Part shown: positions 1-64,000 of the stretch, in pieces
How the letters are laid out: each line of letters starts with the position of its first letter
How positions within the stretch are numbered: the first letter of the stretch is position 1
Notes under the pieces: model-generated
Told to the model about the DNA's origin: nothing
What the model saw: the letters and a program-made list of their open reading frames with translations, nothing else
Database searches by the model: none
Assembly (NCBI GenBank): GCA_039714075.1
Contig: JBDLKA010000002.1
Span: 1 to 64,000, forward strand
DNA length: 64,000 nt
From: Candidatus Krumholzibacteriota bacterium
Lineage (GTDB): Bacteria > Krumholzibacteriota > Krumholzibacteriia > LZORAL124-64-63
Reading direction: 5' to 3'
Position numbers and translations under genes: made by a program

Positions 1-22
1 GGCGATCGTTTCAGGAAAGTGT

Positions 23-99
23 GGGCGAATAGTTCAGTTGGCTAGAGCGCCTGCTTTACACGCAGGAAGTCACAGGTTCGAGTCCTGTTTCGCCCACCA
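23..99 (+). tRNA. tRNA-Val(TAC)
   Basis: Cloverleaf: acceptor GGGCGAA/TTCGCCC, anticodon arm CCTGC-TTTACAC-GCAGG, T-loop TTCGAGT, encoded 3' CCA. Confidence 0.96.
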
Positions 100-205
100 C
101 TCAATTCCTATTTTATTCAATCAGGTTGTGCCTTCGGAATTGTGTCCGACGCCGGATTGCAGGTCAGGGTGATGGAAAAAATGTGACAGCCATAACGAAA
201 TGACT

Positions 206-236
206 AAAAGAGGTGCCCCCGGGGGCACCTCTTTTT
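206..236. terminator. Bidirectional intrinsic terminator (perfect 30-bp palindrome)
   Basis: AAAAGAGGTGCCCCC/GGGGGCACCTCTTTT with A- and T-tracts, between convergent tRNA-Val and the 287..922 gene. Confidence 0.8.
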
Positions 237-286
237 GATGATTGGGTACTCAGAATAGGGACAGACGCAATTACGAAGGTACAACC

Positions 287-922
287 TTACCTATACAGTG
301 TCTTGACAGACCCGAAGGACTCATCATCAACGGGTAAGCCGCAACAGTTGTTGAAGCAAAAATAACCACCACAAGGTGTTTCGCTGTCAATGTGCATGGT
401 CCGCAATTGTCCGGGAACCGACTGGAATACCATCTCGCCAGGGATGCTTGGATCGTTGGTCGGAGACAGTGAGATCACTGTCGGCAGGGGACTGACGGTC
501 ATAAACTGGAAGGAGATCAGGGTGGCGGCCCCGCTGATCACCTCCAGGGACGTGCCCAGACTCACGATGTACTCCAGAAACCCCTGATTGATATCGCTGG
601 CGTCACCTTCATTGACGGCTGTGGGAGACAAAATTTCCGCCAGCATGAACAGAGCCGGGCCGGTGATATTCAACATGCACTCGAAGGCGTTGATGGTGGC
701 GTAAGGGGCGTCCGCGTTTTCCGCATCCGTCGGATTGATCAGAACCAGGAAGACCGAAACAGGAACACCGATATCGGTGGTACCGGTAGCGCCGGTACCA
801 TCTGCTGTCATGAAGAGACCGACTTGATTGTTCGGCAAGGACGGGAACTGAGGGAAGCCGGGCTTGGGAACCAGGAGGTAAAGCACAGCCAGCACCCAGG
901 CGGCAAAACGAATCGTTTTCAT
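287..922 (-). CDS. Secreted cohesin-like beta-sandwich protein with C-terminal ESFGSVKTLYR tail (paralog of 3235..3867)
   Basis: N-terminal signal-like segment; gapless alignment to 3235..3867 (~74% identity over 147 aa by hand count); purine-rich AAGGGGG upstream; cohesin call is by pattern only. Confidence 0.75.
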   Translation of the reverse strand: MKTIRFAAWVLAVLYLLVPKPGFPQFPSLPNNQVGLFMTADGTGATGTTDIGVPVSVFLVLINPTDAENADAPYATINAFECMLNITGPALFMLAEILSPTAVNEGDASDINQGFLEYIVSLGTSLEVISGAATLISFQFMTVSPLPTVISLSPTNDPSIPGEMVFQSVPGQLRTMHIDSETPCGGYFCFNNCCGLPVDDESFGSVKTLYR

Positions 923-1272
923 TTCCCGGCCCCCTTGATCAAATGAAGTTCAATTCAGTAAGTCCGGCAAAGCACCTCAGCCATGGCCCTGCCATATACA
1001 TATGTCACTATATGAGATTACAGTATCGTTATCAAATGCCGGAGGTCGCCTTTGAAGCATACCTTTCCCTTGGGTTGTCGGATGAGAGGGAGAGCACGCG
1101 AGCAGGAAATCACAGCTTCGAGGCTTGTTTTTGCCCACAATCAAAAAAAATAATATATAGTCAAATGCCCCATATTTTGGTCTTTAGTGGGTTTCCCACT
1201 CATTTTTTCCTCATGTAAATTGAAAATTCAGATTTTTTTTCCAATTTTCAGCAGAAGACAAGAAATAATGGG

Positions 1273-1301
1273 TTGCATTGGCTATGCCCATATGGTACTC
1301 T
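1273..1301 (+). promoter_or_regulatory. Sigma-70 promoter with extended -10 and AT-rich upstream region
   Basis: TTGCAT-N17-TACTCT with TG two bases before the -10 hexamer; A/T tracts at ~1140-1270. Confidence 0.6.
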
Positions 1302-1414
1302 AATGTTGTCAAGTGATGGACATGTGAGTGGGAAGGAGAGCTCAACGCAGTTGTCAATGTGTCCGCTTGGGTTAGCCACCCTCGCTAGAATGTGCCTTTT
1401 TTGGAGGTGTCCTA

Positions 1415-2038
1415 ATGGTTCTTAGGAAACTCATGGGTATTTTTGCTATTACCCTGATTGTTTGTGCCGCTTCGCTCGCTACCGCGGGTGTGCCGGACGT
1501 TACTCAGTGCACGGCGACTTCCGGTCATGCCGGATTTGCTGTTTTGATGAGCGTCCCCAATGGCAATGGCAATCCTTTCACCCTCGCTTCTGATGGTGTC
1601 GGGAATGTTGATGCTACGATTACCGTGGTCGTCAATGATGCTACGCCGGCCCCCATCGCCAACTATCCTTTCGAGGATATCTGGTTGATTTCCGTGGATG
1701 GCGGCATGGCTGCCTGTGTCGGTGGTGCTACCGCTGACGCCAGCACTGATGCTTTGGGCGTTACCGAGTTCCAGACTCCGCTGCAGGCGGGTGGCTGGTC
1801 CACGTCCGATTCTCGTGTCATCATCAATGGCAATGCCATTCCCGGTGACGTGTCTCTCGGACATAACAGCCCGGATCTCGATGGTAGCGGCGCGGTCAAC
1901 CTGACTGACGTCCAGATCTTCGCCGGTGACTTCTTCGACGTTGCTTACAATTTCCGGTCCGACCTGTTCTTCGACGCTGTCGTGAACCTGTCCGATCTGC
2001 CTTTGTTGGCTGCCGCCGTTGGAGCCACCTGCCCCTAG
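1415..2038 (+). CDS. Secreted protein with C-terminal dockerin-like domain
   Basis: RBS GGAGGT; signal peptide (..ASLATA); two Ca-binding loop-helix repeats SPDLDGSGAVNLTDVQIFAGDF and RSDLFFDAVVNLSDLPLLAAAV. Confidence 0.8.
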   Translation: MVLRKLMGIFAITLIVCAASLATAGVPDVTQCTATSGHAGFAVLMSVPNGNGNPFTLASDGVGNVDATITVVVNDATPAPIANYPFEDIWLISVDGGMAACVGGATADASTDALGVTEFQTPLQAGGWSTSDSRVIINGNAIPGDVSLGHNSPDLDGSGAVNLTDVQIFAGDFFDVAYNFRSDLFFDAVVNLSDLPLLAAAVGATCP

Positions 2039-2200
2039 GATTTCCCACCCGCACCCGGCTTGACCGGGTGTGACCACGGAAATTCAGGGATGTTGATATG
2101 GATGGCCCTGCTAATGCAGGTGGCGGGGCCATCGCTTCTCGCCCGATCAATTCGGCGAATTTCCAGGAAGTACCTGCTCAACTCTTTTAGGAGACACAAC

Positions 2201-2815
2201 ATGAAGAAGTTGGTAGTTCTTTTACTGGCCAGTCTGGTGGCTACGTCAGCTTTTGGTGTCGCGGATCCCGATGACAACATGATGGGGATCTACTTCGACC
2301 TGACCGCTGATACCTATTGCCTCGATACTCCGGCCAGCGTTCCCTTCATGGCCTACATCATTCTCACCCACACCACCGCTCCTTCCATCAATGCCTACGA
2401 GCTGGGCCTGACGGTTGGGGTTCCTGCCGGCATGGAAGGCATGATCTTCCGTCTGGCTTCCACCATCGCCAACGGCGTTGTCAGTGGTGTGGATGTTGGT
2501 ACCAATGGGCCTCTGGGCGGCGATTTCATCGTCGGCCTGGCTGCTCCTCTTCCGGGCGACCCCGCTGTTGTTCTGCACTCATTCCAGTACATGCTGCTGG
2601 CCGTGATGCCTGTGGAATTCTACATCGGTGCTTCCTCGGCTCCTTCCATCCCGGGTGATTTCCCCGTGGTGCAGAATGCCGACGGATCCATCCTGATGCA
2701 GGTCGGACAGTCGACTGGCGGACCGGGTACCCCGGTTGCTCTCATCAACAGCGGTTGTAATGTTGTTGGTGTCGAAGAGGCTAGCTTTGGTAGCGTCAAG
2801 AGCTTGTTCCGGTAA
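2201..2815 (+). CDS. Secreted cohesin-like protein with C-terminal ASFGSVKSLFR tail
   Basis: RBS AGGAG before ATG 2201; signal peptide MKKLVVLLLASLVATSAFG; shares G(I/L)(Y/F), IV(G/S)L, L-x-SFQ, PSI and tail motifs with the 287 and 3235 genes. Confidence 0.8.
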   Translation: MKKLVVLLLASLVATSAFGVADPDDNMMGIYFDLTADTYCLDTPASVPFMAYIILTHTTAPSINAYELGLTVGVPAGMEGMIFRLASTIANGVVSGVDVGTNGPLGGDFIVGLAAPLPGDPAVVLHSFQYMLLAVMPVEFYIGASSAPSIPGDFPVVQNADGSILMQVGQSTGGPGTPVALINSGCNVVGVEEASFGSVKSLFR

Positions 2816-2827
2816 AACGGGATAGGT

Positions 2828-2892
2828 TGCGGCTTCGGCCGCAGGACTTCGGTCCAAGAACCCGGGTGGATTTTCCACCCGGGTCTTTTTTT
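2828..2892 (+). terminator. Two C(UUCG)G hairpins followed by an intrinsic terminator
   Basis: TGCGGC-TTCG-GCCGCA, GGAC-TTCG-GTCC, then ACCCGGGTGGA-TTT-TCCACCCGGGT plus T-tract. Confidence 0.85.
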
Positions 2893-3234
2893 GCCGGTTT
2901 GTTAACCCTTGACAGACCCTCCAAATGCCCGGATATTCACTGTGTCGGATCCTATACCTGCAATGTATTTGGTTTTCTAAGGCGTTTTCAGGTGGAGGGT
3001 GGGCCAAACGGTTCAGTTTTTGCTCAAGAAATTTCGCCACAGGCCAAAAAGAGTGCTTGTAGGGCCGGAAAAGACTCAGTATCTTTTTATCGTTGTCGTG
3101 GAAAGTGTTTCCTGCTTATTGGCCCAGTCCGGACCAGGCGTGAAGGATCGTCGCTCTGGCCTGATTCGGATATTGCAGGATCGCTTAATGACCAGGGTTG
3201 AAAAATGGATTTTCCAGGAAAGGGGAATCGTAAA

Positions 3235-3867
3235 ATGAAGAAGTTGCTTTTTGCCGTGTCGGCGCTTGCCGCGCTTTCTCTGCTGGCTCCCAGCACGGGT
3301 TTCGCCCAGCACGAGAGTTCTGCCAACAACCAGTTGGGACTGTTCCTTGCCGCCGACGGAACCGGCGCCACCGGTTCGGCCGATATCGGCGTTCCGGTTT
3401 CGGTCTTCCTGGTTCTGATCAATCCGACTGACGTTGATGCCGGGGAAGCCCCTTATGCCACTCTCAACGCCTTCGAATGCATGCTGAATTTCGACGGCCC
3501 GGCCTTGTTCAAGTTGGCTGACACCTTGCCTCCCACCGCCGTCAACGTGGGTGACAACAGTGACATCAACCAGGGCTTCCTGGAGTACATCGTGGGGCTG
3601 GGCACGTCCATGGATGTGAGCGCGGCTTCAGCCACGCTGATCTCCTTCCAGTTCATGACTACCAGTCCCTTGCCGACCACGATCACGCTGACTCAGACCA
3701 GCGCTCCCAGTATCGCCAACGAGATGGCCTTCCAGTCGGTTACCGGCCAGCTGCGGGTCATGCATAATGCCAGCGGTACGAAAGACGGTATCGTGTTCGC
3801 TTTCAACGGTGAACCTGTGGCAATCGAAAACGAATCCTTCGGATCGGTCAAAGCGCTGTTCCGTTAG
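3235..3867 (+). CDS. Secreted cohesin-like protein with C-terminal ESFGSVKALFR tail
   Basis: RBS AAAGGGG before ATG 3235; signal peptide MKKLLFAVSALAALSLLAPSTGFA; beta-strand pattern resembling cohesin. Confidence 0.8.
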   Translation: MKKLLFAVSALAALSLLAPSTGFAQHESSANNQLGLFLAADGTGATGSADIGVPVSVFLVLINPTDVDAGEAPYATLNAFECMLNFDGPALFKLADTLPPTAVNVGDNSDINQGFLEYIVGLGTSMDVSAASATLISFQFMTTSPLPTTITLTQTSAPSIANEMAFQSVTGQLRVMHNASGTKDGIVFAFNGEPVAIENESFGSVKALFR

Positions 3868-3911
3868 GGAAAATTTCCCGCAATTCCGGCCTGGTCCGGT
3901 TCTGCGAGTGT

Positions 3912-3945
3912 CGAAAGGGGCGGGTTTTCCCGCCCCTTTCGTTTG
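3912..3945 (+). terminator. Intrinsic terminator
   Basis: CGAAAGGGGCGGG-TTTT-CCCGCCCCTTTCG followed by TTTG. Confidence 0.75.
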
Positions 3946-4005
3946 TCCAGGCCCCGGGGTTCGTTTGTTCTGATCCCCTGGGCCGATTTTTCCACCGGCA
4001 AGTCA

Positions 4006-4034
4006 TTGACCCCGTTCTGATTCGGTCCTATAAT
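4006..4034 (+). promoter_or_regulatory. Sigma-70 promoter for the C25 peptidase gene
   Basis: TTGACC-N17-TATAAT; this argues against the ATG at 4033 as the start codon. Confidence 0.7.
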
Positions 4035-4104
4035 GATTGTACGCCCAACCGGGCCGTGCCTGCCCCTGATCGATCATTCAACCACTTCCTTCCGGGAGAC
4101 CAGG

Positions 4105-7100
4105 ATGGGTCATTCTGTGTATAGTCTGTTTGGAAATATTATTTCCGTTGGGTTCAGGTGCGCCAAGGTGTCTGGAACCGATTCTCGATCGTTGATCCGG
4201 GTCATGCTTTGTCTATTGGCAATGGCGTCCCTGGTGCCGGGCGGAGTATTGGCCGCCGGGGATTCCACGGGGAATGCCGGCGGACAATTCAAGGTCCTGT
4301 CCAGCGGCCCGGAGGCCCTCCGGTTTTCCTTCGGCAACCTGGAGCCGGTCTGGATTCCCCGCACGGTGGGCGATCCGGCGGTAACGCTTTACGACGTGAG
4401 CATGGATGGTTTCATTTCCTCCGGGGAGCCGGGCCACCCCCGAGTGCCCCGGACCGGCGGTTGGGTCGTTGTTCCCCCGGGCACCCGACCCGAGGTCAAG
4501 CCGCTCAAGGAGCAGTGGGAGCCCGCGGGGGACCGCCCGCTGATGGTCGAAGCGGTGCCCGTGATTATCCCGGGCGGCGAACCCTGGGAAAGTTCCGCCT
4601 CCGAGATCTTCGTGATGCCGGGTGAAGAACCCCCGGCCGACGCGCGGATCCCCGCCGCCGCCGTGGAGGCCCTGGCCCGTCGGGGACAGATTCCTCCCGC
4701 CGGGGCCGTGACACTGGGCGAGGTTGTCTGGTGGCGTGGCCGGCGCATCGTGTCCTATCAGGTAACTCCCATCCGGCAGGATGCCGCAGGACGGGCGGGT
4801 CGGTATCTGGCTTCGGGTTCCTGGGAAATCCGTTTCGTGCCCGACAGCTCCGCCGGCCGGGCCATTGCCGGGGCCCAGGCCCGCAAGATCTCCAATCGGA
4901 ACGACGACCGGTTCGGCGAAATATTCCTGAATCGCGAACTTCTGACCCAATTGCCCGTGGAAGCCACGTGGCAGGGTGTCGATTTTTCAGCCGAACAGGA
5001 TGCCGAAAACAGTGCCCTGAAAAATTCGCGCGGCGGAAAAGCCGGGACCCTGCTGGGTCCGGAAACCCGGCTGGCGATGTGGAAGACCGGGCTGGTCAGA
5101 TTGACTTTTGACCGGCTGCGCTCCCGGGGCCATCTGCCGGAGGGCGTGATCCGTGAGGACCAGATCCGGCTTTTCCAGCGGCGGTACGATGCATCCCTCG
5201 ACGACGGGACCGGCCAGGCTCCCTACGTGGAAATCGAGGTTCCCCTGCACATGGTGGGTGAGGGGGACGATTTTGACGGGGACGATTATTTCGTATTCTA
5301 CGGACTGCGCTCGCGGGACGACCTGGCCTATGAGGCTGATCTCGGGAACGGGACCGTCACCATCTCCGGGGCCGGCGATGAATTCGAGATGAACAACCAG
5401 GGCAATGTCTACTGGTTGGCCGCCAGTGAGCCCGAAGCGGGCACCCCCTGGGCGCGAATGGCCACCACCACCCTGCCGGCGGCCGCGGGCACACCTTTGG
5501 CCAATTACCGCCGGGACGACCATGTCGAGGAAAACCTGGCCTTCCGGGAAAACCCGCCCGCCGGGAATGTGGATCGCCTGTACTTCAACACCTATCGCAC
5601 CTTTGACATCAGTGCGGGCCTCGATCCCCTGTGGGCTCCCGATCCGGCCGGTGCGGACGTGGACATCAAGTTGGCCATCGCCGGCTACAACGATGTGCCC
5701 CACACCCTGGGGATCGACCTGGTCACCAATTCGATTCTCACCACCCATCTGGAGAACTATTACATATCCAGAATCGAGGAGGTGCAGCGAAGTTACCGGG
5801 TTCCTGCTGCGGCCATTGACGGGGATTTCGCGGAAATCCACATCTATCGATCTCCCACCGGCCCTTTCAATGTGTACAGCTTCCTGAATTGGGTGGAGAT
5901 CTCCTACGATGCCCTGTATCAGGCCACCGGTGACAGGATCACCTTCAACGCCGGCATGGGTGTCGGCCCGCAGCCCATCGAGGTCACCGGTTTTACTTCC
6001 GCGGACATCGGTCTGGTCGAAGTGACCGATCCCAGGAACCCGGTGTTCGTGGAGCTTGCCGGCGGCAACATTACCACGACCGACAGTGTGACCTGGACCC
6101 TTTCGGTGATGCCGGATCAATCCGGGGCCACCCGTATCTTTGCCGCCGTGGGGGACTTCTCCACCTCCGGCGTGGATGAATACAACTACCTTTTGCCGAC
6201 CATTGCCGAGGACCCGACCAATCCCACCACCCTGGCGGGATCCGATCCCGACCTGGTCGTGATCGCGCATCCCGAATTCATTCCGGCTCTCGACCGCTGG
6301 GTCGAACATCGCAAGAGCAGGGCGGGGGGGAACCTCGACGTTCATGTGGTGGACGTGGATGATCTGTACGACTGGTACAGCGGCGGCATGCGGGATCCCT
6401 GGGCCCTCAAGCGGTTCGTGACGCACGCCATCACGCAATGGAACAGCTGGGCCCTGACCGTGGTGGGGGACGCCAACGAAAACTCCCTGGAGAAGGGTGT
6501 CGTGGCCTCGGCCCGCGGGTGGTCCAAGGACTGGGTGCCGACCCATTACCACTCCCAGACGGCGCTGGCGTTCACCCCCGAATTGATGGCCTCGGACAAG
6601 TGGTACACGACCCTTGAATCCGGCCAGAACTACCCGCTGGATAATTTTCCCTGGGATGTCCTGGCCCCCTGGGAAATGTACACCGGCCGTCTGCCCTGCA
6701 ATTCGGTGGCGGAACTGGACATCATGATCGACAAGATCATGACCGTGGACAACGTGGCGGCGGACCAGGCCTGGCGGCGGCGGGGCATCTTTTTCGCCGA
6801 TGACCAGTGGTCCAACGGATATGGTGCGAACAGCAGCGATGAACTCATTTACAAATGGAATGAAACCGTGTTTGCCGATAGTGAGAGGGACTCCCTTTCC
6901 CGCATGTGGAGCAGCGGATCCCCGGTGGCCCTGGACAGCATCCTGGTGCTTCTCGAGGACACCCTGGATCCGGTCATGCCGCCCTACGAGGGGTCGACAC
7001 CTGATCCCCGTGACCTGAGCTACACGCAGAGCATGGCCAGTGCCGCATCGACTCCCGTCCTCATCGGCAAGTTGAGCCAGGGGGGGCTGGTGGCTCATTA

Positions 7101-8574
7101 CCAGGGACACGCCAATCCCTACGTGCTTTCTTCGGAATACTGGCTTCAGGACAAGAACGACGTGGTGAGCCGTCTGGATGTGGCCAAGCTGGGCAATACG
7201 GACAAGCCCTGGTTTTTCATGGGAATGGGCTGTCATATCGCCGACTGGGCCCAGAATACGGTGCTGGCCACCACCCAGCCGCACGAGCGGTCGATATCCG
7301 AAAAATTCCTGATAAAACCGCGATCCGGGGCGTCGGCAGCCTATGGCAGTTCGGGATATGAATACATCTCCACGAACAGGTTGTTCGGGGAATATATTTT
7401 CCGGCGCTGGATGGTGAATCCTCCCGCGCAGCGATCGGTGGGCAACTCCCAAAACCTGCGCAGCCGCTGGGTCACTGGAGAGTTGATGTGGGCCGCAGAA
7501 GCGGACATCTACGCGGCGAACCGGGGCTCCACTGTCCAGGAGATGATATCCCAGTACGTGCTTCTGGGCGACCCGCTGATGGGACTGGATGCCGGGGAGC
7601 CCCAGGTTACGGCGTTCCTGATCGATCCCGTGGACCAGGAAATCGTGGACGGGGCGGAAATCTTCGCCCTGGACAATACCAACCTGCGCACGGTCCGCCT
7701 GTTTGCCCGCGATGAAGCCGGGATCGACCGGGTCCAGGTCGTCGATTCCCGGGGCGAGGACCTGACGGGCGGAATGGTGATAACCGAAACCCTGCCCGCG
7801 GGTGTGACGAATCACCAGAGCGTGCAACTGGACCTGTCGGTACCGGTGCGTCCTTTCGCCCATGATCTGATCGTCAAGGTCTACGACACGGGCGGCGCCC
7901 TGGAGTCGGATCGGCATTACGAACTGCTGTTGCACCTGCCGCAGACCGCCGAGTTTTCGCTCGATGGTTCCGTTGTCGATCCCGCGACATTCGTGTTTCC
8001 CGCCGAGACGCCGCTTCGTTTCCGCGCCGAGGTCACCAGCGCCGCCTGGATGCTGGGATACGATCCGGCTGTTGATTTCGAGTTGCGAAGCGTGGGCGAG
8101 ACCCTCGCCATTGCGCCGGATGTCGATTTCCAGTTGAACAAGAACCAGCATCTGACGGTGAACTTCACCGCCACGGCCGCGGTCGAGAATCCCGATGACC
8201 AGCACGTGGTGGAGCTGTTGATCAAGGGGTATCCCACGGAACTGGTCCTGCAGCAGGGGACCGGCGCGGCCACCAGCATGACCATCTCCAAGGTCTACAA
8301 TTTCCCCAATCCCATGCGGGAGAGTACCCGGTTCGTGTTCGAAAGCGGATTGGCGGCCAATGAGGGGACCATCAGGGTCTTTTCCGTTGCCGGGCGCCCG
8401 GTGGCCAGGATTCCCTTCGTGTTTTCCGGCGGCGGGTCCGGGGTTGTGGAATGGAACGGCCGGGACAGCGCCGGGGATGACATGGGGAACGGCACCTACC
8501 TCTACCGGGTGGAGATAGAGACCAACAACGGCCTGGTGGTCAGTGATATGCAACGGTTGGTGATGATGCGTTGA
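4105..8574 (+). CDS. Peptidase family C25 (gingipain/PorU-like) with propeptide and C-terminal T9SS-CTD/FlgD Ig-like domain
   Basis: C25 motifs DLVVIAHPEF, DLYDWYSGG..DP.ALKRF, YTGRLP, HYQGH (His ~7108), GMGC (Cys ~7231), YVLLGDP; C-terminus NFPNPM..IRVFSVAGRPV..WNGRDSAG..GTYLYRV; RBS GGAG before ATG 4105 (start uncertain). Confidence 0.85.
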   Translation: MGHSVYSLFGNIISVGFRCAKVSGTDSRSLIRVMLCLLAMASLVPGGVLAAGDSTGNAGGQFKVLSSGPEALRFSFGNLEPVWIPRTVGDPAVTLYDVSMDGFISSGEPGHPRVPRTGGWVVVPPGTRPEVKPLKEQWEPAGDRPLMVEAVPVIIPGGEPWESSASEIFVMPGEEPPADARIPAAAVEALARRGQIPPAGAVTLGEVVWWRGRRIVSYQVTPIRQDAAGRAGRYLASGSWEIRFVPDSSAGRAIAGAQARKISNRNDDRFGEIFLNRELLTQLPVEATWQGVDFSAEQDAENSALKNSRGGKAGTLLGPETRLAMWKTGLVRLTFDRLRSRGHLPEGVIREDQIRLFQRRYDASLDDGTGQAPYVEIEVPLHMVGEGDDFDGDDYFVFYGLRSRDDLAYEADLGNGTVTISGAGDEFEMNNQGNVYWLAASEPEAGTPWARMATTTLPAAAGTPLANYRRDDHVEENLAFRENPPAGNVDRLYFNTYRTFDISAGLDPLWAPDPAGADVDIKLAIAGYNDVPHTLGIDLVTNSILTTHLENYYISRIEEVQRSYRVPAAAIDGDFAEIHIYRSPTGPFNVYSFLNWVEISYDALYQATGDRITFNAGMGVGPQPIEVTGFTSADIGLVEVTDPRNPVFVELAGGNITTTDSVTWTLSVMPDQSGATRIFAAVGDFSTSGVDEYNYLLPTIAEDPTNPTTLAGSDPDLVVIAHPEFIPALDRWVEHRKSRAGGNLDVHVVDVDDLYDWYSGGMRDPWALKRFVTHAITQWNSWALTVVGDANENSLEKGVVASARGWSKDWVPTHYHSQTALAFTPELMASDKWYTTLESGQNYPLDNFPWDVLAPWEMYTGRLPCNSVAELDIMIDKIMTVDNVAADQAWRRRGIFFADDQWSNGYGANSSDELIYKWNETVFADSERDSLSRMWSSGSPVALDSILVLLEDTLDPVMPPYEGSTPDPRDLSYTQSMASAASTPVLIGKLSQGGLVAHYQGHANPYVLSSEYWLQDKNDVVSRLDVAKLGNTDKPWFFMGMGCHIADWAQNTVLATTQPHERSISEKFLIKPRSGASAAYGSSGYEYISTNRLFGEYIFRRWMVNPPAQRSVGNSQNLRSRWVTGELMWAAEADIYAANRGSTVQEMISQYVLLGDPLMGLDAGEPQVTAFLIDPVDQEIVDGAEIFALDNTNLRTVRLFARDEAGIDRVQVVDSRGEDLTGGMVITETLPAGVTNHQSVQLDLSVPVRPFAHDLIVKVYDTGGALESDRHYELLLHLPQTAEFSLDGSVVDPATFVFPAETPLRFRAEVTSAAWMLGYDPAVDFELRSVGETLAIAPDVDFQLNKNQHLTVNFTATAAVENPDDQHVVELLIKGYPTELVLQQGTGAATSMTISKVYNFPNPMRESTRFVFESGLAANEGTIRVFSVAGRPVARIPFVFSGGGSGVVEWNGRDSAGDDMGNGTYLYRVEIETNNGLVVSDMQRLVMMR

Positions 8575-8623
8575 CGGAACGCCGCCACGGTGGCAGGCTG
8601 ATCATCAACCTGGAAGGTGTGCC

Positions 8624-10006
8624 ATGAGACGGATCTCGGCCCGAAACCAATATATTGCCCTGAAAGGACTTGTCCTGACGGGTCTTTGCCTGACGATCAT
8701 CCTGGGCGGCTGCGCCGGCCCCAAGCGTTTGCCGCCCGTGGATGTGCAGCCTCCGCCGGACCTGGAACCGCCGGTCGGCACCCCGACCCTGCTGGGCGTC
8801 GGTCTGCTGGAAAACGAAAAATCCCTCGACATTTCAGCCAACGGAGCGGCGGTCCTGCTGGACGGCCATAGCGGGAACCGTCTGGCGCGCCTGGACGGAC
8901 CCGGCATCGTGGTCTGTTCGCGGTCGGGCAGCCAGGTGACCTGGCTGGCCGACGGGAAAAAGGGCACCGCAGGAACGTTGATCCTAAAGCCGGTGGACCC
9001 CGGACACCGGGTGCTCCAGGGAGAATTTGCCTACCGGGGAGCGTTCCTGGTCAGGCCCACTCCGGGTGGATCCGGATTGACCCTGGTGAACAACCTGGAC
9101 CTGGAATCGTACCTGCGGGGTGTGGTGCCATGGGAAATCGGCCGGCACGGACGTGAAAAGCTCGCGGCCCTGGAAGCCCAGGCCGTGGCGGCTCGGACTT
9201 ATACAATTTCCCATCTCGGAACCCGGAAAAGCCGGGGCTTCGATGTTTACGCCAGCGTGCAGGATCAGGTCTACAAGGGCGCCAAGGACGAGGACCCCCT
9301 GTGCAATTACGCCGTGGAAAGCACCACGGGGCTGGTGCTTCGTCATGAAGACCAGGAGATCGAGGCCTACTACAGCGCTTGTTGCGGGGGTGTCTCCAGC
9401 AATGTCGAAGAGGTTTGGGCACGAGGTCCCCAGCCCTACCTGGTCAGCCATCCCGACAGCCCGGGCAAGGGGGACGAGGCCTATTGCGCCACCAGCCGCC
9501 ACTTCGACTGGCGGGAATCCTGGACCGCGGGCCGCCTGGAAGAGATCATGCAGAAGACCTTGCCGGAATATGTGGACTATATGACCAAACCGGGCCGGTC
9601 CGACTGGGCGGGCCCCGTTTTTTCTCCCCGTGACGGTTCCTCCGCGGCCAAACGGCCGGGCCGTTTGCGGAATCTGGAAATCCTGGAAAGGACGACCAGC
9701 GGCCGGGTGGCCCGGCTGGCGGTGACCACCGATGCGGGTGTCTATCATGTCCGGGGGGACCGGGTGCGCTGGGTTCTCAAGCCCGCGAGCGGGAACCCCT
9801 TCATCCTGCGCAGCGCCCTGTTCGAGGTGGAACTGGTCCGGGATGGGGATCGCCTGGTCGAGGTTGCGGCCCGGGGCCGGGGGTACGGCCACGGTATCGG
9901 GTTGTGCCAGACCGGAGCCCTGGCCATGGCCGAACGGGGGAAGAACGTGCGGGAAATCCTGGTCCACTACTACCCGGGGGCCGACCTTGCCCCGGTGGGG
10001 CGCTGA
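8624..10006 (+). CDS. SpoIID/LytB-domain lipoprotein (lytic transglycosylase-like)
   Basis: Lipobox LGGC; LESYLRGVVPWE, ALEAQAVAARTY, DQVYKG, GRGYGHGIGLCQTGA, ILVHYYPG. Confidence 0.9.
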   Translation: MRRISARNQYIALKGLVLTGLCLTIILGGCAGPKRLPPVDVQPPPDLEPPVGTPTLLGVGLLENEKSLDISANGAAVLLDGHSGNRLARLDGPGIVVCSRSGSQVTWLADGKKGTAGTLILKPVDPGHRVLQGEFAYRGAFLVRPTPGGSGLTLVNNLDLESYLRGVVPWEIGRHGREKLAALEAQAVAARTYTISHLGTRKSRGFDVYASVQDQVYKGAKDEDPLCNYAVESTTGLVLRHEDQEIEAYYSACCGGVSSNVEEVWARGPQPYLVSHPDSPGKGDEAYCATSRHFDWRESWTAGRLEEIMQKTLPEYVDYMTKPGRSDWAGPVFSPRDGSSAAKRPGRLRNLEILERTTSGRVARLAVTTDAGVYHVRGDRVRWVLKPASGNPFILRSALFEVELVRDGDRLVEVAARGRGYGHGIGLCQTGALAMAERGKNVREILVHYYPGADLAPVGR

Positions 10007-11463
10007 TGAAAGATCCGGCCGGACGCCTGGTGGTGGGGTTGGCGGGTGAGTGGCCCACTGGTTTCGAAGCCGCCTGGCTGGCTCAGAAGCAACCTGCAGG
10101 CGTCATTCTTTTTTCCCGTAATGTAAAAAATTACAGCCAGTTATATGGTCTTTGCCGATTCCTGCATGAACTTGTCCCCGACCTGGAAATCGTGGCCGAC
10201 CATGAAGGGGGTCCCGTGTCGCAGCTGGCCGGCGCCCTGGGCCGGCCCCCGGCCGCCTGGGGGCTGGGTGTCCTGGATGATGTGGGCCTGACCGCCCGGG
10301 TGTATGAGGAGACGGGTCGCCGTTTGCGGGCCGTGGGAATCGATCGGGTTCTGGCTCCGGTGGCCGATGTCCTGACCGAACGGCGAAATCCCGTCATCGG
10401 CTCCCGGTCGTTCGGCGCTGACCCCACCCTGGTGGCCCGGCATACGGTGGCCGCGGTGACGGGTCTGCTTGCTGCCGAAATGAGGGTTTGTCTCAAGCAC
10501 TGGCCGGGGCATGGCGGCAGCAGCGGAGACAGCCATCTGGGGGAAACAGGGGTTGCCAAGGGAGCGGTGCCGGTTCCATTTGAAAGCGGTCTCCACGCCG
10601 GTGCGGGTGCGGTGATGGCGGGTCATCTGCTGGTGAAGGACCAGGGGGACCCGCAGGCGCGCATTCCGGCGACCCTGGACCCTGAATTCATGGCGGATTC
10701 GAGGAAGAGTCTGGGTTCCGGCCATGTGGAAAATCTTCTTTTTTATGCCGACGACGTTACCATGGGCGCCCTGGGGCCCGCCATGAAGCGGCTGGGCGTA
10801 TCGATCCCGGATGCCCTGGAATCCGGCTTGTATGACCCGGAGGTATTGCCGTCGGCCTGGTTTGAAAAATTGGCGGACGCGGGGTGTGACCGGTTCCTGA
10901 TCAGGGGAATTCCCCGGACCGCTTTTCCCTTGTCCGATGTTCCGGAAGGCGGGCCGGTGCCGGTCGTGACCGAACCGACCTCACGGATAACGCCGGAACC
11001 GACGTTTTCCGCGGGGGCCTATGCGGAAGCCCGACAGCGCCTGTGGGCCGTTGCGGGGCCTGGTTTCGCGGATCCGGATTCCGAGCTTTTGTGGCTGGAC
11101 TACGCGCGGGATGACCGCTGGGCCGTGGCCGCGGGACAAGATGCGGGGCCTGGCGAAGCAGGAACCATGGCAACCCTCGAAGCGGGGCTGGAAGGGATGT
11201 TTTCCGCGGTCCGTCACGGTCCGGCTCCCGATCTGCCGGCCGTACCCTGGACCCGTCTGGTGGTCTCGTCCCACCGGCCCCTGCCGGATCTGCAGGATCT
11301 GCAGGAAATGATGCCGAATCCCGCTTCCCGGGGTGTTTGCCTGGCCATGGGGCATCCCTCTCTCCAAGCCGATTTGGAGGCCTGGCTGCCGAAGGGATGG
11401 CGGGTTGGCGCACTGTATGACATCGCTTTGGACGAGCTGCCCGGCGGGGGAACAAAAATTTGA
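10006..11463 (+). CDS. nagZ: Glycoside hydrolase family 3 beta-N-acetylhexosaminidase (NagZ-like)
   Basis: GVILFSRN, DHEGG, KHWPGHGGSSGDSH (NagZ motif), ADDVTMGAL; ATG overlaps the upstream TGA. Confidence 0.75.
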   Translation: MKDPAGRLVVGLAGEWPTGFEAAWLAQKQPAGVILFSRNVKNYSQLYGLCRFLHELVPDLEIVADHEGGPVSQLAGALGRPPAAWGLGVLDDVGLTARVYEETGRRLRAVGIDRVLAPVADVLTERRNPVIGSRSFGADPTLVARHTVAAVTGLLAAEMRVCLKHWPGHGGSSGDSHLGETGVAKGAVPVPFESGLHAGAGAVMAGHLLVKDQGDPQARIPATLDPEFMADSRKSLGSGHVENLLFYADDVTMGALGPAMKRLGVSIPDALESGLYDPEVLPSAWFEKLADAGCDRFLIRGIPRTAFPLSDVPEGGPVPVVTEPTSRITPEPTFSAGAYAEARQRLWAVAGPGFADPDSELLWLDYARDDRWAVAAGQDAGPGEAGTMATLEAGLEGMFSAVRHGPAPDLPAVPWTRLVVSSHRPLPDLQDLQEMMPNPASRGVCLAMGHPSLQADLEAWLPKGWRVGALYDIALDELPGGGTKI

Positions 11464-11488
11464 CATGTTCCCGGGCTGCCGCTATATT
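11460..11488 (+). promoter_or_regulatory. Sigma-70 promoter of tRNA-Asp
   Basis: TTGACA-N17-TATATT about 22 nt upstream of the tRNA. Confidence 0.75.
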
Positions 11489-11510
11489 CCGGACTCTTTC
11501 GAAACTAGGC

Positions 11511-11588
11511 GGGGGCGTAGTTCAGTTTGGTTAGAACGCCGGCCTGTCAAGCCGGAGGTCGCGAGTTCAAGTCTCGTCGCTCCCGCCA
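11511..11588 (+). tRNA. tRNA-Asp(GTC)
   Basis: Acceptor GGGGGCG/CGCTCCC, anticodon arm CCGGC-CTGTCAA-GCCGG, TTCAAGT, CCA. Confidence 0.96.
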
Positions 11589-11593
11589 TTTTC

Positions 11594-11622
11594 AACCGCG
11601 GCTTTGGTCGCGGTTTTTTTTT
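11594..11622 (+). terminator. Intrinsic terminator after tRNA-Asp
   Basis: AACCGCGGC-TTTG-GTCGCGGTT plus T-tract. Confidence 0.8.
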
Positions 11623-11672
11623 GGTCCGCGAATCCCGTTCTTGTTCTTCCAGCCCCGACCGAGGAGCCTCCC

Positions 11673-13421
<1,749 letters not shown>

Positions 13422-13481
13422 CGCCGGACATATTCGTATTTTGCGGGCGGGACCGTTTGGTCCCGCCCTTTTCCTTGGCGC

Positions 13482-14708
13482 CTATTCGGGGAAAACCCTG
13501 GTCAGCATGGCATGAAGCTTCGTGAAGAGATCCGGGTTCAGGGGCGGCACGGTCTCGAAAAGTTCGATACCCGCCGTCCCGGGAACGGGGGCCGGAACGG
13601 GGTTCAACAGGGCGGCCTCCTGGTAGGCTGCCAGAAAACCGGGCACCGAGCGGCTGGCTTCACGCAGGCGGTCTTCGCCCAGACGGTGGGAAATCACCGC
13701 CGCCATTCCGTAACCGGTCTGGCCGTAGGCATTCATGGCGGCCAGATGCTCGGAGTACAAAAGACCCCTTTGGGCCATGTCCGCCTCGTCGTCGAGCATC
13801 TTCTCCAACTGGCGGTTCATCATCCCGATGGCTTCCTGGGTCTTCCGGAAAAAACCTTCCGGAATGATGTTGACCTTGTGCAGGGACGGGTGGTCGTCAT
13901 CGAATTCCAGATGGGCCGCCTTGTCGATCCAGCCGGTCACCCCTTCGTTGGCCAGTATCCGGAAGGAATGGGCCACCGACTGTTCGCCCACCAGTTCCTT
14001 GGGGTCGGCGCCCGGAATTGTCTGGTGCTTGCGGTAGTGCAGAGAGGCGGTATTGCGGATGATCTGGTCCACCGAACCGGCGGCCAGGACTCCGGTGTCC
14101 ACGAACAGGGCTCCGTCCAGGATCCGGATTTCGGGTTTGGCCGGGAAGAAGTGGACGCTCAAATCCGCGGGTAGGTTTTCCTGATCGACCCAGTAGCGGA
14201 TCAGCTGGTCCATCTCGCATTTGCGGGGGCCCGTCAGTTCGGCCAGGCGGGCGTCGATCCGGTCCCGGTTCCGCAGGCAGTAGTTGCTGGTATGCAGGTA
14301 GTCGGAACGGTTGCGGCTTCTTTTCTGACTGCCCTGGCGGCCCAGGTCGTCCCAGAAAACGCCTTCGACCCAGTTGGCGATGCGTTGGGCGGTGAGGCCT
14401 TCGGTATCCAGACTTTGGCGCCACAGGTCGATGCTCGGCAGCTCGGCGAAGGCATCGAAATCCGCACGGGGCACATCTTCTTTTGCGGCGACCCGGTCGG
14501 CGATGTCCGTGAAGGCGGCCCAGCCGGAGATGTCGGTGGTCAATCGGCAGTCATCGCCCTTGGCTTTCGCCGGCGCTTCCTGCTTTTCGGCCGACCCGGT
14601 TTCCCCCGAACAGGCGGCCAGGGTCAGGGACAGCAAAAGGACGATCCCGCCGATCACGAGGGAACGACGGGTGGCCGCATTGTGGCGAGCGGCGCCATGG
14701 GTTATCAT
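13482..14708 (-). CDS. Hypothetical lipoprotein, DUF5700-like putative peptidase fold
   Basis: Long ORF with lipobox LAAC; ILANEGVTGWID and GYGMAAVI..RLG...FLAAYQEAA resemble DUF5700 (recalled, not searched); start uncertain (14708 or 14714). Confidence 0.55.
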   Translation of the reverse strand: MITHGAARHNAATRRSLVIGGIVLLLSLTLAACSGETGSAEKQEAPAKAKGDDCRLTTDISGWAAFTDIADRVAAKEDVPRADFDAFAELPSIDLWRQSLDTEGLTAQRIANWVEGVFWDDLGRQGSQKRSRNRSDYLHTSNYCLRNRDRIDARLAELTGPRKCEMDQLIRYWVDQENLPADLSVHFFPAKPEIRILDGALFVDTGVLAAGSVDQIIRNTASLHYRKHQTIPGADPKELVGEQSVAHSFRILANEGVTGWIDKAAHLEFDDDHPSLHKVNIIPEGFFRKTQEAIGMMNRQLEKMLDDEADMAQRGLLYSEHLAAMNAYGQTGYGMAAVISHRLGEDRLREASRSVPGFLAAYQEAALLNPVPAPVPGTAGIELFETVPPLNPDLFTKLHAMLTRVFPE

Positions 14709-14777
14709 TCGCAATTCAGTGACACTCCTGTGATGGCGACAGTCCGGGACCGAACCGGTCCCGATCGGATCGACGAT

Positions 14778-15440
14778 ATGCTTCTGATCAACGAAATATA
14801 CCCCGCAATCTGCGGGGAGTCACGCTTCATCGGGCGGCCCTGCACCCTGGTGCGGTTGACGGCTTGTCACCTCCGCTGCACCTGGTGCGATTCCGAACAT
14901 TCGTTTTCCGGGGGCCGGACCATGAGCATACCCCAGGTTCTCGAAGAGGTTCAAGCCAATGGCTTTCCCACGGTCCTGGTGACGGGGGGCGAACCCCTCC
15001 TGCAGGGGCAGGTCGTGGACCTGATGGGGGCCCTGATGGCCGACGGCCGCACCGTCCTGCTGGAAACAAGCGGCACCCTGGGCAATGATAAACTCGTACC
15101 GCTGGATCAGGTTCCCACCGGCGTCCATCGAATTGTCGATATCAAGGCGCCCGGCAGCGGCATTGCGGCCGACCTGATCGACTGGAAGGGAATTTCGGAT
15201 CTGGGTGCGGGGGATGAGATCAAGCTCGTCTGCCGGGACCGGGCCGACTACGAGTGGGGGCGGAAGGTCGTTCGGGAGGGGGAACTGATTCCTTCCTCGA
15301 CGGTGGTCACCTTTTCGCCGGTCCTGGGCGAGTTGCCTGCCCGCGACCTGGCGGAGTGGATTCTGGCCGACGGGTTGGATGTCTGCTTCCTGATTCAACT
15401 GCACCGGGCCGTTTGGCCCGACATCGAGCGGGGAGTCTGA
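14778..15440 (+). CDS. queE: 7-carboxy-7-deazaguanine synthase (radical SAM)
   Basis: INEIYPAICGES..GRP..VRLTACHLRCTWCDS, VTGGEPLLQ, LETSG, QLHR; directly upstream of queC. Confidence 0.9.
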   Translation: MLLINEIYPAICGESRFIGRPCTLVRLTACHLRCTWCDSEHSFSGGRTMSIPQVLEEVQANGFPTVLVTGGEPLLQGQVVDLMGALMADGRTVLLETSGTLGNDKLVPLDQVPTGVHRIVDIKAPGSGIAADLIDWKGISDLGAGDEIKLVCRDRADYEWGRKVVREGELIPSSTVVTFSPVLGELPARDLAEWILADGLDVCFLIQLHRAVWPDIERGV

Positions 15441-15441
15441 T

Positions 15442-16149
15442 TTGGTTGCCGAGGGACATTCGAAAACGGGAAATGGTTCACCCCGGGAATTGGCCGTGGT
15501 CCTGGTCAGCGGCGGACTGGATTCCGCGGTGTGCCTGGGCGAGGCGGTCCGGGAATTCGACGTGGCCCTGCTGCACATCAATTACGGGCAGCGAACCGAA
15601 GCGCGCGAGCTCAGGGCATTTCAAGAACTGGGAGACCATTACGGGATCACCCGGCGGCTGGTGGCGGACATTTCCTACCTCAAGGAAATCGGGGGGTCGT
15701 CCCTGGTCGACGAGGCCATGGAAGTGGAAACGGGTCTGCCCACGGGGGCGGGAGAGGTTCCCTCGACCTACGTTCCCTTTCGGAACGCCCACATCCTCTG
15801 CGTGGGGGTTTCGTGGGCCGAGGTCATCGGCGCCACCTCGCTGTTCATCGGGGCGGTGGAAGAGGACAGCAGCGGTTATCCCGATTGCCGTGAGGAATTC
15901 TACCGTCTGTTCGGCGCCGCGGTGACGGCGGGGACCAAACCGGATACGAATATCACCATCCGCACACCGTTGATCCAACTGGACAAGGCCGCCATCGTCC
16001 GCCGGGGTGTCGAACTGCAGGTTCCCCTGCAAGCGACCTGGTCCTGCTACACGGATTCCGACGCAGCGTGCGGAGTCTGCGAGAGCTGCCGTCTGCGGTT
16101 GCGTGGGTTTGCCGCCGCCGGGCTGAAAGACCCTATTCCTTACCGTTAG
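15442..16149 (+). CDS. queC: 7-cyano-7-deazaguanine synthase
   Basis: SGGLDS, YGQR, TYVPFRN, YPDCR, TWSCY, CGVCESCRLR. Confidence 0.95.
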   Translation: MVAEGHSKTGNGSPRELAVVLVSGGLDSAVCLGEAVREFDVALLHINYGQRTEARELRAFQELGDHYGITRRLVADISYLKEIGGSSLVDEAMEVETGLPTGAGEVPSTYVPFRNAHILCVGVSWAEVIGATSLFIGAVEEDSSGYPDCREEFYRLFGAAVTAGTKPDTNITIRTPLIQLDKAAIVRRGVELQVPLQATWSCYTDSDAACGVCESCRLRLRGFAAAGLKDPIPYR

Positions 16150-17104
16150 AACCTTCAGGACCGTCAGCCGTGGCGAACCTGGAAAAATCATAGTCCTGGT
16201 ACGCGTTGCAACGGCTGCACAGGTTGAGCAGGTCGCGCCGCCCGTCGTCCAGGGCGGCCCGCATGCACCCGGCCGCGTAGCTTTCCCAGATTTCCCCCAC
16301 CGACTGCTCGTTGACGTTGCCGATGACGGCCCGTTCGTGGACGTCCCAGCAGCAGATCGTCGCGTTGCCGTTGGAGTAGAAGAACATTTCGTCCAGGACC
16401 TTCAGGCAGGGCTTGAGAACCACATCTTCCCGCTTCTGGCCCGTCCACGGCCACTGGTACATGTGGGTGATCAGGACTTCGCTGCAGCGGGGTCCCCAGA
16501 AGTTTTTGTAGTCCTCGATCTCATGGGCGTTCTCGGGCACCTCGATCATGCGCAGTTCGGTAAAGACCTTGTCCCGGTAACCGCCCCGGTCCCACAGCTC
16601 GAGGAAGAGCCGGGTCCGGGCCATCACCTTTTCGAAATCGATGCCGATCCGCGACGGCTCATATGTCTCGCGGGTGAAACCGTCGATGGAAAAACGCATG
16701 ATGTCCACGCCCGCTTCCAGCAGTTCGATCGACAGCTTTTCCGTCAGCAGTTCGCCGTTGGTGTTGAACTCCACCCGGGCGGTGGGGTCGTTGTCCTTGA
16801 TGTAGCGCACGATCTCGGGCATGCGGTTGTCGACGAACGGCTCGTTGGTCAGGAAAGGCCGGTAGGTGATACCCCAGCCGCGGGTGTCGTCGACGATCTT
16901 CTTCCAGGTCTCTGCGGGCATGCGCGCGGGATCCCGCACGATCTCGTTCTGGGGGCAAAAAGGGCACTTGGCGTTGCACTTGGTCACGGTCTCCAACTGG
17001 ATGTACCTGGGCTTCGCCGCATAGGGCATCCGCCATCTCGCGCCCTGGTCTCCTTGGGGATGGTTGCTGAGGTATTTCGCCTCGTCCGCCTGGTTCGGTC
17101 TCAT
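16133..17104 (-). CDS. Radical SAM/SPASM(Twitch) domain protein
   Basis: CNAKCPFC, NTNG, FSIDG; C-terminal PC...ICCWD..IGNV...IW...CSRC. Confidence 0.85.
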   Translation of the reverse strand: MRPNQADEAKYLSNHPQGDQGARWRMPYAAKPRYIQLETVTKCNAKCPFCPQNEIVRDPARMPAETWKKIVDDTRGWGITYRPFLTNEPFVDNRMPEIVRYIKDNDPTARVEFNTNGELLTEKLSIELLEAGVDIMRFSIDGFTRETYEPSRIGIDFEKVMARTRLFLELWDRGGYRDKVFTELRMIEVPENAHEIEDYKNFWGPRCSEVLITHMYQWPWTGQKREDVVLKPCLKVLDEMFFYSNGNATICCWDVHERAVIGNVNEQSVGEIWESYAAGCMRAALDDGRRDLLNLCSRCNAYQDYDFSRFATADGPEGSNGKE

Positions 17105-17149
17105 CTATTGCCTCCGGTCAACGGTTTCTTCACGGGTCTTCACAATTCT

Positions 17150-18472
17150 TCACAACAAATAGGGTTCGATCATGGCCAGGCTGCGCTCCGTGGCCCCCCT
17201 CTGGTCCAGAACCACCTGGCGGGCGGCCTGTCCCAGGGACTTCAGCCGCTCGTCGTCCTGCAGCAGGCCGTCGGCGACCTTCAGGGCTTCCCGGGGGTTC
17301 TCGAGCACGAATCCCGCTCCGCGCCGGACCAGCAAGCCGGCCTCTTCGGCATTGTGGATCACCGGCCCGAACAGGACGGGCATGCTGGCCACCGCCGGCT
17401 CCATGGTGTTGTGGACGCCGGTGGTAAAGCTGCCGCCGACGTAGGTAAGATGGCCCGCCCGATAGATCTCCGCCAGCACTCCGATCGAATCGGTGAGAAT
17501 GGCGCGGGCGGGATCGGCGGCGCCCCGGGGATCGGCCATGAGGTCGGACAAGCGGCGGTGGGGGATTTTCCTGCGGTCCAGGGAGCCTTCCAGGGATGCC
17601 AGCCGGTCCGGGGAGGGTTCGTGGGGCGTCAGGACCACGCGCAGGTCGGCATGGGCAGCCAGCAGATCGCCCAGGACCGGCAGCCACAGTTTCTCATCCG
17701 GAGGCCAGGTGCTGCCCAGGATGAACAGCCGGCCGCCCAGTTCGCGCAACCGGCCCGCCGTTTCACCGGCCCGGGCCGCCTCGTAGCGGAGGATGACCTG
17801 CTCCACGCGGGTGTCTCCCGTTACCGATACGGGGGTGGTGACTTTCAGCTCGTCGACGAATCGCTGCCGGTCTTCCGGCGTGCAGACGCCCAGGTGGGCG
17901 AACCTGTTGAAGACGTCCCGGAACAGGGGCCGGGCCAGCGGACGGAGCCGGGCGCTGCGGGGTTGCAGCGAGCCGGCGGCAAGGACCACGGGCACGCCCC
18001 GATCAGCCGCGGCGACGACCTGGTTGGGCCAGCAATCGAACTTCACGAACACCAGCAGCCGGGGCTGCCACAGATCCATCAGGCGTGCCATGTCCCCGGG
18101 ATGATCCAGCGGCAGGTAGTCGTGGAGATCGGCACAGGGGCGGTCCTGGGCGTAGGCGAAACCCGAAGGTGAAAAATGGGTCACCGCGACGGGCGGGGAA
18201 TCGGGCCTTTCCTTGATCGCGGCGATGATGGGCCGGGCCTGTTCGTACTCGCCCACGGAGGTGACATGGAACCAGACCCCGCCCTTGACCTTGGCGGCGC
18301 CGGCGGCGAGGCGATCCATCAGACCCCTGCGGCCGGCAATACCCGTGGCCAGTTTGGGCGACAAGGGTCCGGCCAGCCGGGTGGCCGCGCAAAGGGCGGG
18401 GCTGAGCCCGCGATAGAGGCGCAACAGGGCCCCCGGTTTCCGTGCGGACCGGTTTGAAGCGGCGGGGGACAT
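17150..18472 (-). CDS. waaA: 3-deoxy-D-manno-octulosonic acid (Kdo) transferase
   Basis: WFHVTSVGE, FSPSG, YLPLD, GDTR, GSTW, PHEP, DSIGVLAEIY, YVGGSF..GVHNTMEPA. Confidence 0.9.
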   Translation of the reverse strand: MSPAASNRSARKPGALLRLYRGLSPALCAATRLAGPLSPKLATGIAGRRGLMDRLAAGAAKVKGGVWFHVTSVGEYEQARPIIAAIKERPDSPPVAVTHFSPSGFAYAQDRPCADLHDYLPLDHPGDMARLMDLWQPRLLVFVKFDCWPNQVVAAADRGVPVVLAAGSLQPRSARLRPLARPLFRDVFNRFAHLGVCTPEDRQRFVDELKVTTPVSVTGDTRVEQVILRYEAARAGETAGRLRELGGRLFILGSTWPPDEKLWLPVLGDLLAAHADLRVVLTPHEPSPDRLASLEGSLDRRKIPHRRLSDLMADPRGAADPARAILTDSIGVLAEIYRAGHLTYVGGSFTTGVHNTMEPAVASMPVLFGPVIHNAEEAGLLVRRGAGFVLENPREALKVADGLLQDDERLKSLGQAARQVVLDQRGATERSLAMIEPYLL

Positions 18473-19518
18473 CAGTTTCCCTCCCTGCTGTTCAAGACGG
18501 AATATGCCTCATCCGGTGTGATGTCCCTGAGACAGGCGAGGTCGCCCCGGTGGCAGGGGCGCTTGCCGTTGCGGGAACAGGGGCGGCAGTCCAGTGCCTT
18601 CTCCATTTCCAGGCTTTGGGGCAATACCGGGTAGTAGCCGAATTCCCGCACGGTGGGGCCGAAAAAAGCCAGGACCGGTGTGCCGACCGCTTCGGCGACA
18701 TGCAGCAGTCCGCTGTCGTTGGTGACCAGGCGTTGGCATTCGGACAGCAGGGTGGCCACCTCGGGCAGGGTGCGATCCCGGATGATCTGGATCCGGGTTT
18801 CGTTCCGGGAAGCCTGGTCCAGGGGCCCACCGGAAAACCACTGATCCTCGCGTGGCCCCAGGAAAATCCGCACGGTGCCGGGATGGTCCATGAGGTGCAT
18901 CTGCACCAGATCCAGGAAATTGTTTTCGGGCCACCGCTTGGTGTCCCATTGCGCGCCCGGGGCGAGGCCCAGGATGTCGCCGCCGGCACCACCGGAGGCA
19001 GCCGCCAGGGAGGCCAGGGGCGGAGACGTTTCGCCAGGTGGATTCCCGCCGGGCGCCAGGTCCCCGGTCAGCTCCTCGAACCGGTCGTGCATGGTGCGTT
19101 TGAGACTGGCGGCCAATCGTCCGGTGCGCATGAAGGCCAGCCGGGCGGCGGTGTCCTTGGCCAGCCGTCGGTCCGGGCGGCGGCCCATCAACCCCAGCAG
19201 AAGGTGTCCGCGCAGGATGTTGTGCGCGTCGATGACCAGGTCCCAGGAGGATTTGCGTAGCTCGGCGGCAAGCCGCACCACCGCGCCCGGGCCGGTGCCG
19301 GGCAGGGGGATCACACGGTGGATGCCGCGGATATTCTCCATCAGTGGGGCGAAGGCGGGTTTGGTCACCAGGGTCACCCGGAACTCCCCGTCGCCGGATC
19401 GGTCGGCCAGCCGGGCCAGGGCCCACCCCAGCAGGCAGAGGTCACCCAGGGAGCCGAACCGCACCACGAGGATATCGCGGGGTTTCCCGGATCTGGATTG
19501 GGAGGGAACGGTTGACAT
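18472..19518 (-). CDS. Glycosyltransferase family 9 (LPS heptosyltransferase-like)
   Basis: ILVVRFGSLGD, APGAQWDTKRWP, VTNDSGLLHVAEAVGTP..FFGPT, CRPC; RBS AAAGGT before ATG 19518. Confidence 0.88.
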   Translation of the reverse strand: MSTVPSQSRSGKPRDILVVRFGSLGDLCLLGWALARLADRSGDGEFRVTLVTKPAFAPLMENIRGIHRVIPLPGTGPGAVVRLAAELRKSSWDLVIDAHNILRGHLLLGLMGRRPDRRLAKDTAARLAFMRTGRLAASLKRTMHDRFEELTGDLAPGGNPPGETSPPLASLAAASGGAGGDILGLAPGAQWDTKRWPENNFLDLVQMHLMDHPGTVRIFLGPREDQWFSGGPLDQASRNETRIQIIRDRTLPEVATLLSECQRLVTNDSGLLHVAEAVGTPVLAFFGPTVREFGYYPVLPQSLEMEKALDCRPCSRNGKRPCHRGDLACLRDITPDEAYSVLNSREGN

Positions 19519-19722
19519 GGCACCTTTCGGACCGGTTGCAGTGAGGGGACTCCGCCAAATATCCACCAAAAGGGGTTCCGGTAAAAGATTTTCCTGCCGG
19601 CCGGCGGACCGCAGCCGGGGGATGACCTTGCCGGTGGTGACGATTAAAGGTAACATCGGCCCGAAGATCGGTCTCTCACAGGAGAGAAATGACAGGATCA
19701 CCCCGGCGCGGAGACCCTATTC

Positions 19723-20985
19723 TTGGACCTTTTCCTGATTCTCTTGCTTCTGGGATTGTCCGCCGCGTTTTCCGGTTCGGAAACGGCGTTTTTTTCGCTG
19801 GGACCGGCGGACCTGGCCCGGATGGAAAAGGAAGGCTCCCGTCTGGGCCGGCGGGTCCTGTCCCTGCTGCGCCGCACCCATGATTTGCTGTCGGCCCTGT
19901 TGATCGGCAATCTTCTGGTGAATATCGCCGCCGGCGTGGTGGCGACCAGCCTGTGCCTGAAGTGGTTCGGACCGCGGGGGATCCTGGTGGCGGTTCCGGC
20001 CACGACGCTGGCCTTGCTCCTGCTGGGTGAAATCACCCCCAAGATGCTGGCCCTGCGTTTCAGGCAAAGGGTCGCCATGGTGGCCCAGGGTCCGCTGGGT
20101 ATCTGGCTGGCGGTGACCGGTCCGGCCCTGGTGGTCATCGGCGCCCTGGTGCGGCTCGTGCTCCACCTTCTGCCTTTCGAACGGACGGGAGCCACCAGGC
20201 TGACCACTGCGGAGCTGCGATCGGCCTGCGACCTGGCGGTCGAGGACGGCACCCTGACCGAAACCGAAGGTCGTTCCCTGGCCCGGCTGCTGCAGTTGGA
20301 GGACCTGGAGGTTTTCCACATCATGACGCCGCGGACGTCCGTGGTGGCCTTGCGCCGGGACATGTCCCTGCGGCAGATCCTGGGCACCGCCCGGCGCGCG
20401 GGCCTGAACCGCTATCCGGTGCTGGATACCGAGGGCGGACATCCGGTGGGCCTTTTTCATCTGAAGGATCTTTTGGCCTCGTCACCCGTTCCGGACCGGC
20501 CCCTGCTCGAAAATCTGCGCGAGATCCTGTTCGTTCCCGAAAGCAAGGACGTGGCCGCCCTGCTGACCGACATGCGGGACGGCCACACCCACCTGGCCGC
20601 GGTGGTGGACGAGCACGGCGATTTCACCGGCATCGTGACCTTGGCCGACTGCCTCCAGGCTCTCATGGGTTCGGTTGCCGACACCCAGGACAGGGCCCAG
20701 GAGATGATTCCCCTCGGCGGCGGCCGCTGGGTCATCAGCGGCCGGACCGATTTGCGTGAGTTGGAGGAAAATTGCGGCCTCAGTCTGCCGGCCAGCCGGG
20801 ATTACGTGACGGTGGCGGGTTTTTTGATGACCCGCCTGGGCCGGGTCCTGCAGACGGGGGACCGCGTGACCCTGCCGGCGGCCCGGCTTTCGGTGCTGGA
20901 AATGAGCGGCCACCGGGTGGACCGCATCCAGGTGACCCTGCTGGACGATGAACGCGTCGCCGCGAAAATGCGGGGTGGGCCATGA
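19723..20985 (+). CDS. Hemolysin-family CNNM/CBS/CorC membrane protein
   Basis: SAAFSGSETAFFSL, LLIGNLLVN, GEITPK, IMTPR, VVDEHG..GIVTL, C-terminal transporter-associated domain. Confidence 0.9.
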   Translation: MDLFLILLLLGLSAAFSGSETAFFSLGPADLARMEKEGSRLGRRVLSLLRRTHDLLSALLIGNLLVNIAAGVVATSLCLKWFGPRGILVAVPATTLALLLLGEITPKMLALRFRQRVAMVAQGPLGIWLAVTGPALVVIGALVRLVLHLLPFERTGATRLTTAELRSACDLAVEDGTLTETEGRSLARLLQLEDLEVFHIMTPRTSVVALRRDMSLRQILGTARRAGLNRYPVLDTEGGHPVGLFHLKDLLASSPVPDRPLLENLREILFVPESKDVAALLTDMRDGHTHLAAVVDEHGDFTGIVTLADCLQALMGSVADTQDRAQEMIPLGGGRWVISGRTDLRELEENCGLSLPASRDYVTVAGFLMTRLGRVLQTGDRVTLPAARLSVLEMSGHRVDRIQVTLLDDERVAAKMRGGP

Positions 20986-22040
20986 ACCTGAACTTCGTCG
21001 GGATGACGGTCATGGGACCTTTCTGGGTGATCGGCCTGGGAGCGTTCAGCCTGGTTATGACCGCCTTTTTTTCCGGGTGTGAAACCGGCTACATGAGTGT
21101 CAGCCGCGTGCGGCTGCGCAAGCGCCCCGCTTCCGACAGCGCGTCAGTGAAAAGGCTGCAGTCGCAGTTGCGCCGGATCGAAGACCCCATCCTGACCTGC
21201 CTGATCGGGACCAATCTTTTCAATGTCTTTTTCACCGCCCTGGTCACCGCCGAGTTCTCCACCCGGTTCGGGGCCCAGGGGGAGTGGCTCGCCCTGGGCG
21301 TGGTTTCGGTCCTGGTGATCCTGTTCGGGGAAATCCTGCCCAAGGTCGTGTACCGGGAATATCCGGAGATGATGACCCTGGCCTCGGCGCCGGCCATTTC
21401 AGGGGCCATGGGTCTGCTGCTGCCCGTCCGTTGGCTGCTCCGGGGGTATACGTCCCTGTGGAACCGCCTGCTCCCGGATCATGATTCCGGCAGCGGGTAT
21501 CTGAACCGGCGGAGTCTGGCCGCCCTGCTGTTGACCAACACCGTGCCCAACGAAAACGACCAGCGTTTCGCCGAGACCTTGGATCGTTTTCTGGAACTGG
21601 AAGGACACCTGCTTTCGAACAGCATGCGGCCCCTGGACAGCCTGGTAACCGTCGGACCGGAGGTCACGGTAGCGGAGTGCCTGGCGGCGGCCGCCGGCTC
21701 GGGGTTCAGCCGGTTGCCGGTCACGCGGGAGGATGGTCGCGACCTGCAGGGGTATGTCCTGGTGCGCGACCTGATGTTCCTGCCCCTTGCCGATCATGAA
21801 AATGTCCTGCCGCGAAAATTCATCCGTCCGTTTTTGCTGGTGGACGAACGCATGTCCCCGTATGAACTTTTCGAGGAACTGCGCAGCCAGGGCCGGCAAC
21901 TCGCAGTGGTCGTGGACGGGATCGGGAACCCTTTGGGGATGATCACGCTTGAAGATCTGATTGAAACCGTCATCGGCTCGATCCAGGACGAGTTCGATCC
22001 GCCCGCGGGCCCGGATGATCCGGCAGCCCCGCAATCATGA
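20982..22040 (+). CDS. CNNM/CBS domain membrane protein (second paralog, no CorC domain)
   Basis: AFFSGCETG, LIGTN, FGEILPK, FSRLPV, GMITLEDLIE..IGSIQDEFD. Confidence 0.88.
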   Translation: MNLNFVGMTVMGPFWVIGLGAFSLVMTAFFSGCETGYMSVSRVRLRKRPASDSASVKRLQSQLRRIEDPILTCLIGTNLFNVFFTALVTAEFSTRFGAQGEWLALGVVSVLVILFGEILPKVVYREYPEMMTLASAPAISGAMGLLLPVRWLLRGYTSLWNRLLPDHDSGSGYLNRRSLAALLLTNTVPNENDQRFAETLDRFLELEGHLLSNSMRPLDSLVTVGPEVTVAECLAAAAGSGFSRLPVTREDGRDLQGYVLVRDLMFLPLADHENVLPRKFIRPFLLVDERMSPYELFEELRSQGRQLAVVVDGIGNPLGMITLEDLIETVIGSIQDEFDPPAGPDDPAAPQS

Positions 22041-22059
22041 AGCCACGAAAGGAATGACC

Positions 22060-22419
22060 ATGGGTAGCAACGGCATGAGCAAGCACGATCACATCCTGGC
22101 GGGACTGGTTTTCAGTCTGCAGGCGGCAACCATGCAACAGCTGGGCAAGATCCAGAATCCCATGACGGGGGAAATCGAAAAGGACCTGGAGCAGGCCAAG
22201 GGCAGCATCGACATCCTGGAGATGCTCAAGGCCAAGTGCCGGACCGACACCCCCGAGGAATTGCTGCGCATGATCGACAGCGCCGTGATGGACCTGCAGT
22301 TGAACTACATGGATGAAATGAAAAAATCGACGGCCGCGGAAAACGGGGAGACCCAGGACCAGGACGAAACCGCCGATGAGGCGGATGGGGAAAAAACCGG
22401 GGACGAGGCGGACGGTTGA
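22060..22419 (+). CDS. DUF1844 family protein
   Basis: QQLGKIQNPMTGE...DLEQAK..IDILEMLKAK; RBS AAAGGA. Confidence 0.8.
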   Translation: MGSNGMSKHDHILAGLVFSLQAATMQQLGKIQNPMTGEIEKDLEQAKGSIDILEMLKAKCRTDTPEELLRMIDSAVMDLQLNYMDEMKKSTAAENGETQDQDETADEADGEKTGDEADG

Positions 22420-23891
22420 GATATTTCCCCCTGGCATTGCTGATCCTGTTTTGCGCCGCGCCGGTGACGGCCCAGCCCGCAGACCAGCCGTCCGGACCCG
22501 TCGATCCGGTAGGCGTCATCCCTTCCAATCATCAGGATTCCGCCCGTCTGACGTTCCTGTCCTCGGCGGTCATGCCCGCGGACGGACTGTGGAGCATGGG
22601 TGTGGGTGGGCGGACCTACAGCACGGTCTATCTGGTCAACGGGTTCCTGCACCGGGTCAGCCAGAAAGATGTCTTTCTCCAGACCGAAGTTGCCCTTTTG
22701 CCCTGGCTGAACGTGTGGGGCGAAGTGCCCTGGCGGATGTGGTCCGACGGCGCCGACTTCATCCCAACGACAGGTTCAGGATTGGGGGACGGCCGGTGGC
22801 AGATCAGCCTGGGGCGTCCGGTCATGGAAAGGCTGCTACATGTTGCGCTGACCGGCGGCGGCAACATCCCGGTGGGCGACAAGGGCAACGGCCTGACCGA
22901 AGGAGTGTTCTCCCCACGTGCCGGGGCGGCCCTGACCTTCCGGTTCTGGACGGACAACCAGGTTCCTGAAATGCGGGTGCACCTGAACGCCTGGTACCGC
23001 TGGAACAAGGCCGAACAGGACGGGTACGGCATGGGCTCGGGGGGCTTCCAGCCCTGGCCTCCCCGCTACCAGTCGGCCGCGGTGGCCGGGGGGACCGACC
23101 GGAACGACGCCCTGACCCTGGGCGGCGCCGTGGAGTTCCGCAAGGGCACGACCAGTCTCTGGCTGGAATACAGCCAGGAAAGATTCCAGGACAACGGCAC
23201 GGTCGCACATGGCGAACAGTTGCGGCTGCTCGGGGCGGGGTTGCGCTGGGGCGTGGTCGAGGGCTGGGCCCTGCACGGCAACTACCTGTTGTCCCTGGCC
23301 AACGACGACGAGGCGACCGACTGGTTCCCCGCCTACCCCGATTGGCTGATGAGCGTGGCCGCCTCGTGGCAGTTTTCCATCGGCGGCGGTGATGGTGACG
23401 GGGACGGTATCGTCGATCGCAGGGACGAATGCCCCGACGTGCCGGAGGATGCGGACGGTTGGCGCGACGCGGACGGTTGTCCGGAGTACGACAATGACAT
23501 GGATGGAATTCACGACCCTCGGGACGGCGCCCCGGACGAGCCCGAGGATTTCGACGGCTTCCAGGATGAGGACGGCATTCCCGATCGCGACAACGACGGC
23601 GACGGCATCCTCGACCGCAAGGATCTGTGCCCCGACCAGCCCGAAGATTTCGACGGCCACAACGACGACGACGGCTGCCCCGACGACTTCAAGGACGCCG
23701 ACAGCGATGGTGTCGAAGACGACCGCGACAACTGTCCCGACGATCCCGAGGACATCGACGGTTTCGAGGATGAAGATGGTTGCCCCGATTTGGACAACGA
23801 CCTGGACGGCATTCCCGATGCTGAAGACGGTTGTCCCGATGATGCTGAGGATTACGATGGAGATGCGGATAAGGATGGGTGCCCGGATTAA
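22416..23891 (+). CDS. Outer-membrane beta-barrel-like protein with thrombospondin type 3 (Ca-binding) repeats
   Basis: TTG start, signal peptide, amphipathic beta-strand region (GSGLGD...), Asp-rich repeats at the C-terminus. Confidence 0.75.
   Translation: MRYFPLALLILFCAAPVTAQPADQPSGPVDPVGVIPSNHQDSARLTFLSSAVMPADGLWSMGVGGRTYSTVYLVNGFLHRVSQKDVFLQTEVALLPWLNVWGEVPWRMWSDGADFIPTTGSGLGDGRWQISLGRPVMERLLHVALTGGGNIPVGDKGNGLTEGVFSPRAGAALTFRFWTDNQVPEMRVHLNAWYRWNKAEQDGYGMGSGGFQPWPPRYQSAAVAGGTDRNDALTLGGAVEFRKGTTSLWLEYSQERFQDNGTVAHGEQLRLLGAGLRWGVVEGWALHGNYLLSLANDDEATDWFPAYPDWLMSVAASWQFSIGGGDGDGDGIVDRRDECPDVPEDADGWRDADGCPEYDNDMDGIHDPRDGAPDEPEDFDGFQDEDGIPDRDNDGDGILDRKDLCPDQPEDFDGHNDDDGCPDDFKDADSDGVEDDRDNCPDDPEDIDGFEDEDGCPDLDNDLDGIPDAEDGCPDDAEDYDGDADKDGCPD
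23391..23888 (+). repeat. Five ~33-aa TSP3-like repeats
   Basis: DxDxDG(I/V)xDxxDx(C/A)PDx(P/A)EDxDGxxDxDG(C/I)P unit repeated five times. Confidence 0.9.
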
Positions 23892-23900
23892 CGTGGCAGT

Positions 23901-24045
23901 TGCCTTGTCGGATCCTGCCCCTCGTCTGTCGGGAAAATTGGGATACTCCGCAGGGCGCGTTCCATACTCCCCATCGGTAGAGGCTTTCCAGCCCGAGGAC
24001 CTTCCCAATTTTTCCGACAGACGAGGGGCAGGATCCGACAAAGCA
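23901..24045. mobile_element. MITE/REPIN-like element with 43-bp inverted repeats
   Basis: 23901-23943 and 24003-24045 are reverse complements with 2 mismatches; 59-bp spacer; lies between convergent genes. Confidence 0.65.
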
Positions 24046-24058
24046 CCCGCCAAGTCGA

Positions 24059-24850
24059 TCAGGACAGCTTCTTTTTCGCTTCCTGCCAGGAAGCCTCCAG
24101 GGCTTCGATACCCGCATCCTTCATTTCGATATTTCTCGCGTTGAAGTCCTCTTCTACCAAATGGAAACGGGCTCGGAAGCGTTTGTTGGCCTGGCGGAGG
24201 GCCATGTCTGGTTGGACCTTGTGCCAGCGGGCCAGATTGACGATCGAGAAGAGTAAATCGCCCAGTTCGTGCTGGATGGCGTCCGCATCACCGCTGGAAA
24301 TGGCTTCTTCGAATTCGCCTAGTTCCTCGTCCAGTTTTGCGCGAACTCCCTTGATGTCGGGCCAATCGAAACCGTGGTCGGCGGCGGCGTCCTGGTAGAC
24401 GTAGGCCTGGTGCAAAGGGGCGGTGGCGGCGGGCATGTCCTTCAGGACGGACTCGCCGTCTGGGTCGATGCCCTTGGCACGTTTTTCCTCGCGCTTGATG
24501 GCGTTCCAGCGCTCCTGGCTTTCTTCGGTGTCGCGCGCCTCGGAGTCGCCGAAGACGTGGGGGTGGCGGCGGATGAGTTTTTCGTTTCCCTGCCGCGCTA
24601 TTTCATGCATGTCGACCGGTTCGGTCTCATTCAGGATTTCCGTGCAGAAACAGGTCATGAACAACAGGTCCGCCAGTTCCTCCTTCGCTCCCGGCATGTC
24701 GTCGGCCAGGGTGGCCTCGACCAGTTCGGCGGCCTCGTCCATCAGATAGCGGGCGGCGTTGTGGAGGGTCTGTTTTTGGTCCCAGGGACACCCGCCGGGC
24801 GCGCGCAGGGTGTGGATGGTGGCCAGAAGCTCTTCGAAGTGGCGGGGCAT
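24059..24850 (-). CDS. mazG: Nucleoside triphosphate pyrophosphohydrolase MazG
   Basis: LRAPGGCPWDQKQT, EELADLL, KLIRRHPHVF, GFDW, ELGDLLF, ANKRFRARF. Confidence 0.95.
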   Translation of the reverse strand: MPRHFEELLATIHTLRAPGGCPWDQKQTLHNAARYLMDEAAELVEATLADDMPGAKEELADLLFMTCFCTEILNETEPVDMHEIARQGNEKLIRRHPHVFGDSEARDTEESQERWNAIKREEKRAKGIDPDGESVLKDMPAATAPLHQAYVYQDAAADHGFDWPDIKGVRAKLDEELGEFEEAISSGDADAIQHELGDLLFSIVNLARWHKVQPDMALRQANKRFRARFHLVEEDFNARNIEMKDAGIEALEASWQEAKKKLS

Positions 24851-25009
24851 GGAAATCCTTTCCGCATGATCCGGAAACGTGAACTTGAATCAGTCCAAAT
24901 TAATTCACATTGTCGGTACGGCAAACCTCTGTTATTCTCTTCGACTGCCAAATCCTTCAAGGGAATGTGTTTTGGGACCCGTTTCATTCGCCGGATGGAG
25001 CCTTGAAAA

Positions 25010-27793
25010 TTGACCGAGTGGATCCGCATCAAAGGCGCGCGCCAGCACAACCTGCGCAACGTCGACGTTGATTTTCCCCGCGGGGTGATGACCTCGGTTT
25101 CGGGCGTGTCCGGTTCCGGGAAATCCTCCCTGGTGTTCGACACCCTGTACGCCGAGGGCCAGCGTTGCTACGTGGAATCCCTGTCCACCTACGCCCGCCA
25201 GTTCCTGGCCCGGCTGCCCAAGCCCGATGTGGACTGGATCGACGGGATCAGCCCCGCCATCGCCATCGAACAGCGCAACGCCGTCACCAGCGGCCGCAGC
25301 ACCGTGGGCACCGTCACGGAGATCAACGACTATCTGCGGGTCCTGTGGGCCCGGGCCGGCAAGGTGATTTGCCCCGACTGTGAAATCACGGTGGATCGCC
25401 AGACTCCCGAATCGGTCTGGCGGGCCATTCGGAAGACCCATTCCGCGGGAACCCTGTTGCTGGTCTGCTATCCGCTGCCCTTTTCCGAAGCGGGCCCCGC
25501 GGTCGGCTGGTGGGAGTCGTTGCTGGCCCAGGGTTTCCAACGGGCCGTCCTGGACGGGGTCACCGTGAAACTGGACGACCCGGCCGTGGAAAAACTGTCC
25601 CCGCCGGACGCCGGTTCGACCGTGGACGTGGTTGTGGACCGCCTCAAGCTGGGCCCCAAAATCCGTTCGCGTTTCATCGAGGCGATCGAACTGGCTTTCG
25701 GGCAGTCCGGCGGGCTGGCCGCCGTGCGGGTCCGGGACAGCGAGGCGCGGGACGAATTCTCCAGCGACCTGCGCTGCAACGGCTGCAACCGCGTCTTTCC
25801 CGAGCCGACGCCGCGCCTGTTCTCCTTCAACTCTCCCGAGGGCGCCTGCCCGGCCTGCAACGGTTTCGGGAACCGACTGGAATTCGACGAGGAAAAAATC
25901 ATTCCCGACTCGAGCCTTACCCTGCGTGACGGCGCGGTCAAACCCTGGAGCACCGAAAGCTTTTCCCGCGAGTTCACCGGCCTGCTGCGCTTTTGCGCCC
26001 GGAAGAAGATCCCCTCCGACAAACCCTTCCACAAGCTGACCCGCAAGCAGCAACTGCTGGTCCTGGAGGGCGGCGACAAGACCTATCCCGGAACCATTCC
26101 CTTCCTGGAGAAGATGCGGCGGGAAATGAAGAAGGGGCACCACCGGTTTTTCACCCGGCGCTACATGGGGGACACGCTGTGTCGGGCCTGCGGCGGCAGC
26201 CGGCTGCGCCCCGAGGCCCTGGCGGTCAAGGTGAAGGGGATGGATCTGGGCCTGGTGGGCGGCCTCTCGGTGGAGGAATCATTGACCAGGCTGGAGAAAG
26301 TCCGCCTGTCCAAGAGTGCGCTGGCGGTGGCGGGCGAGGTTCGGGACGAGGTTCTCCACCGCCTGCGGTTTTTGAACCGGGTGGGGCTGGGTTATCTGAC
26401 CCTGGACCGTCTGACCCGGACCCTGTCCGGGGGCGAGGCCCAGCGGATCCATCTGGCCAATGCGCTGGGGGCCCGGCTGGTCGATACCCTGTACGTCCTG
26501 GACGAACCGACCTGCGGGTTGCACGCCGGCGATGTGGACCGCCTGATCGAAACCCTCGACGACCTGGTGGCGGGCGGCAACACCGTGGTGGTGGTCGAAC
26601 ACGACCTGGCCGTCCTGAAGGCCGCCGAACACTTCGTGGAACTGGGGCCGGGGGCCGGCACCAATGGAGGGGCGGTGGTTTTCCAGGGACCCCTGAAGGG
26701 TCTGCTGGACGGGGCCGATACCCTGACCGCCCGGCACCTGCGGGGCGAGATTCCCCAGCGGGAAGCGGGGCAACGGCGGGGCAAGGCCGAACGCTGGCTG
26801 ACGGTCAAGGGGGCCCGGCTGCACAATCTGCGGGAAATCGACGTCAAGATTCCCCTGCGACGGTTCGTGGCCCTGACGGGAATATCCGGCTCGGGCAAAA
26901 GCAGTCTCATGAACGGCGTCCTGTACGACGGACTGACCGCCCGCGTCGCGGGGGGATCGGGCCGGTCCTACCCTTTCACCTCCCTCCACGGAAGCCATGG
27001 CGTGGGCAAGGTTGTCCGGGTGGACCAGTCGCCCATCGGCAAGACCAGCCGGTCCAATCCCGCCACCTATCTCCAGGTCCTGGCGCCCATCCGTGACCTT
27101 TTCGCGGGGGTCAAGGAATCCCTGGCCCGGGGGTACGCACCCGGACGCTTCAGTTTCAACACGGCCGGTGGGCGCTGCTCGAATTGCCAGGGCATGGGCT
27201 ACCACCGGGTGGAAATGCAGTTCATGGCGGACATCACCGTGCCCTGCGAGGATTGCCGCGGAAGCCGCTTCAACGCCAGCACCCTGGAAATCCGCTACAA
27301 GGGGTTGAACATCGCTCAGGCCCTGGAAATGACCGTGGACGACGCCCTGAAGTTTTTCGGGGACGTGGCCGCCGTCAGCCAGCGGCTGTGGCTGCTGAAA
27401 AAAGTCGGTTTGGGGTACCTGACCCTGGGGCAGCCCGCGCCGACCCTTTCGGGAGGGGAAAGCCAGCGTTTGAAGGTGGCCCGCGAACTGGCCCTGCCCT
27501 CCGGCAAACACAACCTGTACCTACTGGACGAGCCGACCACCGGCCTCCACGCCGAAGACGTCCGGGCCCTGGTTAAGGTCCTGCACGAACTGGTGGACCG
27601 CGACCATTCGGTCCTGGTGATCGAACACAATCTGGATCTCATCTGCCAGGCCGACTGGGTGGTGGACCTGGGACCGGGGGGCGGGCGCCACGGAGGCTCG
27701 GTGGTGGCCCAGGGCTTCCCCGAAGAGGTCGCCAAGGTCGCTTCTTCGCTCACCGGGACCTTCCTGGCCCGGAAGCTGGCCGGCGAGGTCTGA
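25010..27793 (+). CDS. uvrA: Excinuclease ABC subunit A (UvrA family)
   Basis: GARQHNL, GVSGSGKSSL, YAEGQR.YVESLS.YARQFL, two LSGGE and LDEPT motifs, Zn fingers; TTG start with GGAG RBS. Confidence 0.93.
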   Translation: MTEWIRIKGARQHNLRNVDVDFPRGVMTSVSGVSGSGKSSLVFDTLYAEGQRCYVESLSTYARQFLARLPKPDVDWIDGISPAIAIEQRNAVTSGRSTVGTVTEINDYLRVLWARAGKVICPDCEITVDRQTPESVWRAIRKTHSAGTLLLVCYPLPFSEAGPAVGWWESLLAQGFQRAVLDGVTVKLDDPAVEKLSPPDAGSTVDVVVDRLKLGPKIRSRFIEAIELAFGQSGGLAAVRVRDSEARDEFSSDLRCNGCNRVFPEPTPRLFSFNSPEGACPACNGFGNRLEFDEEKIIPDSSLTLRDGAVKPWSTESFSREFTGLLRFCARKKIPSDKPFHKLTRKQQLLVLEGGDKTYPGTIPFLEKMRREMKKGHHRFFTRRYMGDTLCRACGGSRLRPEALAVKVKGMDLGLVGGLSVEESLTRLEKVRLSKSALAVAGEVRDEVLHRLRFLNRVGLGYLTLDRLTRTLSGGEAQRIHLANALGARLVDTLYVLDEPTCGLHAGDVDRLIETLDDLVAGGNTVVVVEHDLAVLKAAEHFVELGPGAGTNGGAVVFQGPLKGLLDGADTLTARHLRGEIPQREAGQRRGKAERWLTVKGARLHNLREIDVKIPLRRFVALTGISGSGKSSLMNGVLYDGLTARVAGGSGRSYPFTSLHGSHGVGKVVRVDQSPIGKTSRSNPATYLQVLAPIRDLFAGVKESLARGYAPGRFSFNTAGGRCSNCQGMGYHRVEMQFMADITVPCEDCRGSRFNASTLEIRYKGLNIAQALEMTVDDALKFFGDVAAVSQRLWLLKKVGLGYLTLGQPAPTLSGGESQRLKVARELALPSGKHNLYLLDEPTTGLHAEDVRALVKVLHELVDRDHSVLVIEHNLDLICQADWVVDLGPGGGRHGGSVVAQGFPEEVAKVASSLTGTFLARKLAGEV

Positions 27794-27811
27794 TTCCCCT
27801 GCTGACATCTC

Positions 27812-27827
27812 TGGCATATCCCTTGCA
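27812..27827 (+). promoter_or_regulatory. Sigma-54-type -24/-12 promoter
   Basis: TGGCATATCCCTTGCA: GG-N10-GC with TGGCA and TTGCA boxes, intergenic upstream of the histidine kinase. Confidence 0.55.
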
Positions 27828-27948
27828 AATCCCTGCGGGACCGGGCCCCAAGTCCTGGTCCTGGATCAACACGAAACGCAATAAGTTTTTTAAAAACAAA
27901 AGGTTATAGATTCCATCCCGGAATCGGGGAAATCCCGAGGGGGAAATT

Positions 27949-29187
27949 TTGCCAGCGGTTGTCAAAATCAATGACCAAAAGGTATCCGGTCGCCCGAAAT
28001 CCGGCCTGCCGGAATCGGTCCGCTCCCTGACCCATGATCTCCGCACGCCTTTGACCTCGGTGAAATCCAGCCTGGATCTCGTTTTGAAGGGTGAAGCGGG
28101 TGGAGTCACTCCTGAACAGCGCCATTTCCTGGGTCTTGCCCTGCGGAATATCGACCGCCTGGACCGGATGATCGAGGGCGTGCTGACGGCCGCCAGGCCC
28201 GGTGACCAATCTCAGGGGATCAGGCGCCGGGAAGTGGATCTGGGGCCCATCCTGAAGGATACGGCCAGCCTGCACCGGGTGACGGCCACCGCCCGCGGTC
28301 TGGAAATCGATGACTCGGGCCTGCCGGACAGCTTCAGGGCGCAGGTGGATTCCGATCTGGTGGTCCGCATGCTCGACAACGTTTTGGGCAACGCCCTGAA
28401 ATACACCCGGCCCGGCGGGCTGGTGCGGGTCTGGCTGGAAACGGGATGTGCGCGCCCCAGGAGCCTCGCCGGCAGGTTGGCCAGGCACTGCGGGCTGCCC
28501 CTGGCCACCTTCAACCTCATCGTCGAGGACAACGGTCCGGGACTCAGTTCCTCGGTCCAAAGCCGCATCTTCGAGCCCTTCAACAGCGGCTCCGGCCACG
28601 ATCCGGCGAAAGCCGCGGGAACGGGCCTCGGCCTTTCCATCACCCGGAGGTTGGCGGAGGCCCACGGCGGAACGGTCCGTCTGATCAGTCTTCCGGGTCG
28701 TGGAACCACCGTCTGGATCAAACTGCCCCGGGATGTCGCTTCAGGCCACCTGCAACAAACCGTGGGGCAACTGGAAGCGGCTCTGGCCGGCGGTTCCCCC
28801 AATGATGTCCAGCCCCTCCTGGGCGTCCTGGATCTGCGCCAGGGCCCGTCCGAAGGCTGTGGCGCCGGTTCGTCGGCGGATGAATTTTTTGCCGGTGAAC
28901 GGGCCGTTGGCTCCCGGTGCTGGGAGTTGGCCCCCGGCCTGTGGGTGGCCACGGTCATGGATCCGGTCAACTGGAGCCGTCGCTGGACCCTTTTCGCCGC
29001 CCGCAAGGGCATGGGCCTGGAGACCGTCCGGTGGGAATACCTGGCCTTCGACAATCAGGAAGAACGGGCCATTCCCCGCCGTTTCGGGGAACAACGGGAA
29101 ACAATGGTCAACCCGGAAGATTGCGGGCCGATGATAGGTGGAGAACTTGCCCATCGGCATACTGTCGATAAACCGGAGGATGGATGA
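27949..29187 (+). CDS. Cytoplasmic histidine kinase (HisKA + HATPase) without N-terminal sensor
   Basis: THDLRTPLTSVK H-box, NVLGNALKYT N-box, VEDNGPGL, IFEPF, GTGLGLSI. Confidence 0.88.
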   Translation: MPAVVKINDQKVSGRPKSGLPESVRSLTHDLRTPLTSVKSSLDLVLKGEAGGVTPEQRHFLGLALRNIDRLDRMIEGVLTAARPGDQSQGIRRREVDLGPILKDTASLHRVTATARGLEIDDSGLPDSFRAQVDSDLVVRMLDNVLGNALKYTRPGGLVRVWLETGCARPRSLAGRLARHCGLPLATFNLIVEDNGPGLSSSVQSRIFEPFNSGSGHDPAKAAGTGLGLSITRRLAEAHGGTVRLISLPGRGTTVWIKLPRDVASGHLQQTVGQLEAALAGGSPNDVQPLLGVLDLRQGPSEGCGAGSSADEFFAGERAVGSRCWELAPGLWVATVMDPVNWSRRWTLFAARKGMGLETVRWEYLAFDNQEERAIPRRFGEQRETMVNPEDCGPMIGGELAHRHTVDKPEDG

Positions 29188-29591
29188 TGGACCGCGCCTT
29201 ACGGATTCTCATCGTGGATGACGAACCCGATATCCTGGAAACGCTCGAATACAGCCTGGCCAACAAGGGTTACGAGGTCGCCACCGCCCTGGACGGCCTC
29301 GAAGGGCTGGACAAGGCCAAACGCTTTCCCCCGGACTTCATGATCCTGGATGTCATGCTTCCCGGCTGCAACGGTTACGAAGTCAGCCGCATGCTCAAGG
29401 AATGGATGGAAAACGATCCGGAGGCCAAAGCTTTCCCGATCATGCTGTTGACCGCCCGCAAGGTGGATTCCCACGACCGGGAAAAATTCATCGCCACCTG
29501 GTCCCGGGCCGATGCCTGTCTCTACAAACCCTTTGAACTGGACGATGTCGTCAATACGATTTCCGAATTGGCCTCCAATACCGCCAGTTGA
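29184..29591 (+). CDS. Single-domain response regulator (receiver)
   Basis: ILIVDDE, ILDVMLP, LLTA, KPF. Confidence 0.92.
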   Translation: MMDRALRILIVDDEPDILETLEYSLANKGYEVATALDGLEGLDKAKRFPPDFMILDVMLPGCNGYEVSRMLKEWMENDPEAKAFPIMLLTARKVDSHDREKFIATWSRADACLYKPFELDDVVNTISELASNTAS

Positions 29592-29726
29592 CCTGTCGCC
29601 GGGCCCGTCATACCGACCGCCCGGCGTCTGTCTGCCCGGCAGGGTCTAAAAATCCCACCGGCGGCTTGACAATCGATTCCCTGCGGTGTTTTATTCCCTT
29701 CCCGCTGCAAGCGGATACGGTTTGGT

Positions 29727-29802
29727 GCCTGGGTAGCTCAGTTGGTAGAGCACATGACTGAAAATCATGGTGTCGGTGGTTCGATTCCGCCCCCAGGCAC
29801 CA
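29727..29802 (+). tRNA. tRNA-Phe(GAA)
   Basis: Acceptor GCCTGGG/CCCAGGC, anticodon arm CATGA-CTGAAAA-TCATG, TTCGATT, CCA; TTGACA at 29666. Confidence 0.96.
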
Positions 29803-29836
29803 CTGTTGAACGAATTCCTGAACGGATTCTCTCGGA

Positions 29837-29912
29837 GCTGGTGTAGCTCAGCTGGTAGAGCAGCTCACTCGTAATGAGCAGGTCTGCGGTTCGAGTCCGC
29901 ACACCAGCTCCA
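29837..29912 (+). tRNA. tRNA-Thr(CGT)
   Basis: Acceptor GCTGGTG/CACCAGC, anticodon arm GCTCA-CTCGTAA-TGAGC, TTCGAGT, CCA. Confidence 0.96.
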
Positions 29913-30053
29913 TTCAATATTCAGGCTGATTGGTTGGGGATACCTGCGGTGGCGCGGGTTTTTTTGTGCTTTATTGTGGGCCCGCCGGGAGCTAGGATGG
30001 CGGCAGGGGTTGCCAACCGGAATGGCCGGTTCACCGTCGGAAAGGATTCCTCC

Positions 30054-31388
30054 ATGCCCTTGCGAGTCAGTATTTCCGGGATCCGCGGAGTGATAGGGGA
30101 CGGCCTGGACGCCGTCACGGTCGCCCGCTGGACTTCCGCCCTCGGCGCCTGGCTGCCGCCCGGTCCGGTGGTGGTCGGACGGGACACGCGGATCAGCGGT
30201 CCCATGGTGCTGGATGCCGTATCGGCCGCCCTGGTTTCCACCGGCCACGACGTCTGGGACATCGGTCTGGCCACGACGCCCACGACCGAAATCGCCGTCC
30301 AGGAATCCGCTGCCGTCGGCGGGGTCATCATCACCGCCAGCCACAATCCCCAGCAGTGGAACGCCTTGAAATTCCTGTCCGGGGACGGTCTGTTCCTGAC
30401 CGCGGCCGAGAATCGCGAGGTGCGGCAGCGGTACGAGGATGGATCGGGTCACGTGGCCTTCGACCAGCTGGGAACCGTCAGTCGGCGTTCCGGGGCGGAT
30501 CAACAGCACATAGACGCCATCTGCGGTGTGCCCTGGCTTGATGTGGACCGGATCCGCGGGCGCAACCTGCACGCGGTGGTGGACGCGGTCGAGGGCGCCG
30601 GCGGAAACATCGTGCCCGCGCTGCTGGAGACCCTGGGCGTCCGCTGCACCCCGCTGTTCTGCGAAATGTCCGGCCGGTTTCCCCACGATCCCGAACCCAC
30701 ACCGTCCCACCTGGGGGATCTGTGTGCCGAGGTACGATCCCAGGAGGCGGATCTCGGGTTCGCCGTCGATCCGGATGTCGACCGCCTGGCCCTGGTCGAC
30801 GGCAACGGCCGGGCCCTGAGCGAGGAAATGACCCTGGCGATCGCCGCCGATTTCCTGCTGGGCAAGACGCCCGGCCCCATGGCCGTCAACCTGTCCACGA
30901 CCGGCCTTATCGAAAAGGTCGCCGCCGGCCACGGCCAAACCGTGCACCGGACCCCGGTGGGCGAGGCCAACGTGGTCGAGGCCATTCTCGCCCACGACTG
31001 CATTCTCGGGGGGGAAGGGAACGGGGGAGTCATCTACCCGACCATCCACGCCGGCCGCGACGCCCTGGTGGGTATCGCCATGGTGCTGCAGGCGGTGGCC
31101 GAAAGCGGCCGCACCCTGGCCGATATGGCCGATGCCCTGCCGCCTGTTTTCATGGTCAAGACCAAGGTCGCCAGTGACGAATTGCCCGCCGGCGACGACC
31201 TCGCCAAGCTGCTGTCCGGTCTGGGTGAAGGGAGCATCGACGACCGTGACGGCCTGAAATGGACCGGCGCGGATGCCTGGGTGCACGTGCGCCCCTCGAA
31301 CACCGAGCCGGTGGTGCGGATCATCGCGGAAGCTAAAGACGAGGCCGCCGCCGTCGAACTCATCAACAGGGTCAAGGAGGGTTCCTGA
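30054..31388 (+). CDS. glmM: Phosphoglucosamine mutase
   Basis: SISGIRG, GRDTR, TASHNP, DPDVDR, GGEGNGG, RPSNTEP; adjacent to glmS. Confidence 0.85.
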   Translation: MPLRVSISGIRGVIGDGLDAVTVARWTSALGAWLPPGPVVVGRDTRISGPMVLDAVSAALVSTGHDVWDIGLATTPTTEIAVQESAAVGGVIITASHNPQQWNALKFLSGDGLFLTAAENREVRQRYEDGSGHVAFDQLGTVSRRSGADQQHIDAICGVPWLDVDRIRGRNLHAVVDAVEGAGGNIVPALLETLGVRCTPLFCEMSGRFPHDPEPTPSHLGDLCAEVRSQEADLGFAVDPDVDRLALVDGNGRALSEEMTLAIAADFLLGKTPGPMAVNLSTTGLIEKVAAGHGQTVHRTPVGEANVVEAILAHDCILGGEGNGGVIYPTIHAGRDALVGIAMVLQAVAESGRTLADMADALPPVFMVKTKVASDELPAGDDLAKLLSGLGEGSIDDRDGLKWTGADAWVHVRPSNTEPVVRIIAEAKDEAAAVELINRVKEGS

Positions 31389-31511
31389 CCCGGGTCAATA
31401 TCCGACGGTGACTTTTTCCCCGTTCGGGTTTATCATGGGTCGGAAATTTTGATTAATAGCGCGATACCATAAAGGCGCCTGGATTACACTTGAATTACGG
31501 AGGATTTGCCG

Positions 31512-33332
31512 ATGTGCGGAATAGTTGGAGTGGTGGGCAGCCCGGACGCCGCGTCGATCCTGCTTGAAGGTCTCAAAAGACTGGAATACAGGGGATACGA
31601 CAGCGCGGGCCTCGTCATCATGACTCCCGACCGTCAGCATGTGGTCAAGGAGAAGGGCAAGATAGTCAACCTCGAGGGCGCCCTCAAATGGGATGAACTC
31701 AAGGGATCCTGCGGGATCGCCCACACCCGTTGGGCGACGCACGGGGCGCCCAACCAGGTCAACGCCCATCCCCATGTCTCGGGCAAGGTGGCCCTGGTCC
31801 ACAACGGCATCATCGAAAACCACGGCGCCCTGAAGGTGCAGCTGACCAGCAAGGGCCACGAATTCGAATCCCAGACCGATACCGAGGTCCTGGTCCACCT
31901 GATCGAGGATTTCTACGACGGCGACCTGGTCAAGGCCGTGCAACTGGCCCTGGGTGTCGTCGAAGGCGCCTACGGCATCGCGGTGACCCACCTGGACGAA
32001 CCGGACCTGATCATCGGCGCGCGCAAGGGCAGCCCTCTGGTCGTGGGCGTCGGCGAGGGCGTGAACTACCTGGCCAGCGACGTGGCCGCGGTCATGGGCC
32101 ACACCCGCCAGGTCATCTACCTGGACGACGGCGAGATGGTGACCCTGCGTCCCGAGGGCGTGGTGACGACGACCATCGACAACGAGGAGATCACCAAGGA
32201 GATCCAGGAGATCACCTGGGACCTGGGCCAGATCCAGAAGGGCGGCTACGAGCACTTCATGCTCAAGGAGATCTTCGAGCAGCCGCAGACCATTCGCGAT
32301 TCCTTCCGCGGCCGGATCCTGCCTGAAGGCGGCGACGTGAAGCTGGGGGGCATCGAACTGACCGACTGGGAGCTGCGCAACATCCGCCGGATCATCATCC
32401 TGGCCTGCGGGACCTCGTGGCACGCGGGTCTGGTGGGCGAGTATCTGCTGGAGGAATACGCGCACATTCCGGTGGAAGTCGAGTACGCCTCGGAGTTCCG
32501 CTACCGTTCGCCGATCATCGAGCCGGGCACCCTGTGCCTGGTGATCAGCCAGAGCGGCGAGACCATCGATACGCTGGAAGCCATGCGCGAGGCCAAGCGC
32601 AAGGGCGCCAAAGTGCTGGGCATCACCAACGTGGTGGGCTCGACCATCGCGCGCGAGAGCGAGTGCGGGGTCTACATTCACGCCGGGCCCGAGATCGGGG
32701 TCGCTTCGACCAAGGCCTTCACCAGCCAGGTGACGATCCTGGCGCTGATGGCCATCCTGTTCGGCCGGCGCACCCACCTGAGCGCCGACCGCGGCAAGCA
32801 GATGCTGGACGAGCTGGTCAGGCTGCCCGACCTGGTGCAGAAGGTGCTGGACCAGTCCGACGCCATCAAGGAAATCGCCGAGGTTTACGCGGGCCACAAG
32901 AACTGCCTGTACCTGGGGCGCGGGGTGAACTTCCCGATCGCCCTGGAGGGCGCGCTGAAGCTGAAGGAGATCAGCTACATCCACGCCGAGGGTTATCCCG
33001 CCGCGGAGATGAAGCACGGTCCCATCGCGTTGATCGATCCGGAAATGCCGGTGGTCGTGATCGCGACCAAGGACGGCAGCTACGACAAGATCGTCGGCAA
33101 CGTGCAGGAGGTGCGGGCGCGTGACGGGAAGATCATTTCCATCGTCACCGAGGGTGACACGGAGATCGCCGACCTGAGCGATCACGTGATCACCATTCCC
33201 GAGACGATGAACTTTTGGACGCCTTTGCTGTCGGTGATTCCGCTTCAGCTGCTGGCGTACCATATCGCCGTTATCAGGGGCGAGGACGTGGACCAGCCGC
33301 GCAACCTCGCAAAGGCGGTCACGGTCGAATAG
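31512..33332 (+). CDS. glmS: Glutamine--fructose-6-phosphate transaminase
   Basis: MCGIVG, LEYRGYDSAG, HTRWATHG, SQSGET, LKLKE, VDQPRNLAKAVTVE. Confidence 0.98.
   Translation: MCGIVGVVGSPDAASILLEGLKRLEYRGYDSAGLVIMTPDRQHVVKEKGKIVNLEGALKWDELKGSCGIAHTRWATHGAPNQVNAHPHVSGKVALVHNGIIENHGALKVQLTSKGHEFESQTDTEVLVHLIEDFYDGDLVKAVQLALGVVEGAYGIAVTHLDEPDLIIGARKGSPLVVGVGEGVNYLASDVAAVMGHTRQVIYLDDGEMVTLRPEGVVTTTIDNEEITKEIQEITWDLGQIQKGGYEHFMLKEIFEQPQTIRDSFRGRILPEGGDVKLGGIELTDWELRNIRRIIILACGTSWHAGLVGEYLLEEYAHIPVEVEYASEFRYRSPIIEPGTLCLVISQSGETIDTLEAMREAKRKGAKVLGITNVVGSTIARESECGVYIHAGPEIGVASTKAFTSQVTILALMAILFGRRTHLSADRGKQMLDELVRLPDLVQKVLDQSDAIKEIAEVYAGHKNCLYLGRGVNFPIALEGALKLKEISYIHAEGYPAAEMKHGPIALIDPEMPVVVIATKDGSYDKIVGNVQEVRARDGKIISIVTEGDTEIADLSDHVITIPETMNFWTPLLSVIPLQLLAYHIAVIRGEDVDQPRNLAKAVTVE
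33056..33332 (+). repeat. glmS 3' end, copy 1 of a 277-bp direct repeat (copy 2 at 35715..35991)
   Basis: First 54 bp identical to 35715-35768; ~30 substitutions in the rest, only 2 non-synonymous. Confidence 0.95.
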
Positions 33333-33552
33333 GCCGGGTTACCCCCCGTTCGGGGATGGAGGGCGGCGGCTTCTTGTCGCCGCCCTCCTCGCGTTACGGG
33401 ACCTTCCACGAACCCACTTCCCGGGGCATCCCACGACGCCCGTGGTGGGAAATGACCCGGACTACCATGCGATATGTTTACAGGAGTTATTTTGTCTGAT
33501 ATGATGAGGTCCAACAGATATGATGAGGTCCATACAGAATGTAGGTGCCAAT

Positions 33553-35553
33553 ATGATGAATTTTCTAAAAACCGTCCCGATTGCCATCCTCGCTGGATCC
33601 ATTGCTCTGCTGTTCCTTGTGCCTGTCTCATCCCTTGCGGGCGGAACGGTGGAGGTATGGGGCTATCAGGTGATTCTCCCTCTCGACGAGATGACCGATA
33701 TCGTGAAGATCGCCAACGGGGTGGGCTACGATCTGGCCCTGAGGTCCGACGGGACCCTGGTGGCCTGGGGGAACAACGATTCCGGCCAGTGTGACGTTCC
33801 GGTGGCCGCCGAACCCTTTGTCGACATCGCCGCGGGAAACGGTCACGGCCTGGCCCTCACCGAATCCGGAATCGTCTACGAATGGGGCGCCCCCTGGGGA
33901 ACCCCGCTCGACGACCCCACCGGCTTCACTGCCATCGCGACCTTAGGCGACCACAGCCTGGGCCTGAAGGAGGACGGCTCCATCGTCGCCTGGGGTTTCG
34001 CCTGGTTCGGTGCTGAGATTGTCCCCGAACCCAACGAGGACTGGGTGGCCATCGCAGCTTCGTTCGATCAGAGCTTCGGTGTGAAGTCCGATGGCTCCGT
34101 CTTCCTGTGGGGAAACGTGACCATGGAATGGCCCACACCCATCACGGACGTCAAGTCCATCAAACTCAATTTCACCAATGCCCTTGTTCTGCGGAATGAC
34201 GGCAGCATCGTTCCCGTCGGATCCTTTCCGTATGAAGAGGACCTTATTCCGGAGCCGAACATCGGCTTCCGGGACGTGGACCTTGGTCTGGCTCACGCCC
34301 GGGGCATCCGGGCTGACGGAACCATGATCAGTTGGGGCAGCGGGACCTTCTGGGCGACCGACCCGCCGGCTCCCAACAGTGGGTTTTTAAGTGTTGCGGC
34401 CATCGACACCCATTACGTCGCTCTTCGGGAAGACGGAACGGTTTCCGTCTGGGGCAGGAACAGCGATGGGCAGAGTGGCCCCCAACCGCCGGTCCCCGAT
34501 CCGGTGGAGGTTTCCTGCAACGATTTCCACGGAGTGGTCCTTGATCGCAGCGGCACGATCTCTACCTGGGGCGAATTGCCCCCGGCCCCCGAGCCCAATG
34601 AGGATTTCATCAAGATCGCCACCTCCCATAACGGGGCGGCCGGTTTGAAAAGCACCGGGGAGATCGTCATCTGGAAGCGTCCCTTCGGCTATTCGGTTAC
34701 TCCCCTCAATAGCGGGGATTACGTGGATGTCGCCGCGGGTTACGAACATTACCTCGGCCTGCGCTCCAACGGCTCGATCGACGTCACCGGCTATGACAGG
34801 CGACCCGTGCCCGAACCCAATACGGGTTTCACCGCCATCGCGGCGGGAAATGACGTCAGCATGGGGTTGAAGGAGGATGGGTCCATCGTGGTCTGGGGGG
34901 GGGGCAATCCTGTGGCCTCCGTGAACCCGCCCGAGCCCAACCCGGGCTACGTGGACATGGCGGCTGGGTGGGGATGGGCCGTAGTCCTCAAGGATGACGG
35001 GACCATCGTGGCCTGGGGAGGCTGGACGACCCCCACCGAGGGAAACCACGACTTGGTGTCCATCGACGCCAGCACTTTCTTCTTGGTGGGCCTTCATTCC
35101 GACGGGTCGGTCGAGATATGGGATATCTATGGTACTGCACCTCCTTCCTTTCTGGACGTGCCCCAGCCCAACGCGGGCTTCATCAGGGTGGAAATCGGCC
35201 AGGGCGGGATCGCCGCCATCAGGGACCCGGCGGCCAGTCCGGTCGATCAGGACCTTCCCGGCCCCGTCCACACGGCCCTGGATCTGGCCGTCAGTCCGAA
35301 CCCCTTCAACCCCCGGTTGGCGGTGATGGTCACCAGCGCCGTTTCCGCCGGGGTCACCCTCGAGGTCCTGGATGTCCGGGGACGCAGGGTCAAGGTCATC
35401 TGGCGGGGTGAACTCCCGGCCGGAGGAAGCCATTCCGCAGTTTGGGACGGGCGCGACGGAGCCGGTCGGTCCATGCCCTCGGGAACCTATTTCGTGCAGG
35501 CGAGAAATTTCGGAACGCGCGGGGCGGTGCAGAAGATATCCCTGATCCGGTGA
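33553..35553 (+). CDS. Secreted RCC1/BLIP-II-like beta-propeller repeat protein with C-terminal FlgD/T9SS-CTD domain
   Basis: Signal peptide; many PEPN..F..IAAG..H.LGL..DGSIV.WG repeats; tail PNPFNP..EVLDVRGRRV..WDGRDGAG..MPSGTYFV..KISLIR. Confidence 0.88.
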   Translation: MMNFLKTVPIAILAGSIALLFLVPVSSLAGGTVEVWGYQVILPLDEMTDIVKIANGVGYDLALRSDGTLVAWGNNDSGQCDVPVAAEPFVDIAAGNGHGLALTESGIVYEWGAPWGTPLDDPTGFTAIATLGDHSLGLKEDGSIVAWGFAWFGAEIVPEPNEDWVAIAASFDQSFGVKSDGSVFLWGNVTMEWPTPITDVKSIKLNFTNALVLRNDGSIVPVGSFPYEEDLIPEPNIGFRDVDLGLAHARGIRADGTMISWGSGTFWATDPPAPNSGFLSVAAIDTHYVALREDGTVSVWGRNSDGQSGPQPPVPDPVEVSCNDFHGVVLDRSGTISTWGELPPAPEPNEDFIKIATSHNGAAGLKSTGEIVIWKRPFGYSVTPLNSGDYVDVAAGYEHYLGLRSNGSIDVTGYDRRPVPEPNTGFTAIAAGNDVSMGLKEDGSIVVWGGGNPVASVNPPEPNPGYVDMAAGWGWAVVLKDDGTIVAWGGWTTPTEGNHDLVSIDASTFFLVGLHSDGSVEIWDIYGTAPPSFLDVPQPNAGFIRVEIGQGGIAAIRDPAASPVDQDLPGPVHTALDLAVSPNPFNPRLAVMVTSAVSAGVTLEVLDVRGRRVKVIWRGELPAGGSHSAVWDGRDGAGRSMPSGTYFVQARNFGTRGAVQKISLIR

Positions 35554-35619
35554 GGGGTGATCCCACGTGACCACTTTGGGTTGGCGCGCCTGGCGTCCTA
35601 CCCGTGCTGGATTCCCGTG

Positions 35620-35991
35620 GCCGCCGGTCGCTTCGACCTGGTGGCGGCCCTCGGCGGCGACGGGACGGTGCACGAGGTGGCCCTCGGGCTGGCGGGGACA
35701 TCCTGTCCCATGGCCGTGATCGCGACCAAGGACGGCAGCTACGACAAGATCGTCGGCAACGTGCAGGAAGTGCGGACGCGCGATGGCAAGATCATCTCGG
35801 TCGTCACCGAGGGCGACACCGAGATCGCCGACCTGAGCGATCACGTGATCACTATTCCCGAGACGATGAACTTCTGGACGCCGCTGCTTTCCGTGATTCC
35901 GCTGCAGCTGTTGGCGTATCATATCGCGGTTATCCGCGGGGAAGACGTGGACCAGCCGCGCAATCTGGCCAAGGCGGTCACGGTGGAATGA
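35620..35991 (+). pseudogene. Chimeric remnant: DAG-kinase fragment fused in frame to the duplicated glmS C-terminus
   Basis: 35620-35718 encodes AAGRFDLVAALGGDGTVHEVALGLAGTSCPMAV, homologous to 36967-37065; 35715-35991 repeats the last ~91 glmS codons. Confidence 0.85.
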
Positions 35992-36124
35992 TCGTCGTTT
36001 GATTCGAACTGCGGGACAAGAGGCCGTGACATCGTGTCACGGCCTCTTTCGGGTTACGGCGCCCTCCGCCATCCATGGCTCCGGGGACCTCCACACGCCC
36101 GCAGTTCGAACCAAACGACGATCA
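35989..36124. mobile_element. MITE-like element with 27-bp inverted repeats and an internal hairpin
   Basis: TGATCGTCGTTTGATTCGAACTGCGGG (35989-36015) vs CCCGCAGTTCGAACCAAACGACGATCA (36098-36124), 1 mismatch; internal AAGAGGCCGTGACA-TCG-TGTCACGGCCTCTT. Confidence 0.6.
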
Positions 36125-36236
36125 CTCCGCTGCGGCACCCCTGGTCAAAATCGGTTGGTAACGATCGTCCCCCTGATATATGCTACGTACGCACTTAAAT
36201 GGACTTGGGACAATCCTTACGAAAATGGGAGAAGGC

Positions 36237-36617
36237 ATGACACGGAAGATCATCAAGACAAAGAACGCGCCCGCGGCCATCGGGCCCTACAGCCAGGCCA
36301 ACGCCGCCGGCGGATTTTTGTTCACGGCCGGGCAGATCCCGCTGGATCCGGCCACCATGGAAATCGTGGGTGAGACGGCGGCCGAGCAGGCCCGGCTGGC
36401 CCTGACCAACGCGAAGAATGTTGTGGAGGCCGGGGGACTGACCCTGGACAACGTGCTCAAGGTCACCGTCTTCATCCGGGACATGGGAGAGTTCGCCGCG
36501 ATCAACGAGGTCTACCAGACGTTTTTCACGGGGGAACCTCCCGCGCGCTCGGTGGTTGAAGTGTCCGGGCTGCCCAAAGATGTGCTGGTTGAAGTGGAAA
36601 TGATTGCTTATGGTTGA
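36237..36617 (+). CDS. ridA: RidA/YjgF family enamine deaminase
   Basis: APAAIGPYSQA, AGQIPLDP, KVTVF, NEVY, PARS.VEV..LP. Confidence 0.93.
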   Translation: MTRKIIKTKNAPAAIGPYSQANAAGGFLFTAGQIPLDPATMEIVGETAAEQARLALTNAKNVVEAGGLTLDNVLKVTVFIRDMGEFAAINEVYQTFFTGEPPARSVVEVSGLPKDVLVEVEMIAYG

Positions 36618-36674
36618 TTCATGGCGGTCGCGCCGCTCTTGTGTGAGGCGGCTGCCCTGAATATCGAGACAGGC

Positions 36675-36772
36675 GGGAATGAGTGTGGTCTGGTGACTGC
36701 CGGGGACTTCAAATCCTTCTGTCGGGCGCGTTTACCGTCCGAGGTGGGTTCGATTCCCACACATTCCCGCCA
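36675..36772 (+). tRNA. selC: tRNA-Sec(TCA)
   Basis: 98 nt; 6-bp D-stem with TGGT loop (GTGGTC/GACTGC), anticodon loop CTTCAAA, long variable arm, GTGGG-TTCGATT-CCCAC, extended acceptor, GCCA end. Confidence 0.92.
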
Positions 36773-36810
36773 CTTTTTTTGTTTCCCGTTTCCTGAACCC
36801 GGAGTTTGAC

Positions 36811-37710
36811 GTGAGCCGCCTGCTCGTGATCGCCAACCCGTATTCGGGCAACGCCCGCAAGCGGACCGATCCCGGTGCGGTGGCCGGTCGTCTGCGGGAG
36901 ATGGGGCACGAGGTCGAGACCCATCTGACCACGGGTCCCGGTGACGCCACGGTCCAGGCGGGACGGGCCGCGGGTAATTTCGACCTGGTGGTGGCCCTCG
37001 GCGGCGACGGCACCGTTCACGAAACGGCCACCGGACTGGCGGGCACCGGCTGCACGATGGCGGTGCTGCCGTCGGGCAGCGGCAACGATTTCGCCACCGG
37101 GATCGGCTGTGCGACGGTGGAAGCGGGGCTGGCGGCCATCGGTTCGGGTCATGATCTGGCTGTTGATGTCTGCGCCCTGGACGGAGAAAAGTTTGTCAAC
37201 ACCCTGGGGCTTTTTGCCAGCGGCCTGGTGTCCGGCGGGGCGTCCCATTTGTGGCGCTGGCTGGGCGGCGCCAGGTACACGCTGGCCGCCGTGGCGACTC
37301 TTTTGAAATACCGGGGACAGGATGTGGCCTGGGAAGTCGGCGGGGTCGAGGGCGGTGCGGAAGAGTTTTTCGGGCGGTTCTTTTTCGCCGAGATCTGCAA
37401 CGGACCCTTGACCGGTGGCGGCTTTCGTTTCGCACCCGACGCACGTTTCGACGACGGGCTGCTGGACGCTTGTCTGATCCGCCCGGTGGGCCCGGTGGCC
37501 GGTCTGAAACTGCTGCCGGCCGCCTCAAGGGGAGATCGCGTCGAGCACGAGGCCATCAGCGTGGTCCGCTGCCGGAGCCTGGCTTTCACCAGTGACGAGC
37601 CGGTGGCGGTCCATCTGGACGGCGAGCCCAAGGTTGTCGCCGCCGGCCGCCATGTGGTCGAAGTCCTGGATGAAAAACTGATCGTACGCATGGGGAAGGG
37701 ACCGCGATGA
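36811..37710 (+). CDS. Diacylglycerol/lipid kinase family (YegS/BmrU-like)
   Basis: IANPYSG, ALGGDGTVHE, LPSGSGNDFA, GGGF..AP.A..DDGLLD, HLDGE. Confidence 0.92.
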   Translation: MSRLLVIANPYSGNARKRTDPGAVAGRLREMGHEVETHLTTGPGDATVQAGRAAGNFDLVVALGGDGTVHETATGLAGTGCTMAVLPSGSGNDFATGIGCATVEAGLAAIGSGHDLAVDVCALDGEKFVNTLGLFASGLVSGGASHLWRWLGGARYTLAAVATLLKYRGQDVAWEVGGVEGGAEEFFGRFFFAEICNGPLTGGGFRFAPDARFDDGLLDACLIRPVGPVAGLKLLPAASRGDRVEHEAISVVRCRSLAFTSDEPVAVHLDGEPKVVAAGRHVVEVLDEKLIVRMGKGPR

Positions 37711-38375
37711 TTCTGCGCCCTACAGCAACAATCCGCTTCCTGCCCGCCCAATGCGGTTGGGTGGTCCCGGTTTTGTTCCTGTTGGCGACCGTCTGTGCCG
37801 CCGGAGCGCAGGAAGTGGAGCTTCCGGCAGTGGATCTTCCCGATACCACGGCTATCGAGGATCTGCAGTCCGAGATGCCCCAACCCTCCGCCGGCGCGCT
37901 GGATGTCGAAGAAGTCGATCTGTGGTCCACCGGCGTCAGCCCCACCGGCGCGGTGCTGGCCACACCGCTTTTCCCGGGTTGGGGCCAGCTCTATTCAGAC
38001 AACTCCTGGAAAGCGGCTTTGGCCTACGGCGCCGAGATGTACTTCTGGACCAACATCCTGAGCCGGGACCGCCAGGCCGTGCGGGCCCGGGACCTGGCCA
38101 ACACCTTTCCCGTGGATGATCCCAATTACACCCGCTACAACGCCATCGCCGAAGAGAGCTGGGAACAGATGCGCGACTTCGCCTGGTGGTCCGGCGGAGT
38201 CCTGTTGATCATCGCGCTGGATGCCTACGTGGGCGCCCATCTGTTCAATTTCGATCGTGACCCCGTGCCGGTCCCCAACCGCTGGGAGGACACCTTCGGT
38301 CCGGTGGGCGAAAGCGTGGGAATCAGCGATCCCGGACCGACGCTGGTGGTTTTCCAGTGGCGAAAGAAGTTCTGA
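37707..38375 (+). CDS. DUF5683-like exported/membrane protein
   Basis: Signal peptide; FPGWGQLY...WKA and LDAYVGAHL motifs. Confidence 0.7.
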   Translation: MILRPTATIRFLPAQCGWVVPVLFLLATVCAAGAQEVELPAVDLPDTTAIEDLQSEMPQPSAGALDVEEVDLWSTGVSPTGAVLATPLFPGWGQLYSDNSWKAALAYGAEMYFWTNILSRDRQAVRARDLANTFPVDDPNYTRYNAIAEESWEQMRDFAWWSGGVLLIIALDAYVGAHLFNFDRDPVPVPNRWEDTFGPVGESVGISDPGPTLVVFQWRKKF

Positions 38376-38448
38376 GCCCTATCTTTGAGGGCTGTTCTCA
38401 GAATTGGCACGAATCCCTGTCCCATGACCGGAGCGGATACGAAGCAGC

Positions 38449-40254
38449 ATGGCCTTCAATCGGGAAAAAACACGCAATTTCTGCATCATAGCCCATATCG
38501 ACCACGGGAAGAGCACCCTGGCCGATCGCCTGCTCGAGCACACCGGAACGCTCGTCGGCAAGGCCATGCAGGAACAGGTCCTCGATTCCATGGACCTGGA
38601 GCGTGAGCGCGGGATCACCATCAAGAGCCATCCCATCCGCATGGACTACAAGGACGACGCCGGCGAGGCCTGGACCCTCAACCTGATCGACACCCCGGGC
38701 CACGTGGATTTCCATTACGAGGTCAGCCGCAGCCTGGCCGCCTGCGAGGGCGCACTGCTGGTGGTGGACGCCGTGCAGGGCGTGCAGGCCCAGACCATCA
38801 ACAACATGTATCTGGCCCTCGAGCATGATCTGGCCATCCTGCCGGTCATCAACAAGATCGATCTGCCCGCCGCCCGCGTGGATTACGTCATGGAACAGTT
38901 CATCGACCTGCTGGGTTGCGATCCCGATGAAATCCTCCAGGTCAGCGCCAAGACCGGCGAGGGTATCGATACCCTGCTGGGCGCGATCGTCGAGCAGGTG
39001 CCCGCGCCGACCGGGGATCCCGACGCCAAACCGCAGGCCCTGATCTTCGATTCCATCTTTGATCCCTACGTGGGCGCGGTGGCCTATGTCCGCATGTTCG
39101 CCGGCACCATCGGCAAGGGCGAAAAGATCAGGCTGTTCGGCAACGACAAGCAGTTCGAAGTGGGGGACATCGGCTGGTTCCGGCTGGACAGGATTTCCCA
39201 GAAATCACTGACCGCCGGCGAGGTCGGCTACATCGCCACCGGGGCCAAGGATGTTCGTGACGTGCGGGTGGGGGACACGATTTCCCTGGCCGAGAATTCC
39301 TGCGACGAGGCGCTGCCCGGTTATACCGAAGCCAAACCGATGGTCTTTTCGGGCATGTACCCCACGGACAACGACCAGTACGACGAACTGTTCGACGCCC
39401 TGCAGAAACTCCAGATGAACGACGCTTCCCTGACCTGGGAAAAGGAGACTTCGGCCGCCCTGGGTTTCGGTTTCCGTTGCGGGTTTTTGGGCCTGCTGCA
39501 CATGGAGATCATCCAGGAAAGGCTGGAACGCGAATACGGGTTGAACCTGATCGCGACTTTGCCCAACGTGGAATACGAGGTGCTGCTCAAGGACGGCACC
39601 GTCGAGCTGTGCGAAAACCCCGCCCTGCTGCCGGAAGCGAAGTTCATCGACGAGATCCGTGAACCCATCGTGCGCGCCTCGGTCATCACGCCCAAGGATT
39701 ACGTCGGTCCCGTGATCCAGATCTCGCTGGAAAGGCGGGGCGTCCAGACCAAGATGGAATACCTGGACACCGAGCGGGTGAACATCGAATTCGATCTGCC
39801 CCTGAACGAGCTGGTGGTGGACTACTACGACAAGCTCAAGTCGGTCACCCGCGGATACGCTTCCCTGGACTACGAGTACCTCAAGCACCGCAAGGACGAT
39901 CTCATCCGCCTCGATATCCTGATCAACGGGGACGAGGTCGATGCCCTGACCTGCATCGTGCACCGGGACAACGCCTACAGCTGGGGCTTGAAGCTCTGCC
40001 AGAAACTGAAGGAACTGATTCCCCGCCAGATGTTCGCCGTCGCCATCCAGGCCGCCGTGGGAACACGCGTTCTGGCGCGGACCTCGGTGAAGGCTTTCCG
40101 CAAGAACGTGACCGCCAAGTGCTACGGCGGCGATATTTCACGAAAGCGCAAGTTGCTCGAGAAGCAGAAAGAGGGCAAGAAGCGCATGAAACAGGTAGGT
40201 TCGGTGGAGATTCCCCAGGAAGCCTTCCTGGCGGTGCTCAAGGTCGAGCGCTGA
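38449..40254 (+). CDS. lepA: Translation elongation factor 4
   Basis: RNFCIIAHIDHGKSTLADR, DTPGHVDF, GFRCGFLGLLH, KCYGGDISRKRKLLEKQK. Confidence 0.98.
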   Translation: MAFNREKTRNFCIIAHIDHGKSTLADRLLEHTGTLVGKAMQEQVLDSMDLERERGITIKSHPIRMDYKDDAGEAWTLNLIDTPGHVDFHYEVSRSLAACEGALLVVDAVQGVQAQTINNMYLALEHDLAILPVINKIDLPAARVDYVMEQFIDLLGCDPDEILQVSAKTGEGIDTLLGAIVEQVPAPTGDPDAKPQALIFDSIFDPYVGAVAYVRMFAGTIGKGEKIRLFGNDKQFEVGDIGWFRLDRISQKSLTAGEVGYIATGAKDVRDVRVGDTISLAENSCDEALPGYTEAKPMVFSGMYPTDNDQYDELFDALQKLQMNDASLTWEKETSAALGFGFRCGFLGLLHMEIIQERLEREYGLNLIATLPNVEYEVLLKDGTVELCENPALLPEAKFIDEIREPIVRASVITPKDYVGPVIQISLERRGVQTKMEYLDTERVNIEFDLPLNELVVDYYDKLKSVTRGYASLDYEYLKHRKDDLIRLDILINGDEVDALTCIVHRDNAYSWGLKLCQKLKELIPRQMFAVAIQAAVGTRVLARTSVKAFRKNVTAKCYGGDISRKRKLLEKQKEGKKRMKQVGSVEIPQEAFLAVLKVER

Positions 40255-40295
40255 CCCGGACCCGATATCCTGCAACCGATCAGCCGGGAGTGGAC

Positions 40296-41099
40296 ATGGT
40301 CAAGAAATCGAAGAGACGCCCGCAGGACCAGGCCGTCGCCGCCCAGGGCACGGGTAAAGCCAAGGCGCCCCGGTCGCTGAAGAACACGGCCATCGAATAC
40401 GCCAAGGCCATCGGCACCGCCCTTTTGATCGCCCTGGTTCTGCGCCAGTTCCTTTTCCAGGCCTTCCGCATCCCCACGGGGTCCATGCTGGATACGCTGC
40501 AGATCGGTGATTTCCTGTTCGTCAACAAGTTCCTGTACGGGGCGAAGACTCCCGAGCGGATCAGGATCGGCAAGGCCACCCTGATCGACGGCCTGCCCGT
40601 GTTGAAACTGCCGGCCATCCGCGAACCGCGTCAGGGCGACATCATTGTTTTCGAATACCCCAACGACCGGAACCTCGACTACATCAAGCGGTGCGTGGCC
40701 GTGGCCGGGGACACCGTTCTGGTGAAAGACGGAATCCTGACGGTCAACGGCGAGATCTACGAATCGAACTTCGCCGACATCACGGGCGATCATTCCTGCG
40801 TGCCTTCGTGGACCGATCCCGAAAACTGCCCCGCTCCACGGGCCCGGCACGACCAGGCGGCCTACGTCCGCAACAAGCGCAACCACGCCTGGCCCTGGGC
40901 CGGAATGCCGAAATCCTACGTCGTGCCCGAGGGTCATATCTTCATGATGGGGGACAACCGGTACAACAGCATGGACAGCCGGTACTGGGGCGCCCTGGAC
41001 AAGAAGCTCATCAAGGGCAAGGCCATGTTCATCTATTGGTCCTGGAACGGGAACAAGCATCTGCCCCGTGTGAACAGGATCGGGGATTTGATCCGTTAG
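40296..41099 (+). CDS. lepB: Signal peptidase I
   Basis: IPTGSM, GDFLFVNK, DYIKRC, MGDNRYNSMDSRYWG; RBS GGAG. Confidence 0.95.
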   Translation: MVKKSKRRPQDQAVAAQGTGKAKAPRSLKNTAIEYAKAIGTALLIALVLRQFLFQAFRIPTGSMLDTLQIGDFLFVNKFLYGAKTPERIRIGKATLIDGLPVLKLPAIREPRQGDIIVFEYPNDRNLDYIKRCVAVAGDTVLVKDGILTVNGEIYESNFADITGDHSCVPSWTDPENCPAPRARHDQAAYVRNKRNHAWPWAGMPKSYVVPEGHIFMMGDNRYNSMDSRYWGALDKKLIKGKAMFIYWSWNGNKHLPRVNRIGDLIR

Positions 41100-41166
41100 T
41101 TCGATCCTTTCAGGTACCACGCGTCCACGAACGACGCGTTCAGGAACAACGTGCAGCGGAGCCGCC

Positions 41167-42288
41167 ATGGGACTCTACATTCACGTGCCATTCTGCGGAT
41201 CGATCTGTTCCTATTGCCATTTTGCCAGGACCGCCGACCACGGTCCCCGCAGACGCGCTCGTTACGTGGACACGGTGCTCGAGGAATTCGAGCTGCGCCG
41301 GCGGAAGTGCCAAACCCTGTCCGCGGGCCGGCGCCTTCTTCACTCCTGCTATCTGGGCGGGGGCACCCCTTCGGAACTGGAGCCGATGCTCACGGCCCGC
41401 CTGCTCGAGGGCACGGTGGGCAAGCTGCCTCTCGCCGCGGATTTCGAATTGACCGCCGAGGCGAATCCGGAATCCCTGACCGAAGACCTGGCCGCCTCTT
41501 GGCGGGATCTGGGCATTGCGCGGGTCAGCCTGGGGGTTCAGAGTCTGGACGCCGGGGTGCTGGAACTTCTTGGCCGGGCCTGCGACCCGGCCACCGCCCG
41601 CGCGGGACTGGAAAGGGCCTGCCGGATCTTTCCCCGCGTCTCGGCCGATTGGATCATCGGTCCGGGACTGGACGCAGGGACTCTTCTGGCGGAATTGACC
41701 GAGGCCGCGGATCTGGGCGTGGAACATTTTTCCGTCTACATCCTGGAGCTTCATTCCGGCACCCGGTTGGCGACGCTGGCGGAACAAGGGGTCTGGAGTC
41801 CGGCGCCCGACCGGGAAACCGAACGGTTGTACCTGGCGGTGATCGAGCATCTGGCCGACCTGGGCCTGCCTCAGTACGAGGTGGCCAACTTCGCCCGGCC
41901 AGGGGCCGAGTCGCGGCACAACCGGAACTATTGGCTGGGAAAGCCCTGGTTGGGACTGGGTCCGGCCGCTCACGGGTTCTGGGGTCGCCGGCGCTACGCG
42001 AATTTCGACAACCTTGATGACTGGCAAGCGGCGGTGGCTGACGGCCGCCTGCCCGAGGCCGAAGTGGATCCCCTGGACAGGTCGGCCCGGCGCCTGGAAC
42101 GGTTGATCCTCGCCCTGCGCACCACGCGGGGCGTCCCTTTGGACTGGCTGCCCCGATGTGGCTGGGACACCGAACAGGGACTGCGGGAAGGTTTGTGGGA
42201 GGTCCGGGATGGGCGGTTGGTCCTGACGGGCCGGGGGTTCCTGAGGATAGATACCATCGAGGAACGCCTGGCCGGGTTGACACCCTGA
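41167..42288 (+). CDS. hemW: HemN-like radical SAM heme chaperone
   Basis: LYIHVPFCGSICSYCHF, GGGTPS, EANP, SLGVQS, YEVANF, HNRNYW; lepA-hemW-hrcA synteny. Confidence 0.88.
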   Translation: MGLYIHVPFCGSICSYCHFARTADHGPRRRARYVDTVLEEFELRRRKCQTLSAGRRLLHSCYLGGGTPSELEPMLTARLLEGTVGKLPLAADFELTAEANPESLTEDLAASWRDLGIARVSLGVQSLDAGVLELLGRACDPATARAGLERACRIFPRVSADWIIGPGLDAGTLLAELTEAADLGVEHFSVYILELHSGTRLATLAEQGVWSPAPDRETERLYLAVIEHLADLGLPQYEVANFARPGAESRHNRNYWLGKPWLGLGPAAHGFWGRRRYANFDNLDDWQAAVADGRLPEAEVDPLDRSARRLERLILALRTTRGVPLDWLPRCGWDTEQGLREGLWEVRDGRLVLTGRGFLRIDTIEERLAGLTP

Positions 42289-42362
42289 AATCCCATTGAT
42301 TACCTTGGACGCGGTGACGGGCCGCGGATGACGGCCTTACGAACATTTTTCAGGTGAGAGGC

Positions 42363-43433
42363 ATGAACCGAAACGAACGTGGAACCGGACCGGACCCCCG
42401 GTCACTGGACATCCTCGACGCCATCGTACGTCTGAATATCGAAACCGGCCGGGCCGTCAGTTCCGGCCTGGTGGAGCGGTATATGCAGCGGCGGGTGTCG
42501 TCGGCCACGATCCGTTCGGTCATGAAATCCCTGGAGACCGCCGGTTTTCTCGAGCAACCCCATACTTCTGCCGGACGCCTGCCCACGGACGCGGGTTTCC
42601 GGTCGTTCGTGGACCGTTTGCTTGCGGCCTGGCCCCTGCAGCGGCACGAAACACCGCCCAGCCTGCGCCGCCTGGCGGACCAGGGCCTCTCGCAGGGCAT
42701 CCAAACCGGGGACCGTTTCAAGGCGCTGGCCCGCTTGCTGAGCCGGTTGACGGACAACGTCAGTATCATCGTGGGTCCGGCCCTGGAACCGGTGCGCGTG
42801 GTCCGGGTGGAATTTTATCCCCGTTCGGCGCGCCGGGTCTTGATGGTGGTGGTCCTGGAAAATTCGGAAGTCAGGACCGGGTTGGTGGATTTGCCCGAGG
42901 ATACCGCCGAACCGGTGCTGGAAGAAGCCGCGCGGCTGCTGTCCGCAAGGGTCCGGGGCCGCTCGGTGGGCGATATCCGCAAGGACGCTCTCGGGACCGT
43001 GGACCTGGTGGGAACCCCCGCTTCCCGGTGCGCCGCCGCACTTGCCCGGCGGGGTCGGGAGCTGTTCCGGGAATCGAAGGACGTGAAAATCGAATTCGAA
43101 GGGGTGGGACATATCCTGGAGGAACCGGAATTCCATGACCCCGAACCCCTGAAAGCGCTGATCCGGTTCATGGAATCGCCCCTGCAGATCAGGGAATCCC
43201 TGGACCGCCTGGATTGTGTCGCCACGGACGAGTTCAGGGTCTGGATCGGGAGGGAAAATCCCGTGGGCGAACTGCGGCGCTTTTCCCTGTTGACCGGTCG
43301 GTATGACCTGGACGGCAGGCCGGGTCTGCTGGCGGTGCTCGGGCCGCGCAGGATGTCCTACCAGCGGGCCTTCCACGGCATGGAAATCCTGCGCCGGGTC
43401 ATTGGGGAATCCCAGGGATCACTTGCAAGTTGA
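42363..43433 (+). CDS. hrcA: Heat-inducible transcription repressor
   Basis: ILDAIV, SSATIR, LEQPHTSAGRLPTD.GFR.FVD, LGPRRMSY. Confidence 0.92.
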   Translation: MNRNERGTGPDPRSLDILDAIVRLNIETGRAVSSGLVERYMQRRVSSATIRSVMKSLETAGFLEQPHTSAGRLPTDAGFRSFVDRLLAAWPLQRHETPPSLRRLADQGLSQGIQTGDRFKALARLLSRLTDNVSIIVGPALEPVRVVRVEFYPRSARRVLMVVVLENSEVRTGLVDLPEDTAEPVLEEAARLLSARVRGRSVGDIRKDALGTVDLVGTPASRCAAALARRGRELFRESKDVKIEFEGVGHILEEPEFHDPEPLKALIRFMESPLQIRESLDRLDCVATDEFRVWIGRENPVGELRRFSLLTGRYDLDGRPGLLAVLGPRRMSYQRAFHGMEILRRVIGESQGSLAS

Positions 43434-43532
43434 AGCCAACAAGTTGAAGCAGACCTTTCCGGGGCCGACGGTTTGGAGGGTGCCATCCCCAAACCCGGTA
43501 GCCGGTGTTTTCGAGCTAGAAAGAAGAATGAA

Positions 43533-44144
43533 ATGACCGAACCCCGAGACAAGGAAACGGATTCCCGCCCGGACGATGAGGCCGCGGAGGAAACCGCAGC
43601 GCCGGAGCAGGCCGCCGAAGAGCAGGTGGGAGAACCCCGGATCGACGACGACCAGGTTGAAGCGGAATCCGCCGAACCCGTCGAACTGTCGGCCGAGGAG
43701 ATCCTGCGCAACGAACGCGACTCCTTTGAGCAAAAGTGGCTGCGCGTGGTGGCTGAACTGGACAACGTCCGCAAGAGGTCGCGCCGCGAAATCCTGGAGA
43801 CCAGACGGTTCTCCCAGGCGGAAATCCTGCGCTCCCTGCTGGAGGTCCAGGACAATTTTGAAAGGGCCTTGCAATCGGCCGGTGATAGCTCCGATACTGG
43901 CGAAGCCGAGGCGTTCCGCGAGGGCGTGGAGCTCATTTTCCAGAAATTCCGGGCCATCCTGAAAGACAAGGGTGTCCAGCCCATGGAAGCGCTGGGTGTC
44001 GAATTCGATCCCACCTTTCACGAAGCGGTGGGGCAGCTCCCCCGCGAGGATACCGAATCCGGCCAGGTCATCGAGGTCATCCAGCAGGGATTCCATTTCG
44101 GCGACATGGTGCTGAGACCGGCCAAGGTCATCATTTCCAGTTAA
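43533..44144 (+). CDS. grpE: Nucleotide exchange factor GrpE
   Basis: AELDNVRKR, LLEVQDNFERAL, FDPTFHEA, LRPAKV. Confidence 0.95.
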   Translation: MTEPRDKETDSRPDDEAAEETAAPEQAAEEQVGEPRIDDDQVEAESAEPVELSAEEILRNERDSFEQKWLRVVAELDNVRKRSRREILETRRFSQAEILRSLLEVQDNFERALQSAGDSSDTGEAEAFREGVELIFQKFRAILKDKGVQPMEALGVEFDPTFHEAVGQLPREDTESGQVIEVIQQGFHFGDMVLRPAKVIISS

Positions 44145-44153
44145 GAGGAACGA

Positions 44154-45299
44154 ATGAGCAACAAGCGGGATTATTACGATGTGCTGGGCGTGGGACGCGA
44201 CGCCGACAACGGGGAGATCAAGAAGGCCTACCGCCAGAAGGCCATCAAGTTCCATCCCGACAAGAATCCCGATGACGAATCCGCCGCGGAAAAATTCCGG
44301 GAAGCCACCGAGGCCTACGAGGTTCTCCGGGATTCCCAGAAAAGGTCCCAGTACGACCAGTTCGGACACATGGACCAGAACGCCGGTTTCGGTGGCGCGG
44401 GCGGTTTTGGCGGGGCCGACGGTTTCAACGTCGATCTGAACGACGCCCTGGAAAGCTTCCTGCGGAATTTCGGCATGGGGGGCATGGGTGGAGGGTTCTC
44501 CGATGTGTTCGGCGGCGGCGGTGGCGGTGGCCGGCAGCGGGGGCGCAGTCTCCAACTCGAACTTTCGGTGACCCTGCTCGAGGCCGCGCAGGGCGCCAAG
44601 AAAACGGTCAAGCTCAACAAGCAGGTCGCCTGTTCCGAATGTGAAGGGACGGGCGCGGCGGCGGGCAGCAAGCCGGTGACCTGTTCCCAGTGCCGGGGCC
44701 AGGGCCGCGTGCGTCAGGTGCGCCAGTCCCTGTTGGGCCAGATGATGACCGAAGGCGTGTGCCCCCAGTGCCAGGGCCAGGGCTCGGTGGTGGAGACGCC
44801 CTGCGGGGAGTGCCGCGGCACCGGCACGGTCCGGGGCGAGGAAACCCTCAGCCTCAAGGTTCCCGCGGGGGTAAGTTCCGGCAACTACATGGAGCTCAAG
44901 GGCAAGGGCGATGCCGGCCCCGCCGGAGCCCCGGCCGGTGACCTGCGGGTGATTTTCGAGGTCCAGGAAAACGAGCTTTTCCAGCGTCACGGAGACGATC
45001 TGCTGATCGACGTGCCCCTTTCGCCGGTGGATCTCATGCTCGGCACCAAGGTGGAGGTCCCCACGCTGGAGGGTAAGGTTTCCCTGAAGGTTCCCGCCGG
45101 AACGCAGAGTCACAAGATTTTCCGCATGAGGAACAAGGGCATTCCCCATGTCAATCGTCCCGGCTCGGGTGATCAGCTGGTGCGGGTGCTGGCCTGGACC
45201 CCGGAGAAACTCGATCGCGATATGAAAAAGAAGCTGGAGGCGGTCCGCGATGATCTCGCCGGCCGGATTCCCGCCCCGGGACGGCACCTCTACGAATAA
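44154..45299 (+). CDS. dnaJ: Chaperone DnaJ
   Basis: [15 protein letters not shown] region, four CxxCxGxG repeats. Confidence 0.97.
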
Positions 45300-45316
45300 C
45301 CCTGCCGCCCCTGCCG

Positions 45317-46102
45317 ATGGGAGGCCCCTTGCGCCAGTTCTTCTTGGCAACCGACCCGGACCAGCTTCCCCGACCCGGGGACCAGGTTACCCTCGGCCGT
45401 GATGAAAGCCATCACCTGTCCACTGTTTTGCGCGGGGGGCGGGACCTGGTCATCGAACTGGTGGACGGCCGCGGCCACCGGATGACCGGCCGGCCGTGCG
45501 GCCGTGACGGGAAAACGGCCCGGATTGAAATCCTTACCCTGACCAGGGACATCGAGGAGTTCCGTGAGCCGCGACTGGTGGTGGCCTGCGCGGTGGTCAA
45601 GGGGAAACGGTTCGAATGGGCCCTGGAAAAGGCCGTGGAACTCGGCGCCCACGAGTTCCTCCCTCTGGAGACGGACCTCGGGGTGATCGACCCGCGACCC
45701 GGCAAACAGGATCGCTGGCGCTCCATCATGACGGCCGCGCTCAAACAGAGCGGGAGGTCGTATCTTCCATTTCTCTCCGAACCCCTGCCCGTCAAGGATG
45801 TCCTGGCCCGCTGCTCCGCCGGACCGGTTTATTTCGGCGCGGCTCCCGCTGACGGGGAAGCACTCCGGAGTGGGGCTCCCTTCTGGACCGATATCCTGGA
45901 CGAGGGCAAGGAGAAGTCGCCTTCGCAGCTGACGGTTCTCATCGGTCCGGAGGGCGGTTGGTCCCCCGCCGAACTTTCTTTGCTGTCCCGGGATGGAACG
46001 CAGGCCATCAGCATGGGACCGCACGTCCTGCGCACCGAAACGGCCGTCCTGACGGGGCTGGCCATTCTGCAGGCTCTGCGGGACAGGTGGGGTTCGGACT
46101 GA
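45317..46102 (+). CDS. rsmE: 16S rRNA m3U1498 methyltransferase
   Basis: HHLSTVLR, EKAVELG, ALKQSGR, IGPEGG, VLRTETA. Confidence 0.93.
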   Translation: MGGPLRQFFLATDPDQLPRPGDQVTLGRDESHHLSTVLRGGRDLVIELVDGRGHRMTGRPCGRDGKTARIEILTLTRDIEEFREPRLVVACAVVKGKRFEWALEKAVELGAHEFLPLETDLGVIDPRPGKQDRWRSIMTAALKQSGRSYLPFLSEPLPVKDVLARCSAGPVYFGAAPADGEALRSGAPFWTDILDEGKEKSPSQLTVLIGPEGGWSPAELSLLSRDGTQAISMGPHVLRTETAVLTGLAILQALRDRWGSD

Positions 46103-46218
46103 TTCGCCCGTGCGGGGAGACAGGCGTGGCCTGGTCTTGACAGGCGGCCTGACGCGAGCTTTCATGATCAAGTCGGGGCTGTGAGCACAGGGAATAATCA
46201 ACCAGGAAGGTGAAACGC

Positions 46219-46674
46219 ATGGCCAAGAGTGAAGTCGCAGCCAGGCTGCAGCAGGAAGTCGTGGCGGCCATGAAGGCCAAGGACAAGGCCCGGCTCGGTG
46301 TGTTGCGCATGCTGCAGGCGGCGGTCAAGCAGGTGGAAGTGGACCAGCGGAAGGAACTCGAGGACGATGATGTCCTGAAAATCCTCACTTCCTATGGCCG
46401 CAAGGTCAAGGACCAGATCTCCAGTTACGGCGATGCCGGGCGCGATGAACTGAAGGCGGCCGCGGAGGTGGAGCTGACCATCGTGTCAGAATTCCTGCCC
46501 GCCGAAATGACGGACGAGGAACTTGCCGCGGTCATCGCCGCGGCGGTGGCCGAGACCGGAGCGTCCGGTCCCCAGGACATGGGCAAGGTCATGAAAGCCG
46601 TTCTGGCCCGGACCACCGGGCGCGCCGACGGCGGCCGCGTGAGCGCCCTGGTCAAGAAAAGCCTGGTCGGTTGA
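46219..46674 (+). CDS. GatB/YqeY domain protein
   Basis: AMKAKDK.RL.VLRML, EFLPAEM, DMGKVM, GRADG. Confidence 0.92.
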   Translation: MAKSEVAARLQQEVVAAMKAKDKARLGVLRMLQAAVKQVEVDQRKELEDDDVLKILTSYGRKVKDQISSYGDAGRDELKAAAEVELTIVSEFLPAEMTDEELAAVIAAAVAETGASGPQDMGKVMKAVLARTTGRADGGRVSALVKKSLVG

Positions 46675-46675
46675 C

Positions 46676-47263
46676 ATGAATTTTCCCCTTTTAATGGCTT
46701 TGGCCGCCATCATCGCCTTCGGGATCCTGGGTTTCCGGGACGGCGTGGTCAAGCGCATCCTCGAAATCACCGGGGTGCTGGTGAGCCTCATCCTGACCGC
46801 CCGTTTCGCTTCGGCGGTCCAGCCCTGGATCATGGACAAGACCGGCATGAACGAAGGGGCCTCATTGCTGGTGACGTGGGCGGTCCTTTTCTTCGTGGGC
46901 CTGGTTCTGAGCCGGATACTCGCCACCTTCATCAGCAAGGCCCTGCGGTTGACCGTCCTGGGTTGGCTGGACAAGTGGGGGGGCGCCCTGGTCGGCCTCG
47001 CCTTCGGCACGCTCGTGACCAGCGTCATCCTGGTGGCGGCCACCCAGGTTCCGGGCGGACGGCCCATCCAGACGGCCTACGACAAATCCCCCCTGGGCCA
47101 GTTCATCTACTATGCCGCCCCGGTGGTCTACGAACAGGCGCGCAAGCTTTCGGGGGGGCAGGTCGAAGAAATCTGGGACCGGGCCCTGGACAAGGCCAAG
47201 GAGTCCGGGGGTAAGGTCAAGGAGGAAGTCGGCGAGGCCGTCGACGAGGCCGTAAACGAATGA
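46676..47263 (+). CDS. CvpA (colicin V production) family membrane protein
   Basis: GFRDG, four hydrophobic segments, LGWLDKWGGALVG; upstream of mutS2. Confidence 0.88.
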   Translation: MNFPLLMALAAIIAFGILGFRDGVVKRILEITGVLVSLILTARFASAVQPWIMDKTGMNEGASLLVTWAVLFFVGLVLSRILATFISKALRLTVLGWLDKWGGALVGLAFGTLVTSVILVAATQVPGGRPIQTAYDKSPLGQFIYYAAPVVYEQARKLSGGQVEEIWDRALDKAKESGGKVKEEVGEAVDEAVNE

Positions 47264-49695
47264 TCAACCTGCTCGAGCGCGTGGCCGCCTGCGGGGATGC
47301 CGGCAACCGGATCCTGGGCCCGCGTGCGGGCGAACTCCTGGAGTGGGACCGGGTCACCGATCAGATCGCCTCCTTCTGCCTGAACCGCCCTGCGTCCGGT
47401 ATCATCCGCTCCCGCGCGCCCTACGCCGCCTTGGAATCCATCACCCTGCAGCATGCCCTGGCCGACGAGCTTCGCCCGGCCGGGGACACCGACCAATGGC
47501 CCCCTCTGGCCGAGGTCGGGTTGGCCCTGGACCTGGTCCGGCAGCCGCCCCCGGTGCGGCTGGAAGGGCCGGATCTGGTCCTGATCGCGGGGGTCGCCGA
47601 GCAGCTTGACCAGTTGCGCTCCTATTTCCTGGCCGACCGAGCCCAATTTGTCCTGTGGGGTGAAGCCGCGGTCCAGATGGCGGATTTCAGCGGCCTGTCC
47701 GGCGCCATCCGCCGGGCCCTGGACCGGGACGGCAGCATCCTGGACGGCGCCAGTCCCCTGCTGAGCCGCCTGCGCCGCTCGGTCGCCGGCCAGGAGCGGG
47801 CGGTGCGGCAGGAAGTCGGGCAGGCCATGAGCCGGGCCCGTTCCCAAGGGTGGACCACCGGCGACGAAGTGACTTTGCGGGGGGATCGCTTCTGCCTGCC
47901 CCTGCGTTCGGGTGACAGCCGCCGGATCGAGGGGATCATCCACGACCGGTCGTCATCGGGGGCCACCCTGTTTGTCGAACCGGCGGGCGTGGTCCGCCTG
48001 GCCAACGATTTGACGGCCACCCGTCTGGAAATCGCGGCCGAGGAGGCCCGCATCATTTTCGAGCTCAACCGGGCGGTCGAACAGGCTTCCGCGGCCCTGG
48101 ACGATGCCTGTGAACTGATGGTCCTGCTGGACACCGTGCGGGCGCCCATGCTGTGGAGCCGGCAGATCCGCGGCCGGCGGCCCGGTCTGTCGGACGCGGG
48201 GGAAATCAGGATCTGCGGGGGGCGCCATCCCCTGCTGATGGAAGCCCTGGGCGAGGGCGACCGCGCCGCGGGCCGGGAACTGGTGGTGCCCCTGGATCTG
48301 GAAATGCCAGCCGGGGCCGGCACCCTGGTCATCTCCGGGCCCAATGCGGGGGGCAAGTCGGTGGCCCTGAAATCGGTGGGGGTGTTTTGCCTGCTGGCCC
48401 AGTGCGGCTGGGATATTCCCGCCCGGGAAGACACCATCCTGCCGGTGATCAGCCGCCTGCTGGTCGATCTGGGCGACGACCAGTCCATCGCCCAGTCGTT
48501 GAGCAGCTTTTCCGCCCATCTTCACCACCTGGGCCGCTTCATGGAGGAAGCCGGACCCGGGACGCTGGTGCTCTGTGATGAAATCGGCAGCGGCACCGAT
48601 CCGCAGGAAGGCACGGCCCTGGCCTTCGCCACCCTGGCCAGGTTGACCGACAGCGGGGCCCTGGTCCTGGCCTCGACCCATTTCGGCCTGCTCAAGGCCG
48701 CGGTCCACGACCACCCCCGCATGGTCAACGCGGCCATGGATTACGACGAACGCGATCTGCGGCCCCTTTTCACCTTCCGCGTGGGCGATCCCGGCACCAG
48801 TCACGCGTTCGATATCGCGGCGCGGATGGGATTCCCGGCCGACCTTCTGGACCAGGCCCGCAGGATGGCCGGTGACGAAAGGGTCCAGATCGAAAATCTG
48901 CTCGCCGACCTGGATCGCCGGGCACGCGAATTGACCACGGCCCAGAAGGAAGTGCTCAAGGAAACCGAACGGGCCCAGGTGCTGGGCCGGGAACTGGACG
49001 AGCGACTGCGCGGTGTGCGAAAGGAGCGCCGGGAACTGCTGGCCAAGGCCACCCGGGAGGCCGAGGATCTGGTACGGGACGGGCGCCGGGCCATCGAAGA
49101 GGCGGTGCGCCGGATCAAGTCCTCCGGCGCCGACAGGACGGTGGTCAAGGCGGCGCGGGCTCAGCTGGAAAAGCTGGGCCGGCGGCTGGCCGCGGACCAG
49201 GAGGAAACCCCCGCTCCGGTTCGGGTCGAGCCGGGGCAGCGGGTGCGGATCCCCAATCTCGGCCTGATCGGCACGGTGGTCGAGGTGAGGGGGGACCGGA
49301 TCCTGGCCACGGCCGACGGTCTGCGGTTGACGCTCGGTCCGGAAGCCGTACGGCCCCTGGATGATGGCGCTGGTGGCACAGGTCCCTCTGTTGAAACAAC
49401 TTCGGCGGATCAGGCGGGTTCCTGGGCCTGGCATGGTGATGTGTCGGGGGCGGACCCTGAAATCGACCTGCGCGGGGTGACCGGCGAAGAGGGCTGGGAG
49501 CGTCTGGACAAGCTCATCGACCGGGCCATTCCCGCCGGACTGGAAGTCATCAACGTGATTCACGGGTTCGGGACGGGCCGGTTGCGGGATCATCTCCACG
49601 ACTGCCTGAAAAAGGATCCGCGGGTGGCCTCGTTCCGCGAAGCGGGGCCCGGGCAGGGAGGCGGTGGCGCGACCCGCGTGACCCTGGCTGGATGA
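47260..49695 (+). CDS. mutS2: Endonuclease MutS2
   Basis: HDRSSSGATLFVEP, GPNAGGKS, QSLSSFSAH, DEIGSGTDP.EG, C-terminal Smr (IDLRG..IHGFGTG..GGGGAT). Confidence 0.92.
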   Translation: MINLLERVAACGDAGNRILGPRAGELLEWDRVTDQIASFCLNRPASGIIRSRAPYAALESITLQHALADELRPAGDTDQWPPLAEVGLALDLVRQPPPVRLEGPDLVLIAGVAEQLDQLRSYFLADRAQFVLWGEAAVQMADFSGLSGAIRRALDRDGSILDGASPLLSRLRRSVAGQERAVRQEVGQAMSRARSQGWTTGDEVTLRGDRFCLPLRSGDSRRIEGIIHDRSSSGATLFVEPAGVVRLANDLTATRLEIAAEEARIIFELNRAVEQASAALDDACELMVLLDTVRAPMLWSRQIRGRRPGLSDAGEIRICGGRHPLLMEALGEGDRAAGRELVVPLDLEMPAGAGTLVISGPNAGGKSVALKSVGVFCLLAQCGWDIPAREDTILPVISRLLVDLGDDQSIAQSLSSFSAHLHHLGRFMEEAGPGTLVLCDEIGSGTDPQEGTALAFATLARLTDSGALVLASTHFGLLKAAVHDHPRMVNAAMDYDERDLRPLFTFRVGDPGTSHAFDIAARMGFPADLLDQARRMAGDERVQIENLLADLDRRARELTTAQKEVLKETERAQVLGRELDERLRGVRKERRELLAKATREAEDLVRDGRRAIEEAVRRIKSSGADRTVVKAARAQLEKLGRRLAADQEETPAPVRVEPGQRVRIPNLGLIGTVVEVRGDRILATADGLRLTLGPEAVRPLDDGAGGTGPSVETTSADQAGSWAWHGDVSGADPEIDLRGVTGEEGWERLDKLIDRAIPAGLEVINVIHGFGTGRLRDHLHDCLKKDPRVASFREAGPGQGGGGATRVTLAG

Positions 49696-49843
49696 CCTTA
49701 TTCCCGCCCGTAAAAATCATCTCCCGGGAAAGTTGCCGATTCGGGGTGTTTGAACATATCTTAACAAGTTCCCGATGTCACCGTGTCCACGCCGTCTCGC
49801 CCACGGGGGAACCGATGCAGCAAGGTCTGGGGCTTAATACATA

Positions 49844-51676
49844 ATGGCACCCGTTTTTTCGCCCGACATCATCGCCCGGGTCAAGGATGAGACCGACATC
49901 GTCGAGGTGGTGCGGCAGCACGTCAGCCTCAAGCCCGCCGGTTCCGTCTACAAGGGGTTGTGCCCCTTTCACCGGGAAAAAACCCCCAGCTTCATCGTCA
50001 CTCCCGCGCGCCAGCGGTACCACTGTTTCGGCTGCGCCACCGGCGGGGACGTCATCTCCTTTACCATGGAAGTCGAAGGCGTGACTTTTCCGGAGGCCGT
50101 GGAGATTCTCGCCCGGCCCCTGGACATCGACCTTTCCGCCTGGCTGAAGGATGACGATTCCGAGGGGGAAAGAAGGGCCTTCCACCGGGCCAACGAGGTG
50201 GCCATGACGCTGTGGCGGGACGCTTTCTGGGATCCGCAGCTGGGCAAAGGCGCCTTGACCTATCTCCAGGACCGCGGTTTCAAGGACAAGGCTCTGCGGG
50301 ATTTCGACGTCGGCTGGGCTCCGGGGGGATCGGATTGGCTGGCGGCCGGATTGAAAAACGGGGGCGTGGATGCGGACCTGGCCCGGCAGGCGGACCTGAT
50401 GCGTCCCAGTGACCGCGGCGGGGCTCCATTTGCCTATTTCCGCAGCCGGATTATATTTCCCATCAAGAACATTTCGCGGCAGGTGGCTGGTTTCGGCGGC
50501 AGGGTGATCGACCAGGGTGAACCGAAATACCTGAATTCCTCTGACAGTTCCTATTTCACCAAAGGAAAGCTTCTTTACGGTTTCGAAGCTTCCCGTATGG
50601 CGATCGCCCGTGAAAAATCCGCCATCCTCGTGGAAGGCTACCTGGACCTGTTGGCGCTGGCCCAGGTGGGTATCGTCAACGTGGTGGCCACCTGCGGCAC
50701 CGCCTTCACCCCGGATCAGGCCCGGTTGATCCGGCGCGGAGCCAAAAACGTGGTTCTGCTTTTTGACGGCGACAAGGCGGGTTTGAAGGCGGCCGTGCGG
50801 TCGGCGGACATCGCGCTACAGATCGGTCTGGAGCCCAAGATCGTCAGTTTGCCCGGTGGCAAGGATCCTGCCGACGTCGTCATCGGTGACGGACCCGACG
50901 CCATGCACGAGGCCCTCAAAAGCGGCACCGGTTACATCCCTTTTCTCAAGGGGTTGGCCGATGCCCGGGGTGGCGATCGGGAAGTGCGCGAAAGGGCCCT
51001 GCGCCAGGCGTTGGGAACGATTGCCCGCATTGAAGACGCCCTGCGCCGGGAGTACGTGCTGCAGGAAGCGGCCGAGACCTTCGGGCTGAAGGTCGGTCTG
51101 CTGCGCGAAGCGGTGGAAAAAGAAGCGGCCGCCGCGCGGCCCCGGTACAAATCGAATAGAGGACCCGGCCCCGGGGGTACTGCCCCTGTGTCGAGCCGGG
51201 ATGATGATAGTGACCAGGCCGGGAGTGGACCCGGCTCCGACGAGGTGACCGCAAACGTCAAGCGCCGCACCGGACCTCAGGTCAGGCGCTCTTTGGCCAC
51301 AGTCAACGCGGAACCCATCGAAGCCGACATGCTCTCACATATCCTGATGGACGACTCGGGTGAGGCCGCCCGGGTTTTTCTGGCTGAACGCGGCGACCTG
51401 GAACTCAGCCGGCCCGAAGCCCGTTTCCTGGTGGACGAACTGTCCGCCTGGGGCGCGGACCGGAATGCGGGTCGCTCGCCGCGGGACTTTGTCCTGGACC
51501 GGTGGAACTCCTCCGGCGACAAGGTGTACCGTGACTTCGTCAGCCAGCTGATCAACAAGGAGGACCGCCCGGACAGCACCGATTTCATCAAGGTCATCAG
51601 GGATTGTCTCGGCACGCTCAGGCGGAATCTGAAGCTGGCCGAGGCCCGACGGGGTTCAGTGCACACGGGGGAATAA
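49844..51676 (+). CDS. dnaG: DNA primase
   Basis: [44 protein letters not shown]. Confidence 0.97.
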
Positions 51677-51683
51677 GGTTCAT

Positions 51684-53405
51684 ATGGGTACCAAGAAATT
51701 CAATGCGATCATCAGCAAGATTCGCAAGGAGGCGACCGCCAAGGGCGGTTACATCCTGCATGGTCAGATCAACGACATGCTCGGCAGCGAATTCGACATG
51801 GACAAGATCGAACGGATCTACGAGAAGCTCGGCGAGCTTCAGATCGACTATTACGACTCCGAGGCCGAGGCCAAGGAGAAGATGTCCCGGCGCAAGAAGA
51901 AGGAAAAGAAGAAGATCGCCGCCGCTCGCAAGGTTTCGCGGACCAACGTCAAGTACGACGACCCGGTCCGCATGTACCTGCGGGAAATGGGTCGGGTGCC
52001 CCTGCTGACCAGGCAGGGCGAGGTCAACCTGGCGCGCCGCATGGAAGACGGGCGCATCGCCATCATCGAAGCCACGCTTCGCTCCCGCCACGCCCTGGGC
52101 GAACTGCGCCAGACCGCCAGCCAGATGCTGGCCGAAGCCATCCATGTCGACGAGGTTATCCAGCACGACACCAGCACCTGGAACGTGCACCTTTCGGCGA
52201 AGAAGGAAGCCAAGCGGATCCTGCGGGCCCTGGACAGGATCGAAACCTGGCAGAAGGAGATGGGGGAGGAGAAAGTCGAGCTGGAGACCTGCACCAACGC
52301 CAACCGCTCGGCCACCCTGACCCGCATGATCCAGACCCGGGAGAAGAAGATCCTCGAATGCTTCATGGATCTTCACCTCGCCCCGGCCCAGGTGGAACAG
52401 CTGGCGAACAAGCTCATCCTCGTCCACTCCAAGGTGTGCGACCTGCAGGCCAGGGTCTCGCTGGCCGAAGAGGATGTCGGCGTTCCTTTCGTGGACATGA
52501 GCTCGGCCCTGAAGAGTAAAAGCATCAAGAAGGGCCGGAAGGAAAACATCCAGGAAGCCTATCAGGTCATCCGCAGCATGCGGAAAAGGGTGCAGGACAT
52601 CGAGCGGGAAATCGGTCTGACCAGCGACCGTCTCAGCCTGATCGGCAACGAGATCGTGATGGGCAAACAGCAGGTGGACACCGCCCAGCGCGAGATGATC
52701 GAGGCCAACGTGCGGCTGGTGATCAGCATCGCCAAGCGGTACACCAACCGCGGCCTGGAATTCCTGGACCTGATCCAGGAGGGTAACAGCGGCCTGATGC
52801 GCGCGGTCGAGAAGTTCGACTACCGCAAGGGCTACAAGTTCTCGACCTACGCCACCTGGTGGATCCGGCAGGCCATCACCCGAGCCATCGCCGACCAGGC
52901 GCGCACCATCCGCGTGCCCGTGCACATGATCGAGGCCATCAACAAGGTGAACCGGGCCAACCGGCAGCTGCTGCAGGAACTGGGCCGGGATCCCAAGCCC
53001 GAGGAAGTGGCGACCTTCCTGGAGATGCCCCTGGAAAAAGTGCAGGGTGTGCTGCAGGCGTCCATGGAACCGGTCAGCCTGGACCGGCCGATCGGGGAGG
53101 ACGAGGACAGCAACCTGAGCGACTTCATCGAGGACGACAGCGCGCCCTCGCCGGCGCGGATGGCGGCCCACAGCATGCTCAAGGACCAGATGCAGCGGGT
53201 GCTCAGCACCCTGACCCGCCGCGAGGAAAAGGTCATCCGCCTGCGGTTCGGCCTGGGCGACGGGACCCCGCGGACCCTGGAGGAGGTCGGCACCATCTTC
53301 AAGGTGACGCGTGAAAGGGTCAGGCAGATCGAGGCCAAGGCCCTGCGCAAGCTGCGCCACCCCAGCCGGAGCCGTAAGCTCAAGGGTTATGGGGAAATGG
53401 TTTGA
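51684..53405 (+). CDS. rpoD: RNA polymerase primary sigma factor
   Basis: [62 protein letters not shown]. Confidence 0.98.
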
Positions 53406-53461
53406 CCCGAATTGAAGGATCCATTATCTTGCCGGTCCCGGTCCTGGGGTAGGCGGTATTT

Positions 53462-53538
53462 GGGCCCATAGCTCAGTTGGTTAGAGCAACCGGCTCATAA
53501 CCGGTCGGTCCCTGGTTCAAGTCCAGGTGGGCCCACCA
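53462..53538 (+). tRNA. tRNA with CAT anticodon, probably tRNA-Ile2 (lysidine)
   Basis: Acceptor GGGCCCA/TGGGCCC, ACCGG-CTCATAA-CCGGT; no fMet features; located after rpoD as Ile2 often is. Confidence 0.85.
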
Positions 53539-53599
53539 AGAACCGTTGGGTCAGGTTCGATGGCCCCGGGCCGAGGGCCACGCGGTCAAGAAAACGGAT

Positions 53600-53676
53600 G
53601 GGCGATTAGCTCAGCTGGCTAGAGCGCTCGCCTCACACGCGAGAGGTCACTGGTTCAAGTCCAGTATCGCCCACCA
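53600..53676 (+). tRNA. tRNA-Val(CAC)
   Basis: Acceptor GGGCGAT/ATCGCCC, CTCGC-CTCACAC-GCGAG, TTCAAGT, CCA. Confidence 0.96.
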
Positions 53677-53858
53677 CCCGTTTTTTCACTCCCGCCGGCG
53701 GGGGACCCCGGAATTGTGGAGACAGGCAAAAGGCGGGCAGGGTGCATCGGCACCTTTTTTTTTGTCCGTTTCAGCCCGGGTGCGCGCCGGCCGGGGAATT
53801 CTGTGCATGACTTGGCGCCCGTTGATGTTAGAATCACGGGGTACCGGGGAGGTTCTCT

Positions 53859-54572
53859 TTGGATCCGATGGTCATGCTCAATCTCATGGTGGAACTGGCC
53901 GGGCTCGAGGAAGAGTTGGCCGCCGCCAGGGCCACGATCGCCCATCACGGACGGCGTGACCGGCATTTGCGCTCCCTGCAGGATGAATACGTGGCCGATG
54001 CGGAAAACGCCGCGGCCGCCGAGAAGGGAGCCGAGGTCGATCTGCGCCGCACCGAGGGCCGGATTCGGGATGTCGAGTCCGCTCTGGCCCGGAAGCGGGC
54101 CCAGGTCGGGGCCGTGGGCGACCCCCGCCAGTACCGGGCCCTGCAGGACGAAATCGGAAACCTGGAAGCGGAACTGGACCGGTTGGAAACTTCCGGGCTC
54201 GAACTATTGGACGATGTCCGGCGCAAGGATACCGCCGCCGGGGAAGCCCGCCGGGATCGTGACGCCCAGGAATCGCGCGGCACCGAGGAACTGGATCAGA
54301 TGCGGCGCGAGATGGAGATGGCCCGGGCCGCCGAAGAGGAAATCGTCCAGGAGATCGACCGTCTGACCGGACTCTTGCCCGACGTCGAGAGCCGCCACGT
54401 CAAGCGGCTGATGGCCAACCTGCCCCAGGCGGTGGTTCGTGTCCAGTCGGGGGCCTGCGGAGGTTGCTTCAGCCAGTTGCCGGCCCAGCAGGCCATCGAC
54501 GCCGAACAGGGCAAGGCGCTGGTTCGTTGCGGCTCCTGTTCCCGTTACGTGGTTCGCAAATCCTGGAAATAA
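53859..54572 (+). CDS. C4 zinc-ribbon coiled-coil protein (DUF164-like)
   Basis: TTG start with GGAGG; long coiled coil then CGGC...CGSCSR. Confidence 0.85.
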   Translation: MDPMVMLNLMVELAGLEEELAAARATIAHHGRRDRHLRSLQDEYVADAENAAAAEKGAEVDLRRTEGRIRDVESALARKRAQVGAVGDPRQYRALQDEIGNLEAELDRLETSGLELLDDVRRKDTAAGEARRDRDAQESRGTEELDQMRREMEMARAAEEEIVQEIDRLTGLLPDVESRHVKRLMANLPQAVVRVQSGACGGCFSQLPAQQAIDAEQGKALVRCGSCSRYVVRKSWK

Positions 54573-54613
54573 AACCGTGTTCGATGACCGGAAACCGAAG
54601 GAATGACACCCCG

Positions 54614-55315
54614 ATGGCCACTCGCAAACCGGAAACACTGACCGAACTTTTGAAAACCCTCGAACGCAGCGGCGACCTGCGCTCGTTGGCGCGCGAATGC
54701 GGCCTTTCGGTACGGGAGCTGAGACGTCGTCTGTCGATCTGGCGGCGGGAACTCAACGACACCGAGGAGATCGTCGCGGCAGCCGGGAATGCGGGGGAGG
54801 ATGTCGGGAAAGCCCGGGCTCCCAAGGGCTTGGGACGGAAAAAGGCCGGTGCCGATGAATGGCCCGAGCTGCCGGCCGCGGGTGATCTGGCCCAGAGTCC
54901 CCTGCCGAAGCGGGGGCGGCCGGTCCTGGAAATCTTCACCGACGGAGCCAGCCGGGGCAACCCGGGCCCGGCGTCCATCGGGGTCGTCTTCAAACTGAAG
55001 GACGGGGTGGAGATCGCCGAGCACTGCGAGGCCATCGGGCGGGCCACCAACAACGTGGCCGAATACCGGGCCGTGGTCGCCGCCCTGGAACATTGCCTGC
55101 GCTGGAAGGTGAAAAGGGTCCATCTGAACATGGACAGCGAACTCATTGCCCGCCAGCTGCACGGCACCTACCGGGTGAAAAGCCCGGATCTGCGTCCCCT
55201 CTATCAGCAAGTCGTGTTCCTGAGCAAGGGGCTGGAGGAATTCCAGGTCAAGCACATCAAGCGGGGCAAGAACACCCACGCCGACGCCGTGGCCAACAGG
55301 GCGCTGGACCAGTGA
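54614..55315 (+). CDS. rnhA: Ribonuclease HI family protein with N-terminal HTH-like extension
   Basis: FTDGASRGNPGPA, TNNVAEY.A, MDSELI, N.HADAVAN.ALD; start uncertain (54584 or 54614). Confidence 0.85.
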   Translation: MATRKPETLTELLKTLERSGDLRSLARECGLSVRELRRRLSIWRRELNDTEEIVAAAGNAGEDVGKARAPKGLGRKKAGADEWPELPAAGDLAQSPLPKRGRPVLEIFTDGASRGNPGPASIGVVFKLKDGVEIAEHCEAIGRATNNVAEYRAVVAALEHCLRWKVKRVHLNMDSELIARQLHGTYRVKSPDLRPLYQQVVFLSKGLEEFQVKHIKRGKNTHADAVANRALDQ

Positions 55316-55421
55316 GATGACGCGGCCGGGCCGCCCGCCTTGGCCCGGAACAGGATAGGGACCTGGTAACCCGCACGAAATCCTGTGACAAGGACCTTGA
55401 ATCAGTCTATCATGGCAGGGT

Positions 55422-55819
55422 GAGAAGTCGGGGAGGCAGTCGCGTACCTCCCAAATCCATGATTCGGGAGGTCCGAGGAAAGTCCGAGCTCCACAGGGCA
55501 GGGTGCTGGCTAACGGCCAGGGGGAGTGATCCCACGGAAAGTGCCACAGAAAATATACCGCCGTGGGCCGGATCCGTCCGGAGCGCGGTAAGGGTGAAAT
55601 GGTGAGGTAAGAGCTCACCGCGCTTCTGGTGACAGAAGCGGCACGGTAAACCCCACCTGGAGCAAGACCAAATAGCGGAGGATGAGGCGGCCCGCCTCGC
55701 CATACTCCCGGGTAGGTCGCTCGAGGCCGTCGGTAACGACGGTCCCAGATACATGACTGTCGCCGCTTCTTTCCCCGGAAAGGGGTTGGCAACAGGACTC
55801 GGCTTATGACCGGCTTCTC
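55422..55819 (+). ncRNA. rnpB: RNase P RNA (type A)
   Basis: GAGGAAAGTCCGAGCTCC, GAAAGTGCCACAGAAA, GGTAAACCCC..GAGCAA, AACAGGACTCGGCTTAT; P1 GAGAAGTCGG/CCGGCTTCTC. Confidence 0.97.
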
Positions 55820-55903
55820 ACGTCAAACCGCAGAATTCGGACTTTTACCGGAAGGTCGCTTCGGCCCCGGTATGTCCGGACCGCCGATGGTTACGCGGAA
55901 GGC

Positions 55904-57781
55904 GTGAATTTTTTGAACCAACCACCCGACAGTTCCCGCCCCTCCGGCATCCTTTCCGGACGGCCCTGGAGTTCGAATTCCACCGTATCCGACGACATCG
56001 TGACCAGGATTCGGCGCGAGGTTCCGCTGGATTTTCAGGTTTCGGATTGCCTGTTGCAGGTTCTGGCCGGACGGGGTGTCACGGAAAACCACGATCTGGA
56101 ACGTTTTTTCTATCCTTCCCTGGACCACCTCCACGACCCCTTCCTGTTGCTGGAAATGGACCGTGCCGTCGAGCGCATGTTCACCGCGGCGCGCGATGGC
56201 GAGAGGGTGGCCGTCCACGGGGATTTCGACGTGGACGGAATCACCGGCAGCGCCCTTTTGTATGAGACCATTTCCGCACTGTCGGTGGACGGATCCCGGG
56301 TCCAGCCCGAAGACGCCTTCATTCCCGACCGCGCCACCGACGGATACGGCGTGGCCAGCCGCATGGTGCGAGAGTGGGCGGGCCGTGGCGTCACCCTGCT
56401 GATCACCGTTGATACCGGAACCGCCGCGGTGGAGGAAATCTCGCTGGCCCGGGACCTGGGGATGGACGTCATCGTCCTGGACCACCACATCTTCGAAACA
56501 CGTCCGCCGGCCACGGCCCTGGTCAATCCACGCCGGGAAGGGGCGACCTATCCCAACGATGAGCTTTGCGGGGTGGCGGTCGCCTTCAAATTTGCCCAGG
56601 CGCTCAAGCTGAAGGATCCGGCCTGCCTGCCCGACGGTTTGCTGGGCAGCGTCCTGGACCTGGTGGCATTGGGACTGGTTGCCGATCAGATGGCGCTGGT
56701 CGGGGAAAACAGGATCCTGGTCAAGAAGGGCCTGGAAAAATTCAACGACCGCGCCAACATCCGGCCGGGGCTGGCGGCGCTGCTGGCGGTCAGCGGCCTG
56801 GACCGCGGTTTCCCCGTGACCACCGGCGATTTCGCCTACCAGCTGGCCCCGCGGATCAACGCCTGCGGGCGTATCGGACGGGTCATGTCGGCCCTGGAGC
56901 TTCTGCTGACCCGGGACCCGGCGACCGCCCGTACCCTGGCCGAAGAGGCGGACCGGACGAACACCCGGCGCAAGGAACAGGATCTCCTGCTGAAGGAGGA
57001 GGCCATCGACATGGCCCTGCCGTTCGTGCGCCGCGGCGACCCCGGCCTCGTCCTGGCGTCCTCTTCCTGGCACAAGGGCATCATCGGCATCGGCGCCGCC
57101 CGGCTGGTGGAGCAATACCAGTTGCCCGTGATCCTGATCGCCGAAGAGGGCGGCGAAGCCCGTGGTTCGGCGCGCAGCGTGCCCAACGTGGACGTGAAGT
57201 CGGTACTGGACCGCTGTTCCGAACATCTGGTACGCCACGGGGGGCATGCCCAGGCCGCGGGCATGACTCTGCGGTCCCGGGACATCGATGTCTTTCGCGC
57301 GGCCTTCATCGAACAACTCCTGGCCGAACCGCATTCCGGCCCCCTGCCGGAGGGATACGACCTGGACCTGTGCCTGGACGGCATGGGCTCGAAGGAAGTT
57401 GCACGGCTGGTGGGCGAGTTGGAGCATCTGGAGCCCTTCGGGTCCGGCAACCGCAAACCCATCTTCCTGTGCGAGGGACTGCAGCTGCAGAAACCGCCCA
57501 TGTATCTCAGCGGGGGAGCCCACCTGCGCTTCGCTTTCCGCGGCCCCGCCCGCGGGAACGGCAACGACACGCCGGCCCTGAGCCGCGAATTCGTTTCCTT
57601 CGGCAGCGGCGACGCCTGGCGCCGAATGGTGGCCGAGAACAAAATGCAGGCCCGGGATCTGCTGGACCGCCGTTGGGACATCCTGTTCCAGATCGGCCGC
57701 AGCACCTTCCGGCCCCGCAACGGCAACTATGACCCCGTGCAGCAGCTCCTGGTGGATATCCGGCCGGCGGTGAAGCAATGA
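55904..57781 (+). CDS. recJ: ssDNA-specific exonuclease RecJ
   Basis: GDFDVDG, TVDTG, LDHH, ALGLVAD, PRINACGR, RGSARS, GGHAQAAG, LEPFG.GN. Confidence 0.95.
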   Translation: MNFLNQPPDSSRPSGILSGRPWSSNSTVSDDIVTRIRREVPLDFQVSDCLLQVLAGRGVTENHDLERFFYPSLDHLHDPFLLLEMDRAVERMFTAARDGERVAVHGDFDVDGITGSALLYETISALSVDGSRVQPEDAFIPDRATDGYGVASRMVREWAGRGVTLLITVDTGTAAVEEISLARDLGMDVIVLDHHIFETRPPATALVNPRREGATYPNDELCGVAVAFKFAQALKLKDPACLPDGLLGSVLDLVALGLVADQMALVGENRILVKKGLEKFNDRANIRPGLAALLAVSGLDRGFPVTTGDFAYQLAPRINACGRIGRVMSALELLLTRDPATARTLAEEADRTNTRRKEQDLLLKEEAIDMALPFVRRGDPGLVLASSSWHKGIIGIGAARLVEQYQLPVILIAEEGGEARGSARSVPNVDVKSVLDRCSEHLVRHGGHAQAAGMTLRSRDIDVFRAAFIEQLLAEPHSGPLPEGYDLDLCLDGMGSKEVARLVGELEHLEPFGSGNRKPIFLCEGLQLQKPPMYLSGGAHLRFAFRGPARGNGNDTPALSREFVSFGSGDAWRRMVAENKMQARDLLDRRWDILFQIGRSTFRPRNGNYDPVQQLLVDIRPAVKQ

Positions 57782-59967
57782 GTCCCGGCGGACAGAAGGT
57801 CGACATCGATCTGAAGGCCATGATGGAGGAGTTGTGGGCCAAGGTCCGCGTCTACAATCTCCAGGCGGACGAAGATAAGCTCTGGTTCGGTTACCGCTTC
57901 GCCAAAGCGGCCCACAAAGGCCAGAAGCGCAAGAGCGGCGAGCCCTTTTTCGCCCACGCCCTGACCGTGGCCACGATCCTGGCCGACCTGCGCCTGGACG
58001 TCGACACCCTGATCGCGGCCATGGTCCACGACGTGGTCGAAGACACCGACTACGAGATGGTGGACATCCGCCAGAGGTTCGGCAAGGACGTTGCCCACAT
58101 GGTCGACGGGGTGACGAAAATCAGCGGCATCCGGGCGGTGAACCAGGAAGCGCGCAAGGCGGAAACGTATCGCAAACTGGTTCTGGCCATTGCCCAGGAT
58201 CCCCGCACCGTTTTGATCAAGCTGGCCGACCGTCTGCACAACATGCGGACCCTGAGCTTCCTGAAAGAAGACCGCCAGCTGGACATCGCCCAGGAGACCA
58301 TGGATGTCTACGCTCCGCTGGCCAACCGGTTCGGGATCGCCAAGATCAAGTGGGAACTGGAGGACCTGGCCTTCAAGGTCCTGCAGCCCGAGCGCTACTT
58401 CGAAATCGAGTCCGGCATCAACCAGACCCGGGCCGAACGGGAACGGTTGATCCAGAAGATCGTCACACCCCTGCATGAGGCCCTGGACACCGCGGGGGTC
58501 AAACACGAAATCGCCGGCCGGCCCAAACATTTCTATTCCATCCACCGCAAGATGCAGGAGCAGGAAATCGGCCTGGACCGCGTGTACGATCTGCTCGCCC
58601 TGCGGATCATCGTGGAAACCAAGGCCGACTGCTACCACGCCCTGGGCGCCCTGCACAGTCTGTTCCCGCCCCTGGCCGACCGCATCAAGGACTACATCGC
58701 CACGCCCAAGGCCAACATGTACCAGAGCATCCATTCGACCGTGCGCGTGCCCGGGGGCAAGTACATCGAGGTTCAGTTGCGCACCTATAACATGCACGAC
58801 CGGGCCGAGCTGGGCATCGCCGCGCACTGGCGCTACAAGGAAGGCGGCGGGGCCGACAAGTCCGATCTGGCCGAAATGGTCAAGTGGCTGCGTCAGATCA
58901 TGGTGTGGGAAGAGGACGTGGCCGACGCCGAGGAGTTCATGGAAACGCTCAAGGTGGATTTTTTCCGCGACGAGGTTTTCGTGTTCAGTCCCGGCGGGGA
59001 CGTTTTCCAGATGCCTCGCGGCGCCACCCCCCTGGACTTCGCCTTCCGTATCCACAGTGAAGTGGGTTTCCGTTGCATCGGGGCCAAGGTCAACGGGCGG
59101 ATCGTCACCCTGCGCAGCGAACTCCAGAACGGCGATACGGTGGAAATCCTGACCAGCAAGACGCCCAACCCCAGCGCCAGCTGGCTGGAGGTGGTCAAGA
59201 CAAGTCGGGCCAAACACCATATCCGGCGCTGGATCAAGACCACCCAGTTCCAGGAAAGCGTCAAGCTGGGCCGGGAAATCCTGGAAAAGGAATTGAGGCG
59301 GGCCCACCTGAAGATAAAGGTCGATGAACTGGTCGACGTGTCGCAACAGATGGGTTACACCGAGCTGGACAAACTTCTTGCCGCCGTGGGTCGTGGCGAA
59401 ATCACCCACATGAAAGTGGTGGGGCGGGTCACGCCCCTGCCGGAATCAAAGGCCGAAAAGGTCCTGTCCAAAGGCAAGGAGATCTATGATTCCCTGCTGG
59501 GCCGTTCGACTTCGGGCGTGCGGGTGGCCGGGGTGGACAACCTGATGGTTTCCTTCGCCCGCTGCTGCCAGCCGATTCCCGGGGACTCGATCCTGGGCAT
59601 CATCACCCGTGGCAGGGGGGTTTCGGTCCACCGCGCGGGTTGTTCCAACCTCAACGACCCCAACCTGGGGCCCGAAAGGATGATCGAGGTCTCCTGGGAT
59701 ACCGGGCCCGACCAGACCTTCATGGTCAAGCTCATCATCCAGGCCCAGGATCGCAAAAACCTGTTGATGGACATCAGCAATACGCTCAGCCTGACCAATA
59801 CCAACATCGCCAGCGGGGATTTCAGTGCCGAGGATGATCTGGCCAAGGTCACCCTGGTGGTCGAGGTCCGTAATCTGAACAAGCTGGAAAAGATCCTCAA
59901 GGTCCTGGGCAAGGTGCGTGGTGTCCAGGGTATCGAACGGTTTCAGTTGGGCACCGGCCCCCACTGA
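57778..59967 (+). CDS. rel: Bifunctional (p)ppGpp synthetase/hydrolase (Rel/SpoT)
   Basis: HDVVEDT (intact HD), KLADRLHNMRTL, RIKDYIA.PK.N.YQS, TGS, ARCCQP, ACT domain. Confidence 0.95.
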   Translation: MSPGGQKVDIDLKAMMEELWAKVRVYNLQADEDKLWFGYRFAKAAHKGQKRKSGEPFFAHALTVATILADLRLDVDTLIAAMVHDVVEDTDYEMVDIRQRFGKDVAHMVDGVTKISGIRAVNQEARKAETYRKLVLAIAQDPRTVLIKLADRLHNMRTLSFLKEDRQLDIAQETMDVYAPLANRFGIAKIKWELEDLAFKVLQPERYFEIESGINQTRAERERLIQKIVTPLHEALDTAGVKHEIAGRPKHFYSIHRKMQEQEIGLDRVYDLLALRIIVETKADCYHALGALHSLFPPLADRIKDYIATPKANMYQSIHSTVRVPGGKYIEVQLRTYNMHDRAELGIAAHWRYKEGGGADKSDLAEMVKWLRQIMVWEEDVADAEEFMETLKVDFFRDEVFVFSPGGDVFQMPRGATPLDFAFRIHSEVGFRCIGAKVNGRIVTLRSELQNGDTVEILTSKTPNPSASWLEVVKTSRAKHHIRRWIKTTQFQESVKLGREILEKELRRAHLKIKVDELVDVSQQMGYTELDKLLAAVGRGEITHMKVVGRVTPLPESKAEKVLSKGKEIYDSLLGRSTSGVRVAGVDNLMVSFARCCQPIPGDSILGIITRGRGVSVHRAGCSNLNDPNLGPERMIEVSWDTGPDQTFMVKLIIQAQDRKNLLMDISNTLSLTNTNIASGDFSAEDDLAKVTLVVEVRNLNKLEKILKVLGKVRGVQGIERFQLGTGPH

Positions 59968-59982
59968 CGGACAGGAGATCCG

Positions 59983-60450
59983 ATGCGTTGTGTCGTCCAG
60001 AGGAGCGGGCCCGCCCTGGTCCGGATCGAAGGTGAAACCGTCGGCCGGATAGATTCCGGACTGGTCGTCCTGGCCGCTTTCGGGCCCGACGACACGACCG
60101 CGGAGTTGTCCTGGATGGCCCGCAAACTTCCACGCCTGCGCATTTTCAACGACACCGACGGCAAGATGAACCTGTCGCTGCGGGACGTGGGCGGCGGGAT
60201 CCTGCTGGTCTCGCAGTTCACGCTGTACGGAAATTGCCGCAAAGGAATGAGGCCGAGTTTCACGGGTTCGGCTCCGCCGGAAAGAGCCCGCAAGCTCTAC
60301 GAGGAATTCGGCCACCTGCTGCGGGGAGAGTGGCCTACGGTGGCCGAAGGCAACTTCGGGGCGATGATGGAAGTTGAACTCGTCAACGACGGGCCCGTGA
60401 CCCTGGTTGTCGACCGGGAAATTTCCGGCGAAGCGGGGTCCGATGACTGA
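59983..60450 (+). CDS. dtd: D-aminoacyl-tRNA deacylase
   Basis: MR.VVQR, LRIF, SQFTL, RPSF, NDGPVT. Confidence 0.96.
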   Translation: MRCVVQRSGPALVRIEGETVGRIDSGLVVLAAFGPDDTTAELSWMARKLPRLRIFNDTDGKMNLSLRDVGGGILLVSQFTLYGNCRKGMRPSFTGSAPPERARKLYEEFGHLLRGEWPTVAEGNFGAMMEVELVNDGPVTLVVDREISGEAGSDD

Positions 60451-61075
60451 ACCGCGGCACCTGACGCCCTTCGTGAACTGGCCCCATGACCTGGTGCTGG
60501 TCCTGGCCTCGCGCTCACCGCGGCGCGCGGAACTGCTGACCATCGCCGGCATCCCTCACGAAATCGTTCCCCCCGGTCCGGTCGAGGAGGAACTGGCCGC
60601 ATCGCTGACCCATCTTCACCATGATCCGGCCGCCTACGCCGTGGACCTGGCGGTGGCCAAGGCCCGGGACGTGGCCCGGAGCTTGCCCGGCCGCCTGGTA
60701 CTGGGCTCCGATACCGTGGTGGTCCTTGACGGCGACGTTCTGGAGAAACCCGCCGATCACCGGGAGGCCGTGCACCTGGTGAGCCGTCTGGCGGGCCGGA
60801 AACACGTGGTCATCTCGGCGGTGGCCCTGGTCGGAGGTCCGGCGGGCGAAGGTCCCGTAGTCGCCCATGAAGAGACCGAAGTCGAATTCCTGTCCCTGGC
60901 CCCCGAAGCCATCGAGCGGTACGTGGCCACGGGGGAACCCATGGACAAGGCCGGCGCCTACGGCATCCAGGGTTATGGGGCCATGATGGTGCGCGGCGTC
61001 CGGGGATGCTATTTCAACGTCATGGGCCTGCCCCTGGCCAGGCTGGGAGAACTGTTGAACGGAGTTTTGGCATGA
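60443..61075 (+). CDS. maf: Maf family nucleotide pyrophosphatase
   Basis: LASRSPRR.ELL, SDTVV, LEKP, DKAGAYGIQ, NVMGLP. Confidence 0.93.
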   Translation: MTEPRHLTPFVNWPHDLVLVLASRSPRRAELLTIAGIPHEIVPPGPVEEELAASLTHLHHDPAAYAVDLAVAKARDVARSLPGRLVLGSDTVVVLDGDVLEKPADHREAVHLVSRLAGRKHVVISAVALVGGPAGEGPVVAHEETEVEFLSLAPEAIERYVATGEPMDKAGAYGIQGYGAMMVRGVRGCYFNVMGLPLARLGELLNGVLA

Positions 61076-62139
61076 GTTCACTGCCTTTTCCCTTTCCCGT
61101 CGTGGCCTGGGAGGATGACCGGGTCGTCCTGATCGACCAGACCGTTTTGCCGGACCGGCTCGCCTGGCGCCGGTGTGGGGACATACCCTCGCTTTGCCGG
61201 GCCATCGTCGAACTGGCGGTCAGGGGTGCGCCCGCCATCGGGGTGGCGGCCGCCTACGGGCTGGCCCTGTCCTGGCGCCTGGCTCAGGCCAAGGGTGGCG
61301 GCCCCGACGACATGCTGCCGAGGCTGGAACACGACCGCGGGCTTCTGGCGGCCACCCGGCCGACGGCGGTGAATCTTTTCTGGGCCCTGGAACGGGTGGG
61401 AACCCTGGCCCGCCGTCTTGTCGCCGAGGGCAACGACGCGGAACAGATCGGAACCGCCTTGTTGGCTGAGGCCCGCCGGGTCCACGACGAGGATATCGCC
61501 ATGTGCCGGGCCCTCGGGCAAGCCGGGGGTGAACTGCTGCAAGACGGCGCCACCGTGCTGACCCACTGTAATGCCGGCGGCCTGGCCACCGGGGGATACG
61601 GGACGGCCGTGGGCGTCGTCTACGGAGCCACCGAGGCGGGCAAGACCATTCGCGTCTTCGCCGACGAAACCCGTCCCCTGCTGCAGGGCGCGCGGCTGAC
61701 CGCTTGGGAATTGGCCGACCAGGGAATAGACGTGACGGTGATCTGCGATTCGGCGGCCGCGACGGTCCTCAGGCAGGGCCGGATCGACGCCGTCATCACC
61801 GGCGCCGACCGCATCGCCGCCAACGGGGACGCCGCCAACAAGATCGGGACCTACCCGTTGGCTGTCCTGGCGCACCGCCATGAAGTTCCGTTCTACATCG
61901 CGGCCCCCGCTTCGACCTTCGATCCCGATACTCCCGACGGCGACGGCATCATCATCGAGGAACGGGATCCCGACGAAGTCCACGCTTTCGGCACGGTGCG
62001 GGCGACACCGCAGGAGGTGGCGGCCTGGAATCCTGCCTTCGATGTCACCCCGGCCGATCTCATTACCGCTTTCATCACCGAACACGGTGTTCTGCGCCCG
62101 CCGTTCCACCGCAGCCTGGAGCCGGTTTTGAAGAGGTGA
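61072..62139 (+). CDS. mtnA: S-methyl-5-thioribose-1-phosphate isomerase
   Basis: DQTVLP, VRGAPAIG, TRPTAVNL, THCNAG.LA, ETRPLLQGARLT, NKIGTY, NPAFDVTP. Confidence 0.95.
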   Translation: MSSLPFPFPVVAWEDDRVVLIDQTVLPDRLAWRRCGDIPSLCRAIVELAVRGAPAIGVAAAYGLALSWRLAQAKGGGPDDMLPRLEHDRGLLAATRPTAVNLFWALERVGTLARRLVAEGNDAEQIGTALLAEARRVHDEDIAMCRALGQAGGELLQDGATVLTHCNAGGLATGGYGTAVGVVYGATEAGKTIRVFADETRPLLQGARLTAWELADQGIDVTVICDSAAATVLRQGRIDAVITGADRIAANGDAANKIGTYPLAVLAHRHEVPFYIAAPASTFDPDTPDGDGIIIEERDPDEVHAFGTVRATPQEVAAWNPAFDVTPADLITAFITEHGVLRPPFHRSLEPVLKR

Positions 62140-62200
62140 TCCCGGTGGGCTGATGGCCCGCGGAACCGTGATTCAAGGGTTTTTGACAGGGCCGGGTTCC

Positions 62201-62229
62201 TTGACAAAGCCCTTTCCGTTTGCTAGCTT
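62201..62229 (+). promoter_or_regulatory. Sigma-70 promoter of rplM-rpsI
   Basis: TTGACA-N17-TAGCTT with extended -10 TG. Confidence 0.7.
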
Positions 62230-62454
62230 ACCCGTCCTGCAACGGCCGGATTTTCCCGATTTATCCGACCTGACCAATCCTGAATAATTGGTCTGAAATG
62301 TGCCGAGGATTTGTGGAGAATCGGCGTATCTTGTTGTAGAAAAGCAGATTACGCGACCATTGAATTCCGCCCGCGCGGCAGCGCTGCGGTTTGTTCTGTG
62401 GTCCTGATTCCCACGGGCCAGCCCCGTGAGACCGGTATTTCGAGGAGAAAATCC

Positions 62455-62883
62455 GTGAAGACCTACAGCATGAAACTGGCTGAAATCGAGAAGGACTGGC
62501 TGGTCGTCGATGCCGACGACATCCCCCTGGGCCGTCTGGCCACGCATGTCGCCACCTTCTTGAGGGGCAAGCACAAGCCCACGTTTACGGCCAACCTGGA
62601 CATGGGCGACAACGTTATCGTCCTGAACGCCGCCAAGGTGAAGATCACGGGCCAGAAGCGCGAGCAGAAGGTCTATCTGAGCCACAGCGGTTACATGGGT
62701 GGGCAAAAGGTGACCACCATGGCCTCGCTGATGGAAAAGCGTCCGGAAGAAGTCATCATGCGCGCCGTCAAGGGCATGCTGCCCAAGACGCGCCTGGGGC
62801 GCAAGCAGCTGACCAACCTGAGGGTGTACGCGGGCGGGGAGCATCCCCACGGTCCGCAGCAGCCGAAAATCGTCGAACTGTAG
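62455..62883 (+). CDS. rplM: 50S ribosomal protein L13
   Basis: GTG start with GAGGAG; W.VVDA, LGRLA, LRGKHKP.FT, AVKGMLP, HPH..QQP. Confidence 0.97.
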   Translation: MKTYSMKLAEIEKDWLVVDADDIPLGRLATHVATFLRGKHKPTFTANLDMGDNVIVLNAAKVKITGQKREQKVYLSHSGYMGGQKVTTMASLMEKRPEEVIMRAVKGMLPKTRLGRKQLTNLRVYAGGEHPHGPQQPKIVEL

Positions 62884-62993
62884 GGACACTGTTCCGTACG
62901 GGATTCCGTACGGAACAGGTACCGAACAGGTACGGAATGTCCCGCTAGACCAAAGCTGCGGCCCAGGGCCGCGCTTGCCTGGAGGATGAAGAG

Positions 62994-63380
62994 TTGGAAG
63001 AAAGATATTACGCCACTGGTCGCCGCAAGACCGCCGTCGCCCGCGTCTGGGTTACCCAGGGTTCGGGCCAGATCAAGGTCAATAACCGGACCGTGGAGGA
63101 ATATTTCGGTGAGGCTGTTCGCCAGCAGGCCCTGCGCCCGCTGACCAGCCTGGGTGTCGAGGCCGATTTCGACATCTGGTGCACCGTCAATGGCGGCGGG
63201 ATTTCCGGACAGGCCGGCGCGTTGCGTCACGGTCTGGCCCGTGCTCTCGTAGTCGCCAACGAGGATTACCGCAAACCCCTGCGCAAACACGGATTCCTGA
63301 CCCGCGATTCCCGTATGGTGGAACGCAAGAAGTACGGTCAGCCGGGTGCCAGGAAGCGGTTCCAGTTCTCCAAGCGCTAG
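62994..63380 (+). CDS. rpsI: 30S ribosomal protein S9
   Basis: TGRRKTAVARV, GGG.SGQAGA, LTRDSR.VERKK, FQFSKR. Confidence 0.98.
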   Translation: MEERYYATGRRKTAVARVWVTQGSGQIKVNNRTVEEYFGEAVRQQALRPLTSLGVEADFDIWCTVNGGGISGQAGALRHGLARALVVANEDYRKPLRKHGFLTRDSRMVERKKYGQPGARKRFQFSKR

Positions 63381-63568
63381 GCCGGTTTCAACCGCCACCG
63401 CGCTTGGCGACCAAGACTCCCGCGCGCCCTGACCGGGCCGCGGGAAGTCAAATCACACACCCGGCCGGAGGAGTGGATCAGGTGGCACCTGGCATAATCT
63501 GCTCTTTGGTGTTTTTCCATCTCCCGTGATGGCCGGGGAGGATCAACCTTTGTTAACTGGAGGAAGTC

Positions 63569-64000
63569 ATGGCTAACGTCGGTCTGAAGGACCTACTGGA
63601 AGCGGGAGTCCATTTCGGGCACCAGACCCGCAAGTGGAACCCCAAGATGAAGCCCTACATATTCATCGCCCGGGGCGGCATCTACATCATCGATCTGCAG
63701 AGGACGCTGCGGGCCCTGAACAAGGCCTGTGATTTCCTCAAGACGGTCGGCGCCAAGGGCGGCACCGTGCTGTTCGTCGGCACCAAGAAGCAGGCCAAGG
63801 TCGCCATCCGCGAGATGGCCGAAAAAGCCGGCATGCCCTACGTGACCGAACGCTGGCTGGGCGGCATGCTGACCAACCACCAGACCATCTACAAGAGCGT
63901 CCAGAAGCTGGACGAAATCGAAGCCATGATGAACGACGGCCGCATGGAGAACTTCTCCAAGAAGGAGCAGCTGGAGTTCAGCCGGAAGTTCGAAAAACTC
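63569..64000 (+). CDS. rpsB: 30S ribosomal protein S2 (5' part, truncated by window end)
   Basis: [52 protein letters not shown]. Confidence 0.97.

Follow-up and report, generated by a model that had tools for sequence, protein, structure and literature searches.

A short C-terminal tail, carried by dozens of proteins in the genome of a Candidatus Krumholzibacteriota bacterium and first seen in a 64,000-nucleotide stretch of its DNA (the window), is very probably a sorting or targeting signal. This conclusion is based on the unrelated passengers to which the tail is joined, their signal peptides, the position that it has in common with CTDs and a PEP-CTERM-like end, and its co-occurrence with SprA, PorU and PorV. 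We give even chances to a fuller reading, in which the tail is a transmembrane-free, T9SS-linked sorting signal, cut by a C25 peptidase paralogue encoded in the window, with cohesin-fold tail proteins serving as anchors. If so, it would apparently be an undescribed way of anchoring envelope proteins.

The tail and its carriers

Three ORFs of the window end in PVDDE-SFGSVKTLYR (287..922, reverse strand), VGVEEA-SFGSVKSLFR (2201..2815, forward strand) and VAIENE-SFGSVKALFR (3205..3867, forward strand), as an earlier, sequence-only reading had reported and as the translations confirm. That reading described a tail of about ten residues following an acidic linker, but conservation extends over about 17 residues, the V[AGP][VT]E "linker" included, with the consensus (P)V[AGP][VT]Exx[ST][WF]Gx[VLI]Kx[LM][YF]R-stop, in which W/F, G, K, Y/F and R are near-invariant. 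In the window it is found at 287..340 (reverse strand; 17 codons and the stop) and 3814..3867 (forward strand), both placed by the ORF end and the tail profile, and at 2762..2815 (forward strand), where a cleavage-site-like stretch, V/GVEE, is followed by SFGSVKSLFR.

A genome-wide PSSM scan showed that 75 proteins, distributed over 41 BLAST sequence clusters (32 of them singletons), end in the tail, with 75 C-terminal matches against one internal match at scores above 10. Similarly, a loose pattern searched in six frames of the 4.06-Mb genome matched 56 ORF C-termini and three internal positions. Recurrence by chance is ruled out, and the tail is matched in all 201 genomes of the phylum. The 2201 protein had been described as only distantly similar to the other two; its identity to the 3205 protein is indeed 30% (E 2e-12), but all three are paralogues of one family, and it is the 41 clusters of the genome-wide scan, not the window by itself, that exclude a family-specific motif. 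For the tail itself, a search of the 75 proteins gave no Pfam family (the NCBIfam search took in the three window proteins only), and the best ESM Atlas score of the tail fragment (0.89) pointed to unnamed clusters, which is a lead only.

In the model of 2201-2815 the tail is predicted as coil and a short helix (pLDDT 66-81). Its helical hydrophobic moment is 0.45 at both 100 and 170 degrees, which gives no particular indication of a membrane-binding amphipathic helix. A mean hydropathy of 1.6 over 17 residues within the last 40 is reached by only one of the 75 proteins, and the end has a single terminal Arg and no basic cluster.

Signal-peptide-like starts, called by a lenient in-house heuristic, were found in 64/75 tail proteins, 125/139 CTD proteins and 626/1733 control ORFs, which rules out cytoplasmic carriers for most tail proteins; at least two tail ORFs show none in the part that was inspected. 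Lipoprotein signal peptides are present on two tail proteins. The Pfam domains of the passengers include lamin-tail, C39-like, AhpC/TSA, beta-helix, CBM20 and beta-propeller, and a redoxin and a CxxCH protein are among the carriers. These passengers are small (median 209 aa, maximum 508, versus a median of about 730 for CTD proteins).

None of the 75 tail proteins matches a T9SS-type CTD profile, and none of the 166 CTD-matching ORFs of the genome bears the tail; among 160 proteins, none scored for both signals. The proposal that tail and CTDs alternate on the same passengers was borne out, with a PEP-CTERM-like end as a further alternative. Within this genome, one tail protein shares 64% identity with a CTD protein across the whole passenger; only 5/75 passengers have a CTD-bearing BLAST homologue there. 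For one passenger family, the best 120 of 1375 homologues comprise 107 with the tail by HMM, five with divergent tails recognized by eye, five with a CTD and one with a PEP-CTERM-like end, the three kinds of ending being joined to the passenger at the identical place. Additionally, one protein (G000:C4:46279-47772) has a degenerate tail-like stretch directly before its CTD.

PorU cuts at X/(GSA)(VLI), according to the portion of the source used here (PMC4560394). At one fixed register, (GSA)(VLI) is present in 25/75 tails against a background of 4.4%, the remaining 50/75 missing this strict rule; with P and T allowed, the motif is present in 53/75, and the presumed +1 position is Pro in 19/75. 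A PSSM trained on tails only gave pre-CTD stretches (n 142) a higher mean score (2.97) than a control region (1.61, p 1e-4) or their shuffles (2.24, p 3e-3), although at a threshold of at least 4 bits the difference is weak (38 vs 30 of 142). Tails and CTDs also have an L-hydrophobic-basic finish in common.

The C25 peptidase and its gene neighbourhood

The gene following 3205..3867 (4105..8574, forward strand; start codon uncertain, ORF open from 4033) encodes a C25 peptidase (PF01364, E 1e-51, 176.5 bits vs a cut-off of 23) with a FlgD_ig-type CTD, a profile match at the C-terminus (8353-8523), in agreement with the sequence-only reading, which had also proposed His and Cys candidates. The catalytic His (7108-7110) and Cys (7231-7233) are conserved without exception in 41/41 aligned orthologues and align with the His/Cys motifs of PorU (6za2) and Kgp (through a profile, since the single-sequence PDB search stopped short of the dyad), which rules out a dead peptidase. 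In the ESM Atlas the catalytic domain is a generic C25. With the PorU model NF033707, however, this protein reaches only 162.5 bits against a cut-off of 420, and the canonical PorU gene (466.7 bits) lies on another contig (C19), beside PorV. By sequence, the window C25 belongs to a second PorU-like clade, distinct from canonical PorU; next to the active site, this clade has invariant residues peculiar to it (GCH; Y[GA]SxG[YF]E). R722, an Arg 32 residues after the Cys that is proposed as a PorU feature in the part of the literature drawn on here, is Gly in 48/51 window-type sequences, and its equivalent is likewise absent from 21/21 canonical PorU proteins of the phylum.

Tail genes are located upstream of the window-type C25 in 37/40 genomes, compared with 7.8% of random positions and with 0/21 canonical PorU-PorV loci (within 5 kb upstream). 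PorV is present in 21/21 canonical loci, whereas BLAST found no PorV homologue in window-type loci. The C25 synteny is kept in 7/8 families examined; in the eighth (f3), no tail, cohesin or dockerin gene precedes the C25 gene in 4/4 genomes, two of which have dockerin and cohesin-tail genes together elsewhere. This link is confounded, because one cohesin-fold family accounts for 108/115 tail genes near C25: the gene order reflects one ancestral event, and may tie the peptidase to the cohesin module rather than to the tail. The suggested co-occurrence with C25/PorU, PorV and SprA was found, within a single phylum where all are near-universal: SprA is over the cut-off in 41/41 genomes, canonical PorU in 188/201 and the window-type C25 in 178/201 (and in 5/5 further genomes where it had been missed), and six PorV-family genes are over the cut-off in this genome. 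An apparent absence of the window-type C25 from f3 (0/7 at E 1e-20) was a sensitivity artefact, the gene being found in 4/4 re-examined genomes. The searches for GldM and GldN (no match in this 92%-complete genome) and for PEP-CTERM in this genome had silent controls, and absence is not concluded from them.

The conserved cassette begins with a gene without tail or CTD (1415..2038, forward strand), whose homologues are found in 37/40 C25 loci. Models, Foldseek and homologues indicate a signal peptide, an Ig-like (X) module and a dockerin-like module (pLDDT of the model 97.8). Where dockerins have a duplicated calcium-binding loop plus helix, the last module shows two Asp-rich repeats and two helices. 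Foldseek matched X-dockerin chains over the full protein, as well as a type II dockerin with an rmsd of 1.5 over 53 columns (E 0.016), while a wide structural search gave only Ig-like matches (Z <7); Dockerin_1 (Pfam) is found in 12/47 homologues and not in the window copy. The 2201..2815 gene encodes a signal peptide, a predicted cohesin fold (pLDDT 93.2) and the tail, and the model is structurally closest to 19 entries that contain cohesin modules (first among them 2vo8_A, with Z 12.6 and rmsd 3.1 at 129 aligned and 8% identity; the next fold reaches Z 8.3). The 3205..3867 protein and its inverted paralogue 287..922 (66% identical, outside the conserved cassette) have the same signal peptide-cohesin-tail layout by family membership, so that the three window tail proteins are predicted to form one family with a cohesin fold. 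Sequence searches did not reveal this fold, since a Pfam cohesin model (E 0.05) matches 0/124 family members and the PDB sequence search with this family gave no match. Both the dockerin gene and this family had been missed in the sequence-only reading, and PMC4454575 makes no mention of cohesin, dockerin or sortase. Downstream of C25, a SpoIID/LytB gene and a GH3 beta-N-acetylhexosaminidase-like gene (8624..11463, forward strand) are often, but not always, present in other genomes and are probably outside the sorting system.

A proposed pathway and its competitors

We propose that the tail is a minimal C-terminal sorting signal of a T9SS-type envelope pathway in this phylum, used mainly by small single-domain passengers. 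These would be exported by Sec through their N-terminal signal peptides, after which a receptor would recognize the terminal [ST][WF]Gx[VLI]Kx[LM][YF]R motif instead of a folded CTD. A PorU-family enzyme, for which the motif, the gene order and the kept dyad make the window C25 the best candidate, would then cut within V/[AGP][VT]E, transferring the new C-terminus to an envelope anchor. Based on the folds and gene order, the anchored cohesin-tail proteins could act as sockets that receive the X-dockerin protein 1415-2038 or one of its paralogues; these lack tail and CTD, and may be held like the partners of sortase-anchored ScaE in Ruminococcus flavefaciens. Binding between the cohesin and dockerin proteins of the cassette is probable. 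Processing of the tail is something we infer: cleavage by a C25 enzyme is slightly favoured, and the window paralogue, rather than canonical PorU, comes somewhat short of an even chance as the one that cuts. The boldest version, a second parallel sortase branch with a 17-residue signal, a dedicated PorU paralogue, dozens of small anchored proteins and single cohesins displaying dockerin proteins, in a T9SS maybe without the Gld/Por KLMN motor, is doubtful. The idea of an export or anchoring signal handled by the neighbouring C25 holds for the sorting-signal behaviour and the gene-order link, and not for a canonical PorU. Nothing that the sequence-only reading named as contrary to it was found, whether a motif limited to one family, cytoplasmic carriers, no co-occurrence with C25/T9SS genes or a missing C25 dyad.

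Rather less probable is a docking peptide that is never cleaved, consisting of a flexible linker and a short aromatic/basic helix. It would bind a shared scaffold of the envelope or a carrier that has a CTD, and the C25 would be linked to the cohesin-dockerin genes for another reason. The tail's near-invariant residues fit a binding epitope, Pro is frequent at +1, a degenerate copy precedes the CTD of G000:C4:46279-47772, and in f3 the dockerin-cohesin linkage outlives that with C25; yet (GSA/P)(VLIT)E, at its fixed register, is similar to the pre-CTD stretch of the same genome, the tail takes the place of cleaved signals on the same passenger, and C25 synteny persists in 7/8 families.

It is unlikely that the tail is an extreme short CTD on the canonical SprA-PorV-PorU route (or that of a PorV paralogue), with another substrate for the window C25. 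The cleavage-site-like stretch, the L-hydrophobic-basic end, the six PorV-family genes and, in the part of PMC11969387 considered here, CTDs of 43-55 residues and a 22-residue minimal signal would agree with it, but the CTDs described there keep motif B and three strands, while the tail is shorter and modelled as coil and helix, and canonical PorU-PorV loci have no tail genes close upstream. Even less likely is a role inside the envelope (periplasmic retention, a membrane-surface helix or a turnover tag) for passengers that never cross the outer membrane. The export determinant is only inferred, and the two lipoproteins, the redoxin, the CxxCH protein and the small passenger size would suit such a role; against it, other copies of the same passengers bear CTD or PEP-CTERM-like surface signals, and the hydrophobic moment, no higher at 100 than at 170 degrees, does not point specifically to a membrane-binding helix. 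The preferred reading, cleavage and anchoring, is directly testable, since a candidate enzyme and a cut site both follow from how closely the tail is associated with a distinct PorU clade.

Relation to known sorting systems

To our knowledge, the small C-terminal sorting signals known so far depend on a segment that spans the membrane, and those of T9SS are folded beta domains. If the proposal is correct, a soluble tag of 17 residues, present on about 2% of the phylum's genes, would add a third design. It would assign a location to dozens of hypothetical proteins in each genome and make covalent surface display possible with a very short tag; in the boldest version, a diderm phylum would have a cellulosome-like anchoring logic.

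The T9SS type A CTD (TIGR04183/PF18962, here FlgD_ig-like PF13860) is, like the tail, located at the C-terminus of signal-peptide proteins, in a slot that either can fill, and both have a cleavage-site-like stretch and an L-hydrophobic-basic finish; but the CTD is a beta-sandwich of 70-80 residues with motifs B, D and E, whereas the tail has about 17 residues, no beta-sandwich and no motif B. As in T9SS with the PorU sortase (NF033707), SprA and a C25 with aligned His/Cys are present, although the neighbouring C25 belongs to a different clade, scores under the PorU cut-off and has no PorV linkage. The short CTDs of Prevotella intermedia, as covered by the part of PMC11969387 considered here, likewise coexist with long CTDs in one genome; however, they have 43-55 residues, three beta-strands and motifs B, D and E, and both long and short forms are modelled to bind PorV through motif B and beta-strands, neither of which is found in the tail, a third of their length and with an unrelated W/F-G-x-x-K motif. 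Like the tripartite signals LPXTG, PEP-CTERM and MYXO-CTERM, as described in the portion of bioRxiv 10.1101/2023.06.07.544157 drawn on here, the tail is C-terminal, multicopy, marked by signature residues and carried by signal-peptide proteins with unrelated passengers, but it lacks their transmembrane segment and Arg cluster. Finally, relative to the ScaE/X-dockerin scaffoldins of Ruminococcus flavefaciens (PMC4081043) and type II cohesin-XDoc pairs, the system described here has about 8% identity, no Pfam cohesin match, predicted binding only, no cellulosomal enzymes identified, a diderm host and a C25 enzyme in place of sortase; in both, a cohesin with a C-terminal processing signal (here a predicted cohesin and a putative signal) and an X-dockerin partner are encoded by clustered genes.

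Sequence and distribution of the C-terminal tail

When the window sequence was re-read, the three tail-ended ORFs, 287-922 (-), 2201-2815 (+) and 3205-3867 (+), and the C25 peptidase gene, 4105-8574 (+), were located where the sequence-only reading had placed them. The tail of about ten residues described there proved too short: in the 75 tails of the source genome (4.06 Mb, 92% complete, the window being positions 1-64000 of its contig C2), conservation extends over about 17 residues and takes in a stretch upstream of the [ST][WF]G motif, with V at position -16 in 59/75, A, P or G at -15, V or T at -14 and E at -13 in 52/75, followed by [ST][WF]Gx[VLI]Kx[LM][YF]R. A loose pattern, run over the whole genome in six frames, gave 56 C-terminal versus 3 internal matches; the PSSM built from these gave 75 C-terminal matches and 1 internal match genome-wide above a score of 10, and a tail HMM gave 76 matches in the same genome. 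All 201 sampled genomes of the phylum (80 genera) match this HMM, counting up to 42 matches per genome, at any position and not at the C-terminus alone.

The tail extends well beyond one paralog family, since BLAST sorts the tail-stripped passengers into 41 clusters, 32 of them singletons and the largest comprising 23 proteins. Few passengers have a Pfam assignment. No Pfam family extends over the tail in any of the 75 tail proteins, and no transmembrane segment was found there. Compared with CTD proteins (about 730 aa), tail proteins are small, the median being 209 aa and the longest 508 aa. Their presumed secretion is largely upheld: a lenient heuristic of our own (not SignalP) detects signal peptides in 64/75 and misses 11/75, of which 4 have a signal peptide by eye and 1 is clipped at a contig end; the same heuristic is positive for 125/139 CTD proteins and 626/1733 control ORFs. 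Two lipoproteins (L034, on G000:C57, and G000:C27:8175-8882) also carry the tail, and a paralogue of theirs, 54-67% identical, ends exactly where the tail would start. A tail protein fragment (L031:301-615) matches Temptin_C and contains a CxxCH motif.

Tail and CTD in a shared slot

The tail is a phylum-wide, strictly C-terminal tag alternating with known sorting signals. In the source genome, the FlgD_ig-like T9SS C-terminal domain (CTD) ends 160 proteins, and no tail protein is among the 166 ORFs that match a CTD. A CTD-bearing BLAST homologue exists in the genome for 5/75 tail passengers, and one tail/CTD protein pair is 64% identical across the entire passenger. Among 1375 database homologues of this pair's passenger, the 120 best bear out the suggested alternation in their ends, with 107 HMM tails, 5 CTDs, 5 divergent tails (by eye), 1 other domain, 1 truncated end and 1 end that we take, by eye, to be PEP-CTERM-like; within these 120, passenger and end meet at the same place whichever end is present.

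The cleavage site of PorU is given as X/(GSA)(VLI) in PMC4560394. This (GSA)(VLI) pair is found at one register in 25/75 tails (background 4.4%), and in 53/75 with Pro and Thr allowed. With a PSSM trained on tails, the region preceding CTDs outscores the controls (p 1e-4 and 3e-3, n=142), although at >=4 bits by only 38 vs 30 of 142, and a regular expression, picked after both sets were known, matches 80 vs 18 of 147. Immediately before the CTD of G000:C4:46279-47772 (L214:2280-3773) lies a degenerate tail-like stretch. Within the window, the RCC1-repeat CTD gene 33520-35553 is flanked by two directly repeated copies of the 3' end of glmS (33052-33330 and 35711-35989, 279 bases, 90% identical), which suggests an insertion or duplication at glmS; a tRNA-SeC is predicted at 36675-36772.

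A second PorU-like clade and its gene neighbourhood

As judged from sequence, the window-type C25 peptidases are a second PorU-like clade with intact catalytic residues, kept beside cohesin-tail and dockerin genes. In a midpoint-rooted FastTree tree of 106 catalytic regions they group together in a single clade (support 0.94), the sister group of canonical PorU (0.998), and copies from families missed by the first 201-genome search fall in this window-type clade. The proposed His/Cys dyad is invariant in these enzymes and aligned with that of PorU 6za2, and the clade has invariant residues of its own close to the active site; PorU Arg722 is absent from it and from the canonical PorU of this phylum too. 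The window gene was rejected as canonical PorU (162 bits vs cut-off 420), the canonical gene (467 bits) being on contig C19, adjoining PorV. The source genome has 4 C25 genes, with SprA and 6 PorV-family genes above cut-off; GldM and GldN are without match there, and controls are equally silent. In line with the expected co-occurrence, canonical PorU (188/201) and window-type C25 (178/201) are each near-universal in the phylum, and SprA is present in 41/41 genomes.

The canonical PorU-PorV operon (L052:1606-17308) continues with an M6-like CTD protein and then an NHL-repeat protein, and includes a 1160-aa protein weakly similar to SprA (E 3e-7); an additional SprA-like fragment lies on contig C13, and PorV paralogues adjoin TolQ/ExbB-like genes at two loci (L055 and L059).

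Gene order was followed in 40 of the 178 genomes with a window-type C25, taken for long contigs and covering six families (an earlier count of 48/51 loci contains probable duplicates and was set aside). Tail genes lie <=5 kb upstream on the same strand in 37/40 by HMM, the remaining three having a divergent tail by eye, tail genes before a second C25 copy, and none; random positions in the source genome satisfy the nearby-tail-gene definition in 7.8%. A dockerin gene is present at 37/40 loci. Because kin are not independent, this is one long-kept arrangement and not 37 events. The cassette (dockerin, cohesin-tail and C25 genes) is complete in one f2 genome and missing at the C25 of four f3 genomes; two of these four still have dockerin genes next to cohesin-tail genes, at a site away from C25. 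At canonical PorU, 0/21 loci have a tail gene <=5 kb upstream and 21/21 have PorV. SpoIID and GH3 genes (window 8624-11463) follow C25 in most loci of family f1, and SpoIID also in several distant loci. The inverted 287-922 gene, just preceded by a tRNA-Val (23-99), is not part of the cassette in relatives.

Cohesin-family proteins and possible roles of the tail

One family supplies 108/115 tail genes near window-type C25. The 2201-2815 model (pLDDT 93) has cohesin entries as its 19 best structural matches (Z from 12.6 down to 8.8, against 8.3 for the next fold), and no cohesin match was found for the family at sequence level. The source genome holds 26 tail-bearing members, plus the domain in 4 CTD proteins. 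The 1415-2038 (+) gene encodes an Ig-like and a dockerin-like module (8 family members in this genome), and G000:C4:64152-67958 (L211:6153-9959) fuses an X-dockerin module, a cohesin-family domain and a CTD.

We infer a scheme in which the tail would be recognised as a sorting signal and cut at V/[AGP][VT]E, the cut protein then being anchored, with the window-type C25 as candidate enzyme; taken as a whole, we give it an even chance. Export is a gap in this scheme: CTDs are modelled to bind PorV via elements which the tail lacks (PMC11969387). That the tail is an extremely short CTD using the canonical route appears quite improbable. It could also act uncleaved, as a docking peptide, which we regard as a rather unlikely possibility, while an intra-envelope tag would be a distinctly doubtful reading.

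In a full-text library that covers few subscription journals, no paper was found on type IX secretion in Krumholzibacteria, on C-terminal T9SS/PorU features in Latescibacter and Eisenbacteria, or on cohesin and dockerin in Latescibacter. The tail is real and widespread, a probable C-terminal sorting signal uncatalogued in the literature searched (a published description may have been missed), and it comes with a named candidate enzyme and a candidate cut site. The window layout of cohesin-tail and X-dockerin genes calls to mind ScaE, a sortase-anchored cohesin holding X-dockerin scaffoldins (PMC4081043).
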